From the IMG/VR virus record IMGVR_UViG_2740892369_000029: a stretch of 13,322 nt of DNA. One strand, given 5' to 3'. This document shows positions 1 through 13,322 of this stretch, in pieces; positions within the stretch are counted from its first letter, which is position 1; each line of letters starts with the position of its first letter. Origin of the DNA: a virus (taxonomy: Duplodnaviria > Heunggongvirae > Uroviricota > Caudoviricetes). The position numbers and the translations under genes were made by a program. The notes beneath the pieces are model-generated. The model saw nothing but the letters and a program-made list of their open reading frames with translations. It was not told the DNA's origin and ran no database searches.

Positions 1-8688: not shown

Positions 8689-8889
8689 TTACCCATTAGC
8701 GCGGCTTAAGAGCTTATTTTTGAATTCACAATGGTCACGATATAACCATCTTGCTCGACCGTGGATAACTTTGGCTTTAGGCAGGTCGCCGGACTTAATC
8801 CGGTCGTAGATGAAGGTTTTACCAAAGCCAGTATCAGCCATGATGAATTTCAAATCAACCAGTGAATCAGGTTGTAGTTCGTGTTGCAT
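8689..8889 (-). CDS. torI: AlpA/TorI-family prophage excisionase / transcriptional regulator (winged-helix), 66 aa
   Basis: 66-aa protein MQHELQPDSLVDLKFIMADTGFGKTFIYDRIKSGDLPKAKVIHGRARWLYRDHCEFKNKLLSRANG with the AlpA-family signature (TGxxKTxIYxxIxxGxxPK...GRxxxW). GGAG Shine-Dalgarno 9 nt upstream. Length and position (last gene before the argW-type att core, downstream of lambdoid early-left prophage genes) match KplE1/CPS-53 torI. The symbol is assigned from memory and context, not from a search. Confidence 0.7.
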   Translation of the reverse strand: MQHELQPDSLVDLKFIMADTGFGKTFIYDRIKSGDLPKAKVIHGRARWLYRDHCEFKNKLLSRANG

Positions 8890-8933
8890 GAGTGCTATCT
8901 CCGAATAGGGAATCGAACCTGCAAATCAGGCAA

Positions 8934-8958
8934 TAAAAAACCGCCATCAGGCGGCTTG
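8934..8958 (-). terminator. Rho-independent terminator between the upstream prophage operon and the excisionase gene
   Basis: Plus strand AAAAAAACCGCCATCAGGCGG: GC-rich hairpin (CCGCC / GGCGG, 4-nt loop) with a T-run immediately downstream on the minus strand. It overlaps the stop codon of the small ORF ending at 8947. Confidence 0.5.
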
Positions 8959-9114
8959 GTGTTCTTTCAGTTCTTCAATTCGAATATTGGTTACGTCTGC
9001 ATGTGCTATCTGCGCCCATATCATCCAGTGGTCATAGCAGTCGTTGATGTCCTCTGCTTCGATAACTCTGTTGAATGGTTCTCCATTCAATTCACCTGTG
9101 ACTCGGAAGTGCAT
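8947..9114 (-). CDS. Small hypothetical prophage protein (about 55 aa from the internal ATG)
   Basis: ORF track 8947-9129 begins at a TTG. The ATG at 9112-9114 (MHFRVTGELNG...) is preceded by GGGGA about 9 nt upstream. Followed directly by the terminator hairpin. No recognisable domain. Confidence 0.4.
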   Translation of the reverse strand: MHFRVTGELNGEPFNRVIEAEDINDCYDHWMIWAQIAHADVTNIRIEELKEHQAA

Positions 9115-9149
9115 TTGTGATTTCCCCAAAAGATGCTTGAGTGCGCTTC

Positions 9150-9449
9150 TTATTCGATTCGCACACCTGGTATTTCGCCTTTTGAAATGGCTAAGTCATA
9201 AATTTGCGCAGCACTATACCCATCTCGCATCCATGAATCTAAGGCGCGAATAGCCTCGCTACGCTTTTTATCTTCTCTTTCATTTTTGATATCAACGAGG
9301 ACATCAACGCAATTAAGGCATATGTGGATTTTGTCCTTACATTCGATCATGGCAGCTTTACCATGATTTCCGCCACACAGTGAGCATAAATCTTCAGGGT
9401 CTGGCTGGTATTTCTGTAACGTTAAAGGGTTGAATGTTGAACAGGCCAT
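9150..9449 (-). CDS. Cys-rich putative zinc-finger prophage protein (two CxxC pairs), about 99 aa
   Basis: ORF 9150-9461. Three in-frame ATGs at the 5' end; the third (MACSTFNPL...) is preceded by GGAG at appropriate spacing. Motifs CSLC and CLNC. Size and position resemble the small yfdT-like genes of CPS-53-type prophages, but that is unverified. Confidence 0.55.
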   Translation of the reverse strand: MACSTFNPLTLQKYQPDPEDLCSLCGGNHGKAAMIECKDKIHICLNCVDVLVDIKNEREDKKRSEAIRALDSWMRDGYSAAQIYDLAISKGEIPGVRIE

Positions 9450-9606
9450 AATCATCTCCATAAAACAAAACTCGCCGTAGCGAGTTCAGATAAAAGAAAT
9501 CCCCGTCAGTGCGAGGATTGTTATTGTCTTTTCTTCGTGCATTTGTCGCACTTTCGGCACCATCCAGATAGGCACATCCGTCCGCAATTAACACATATAG
9601 GCCACA

Positions 9607-9885
9607 TCATTTTTCCTCTTTTGGTTTATGAATCTGAATGGTCATGCCGCTTTGAGTGGTGACTACAATGACATAACCAGGCTGAAGACTGTTAAGATTG
9701 AATGCTTCGTAAAACGAATCCAAGGCCAGCGCTTTTTTATTCTTTCGGTTCCACCAACGCCATCCCTTGCTACAGGCTACACTGACAATCCACTGCCCAC
9801 TCCTGTAAGCCATATAAAACCAGATGAGCAAAACCTGAAGGAATGCTATCCAGTCAATAATCGTATATTTCGCGAAGGAGTCCAT
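9607..9885 (-). CDS. Small single-pass membrane prophage protein, about 92 aa
   Basis: Hydrophobic helix IDWIAFLQVLLIWFYMAY near the N-terminus. ATG at 9883-9885 preceded by a strong AGGAGG Shine-Dalgarno with 7-nt spacing. Its start overlaps the stop of the upstream DUF551 gene (TGATG). Confidence 0.55.
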   Translation of the reverse strand: MDSFAKYTIIDWIAFLQVLLIWFYMAYRSGQWIVSVACSKGWRWWNRKNKKALALDSFYEAFNLNSLQPGYVIVVTTQSGMTIQIHKPKEEK

Positions 9886-10472
9886 CACTTCACCTCCTGC
9901 TGCGGTGCTGCTGGCATTTCACGCCAGTGCGTAACTGAGTGCGGATCCGGATATTCGGTGCCATCATCCCAGCGATTGCCATTCCACATTGCAGACCACA
10001 TCTCACCGTCTTCATACATGACCATTACCGGAATTAACTTATCCGGCATTCGCTCACTACAGCATATCCAACCATCCGGAGTTACCGGAGAGTTGCCCGA
10101 TAGCGCATTACGCAATCGCTCCAGCTTCACGTATTCCTGAACCCTGTTTCCGTCGCATGCCTGAAGCCATTGCGCAGCCTTTTGCGCATCAGTGTGAAAG
10201 GCACAAGTGCGACCGTCATCAAATTGCATTTCGTAGAGGTCAGCAACTTGTTCAAACTGCGTATGTTGTGACTTGTAAGTTTGGCTTACAGGTTCGGCAC
10301 CATGAAGCATGGCGGCGCGGAGTTTCTGTATCTCCCGTGCCATTATTGCGGCCTGACGAGGAGTGAACATATCACCTGCAATAATTCTGTTTAGTTCCTC
10401 GTCAGTGAACTCATAATCATCAGGAACATTGTGAACCTCAGCATAAAGAGGCTTTTTTGTAGAAATGGTCAT
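9885..10472 (-). CDS. DUF551-domain prophage protein, 195 aa
   Basis: C-terminal region (...DGWICCSERMPDK...WNGNRWDDGTEYPDPHSVTHWREMPAAP) matches the DUF551 signature ending in THW-x-x-P, common in enterobacterial prophages. ATG start overlaps the stop of the upstream gene (ATGA). Confidence 0.7.
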   Translation of the reverse strand: MTISTKKPLYAEVHNVPDDYEFTDEELNRIIAGDMFTPRQAAIMAREIQKLRAAMLHGAEPVSQTYKSQHTQFEQVADLYEMQFDDGRTCAFHTDAQKAAQWLQACDGNRVQEYVKLERLRNALSGNSPVTPDGWICCSERMPDKLIPVMVMYEDGEMWSAMWNGNRWDDGTEYPDPHSVTHWREMPAAPQQEVK

Positions 10473-11086
10473 CGTAAAACATCCTCCGCACTTACCAGTC
10501 CGTTTCGCAAAAGATAATCCATCGCCCTATCAGGTAATTTGCAATCAGGTTTTGCTTTTTTCAGTTGGCTGACCAATTGTTTAACCAGCATTGTTAATTC
10601 GATCACCTGGTAGCGCGGCAATGGTGAATTATCGGATTTGCCCTGACTGTCATCACTGCATGAATGCCCTTCCAGCCAGGCCAATGCTTGTCGCATGAAA
10701 TACGCAATATGTTTGCCGTGGTAATCGTCTTCATCGATGTGAAAAGCGATACTGCGGATGTATTCTATTGCATTTTCAATGGCCTCCAACGCTATCGGCG
10801 CTGGCGGTGCGGTATAAAACTTCGTCCCCAGCGGCAACAACTTCATCGCTTTTTCTCCCTTAATGATGCGATAAGTTGATTTCCCGCCAAGGTCTACCGT
10901 TCCATCCATAACAAGGCCGAGTCGCTTCTCTGAAACCTCACCAATAGGCTCTGCTTCCAGCGATGCCAGAGCAATTCGTGCCAGTTCTTCCGCTTCTTCT
11001 GCTGGCAGTACAACGTTGCTACCAGGTCCGTATGTTTCGCGCCACTGCTTGATTGTCAGTAGTCGCTCTTTGGTAATAGTGGTCAT
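10469..11086 (-). CDS. Hypothetical prophage protein, 205 aa
   Basis: Uninterrupted ORF with ATG start preceded by AAGAGGA at 6-nt spacing. It sits in the co-directional, tightly packed prophage gene block. No motif recognised. Confidence 0.65.
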   Translation of the reverse strand: MTTITKERLLTIKQWRETYGPGSNVVLPAEEAEELARIALASLEAEPIGEVSEKRLGLVMDGTVDLGGKSTYRIIKGEKAMKLLPLGTKFYTAPPAPIALEAIENAIEYIRSIAFHIDEDDYHGKHIAYFMRQALAWLEGHSCSDDSQGKSDNSPLPRYQVIELTMLVKQLVSQLKKAKPDCKLPDRAMDYLLRNGLVSAEDVLR

Positions 11087-11089
11087 GGG

Positions 11090-11278
11090 TTATCCTCTTA
11101 GCGCCACAACGCGCACTTCTGGGTCAAAAGATGGTGCATTCTCATCTGTAACATCAGCAACATGACCTACAAAGTCGTTATACTCACCCTCTGATTGGTC
11201 ATAGCCCTGCCAGACCACGACAGCCTCAGGAGGCATTTTTCTGAGCTTGCTGATTAACTGCCTAACCGTCAGCGACAT
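11090..11278 (-). CDS. Small hypothetical prophage protein, about 62 aa
   Basis: ORF track gives 11090-11401, but the upstream part overlaps the 3' end of the Ea22-like gene. The internal ATG at 11276-11278 (MSLTVRQLISKLRKMPPEAVVVWQGYDQSEGEY...) has an AGGAG Shine-Dalgarno at 6-nt spacing and starts 1 nt after the upstream stop. Confidence 0.5.
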   Translation of the reverse strand: MSLTVRQLISKLRKMPPEAVVVWQGYDQSEGEYNDFVGHVADVTDENAPSFDPEVRVVALRG

Positions 11279-11279
11279 C

Positions 11280-11948
11280 TCACTCTCCTTTGATGCGAAT
11301 GCCAGTAGCGCGGATAGATTTCCATTGTTTCCACATTCGGTTGAAGTCTGTGCCTGATAAGGTTGCGTTACGGTATCCAGTTTCGGTACGCAATCCTTCA
11401 AGCGTCGATTTGGAGATACAAATTGAATGCATTACCCATGATTCAAACAAATCACGCTCCCGGGCTTCGCAACTTTGCTTACTCATCTCTTCGATACGTT
11501 CAGCCATCGCAGCACACTCTTCAAAGTTGCTTAATGCTTTTCGCTCCCATTCGGCGCATTGTTTTCCAAGCTCTGCAATCAGCTTGTCTTTGCCTTCCAG
11601 CTCAACACGCAGTTTCCCTACCGTTAGCGCAATATCCTCGTTCTCCTGATCGCGGCGTTTGATGTATTGCTGGTTTCTTTCCAGTTCATCCAGTAATGCC
11701 AGCACAGTAGCCGGATTGGCTGCGGCGATGAATTCAGCATTGGCCTGCTGTTCCATTTGGAAATCTTCATCGAAACCGCTTTCTGGATGTGCTCCTTCAA
11801 TTCTGCAAATGGGAAGATATCCAACAACTTCACGATGAATTAACGCATCATCACAATCAAATCGGCTCTCTCCATATTCGAGCGACCATACACCACACGT
11901 TGCTTTTTCTGCCTTGGCACGCAGTGCCTGATAGTCAATCAGGCTCAC
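11280..11948 (-). CDS. ead/Ea22-like family prophage protein, about 222 aa
   Basis: Contains LLDELERNQQYIKRRDQENEDIALTVGKLRVELEGKDKLIAELGKQ, the coiled-coil segment I associate with lambda Ea22-like proteins. Proposed start is the GTG at 11946-11948 (VSLIDYQALR...), preceded by a perfect AAGGAGG 5-11 nt upstream and overlapping the upstream stop (GTGA). The ORF-track ATG at 11981 has no such support. Confidence 0.7.
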   Translation of the reverse strand: MSLIDYQALRAKAEKATCGVWSLEYGESRFDCDDALIHREVVGYLPICRIEGAHPESGFDEDFQMEQQANAEFIAAANPATVLALLDELERNQQYIKRRDQENEDIALTVGKLRVELEGKDKLIAELGKQCAEWERKALSNFEECAAMAERIEEMSKQSCEARERDLFESWVMHSICISKSTLEGLRTETGYRNATLSGTDFNRMWKQWKSIRATGIRIKGE

Positions 11949-12532
11949 TGGTTGCCTCCTTTGCGAATCTGTTCCGCCCATTCTTCAAGGGATTTCTCCG
12001 CATATTCACCAGACAGGCCATCAATCGGATGCGGTTCATTAGCCAACTCTTCTTTCGCTGACAGAATCATGCGCGTAACATCGAAAACTTCACGTAAAGA
12101 CTTATTGATAAATCCGTGGTTGAAAGCAGCAGCAAGACGGCTTGCGGCATAGTTAATACCCTCGTTGCGTGCTTCCGCACGTACTTCAGCCAGGAAAGCA
12201 TCGGTGGCTGGGGTTTTGATTTCGTTAAGCGCATCACTGAATAAACCACGCTCCATACCTAGCTCTGCTTCGTAATCGGCATCGAATGCAGCGTCTTTGC
12301 AGAACTTCTTCATCCCCGCACTCTCCGCTGCCAGCGCCGCGCACTTGGCCTCAAGGTTATCAATCGTGATTCCAGCAGAACGACACTCCCGCAACGCCGT
12401 TTCCAGTTTTGATTCAAGTTCACCGAACTTACGGACAAGATATTCAGCGTTTGTTTCGTTAACCTTTAGATCTCGTGGGATGCATTTACCTTTCAGAAAA
12501 CCATCCATCTCAATTAGTGACATTTGTTTCAT
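11945..12532 (-). CDS. Hypothetical prophage protein, about 195 aa
   Basis: ORF track 11945-12550 begins at a GTG. The ATG at 12530-12532 (MKQMSLIEMDGF...) is preceded by GGAG at 9-nt spacing. No recognisable domain. Confidence 0.6.
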   Translation of the reverse strand: MKQMSLIEMDGFLKGKCIPRDLKVNETNAEYLVRKFGELESKLETALRECRSAGITIDNLEAKCAALAAESAGMKKFCKDAAFDADYEAELGMERGLFSDALNEIKTPATDAFLAEVRAEARNEGINYAASRLAAAFNHGFINKSLREVFDVTRMILSAKEELANEPHPIDGLSGEYAEKSLEEWAEQIRKGGNQ

Positions 12533-12703
12533 TTTTTCCCACTCCGCCACATAGCATTCAGATATTTGTTGTCATTAACAGAACCGAAACTCTTTCTCTT
12601 AAGCAATTACTCTCTCGATGGCATTGGCTTTACGCGTTGGCGAATAATCATTTCTGCCGGAAGAATGCCGGGATTGTATGCAAGTCCTCTCATGGTAAAT
12701 TCC

Positions 12704-12997
12704 TCAGTCATTACTGATAGCGCCATAGCGTGAGCGGTAATTACGCAGGCGCGGGTCAATTTCAGGGAAGTGGGTATATGTGGCTTTGCGGAATGGTCGG
12801 ATTGATGTCTGGTAAATTCGCTCGCGTTCTTCTTTCTCTGCAAGCCATATACAATGGCGAAATTCCTTTTCCTCTTTCGTTTCCTGCGGTAGCGACATTA
12901 TCCGATCGTAGTTTTTTCTGAATTTATCCAGCACCTCCGATACGGAATTGCCGGAACAGCGGCGTGGGTCATCCGCACCATACAGAGGCGCTGGCAT
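12704..12997 (-). CDS. Hypothetical prophage protein, 97 aa
   Basis: ATG at 12995-12997 preceded by AAGGA at 8-nt spacing, only about 23 nt downstream of the stop of the SSB-tail ORF. Charged protein, no domain recognised. Confidence 0.55.
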
Positions 12998-13020
12998 AAT
13001 TAAATCCTTATTTTTCTAAA

Positions 13021-13275
13021 TCAGAATGGGATGGAATCGTCGTATACAGGAGTGTTCTGCTGGTTACTACTTTGCTGCTGCGGGCCATTTCCTGAAGCTG
13101 CAAATCCAATCTTTGCATTCAGTAATTCAAGAGTGATTGATTGACCATTTTGCCCCTGATAAACATCAACCCTGATGTTTTCTCCGGTAATTTCCACAAT
13201 GCCACCTTCAACAAGAACACTACGGTAGTAATCCGCTTGCGCTCCCGGCTTGGCAAATACTGAGGTAGCCTGAGT
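13021..13275 (-). pseudogene. 3' portion of an SSB-like gene (OB-fold-like segment and acidic C-terminal tail ...YDDSIPF), apparently disrupted upstream
   Basis: The frame ending at the TGA at 13021-13023 encodes ...FAKPGAQADYYRSVLVEGGIVEITGENIRVDVYQGQNGQSITLELL...GNGPQQQSSNQQNTPVYDDSIPF. The tail resembles the SSB C-terminal DDDIPF motif. This frame contains no ATG and has in-frame stops at 13276-13278 and further upstream; the N-terminal part would lie in another frame or beyond the window edge. Confidence 0.35.
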
Positions 13276-13322
13276 TTAACGGACACTCCTTCCTGAAATA
13301 GAATGGCATCAGAAGGAGCTAA

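What the first reader, a model, noticed from the sequence alone, without database searches (positions are those of the whole stretch)
8908..8926. Second tRNA-derived fragment (T-arm with GGTTCGATTCC motif) just upstream of the excisionase start, about 285 bp from the 3'-end fragment
Minus strand reads TTGCAGGTTCGATTCC, which is the variable-loop/T-stem/T-loop portion of the same tRNA-Arg as I recall it. The tRNA T-loop consensus is unmistakable, but the flanking bases do not complete a T-stem. This piece ends exactly where the 8601-8615 piece would begin in the tRNA. Together they read like a tRNA 3' half split by the roughly 285-bp excisionase cassette. That could reflect the attP arm structure of this phage family or an old recombination scar.
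Basis: partly seen in the sequence, partly recalled or inferred. Interest (0 to 1): 0.45.

Follow-up and report, generated by a model that had tools for sequence, protein, structure and literature searches.

The report
T-loop-like box before excisionase gene
A 16-base copy of part of the host arginine tRNA gene sits just in front of a prophage's excision gene; it is real and is conserved in related phages of many enterobacteria, so it probably helps control that gene and is not the leftover of a tRNA split in two.

Summary
Window 8909-8924 (- strand) reads TTGCAGGTTCGATTCC, identical to argW positions 46-61. The att core at 8600-8615 is argW 61-75 plus T, so the two pieces abut in tRNA coordinates. 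No tRNA or tRNA-like RNA is detectable.

The "tRNA half split by the excisionase cassette / old scar" reading is not supported. The 16-mer is the E. coli form of a 13-14-nt box, CAGGTTCGATTCCC. This box sits at a fixed place in the leader of TorI-type excisionase genes in phages of Escherichia, Salmonella, Erwinia, Serratia, Pantoea, Citrobacter and Edwardsiella, in 74 of 92 distinct upstream contexts. Its pairwise identity is 0.90, against 0.52 for torI third codon positions, so it is under selection. Relatives also keep a separate T-loop-like TTCGAT next to the core, so the box is a second copy, not the missing half.

The box is dispensable for in-vitro excision. It has been annotated before as a cII/pI promoter (HK620, Sf6) and as an "att core" (CUS-3); neither label fits.

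Best guess: a cis-control element of xis expression that copies the attB left half-site and carries the GTTCG pentamer that TorI recognises. The mechanism is inferred, not shown.

The parts
8909..8924 (-). 16-nt identity to argW 46-61 (TTGCAGGTTCGATTCC); this is the finding
8908..8921 (-). Family-wide 'T-loop box' CAGGTTCGATTCCC in the leader of TorI-type xis genes. It contains the GTTCG pentamer and equals the attB left half-site, except for its last base (C; argW has T)
8921..8933 (-). TTGCCTGATTTGC, annotated in HK620 as a cII-binding site of a 'phage integration' promoter. The spacing is N5, not the N6 of lambda. The second TTGC supplies the first 4 nt of the 16-mer
8932..8957 (-). Intrinsic terminator (8-bp stem AAGCCGCC/GGCGGTTT plus T-run) shared with lambda and many lambdoid phages, immediately 5' of the box
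8899..8902 (-). Shine-Dalgarno GGAG of torI, 6 nt 3' of the box; the spacer is variable in relatives (3-7 nt)
8689..8889 (-). torI/xis: 66-aa recombination directionality factor, 100% identical to K-12 TorI
8674..8694 (-). Two GGGTAAAAT repeats at the torI stop. They fit the IntS arm-type sites (TAAA motif) of the P arm
   Evidence: for the sequence; for the TAAA motif of IntS arm sites (the assignment here is an inference)
8616..8625 (-). AAGTAGATGT, the phage-side sequence left of the core (putative Int core-type half-site C). In relatives it reads ATTCGATGTA, which is T-loop-like
8600..8615 (-). att core CTGCAGGGGACACCAT (argW 61-75 plus T)
7235..8452 (-). Second tyrosine integrase (49% identical to IntS, internal stop) belonging to an element in tandem at argW. 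It is context, not part of the box

Best explanation
The 16-mer is the E. coli-lineage form of a conserved 13-14-nt 'T-loop box', CAGGTTCGATTCCC. The box belongs to the leader of TorI-type excisionase (RDF) genes. It lies between an upstream terminator (or a mosaic junction) and the Shine-Dalgarno sequence, and it marks the left edge of the xis-attP-int recombination module.

It is a cis-acting element kept by selection, not debris from a split tRNA. In sequence it is a copy of the left half of attB, that is, the argW T-loop plus the first two bases of the 3' T-stem. It stops where the probable 7-bp crossover segment TGCAGGG begins, which explains why it abuts the att core in tRNA coordinates.

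Inferred mechanism (not shown): the recombination proteins of the module bind this DNA and damp or time xis expression. The favoured binder is TorI itself, whose five attL sites are built on GTTCG/GATCG/GTCCG. This would parallel the published repression of the intS promoter by TorI and IntS.

Shown here: sequence identity, position, conservation, specificity to TorI-type leaders, and absence of a tRNA. Shown by others: the box is not needed for excision in vitro. Inferred: protein binding and its regulatory effect.
For: - Identity and abutment to argW. Non-chance.
- Presence in 74 of 92 distinct upstream contexts of TorI-family genes from Escherichia, Salmonella, Erwinia, Serratia, Citrobacter, Pantoea and Edwardsiella, always 56-59 (rarely 65) nt before the DLKF codon. 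Information content is about 2 bits at G-T-T-(C)-G-A-T-T-(C)-C, above that of the SD and ATG columns. The 5' flank and the spacer to GGAG are variable.
- Pairwise identity of the box is 0.90, against 0.52 (codon position 3), 0.87 (position 2) and 0.75 (position 1) of torI.
- Two independent mosaic junctions fall 0-4 nt 5' of the box. One is the lambda-type ORF, terminator and pI remnant. The other is the first 21 codons of a P22-type xis in g341c-like phages.
- Outside TorI-type leaders, the pattern box+GGAG+ATG in viral contigs hits mostly ARAGORN-called tRNA genes and otherwise tRNA-like 3' fragments: 67 TorI-type hits by the filter (one more on inspection) and about 52 others among 120 loci.
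- The box is duplicated in tandem in the Erwinia-type phages and in L136.
- TorI site cores are GTTCG/GATCG/GTCCG, TorI represses PintS, and PtorI is uncharacterised (PMC2951348).
- g341c-type attP shows a perfect inverted repeat GGTGTC|TGCAGGG|GACACC. This places the half-site/overlap boundary exactly where the box's identity to argW ends.
Against: - No binding or expression data exist for this site.
- GTTCG is part of every canonical T-loop, so its presence is not independent evidence for TorI.
- RDFs normally bind cooperative direct repeats one helical turn apart. Here there is one copy, and where there are two they are 13 or 16 bp apart.
- The five attL sites have C/T after GTTCG; the box always has A.
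- No sigma-70-like promoter is found nearby for an operator to act on.
- 18 of 92 contexts lack the box, so it is not essential to the module.
- The box was located by allowing <=2 mismatches, which inflates its apparent conservation somewhat.
- Every box-bearing locus targets argW, so co-variation with the target tRNA could not be tested.
Confidence: 0.5

Rival explanations
1. RNA-level leader element. In the xis mRNA the pyrimidine part of the box (AUUCC/AUUUCC) pairs with the Shine-Dalgarno GGAG(A)U, and GGUU pairs with AACC just before the AUG. This forms a hairpin that limits translation of the excisionase. The variable spacer is the hairpin loop.
For: - The same nested architecture recurs in the minimum-free-energy folds of most representatives. 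The strongest are L020 (-11.1 kcal/mol, z -2.24) and L022 (-10.7 kcal/mol, z -2.30).
- The SD is predicted paired with probability 0.77-1.00 in 13 of 15 leaders, and above the shuffled-box mean in 14 of 15.
- The spacer varies in length (3-7 nt) and sequence like a loop.
- The position is fixed relative to SD/ATG, not to any upstream promoter.
Against: - RNAalifold finds no consensus structure, although the MAFFT alignment is shifted in the SD region.
- Energies are ordinary for most leaders. The window's own leader has z = -0.43, with 61 of 200 shuffles folding as well.
- A shuffled box of the same composition still pairs the SD at 0.6-0.8.
- In the Edwardsiella type the box folds on itself and leaves the SD free (0.20).
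- Pairing does not explain the near-invariant C-G-A in the middle of the box.
- No clean compensatory changes were seen.
Confidence: 0.2
2. attB half-site mimic bound by the integrase. IntS recognises the box through its core-binding domain, as it must recognise the identical sequence in argW. This could bridge the box to the arm sites at the 3' end of torI and repress xis in the lysogen.
For: - The box equals the argW sequence immediately left of the probable overlap TGCAGGG, and its identity to argW ends at that boundary.
- The phage-side half-site is related in many relatives (ATTCGATGTA).
- IntS is made constitutively at a low level and already acts as a repressor at attL (PMC2951348).
Against: - The box does not co-vary with the phage half-site C, which drifts widely (AGTAGATGTC, ATTAGGTGTC, CTTCGGCGTA) while the box stays fixed.
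- B-type half-sites are usually the weakest Int sites. A site selected for Int binding would be expected to resemble GGTGTC.
- No experimental support.
Confidence: 0.12
3. CII-activated pI-type promoter, as annotated in the HK620 and Sf6 records. TTGCCTGATTTGC would be the CII site and the rest of the 16-mer the promoter spacer, driving integrase expression on infection.
For: - HK620 and Sf6 GenBank annotations.
- Lambda has its genuine pI CII box TTGCGTGTAATTGC at the homologous place after the same terminator.
- The prophage encodes a CII-family protein.
Against: - The repeats are 5, not 6, bases apart.
- The first half-site is TTAC in K-12 and many other prophages. The second is TTCC or absent in Citrobacter-, Salmonella-, Erwinia- and Edwardsiella-type leaders that keep the box.
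- No -10/-35 pair is found.
- A transcript from here would carry xis as well as int. intS has its own mapped promoter in attL (PMC2951348).
- It does not explain conservation of GTTCGATTCCC.
Confidence: 0.08
4. One reading: an inert relic. An ancestral attP carried a contiguous argW 3' half (T-arm to CCA) that was split by insertion of the xis cassette, or the piece is a scar of an old recombination with argW.
For: - Exact abutment of the two fragments in tRNA coordinates.
- In Edwardsiella, Pantoea stewartii and Serratia-type leaders the box is flanked so that a nearly complete T-arm can be read (ACAGG TTCGATTC CCTGT; CAGG TTCGATT CCTG). Proteus argW has ACAGGTTCGATTCCTGT. A tRNA origin of the sequence is therefore plausible.
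Against: - Strong purifying selection.
- attP keeps its own T-loop-like copy next to the core.
- The consensus departs from argW right after CC, and the 5' TTG is lineage-specific.
- No contiguous terminator + box + TGCAGGGGACACCA arrangement exists in 5,426 complete E. coli genomes.
Confidence: 0.07
5. A genuine recombination site, as in the CUS-3 GenBank record. The 16-bp direct repeat (in argW and before torI) would be the attL/attR core, or a secondary site at which the prophage is excised or deleted.
For: - CP000711 labels TTGCAGGTTCGATTCC 'attL core' and 'attR core' and ends the prophage there.
- The two copies are direct repeats flanking the whole prophage except torI.
Against: - In NU14, which carries the same prophage end, torI, the CTGCAGGGGACACCAT core and dsdC follow the repeat.
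- The experimentally supported core is the 16-17-bp CTGCAGGGGACACCAT(T).
- Excision in vitro needs only 135 bp of attR.
- None of 5,426 E. coli genomes contains the predicted product argW-5'/box/torI.
Confidence: 0.03

Closest known systems
TorI and IntS sites overlapping the intS promoter in KplE1 attL (Panis et al. 2010, PMC2951348)
   Same: Same module and same proteins. Short sites built on GTTCG (TorI) lie next to a recombination gene and repress it. The box carries GTTCG in the same orientation relative to the core.
   Different: The published sites are in the P' arm/attL: five of them, 8 nt each, spaced 2 or 12 nt apart. The box is a single 13-14-nt element in the torI leader, outside the 135-bp attR that suffices in vitro. 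Binding to it has never been tested.
Dual-function RDFs: Apl of phage 186 and Cox of P2 (PMC7498355 abstract; Cox from my own knowledge)
   Same: An excisionase that binds both at att and at a regulatory region controlling its own operon.
   Different: Apl/Cox sites are arrays of direct repeats one helical turn apart between mapped promoters. Here there is one copy (two in some relatives, at 13 or 16 bp) and no mapped promoter.
Lambda pI promoter / CII box upstream of xis
   Same: Same genomic position: after the same small ORF and terminator, just 5' of the excisionase start. The HK620 and Sf6 records transfer this annotation.
   Different: The lambda box is TTGC-N6-TTGC and lies partly in xis. 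Here the spacing is N5 and the half-sites are not conserved. The conserved part is the T-loop-like sequence that lambda lacks.
tRNA-derived identity blocks in attP of tRNA-integrating elements (general knowledge, e.g. Reiter 1989, Williams 2002, recalled from memory)
   Same: Phage DNA identical to the 3' part of the target tRNA gene. The box is identical to argW.
   Different: Identity blocks are contiguous with the crossover site and restore the tRNA after integration. The box is 293 nt from the core, is not exchanged, and restores nothing.
CUS-3 'attL/attR core' annotation (CP000711)
   Same: Exactly the same 16-mer.
   Different: It is a direct repeat, not the crossover site. The annotation truncates the prophage before torI and the true attR.

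Membership tests
tRNA gene or tRNA pseudogene (tRNA-Arg CCU) | Detected as a cloverleaf or partial tRNA by ARAGORN or the Rfam tRNA covariance model | tested here: not met
   ARAGORN found 0 genes in the window. Rfam at E<=10 gave no tRNA-clan hit in 8300-9300.
tRNA gene or tRNA pseudogene (tRNA-Arg CCU) | T-stem completed and followed by the acceptor 3' strand | tested here: not met
   GCAGG-TTCGATT-CCCTA: only 2 (7-nt loop) or 3-4 (8-nt loop) pairs can form. The box is followed by the SD and ATG of torI.
att core of the IntS/TorI (KplE1, HK620, Sf6) module | Sequence shared by attP and attB at which strands are exchanged, found at both prophage-host junctions | tested here: not met
   The junction sequence is CTGCAGGGGACACCAT. 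The 16-mer is 293 nt inside the prophage. torI, the true core and dsdC follow it in NU14.
att core of the IntS/TorI (KplE1, HK620, Sf6) module | Recombination products with junctions at the site | tested here: not met
   No argW-5'/16-mer/torI junction in 5,426 complete E. coli genomes.
attP/attR arm of the module | Required for excisive recombination | not testable with these tools
   Published assay: a 135-bp attR (primer attR-IHF2, equivalent to window 8712-8693) is sufficient in vitro (PMC3509656). This implies the box is dispensable.
Lambda-type CII-dependent promoter (pI/pRE class) | TTGC-N6-TTGC straddling the -35 region | tested here: not met
   TTGC-CTGAT-TTGC has a 5-nt spacer, against lambda TTGC-GTGTAA-TTGC.
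Lambda-type CII-dependent promoter (pI/pRE class) | Half-sites conserved among relatives that keep the element | tested here: not met
   The first half-site is TTAC in K-12 and at least 20 loci. The second half-site is TTCC or absent in non-E. coli leaders.
TorI (RDF) binding site | Core pentamer GTTCG (variants GATCG, GTCCG) in the orientation of the attL sites | tested here: met
   The box contains GTTCG on the tRNA-sense strand, like I1-I5. Weak test: any T-loop contains it.
TorI (RDF) binding site | Several sites in direct repeat at helical spacing, bound cooperatively | tested here: not met
   Single copy in the window. Tandem copies in relatives are 13 or 16 bp apart.
TorI (RDF) binding site | Binding by purified TorI | not testable with these tools
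   Needs EMSA or footprinting.
SD-sequestering leader hairpin | Stable structure pairing the SD, beyond the composition-matched expectation | tested here: inconclusive
   Window leader z = -0.43. Two of 16 leaders have z < -2. The SD is paired 0.8-1.0 natively, against 0.6-0.8 with a shuffled box.
SD-sequestering leader hairpin | Compensatory base changes | tested here: inconclusive
   RNAalifold found no consensus pairs on the MAFFT alignment. By eye there are register shifts (GGUU:AACC, AGGU:ACUU, GGUU:AAUC) but no clean covariation.

The most novel reading that the evidence does not exclude
TorI-type recombination modules carry, in the excisionase leader, a selected copy of the bacterial half of their own attachment site (the argW T-loop). 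The module's recombination proteins would read this 'attB decoy' to set the level or timing of excisionase synthesis. Excision control would then be wired to the same DNA recognition that targets the tRNA gene. The T-loop pentamer GTTCG would be the common currency of attB, the TorI arm sites and xis autoregulation.
Probability: 0.25. Interest if true: 0.55.

Novelty: new variant of a known kind. Interest (0 to 1): 0.4.

Why it matters
The KplE1/HK620/Sf6 module is a reference system for prophage excision. Its authors state that the decisive control step is expression of the RDF gene, whose promoter and regulation are uncharacterised (PMC2951348). A strongly conserved, precisely placed element in that gene's leader is an obvious and easily testable candidate for this missing control.

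There is also a practical side. The same 16-mer has led to two conflicting database annotations, a CII/pI promoter and an att core. The att-core annotation truncates the CUS-3 prophage before its excisionase. Tools that call prophage boundaries from direct repeats at tRNA genes can make the same error.

Tried and rejected
- Cryptic tRNA or tRNA-like RNA: ARAGORN and Rfam were negative.
- Chance match: rejected.
- Integrase arm-type site: my first idea, from the GTTCG-rich P' arm. Rejected because the published arm sites carry TAAA and the GTTCG repeats are TorI sites.
- Sigma-70 promoter at the box: none found.
- Module flanked by a second box downstream of int: none found in Sf6, HK620 and six other loci.
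- Deletion or excision between the argW T-arm and the box: no such junction in 5,426 E. coli genomes.
- Ancestor-like contiguous box+core: not found. The 14 apparent full-length hits are two pieces 365 bp apart.
- Co-variation of the box with the phage core half-site: none.
- Co-variation with the target tRNA: untestable, because every box-bearing locus targets argW. Proteus-type relatives with a different gene order lack the box. Distant AlpA-like hits (L037-L040) were uninformative.
- RNA consensus structure: RNAalifold returned nothing.
- The first viral-contig scan with the TorI alignment returned only 100%-identical E. coli copies, so divergent queries were used instead.
- Panis 2007 (JBC) and King 2007 (the CUS-3 paper) are not held in the library.
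- The weak Rfam sRNA hits (STnc130, STnc420, isrK) are driven by the terminator hairpin and lie far below their gathering scores.

Full report
**1. The observation**

On the - strand the window reads ...AAGCCGCCTGATGGCGGTTTTTTATTGCCTGAT-TTGCAGGTTCGATTCC-CTATTCGGAGATAGCACTC-ATG (torI). The 16-mer TTGCAGGTTCGATTCC occupies 8924->8909.

I took argW from a K-12-derived genome, where it is the annotated tRNA-Arg next to intS. Window 8924-8909 is identical to argW 46-61, and window 8615-8601 is identical to argW 61-75. The two pieces share C61 and abut exactly. They lie 293 nt apart on the same strand, with torI (8889-8689) between them.

A match to the 16-mer, even with 2 mismatches allowed, is expected 0.01 times in shuffled windows. 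ARAGORN finds no tRNA. Rfam at E<=10 gives no tRNA-type hit in 8300-9300. The flanks do not complete a T-stem.

**2. Where the window comes from**

The region is 100% identical to E. coli E2865. There the order is yfdC, argW, intS, a P22-like prophage, torI, the att core, a second integrase, then a PapB/IS3/HsdR island. The second integrase is 49% identical to IntS and is broken by a stop.

The core at 8600-8615 is therefore the attR of an HK620/Sf6/KplE1-type prophage that also serves as the left junction of a tandem element. In such a chromosome the 16-mer occurs twice in direct orientation: once in argW and once before torI.

**3. Conservation**

The 16-mer with its context is identical in K-12 CPS-53/KplE1, HK620, Sf6 and CUS-3. 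957 of 5,426 complete E. coli genomes hold at least 80% of the 431-nt region.

I collected about 250 loci encoding TorI-family proteins from GTDB genomes and IMG/VR. 74 of 92 distinct upstream contexts carry GTTCGATTCC (<=2 mismatches) at a fixed distance from the gene. The taxa named in the genome records are Escherichia, Citrobacter, Serratia, Pantoea and Edwardsiella. Phage records add Salmonella (g341c-type) and Erwinia.

The consensus is C-A-G-GTTCGATTCC-C. Information content is close to 2 bits over GTTCGATT-CC, higher than at the Shine-Dalgarno and start-codon columns. The sequence 5' of it is unrelated between lineages, and the spacer to GGAG varies in sequence and length. The base before CAGG is G only in the E. 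coli lineage. So 13 nt of the identity to argW are family-wide and the extra TTG is local. The consensus then continues with C where argW has T.

In 18 representatives the 14-nt box has a mean pairwise identity of 0.90. The three codon positions of torI score 0.75, 0.87 and 0.52. One caveat is some ascertainment bias, because the box was located by similarity. Even so, the box is under purifying selection and is not an inert scar.

Several variants were seen:
- Two tandem copies occur in Erwinia-type phages (16-bp period) and in L136 (13-bp period).
- A nearly complete T-arm is readable in Edwardsiella and P. stewartii types (ACAGG TTCGATTC CCTGT) and in the Serratia type (CAGG TTCGATT CCTG).
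- For comparison, Proteus argW has ACAGGTTCGATTCCTGT.

A tRNA T-arm origin of the sequence is therefore plausible.

**4. Why it is not a split tRNA half**

The split model predicts that the phage DNA just left of the core is unrelated to the T-loop. In most non-E. coli relatives it reads (A/G)TTCGATGTA|TGCAGGGG. This has TTCGAT in the same register as argW GTTCGATTCC|TGCAGGGG. In E. coli phages this copy has drifted to AGTAGATGTC. attP thus has its own T-loop-like segment next to the core, and the box before xis is a second copy.

In g341c-type phages the core region is a perfect inverted repeat, GGTGTC|TGCAGGG|GACACC. This suggests a 7-bp overlap TGCAGGG flanked by integrase core-type half-sites; that is an inference. 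On this reading the argW T-loop plus CC is the bacterial left half-site. The box copies exactly that half-site and stops at the overlap boundary, and the attP/attB identity block starts at the same boundary. That accounts for the exact abutment without any splitting event.

No contiguous terminator + box + TGCAGGGGACACCA arrangement exists in 5,426 E. coli genomes.

**5. What it is not**

- **An att core.** The CUS-3 record labels the 16-mer 'attL core' and 'attR core' and ends the prophage there. In NU14, torI, the true core and dsdC follow it. The 16-17-bp CTGCAGGGGACACCAT(T) is the accepted, experimentally supported site. No genome shows the argW-5'/box/torI product of recombination between the two copies.
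- **A required att arm.** Excision in vitro works with a 135-bp attR whose primer corresponds to window 8712-8693, about 197 nt downstream of the box (PMC3509656).
- **A convincing CII-dependent pI promoter.** This is the HK620/Sf6 annotation. Lambda has the same ORF and terminator followed by its real CII box TTGCGTGTAATTGC and xis. In the window the repeats are 5, not 6, bases apart. The half-sites are not conserved in relatives that keep the box. No -35/-10 pair is found. The second TTGC of this lambda-like remnant supplies the first four bases of the 16-mer.

**6. Position in the mosaic**

The box is the leftmost conserved element of the xis-attP-int module. In lambda-type contexts the junction is right after ...TTTTTTATTGCCTGATTTGC. 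In g341c-type Salmonella phages the first 21 codons of a P22-type xis (90% identical to P22 Xis) run up to 3-4 nt before the box.

Two independent junctions that both preserve the box argue that it belongs to the functional unit of torI.

Of these, 67 have a TorI-type gene downstream by the filter used, and one more does on inspection. The other ~52 are mostly ARAGORN-called tRNA genes and otherwise tRNA-like 3' fragments. The arrangement is therefore specific to this gene family.

Proteus-type relatives, in which xis sits next to a convergent int and argW, lack the box.

**7. How it may work**

The published facts are as follows:
- TorI binds five sites in attL whose cores are GTTCG, GATCG or GTCCG.
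- IntS arm sites carry TAAA.
- TorI and IntS repress the intS promoter.
- The torI promoter is uncharacterised.
- The authors propose that excision control targets RDF expression (PMC2951348).

The box carries the consensus TorI pentamer in the same orientation and is identical to the bacterial half-site that IntS must recognise. My favoured model is a DNA operator read by the module's own proteins, TorI first and IntS second, that damps xis expression. This parallels TorI/IntS at PintS and Apl/Cox in 186/P2.

Weak points of this model:
- GTTCG is inherent to any T-loop.
- There is only one copy, and tandem copies are not at helical spacing.
- The base after GTTCG is always A, not C/T as in attL.
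- No nearby promoter was found.
- The box does not co-vary with the phage half-site.

The main rival is an RNA hairpin in which AUUCC/AUUUCC pairs with GGAG(A)U and GGUU pairs with AACC. The architecture recurs and the SD is mostly paired. However, energies are unremarkable (window z = -0.43). A shuffled box does almost as well. RNAalifold finds no consensus. Pairing also leaves the invariant CGA unexplained.

I could not discriminate these models by computation. Section the next steps lists the experiments that would.

**8. Comparison with what is known, and verdict**

The sequence has been seen before, under two labels: pI/CII site and att core. I found no description of it as a conserved T-loop-like element of RDF leaders in the papers I could search.

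It resembles known recombination-protein operator sites. It differs from them in being a copy of the attB half-site placed in the RDF leader, outside the functional att arms.

I rate it a new variant of a known kind, of moderate interest. It is a concrete, cheap-to-test candidate for the missing control of torI, and it is a source of annotation errors.

Noticed in passing
window 7235-8452 (- strand) and 1-7200: Right after the att core lies a second tyrosine integrase: 49% identical to IntS over the N-terminal 213 aa, with an internal stop, and a RefSeq pseudogene. It is followed by PapB, IS3, HsdR and IS66 genes. With argW-intS 41 kb away in E2865, this is a tandem array of two elements at argW sharing one core. 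Phages vB_EcoP-683R2 and 611R6 match the window 36 nt beyond the core, so this P' arm/integrase type also occurs in phages with torI.
   Followed up: partly
L010/L011 (CUS-3, CP000711) versus L013 (E. coli NU14): The CUS-3 GenBank record defines attL/attR 'core' as the 16-mer TTGCAGGTTCGATTCC and ends the prophage before torI. In NU14 the same prophage end continues with torI, CTGCAGGGGACACCAT and dsdC. The deposited prophage is therefore truncated by about 310 bp and lacks its excisionase.
   Followed up: yes
L007 about 2820-2850 and relatives; window 8594-8625: In Salmonella g341c-type attP the core is a perfect inverted repeat, GGTGTC|TGCAGGG|GACACC. In E. coli it is GATGTC|TGCAGGG|GACACC. 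This suggests a 7-bp overlap TGCAGGG and Int core-type half-sites. In many relatives the left half-site is ATTCGATGTA, which is T-loop-like.
   Followed up: partly
L007 2437-2500 (g341c) and 84 Salmonella phage records: Immediately 5' of the box these phages keep the first 21 codons of a P22-type xis (MESHSLTLDEACAFLKIS..., 90% identical to P22 Xis). The reading frame then runs through the box into the torI-type gene region. This is a fossil of module replacement. K-12 has a similar ...LDEACQFLKIS-coding remnant between yfdT and torI.
   Followed up: partly
window 8927-9129 (- strand): The small ORF (annotated as 168 nt) plus the terminator AAGCCGCCTGATGGCGGTTTTTT upstream of torI is the same unit that precedes xis in lambda (lambdap35 region). 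It is present in over 3,000 of 5,426 E. coli genomes, often several times. It is a very widespread lambdoid 'end of the early-left operon' cassette.
   Followed up: partly
window 8874-8878 (- strand; codons 4-5 of torI, CGAAC): The complement of the box's GTTCG lies 32 nt downstream of it, inside torI. It also occurs as CGAAC, CGAAT or CGAGC in g341c-type genes, but not in QHQL-type TorI genes. It could pair with the box in RNA or be a second inverted TorI-like site. It is probably a consequence of the His-Glu-Leu codons.
   Followed up: no
L026, L025, L137, L141, L186 (leaders of relatives): In several lineages the spacer just before GGAG forms a second TorI-type pentamer 12-13 nt after the first: GTTCG in P. 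stewartii, GTCCG in the Edwardsiella type and in L137/L141, and GATCG in L186. E. coli has ATTCG there. This is more frequent than the roughly 1/16 expected, but the lineages are not independent.
   Followed up: no
window 7993-8002 (+ strand): GTTCGATTTC (one mismatch to the box core) lies inside the second integrase pseudogene on the opposite strand. Three matches at <=1 mismatch occur in the window against 0.85 expected (9 of 200 shuffles reach 3), so this is probably chance.
   Followed up: yes
L032, L249-L253 (Proteus-type): TorI homologues here sit next to a convergent integrase and argW (xis and int at the same prophage end) and have no T-loop box. The box seems tied to the xis-attP-int gene order.
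   Followed up: partly

What the first reader, a model, noticed from the sequence alone, without database searches (positions are those of the whole stretch)
13021..13322. SSB-like ORF with canonical acidic tail (YDDSIPF) but in-frame stops upstream, at the window edge
The C-terminal tail matches the SSB protein-interaction motif, and the preceding segment resembles the distal OB fold. The same frame has no start codon and contains stops at 13276-13278 and upstream, while another frame is open to the window edge. Either the prophage ssb carries a frameshift (pseudogene), or this is a short tail-mimic protein, or there is a sequencing error.
Basis: seen in the sequence. Interest (0 to 1): 0.4.

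Follow-up and report, generated by a model that had tools for sequence, protein, structure and literature searches.

The report
Phage ssb gene cut by IS600
The "SSB-like ORF with upstream stops" is the back half of a prophage single-strand-DNA-binding gene (HK97 gp40 type) that was split by an IS600 insertion sequence, so it is an ordinary, already annotated pseudogene.

Summary
On the minus strand, 13021-13260 holds codons 49-127 plus the stop of a 127-aa prophage protein of the HK97 gp40 family (published as "SSB-1b"). At 13261 the sequence switches to the left end of IS600 (IS3 family).

The window is 100% identical to E. coli strain 97-3250 (NZ_CP027599.1). There the insert is 2531 bp: one IS600 carrying a second, identical, inverted IS600, each flanked by a 3-bp TAC duplication. 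The missing 5' part (codons 1-49) lies on the far side, next to erf. Removing the insert in silico restores an intact ORF. That ORF occurs uninterrupted at 100% identity in other E. coli genomes and encodes the same protein as an Stx1a phage.

The intact family has the SSB layout:
- an OB-fold core (AlphaFold2 pLDDT above 90; top structural matches are bacterial SSBs; PHROG_44 E=3e-27);
- a Q/N/S-rich disordered linker;
- a conserved [FYW]DDxIPF tip.

It sits between erf and abc2. No Pfam family matches it, and RefSeq calls it "hypothetical protein". Interest is low.

The parts
13021..13260 (-). 3' remnant of the phage ssb gene (HK97 gp40 / 'SSB-1b' type): codons 49-127 plus the TGA stop at 13021-13023. 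It has no start codon of its own.
   Evidence: Translation. RefSeq marks the same span in the identical record as a pseudogene 'incomplete; missing N-terminus'. Joining it to the 49-codon 5' fragment beyond the IS restores a 127-aa ORF.
13096..13260 (-). Residues 49-103: the distal part of the OB fold (end of beta3, the alpha-helix at 55-63, and strands 69-74, 76-84, 87-95 and 98-103).
13045..13095 (-). Residues 104-120: a Q/N/S/G/P-rich linker, predicted disordered and variable in length across the family.
   Evidence: pLDDT below 50 for residues 107-122. Family members range from 123 to 185 aa, and the difference lies in this segment.
13024..13044 (-). Codons for YDDSIPF, the SSB-type acidic C-terminal tip.
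   Evidence: Read directly from the sequence.
13258..13260 (.). TAC, one copy of the 3-bp target-site duplication made by IS600. On the minus strand it is GTA, codon V49.
   Evidence: In L001 the same TAC follows the other end of the insert (...CACCTCA|TAC).
13261..13322 (+). First 62 bp of IS600 (IS3 family, 1264 bp). It begins with the left inverted repeat, TGAGGTAGCC.... It holds a promoter-like pair, TTAACG (13276-13281) and TAGAAT (13299-13304), and the AAGGAG ribosome-binding site (13313-13318). The transposase ATG would be at 13325, just past the window end.
   Evidence: RefSeq annotates 'IS3-like element IS600 family transposase' starting 3 bases past the window end in the identical record. 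The element measures 1264 bp with imperfect terminal inverted repeats. This 62-bp stretch recurs in thousands of places in E. coli genomes.
12704..12997 (-). abc2 (anti-RecBCD), the intact next gene downstream in the same recombination module.
   Evidence: 97-aa ORF, annotated 'phage anti-RecBCD protein' or Abc2 in RefSeq and in HK97.

Best explanation
The region is the junction between a prophage gene and an insertion sequence. The gene belongs to the early-left (PL) recombination module erf - ssb - abc2 of an HK97/HK75-type lambdoid prophage.

Intact gene (inferred function): it encodes a 127-aa divergent SSB with an OB-fold core, a disordered Q/N-rich linker and an acidic ...YDDSIPF tip. 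By analogy with bacterial SSB, it would coat single-stranded DNA and use the tip to recruit partner proteins, such as the Erf annealing protein and/or host SSB-binding enzymes.

In this genome (shown): IS600 transposed into codon 49 and duplicated TAC. A second identical IS600 later landed inside the first. This separates the 5' 49 codons, which stay next to erf, from the 3' 79 codons in the window. The 5' fragment now ends at a TGA supplied by the IS end. The 3' fragment lacks a start codon and the first three beta-strands, so it is a non-functional remnant. The in-frame stops at 13276-13278 and 13309-13311 and the 'other open frame' are the IS600 left end (inverted repeat, transposase promoter and RBS) read backwards.
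For: Identity of the locus:
- The window matches NZ_CP027599.1 1723591-1736912 with 0 mismatches over 13322 bases.
- Similarity to uninterrupted phage and prophage copies stops exactly at window base 13260.

The insertion:
- From 13261 on, the sequence is the annotated IS600.
- The insert is 2531 bp, that is 1264 + 1264 + 3. The inner copy is inverted and identical to the outer copy (0 mismatches), and both are flanked by TAC.
- In-silico excision gives an intact 127-aa ORF.
- That restored gene is present at 100% identity over 384 nt in other E. coli genomes, including O26:H11 str. 11368. Stx1a phage LC744179 encodes an identical protein.
- The gene/IS junction occurs as a single piece in 9 complete-genome records.

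SSB nature of the intact family:
- PHROG_44 'single strand DNA binding protein', E=2.9e-27.
- AlphaFold2 mean pLDDT 84, above 90 over the core.
- hhalign against E. coli SSB gives 92.5% probability, E=5e-7, in register through the core and the tail.
- The tip is conserved.
- The gene lies between erf and abc2.
- HK97 gp40 has been published as 'SSB-1b' on the basis of its predicted fold (PMC12315714).
Against: - No Pfam family matches, not even PF00436, at E<=10.
- NCBIfam SSB models score only 13-14 bits against cut-offs of 54-246.
- The family profile finds just one PDB SSB, at E=0.2.
- ssDNA binding, oligomeric state and the partners of the tip have not been tested for any member of this family.
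- The 5' half and the rest of the IS are outside the window. They are inferred from the identical public record.
Confidence: 0.95

Rival explanations
1. Frameshifted ssb pseudogene: a small indel moved the reading frame, and the frame that stays open to the window edge is the upstream part of the gene.
For: Frameshifted copies of this gene do exist elsewhere. Phage HF4s has a 1-nt deletion in the A6 run at codons 38-40, and the HK97 reference has a 1-nt insertion 4 codons before the stop. The alternative frame in the window is open for 67 codons.
Against: Beyond 13260 there is no similarity to the gene at all. The sequence is the IS600 end. The true 5' part lies 2531 bp further on in the identical genome and joins in frame once the IS is removed.
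Confidence: 0.01
2. Assembly or sequencing error, such as a chimeric join at a repeat.
For: The window ends inside a multi-copy IS and starts inside another (IS66 tnpA). These are the places where assemblies typically break.
Against: The same junction is present at 100% identity in 9 complete-genome records. It carries an exact 3-bp duplication and complete IS ends, which is the signature of real transposition.
Confidence: 0.01
3. A short, expressed tail-mimic protein. The 58-aa GTG ORF (13021-13197) or a similar product would be translated and act as a decoy carrying the SSB tip, driven by read-through from the inverted inner IS600.
For: A GTG at 13197 is preceded by GAAGGTGG, a Shine-Dalgarno-like string. 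The inner IS600 is oriented towards the fragment and carries the same promoter-like site. abc2 downstream is intact.
Against: The ORF exists only as a by-product of an insertion seen in 9 records. It is not independently conserved, because every homologue is the full 123-185-aa protein or an obvious truncation. It would lack beta1-3 of the OB barrel and probably would not fold. No expression data exist.
Confidence: 0.03

Closest known systems
HK97 gp40 ('SSB-1b' of Rec modules in lambdoid phages; Genome Res 2025, PMC12315714)
   Same: About 94-95% protein identity. Same position between erf and abc2, same length class and same predicted OB fold.
   Different: The window copy is split by IS600, and only codons 49-127 are present. 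The window-type protein ends ...YDDSIPF, whereas the HK97 reference reads ...YDDSNPILI because of one extra A.
Bacterial SSB (E. coli Ssb; Pfam PF00436 / TIGR00621)
   Same: The layout is OB core, then disordered linker, then acidic ...DDxIPF tip. SSBs are the best structural matches, and hhalign gives 92.5% probability.
   Different: Sequence identity is about 10-18%. The protein scores below every curated SSB model threshold. It is shorter (127 vs 178 aa). Tetramer formation and DNA binding are untested.
IS600 (IS3 family insertion sequence)
   Same: The 62 bp at 13261-13322 are identical to the left end of a 1264-bp element annotated as IS600. The element has TG...CA ends, a 3-bp duplication and a transposase made by programmed frameshift.
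   Different: None found. Only the first 62 bp lie inside the window. In the full locus the element carries a second copy nested inside it.
P22 Abc1 (the gene at the same position, between erf and abc2, in P22)
   Same: Same position in the PL operon. This rests on my own recollection of the P22 gene order, not on a tool result.
   Different: PMC12315714 states that the P22 Rec module encodes no SSB. Phages with Salmonella in their name made up only 4 of the 202 tblastn matches. I did not compare the sequences directly.

Membership tests
HK97 gp40 / SSB-1b family | Full-length sequence similarity to HK97 gp40 | tested here: met
   The window fragment matches residues 49-127, and the restored protein is about 94-95% identical to HK97 gp40. 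318 homologues have E<=1e-3.
HK97 gp40 / SSB-1b family | Location in the Rec module between erf and abc2 | tested here: met
   abc2 lies immediately downstream in the window. erf lies immediately upstream of the 5' fragment in the identical record.
HK97 gp40 / SSB-1b family | Intact open reading frame | tested here: not met
   The frame is interrupted after codon 49 by 2531 bp of IS600 x2. The locus is a pseudogene of this family.
Bacterial-type SSB (PF00436 / TIGR00621) | Score above the curated threshold of the sequence models | tested here: not met
   Pfam gives no hit at E<=10. TIGR00621 scores 13.5 bits against a cut-off of 53.95.
Bacterial-type SSB (PF00436 / TIGR00621) | OB fold of the SSB type | tested here: met
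Bacterial-type SSB (PF00436 / TIGR00621) | Disordered linker followed by an acidic tip ending in IPF | tested here: met
   The window encodes ...NTPVYDDSIPF*. P126 and F127 are invariant in the family alignment and the linker varies in length.
Bacterial-type SSB (PF00436 / TIGR00621) | Binds ssDNA; forms a homotetramer | not testable with these tools
   No experiment on any SSB-1b member was found (PMC12315714).
PHROG_44 (phage SSB super-family built by remote homology) | Significant profile match | tested here: met
   E=2.9e-27 and 97 bits, over residues 2-127 of the restored protein.
IS600 / IS3 family | Terminal inverted repeats TG...CA, length about 1.26 kb, 3-bp target duplication, orfAB transposase with programmed frameshift | tested here: met
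   The element is 1264 bp with TGAGG...CCTCA ends and TAC duplications. RefSeq annotates 'IS3-like element IS600 family transposase, programmed frameshift'. Only 62 bp are inside the window.

The most novel reading that the evidence does not exclude
The IS600 insertion could have created a small expressed protein: about 58 aa from the GTG at 13197, made of the last OB strands, the linker and the YDDSIPF tip. Transcribed from the inward-facing inner IS600 together with abc2, it would act as a decoy for host SSB-tip-binding proteins. A more modest reading also remains open. The SSB-1b family carries a conserved host-like SSB tip. The paper naming the family does not mention this in its main text, and the tip is missing from the HK97 reference sequence because of a 1-nt insertion.
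Probability: 0.03. Interest if true: 0.4.

Novelty: already known. Interest (0 to 1): 0.1.

Why it matters
It matters little. This is one more IS-inactivated gene in a decaying prophage of a Shiga-toxin-type E. coli lineage, and RefSeq already flags it as a partial pseudogene.

Two practical points follow:
- **Annotation gap.** The HK97 gp40-type SSB is common: it is uninterrupted (80% coverage or more) in 572 of 5426 complete E. coli genomes. It is still labelled 'hypothetical protein' and escapes Pfam and NCBIfam. Its conserved ...DDxIPF tip is good extra evidence that it is a working SSB able to engage SSB-binding partners.
- **IS ends can mislead.** IS ends at contig or window edges create apparent 'in-frame stops' and spurious open frames that mimic frameshifts.

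Tried and rejected
- **Pfam scan.** Neither the restored protein nor the fragment gave a hit, even at E<=10.
- **NCBIfam.** Only sub-threshold SSB hits, E 0.05-0.07.
- **Profile search of PDB sequences.** A single marginal SSB hit, 4dam, E=0.2. Sequence alone was therefore insufficient, and I turned to structure prediction.
- **Structure prediction with the restored protein as first row.** I used the 97%-identical database protein P0002 instead.
- **Frameshift and sequencing-error readings.** Both were considered and rejected.
- **Open alternative frame as a real gene.** Rejected. It is IS600 antisense sequence plus the +1 frame of ssb. The same +1 frame appears as the tail of the frameshifted HF4s 'ssb protein'.
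- **Promoter and terminator scan.** It found only the IS600 transposase promoter-like site, and the count of sites was no higher than in shuffled sequence.
- **Not used.** The representative-protein search, the metagenome and genome contig scans and the RNA tools, because nothing pointed to an RNA element or required deeper homology.

Full report
**1. The observation**

I read 12400-13322 and translated the reverse strand in three frames. One minus-strand frame reads SSF*CHSISGRSVR*TQATSVFAKPGAQADYYRSVLVEGGIVEITGENIRVDVYQGQNGQSITLELLNAKIGFAASGNGPQQQSSNQQNTPVYDDSIPF*.

- The final stop is at 13021-13023, and YDDSIPF is encoded at 13024-13044.
- After the TAA, no ATG/GTG/TTG occurs until the GTG at 13197. 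The mechanical ORF is therefore only 58 aa.
- Another minus-strand frame is open from the window edge down to 13119.

The description is accurate.

**2. Where the frame really ends**

Megablast of 12700-13322 against complete E. coli genomes and against phages showed that most matching prophages and phages (HK97, HK106, HK542, Stx1a phages, O26:H11 str. 11368 and others) align only up to window base 13260. A small set of genomes match to the end.

The window is identical, with 0 mismatches over 13322 bases, to E. coli strain 97-3250, NZ_CP027599.1 1723591-1736912. In that record:

- 13021-13260 is annotated as a pseudogene, 'incomplete; missing N-terminus'.
- An 'IS3-like element IS600 family transposase' starts three bases past the window end.

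The last 62 bases of the window (13261-13322, TGAGGTAGCCTGAGTTTAACGG...) are thus the left end of IS600. This end holds:

- a promoter-like pair, TTAACG (13276-13281) and TAGAAT (13299-13304);
- the AAGGAG ribosome-binding site at 13313-13318, with the transposase ATG at what would be base 13325.

The 62-bp stretch recurs in thousands of places in E. coli genomes, as expected for a multi-copy IS.

**3. Anatomy of the insertion**

In the extended locus L001:

- The insert is 2531 bp and is flanked by TAC on both sides.
- It consists of one 1264-bp IS600. A second 1264-bp IS600 sits in it at position 722/723 in the opposite orientation, again flanked by TAC.
- The two copies are identical (0 mismatches).
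- On the far side lies a 49-codon ORF, MAHSITVRLNKPAREFQAGENIGFNIRAGVQYYDRQTKKKEWTNYSAVV*. Its stop is supplied by the IS terminus. Next to it is an intact erf gene.

Removing the insert and one TAC gives an intact 127-aa ORF. That restored 384-nt gene occurs uninterrupted at 100% identity in other E. coli genomes, including O26:H11 str. 11368. It is at least 80% covered in 572 of 5426 complete genomes. Stx1a-converting phage LC744179 encodes an identical protein.

The exact gene/IS junction is found as a single alignment piece in 9 complete-genome records, two of which appear to be the same strain. A real transposition event in one lineage explains the data. A frameshift or a sequencing error does not.

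**4. What the gene is**

The gene is the homologue of HK97 gene 40, located between erf and abc2. Phage HF4s annotates its copy as 'ssb protein'.

Sequence evidence:
- Curated models do not recognise it. Pfam gives no hit, and NCBIfam SSB models score 13-14 bits, far below their thresholds.
- PHROG_44, the phage SSB family built by remote homology, matches at E=2.9e-27.
- A database search found 318 homologues in Enterobacterales and beyond, mostly unnamed. A few are called SSB by JGI.
- In phages the family is also annotated 'single strand DNA binding protein' or 'nucleic acid-binding, OB-fold protein', notably in many Vibrio phages.
It aligns KEWTNYsAVVFAK with TEWHRVVLFGK and runs in register to the IPF end.

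Family anatomy: members share three parts.
- a conserved core of about 100 aa;
- a Q/P/G/N-rich segment of very variable length (total protein length 123-185 aa);
- a C-terminus of the form [FYW]-D/E-D/E-x-I/P-P-F, with P126 and F127 invariant in the 35-sequence alignment.

Structure:
- AlphaFold2 on that alignment, with the 97%-identical P0002 as first row, gave mean pLDDT 84. The core scores above 90 and residues 107-122 score below 50. The order of elements is beta-beta-beta, helix, then beta strands, as in an OB fold.
- The Foldseek top 50 against the PDB were all bacterial or mitochondrial SSBs or PriB (best E=3e-5, TM 0.4-0.55).
- The profile-to-PDB sequence search gave only a marginal SSB hit, E=0.2.

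Together these support a highly diverged SSB-type protein. The window keeps only residues 49-127: the end of beta3, the helix, the last strands, the linker and the tip.

**5. What is already known**

A 2025 Genome Research paper on lambdoid recombination modules (PMC12315714) makes these points:
- It names HK97 gp40 'SSB-1b' on the basis of an AlphaFold 3 model resembling bacterial SSB, with at most about 15% identity to the ES18 SSB-1.
- It lists an 'HK75' functional module type (anti-RecBCD + SSB + annealing protein, no nuclease) with 27 phages. The erf-ssb-abc2 arrangement here has that composition.
- No experiment on the protein is reported.
- Its main text does not mention the acidic tip.

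On the likely role of the tip, PMC12054835 summarises the view that annealing proteins need specific contacts with the SSB C-terminal tail, and that phage SSBs often sit in operons with them. The likely mechanism for the intact protein is therefore that it coats ssDNA and uses the tip to recruit Erf and/or host SSB-binding proteins. This is inference, not shown.

**6. Rivals**

- **Frameshift.** Rejected, because similarity to the gene ends abruptly at an IS terminus and the 5' part is found in frame 2.5 kb away.
- **Sequencing or assembly error.** Rejected on the 9 concordant records and the exact target duplications.
- **Expressed tail-mimic.** Not excluded, but it has only circumstantial support: a GAAGGTGG string before the GTG at 13197, and an inward-facing inner IS600. 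The fragment is not independently conserved and lacks half of the OB barrel. I put it at about 3%.

**7. Verdict**

This is an IS600-disrupted pseudogene of a known, though poorly annotated, phage SSB family. It lies in a prophage that shows other decay in the same window: an integrase with an internal stop, a DUF2737 gene with an internal stop, a truncated Ea22-like gene and another frameshifted IS3-family transposase. Novelty is nil and interest is low.

Noticed in passing
L002 (HK97, NC_002167.1) about 2817-2840; compare window 13021-13044: The HK97 reference sequence has one extra A (GATTCCAATCCC vs GATTCCATCCC) four codons before the stop of gene 40. Its annotated protein therefore ends ...YDDSNPILI instead of the family-wide ...YDDSIPF. 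This is either a real loss of the tip in HK97 or an old sequencing error.
   Followed up: partly
L003 (phage HF4s, MT833387.1) 2809-3204: The HF4s 'ssb protein' (94 aa) plus the following 36-aa ORF are a frameshifted copy of the same gene. One A is missing from the A6 run at codons 38-40.
   Followed up: partly
window 1-8 and 13261-13322: Both ends of the window fall inside insertion sequences: IS66-like tnpA at the left and IS600 at the right. This looks like a short-read contig bounded by repeats.
   Followed up: no
window 7235-8425, 11472-11948, 12407-12693, 4678-5817: RefSeq marks several other genes in the identical record as decayed: an integrase with an internal stop, a truncated ead/Ea22-like gene, a partial hypothetical gene, a DUF2737 gene with an internal stop, and a frameshifted IS3-family transposase. 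The prophage appears to be a decaying remnant.
   Followed up: no
window 11280-11981 and 11945-12550 (minus strand): The mechanical ORF list gives long ORFs of 233 aa and 201 aa here. RefSeq annotates only partial pseudogene fragments at 11472-11948 and 12407-12532. The mismatch was not examined.
   Followed up: no
window 2141-4501 (plus strand): A 786-aa gene annotated 'type I restriction enzyme HsdR N-terminal domain-containing protein' sits beside the prophage integrase end, flanked by IS elements. It could be a defence-type cargo gene. It was not examined.
   Followed up: no
L001 4562-7092 (beyond the window end): One IS600 is nested inside another identical IS600 in inverted orientation, and both have the same TAC target duplication. 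This suggests a preference of the element for this trinucleotide or its context.
   Followed up: partly
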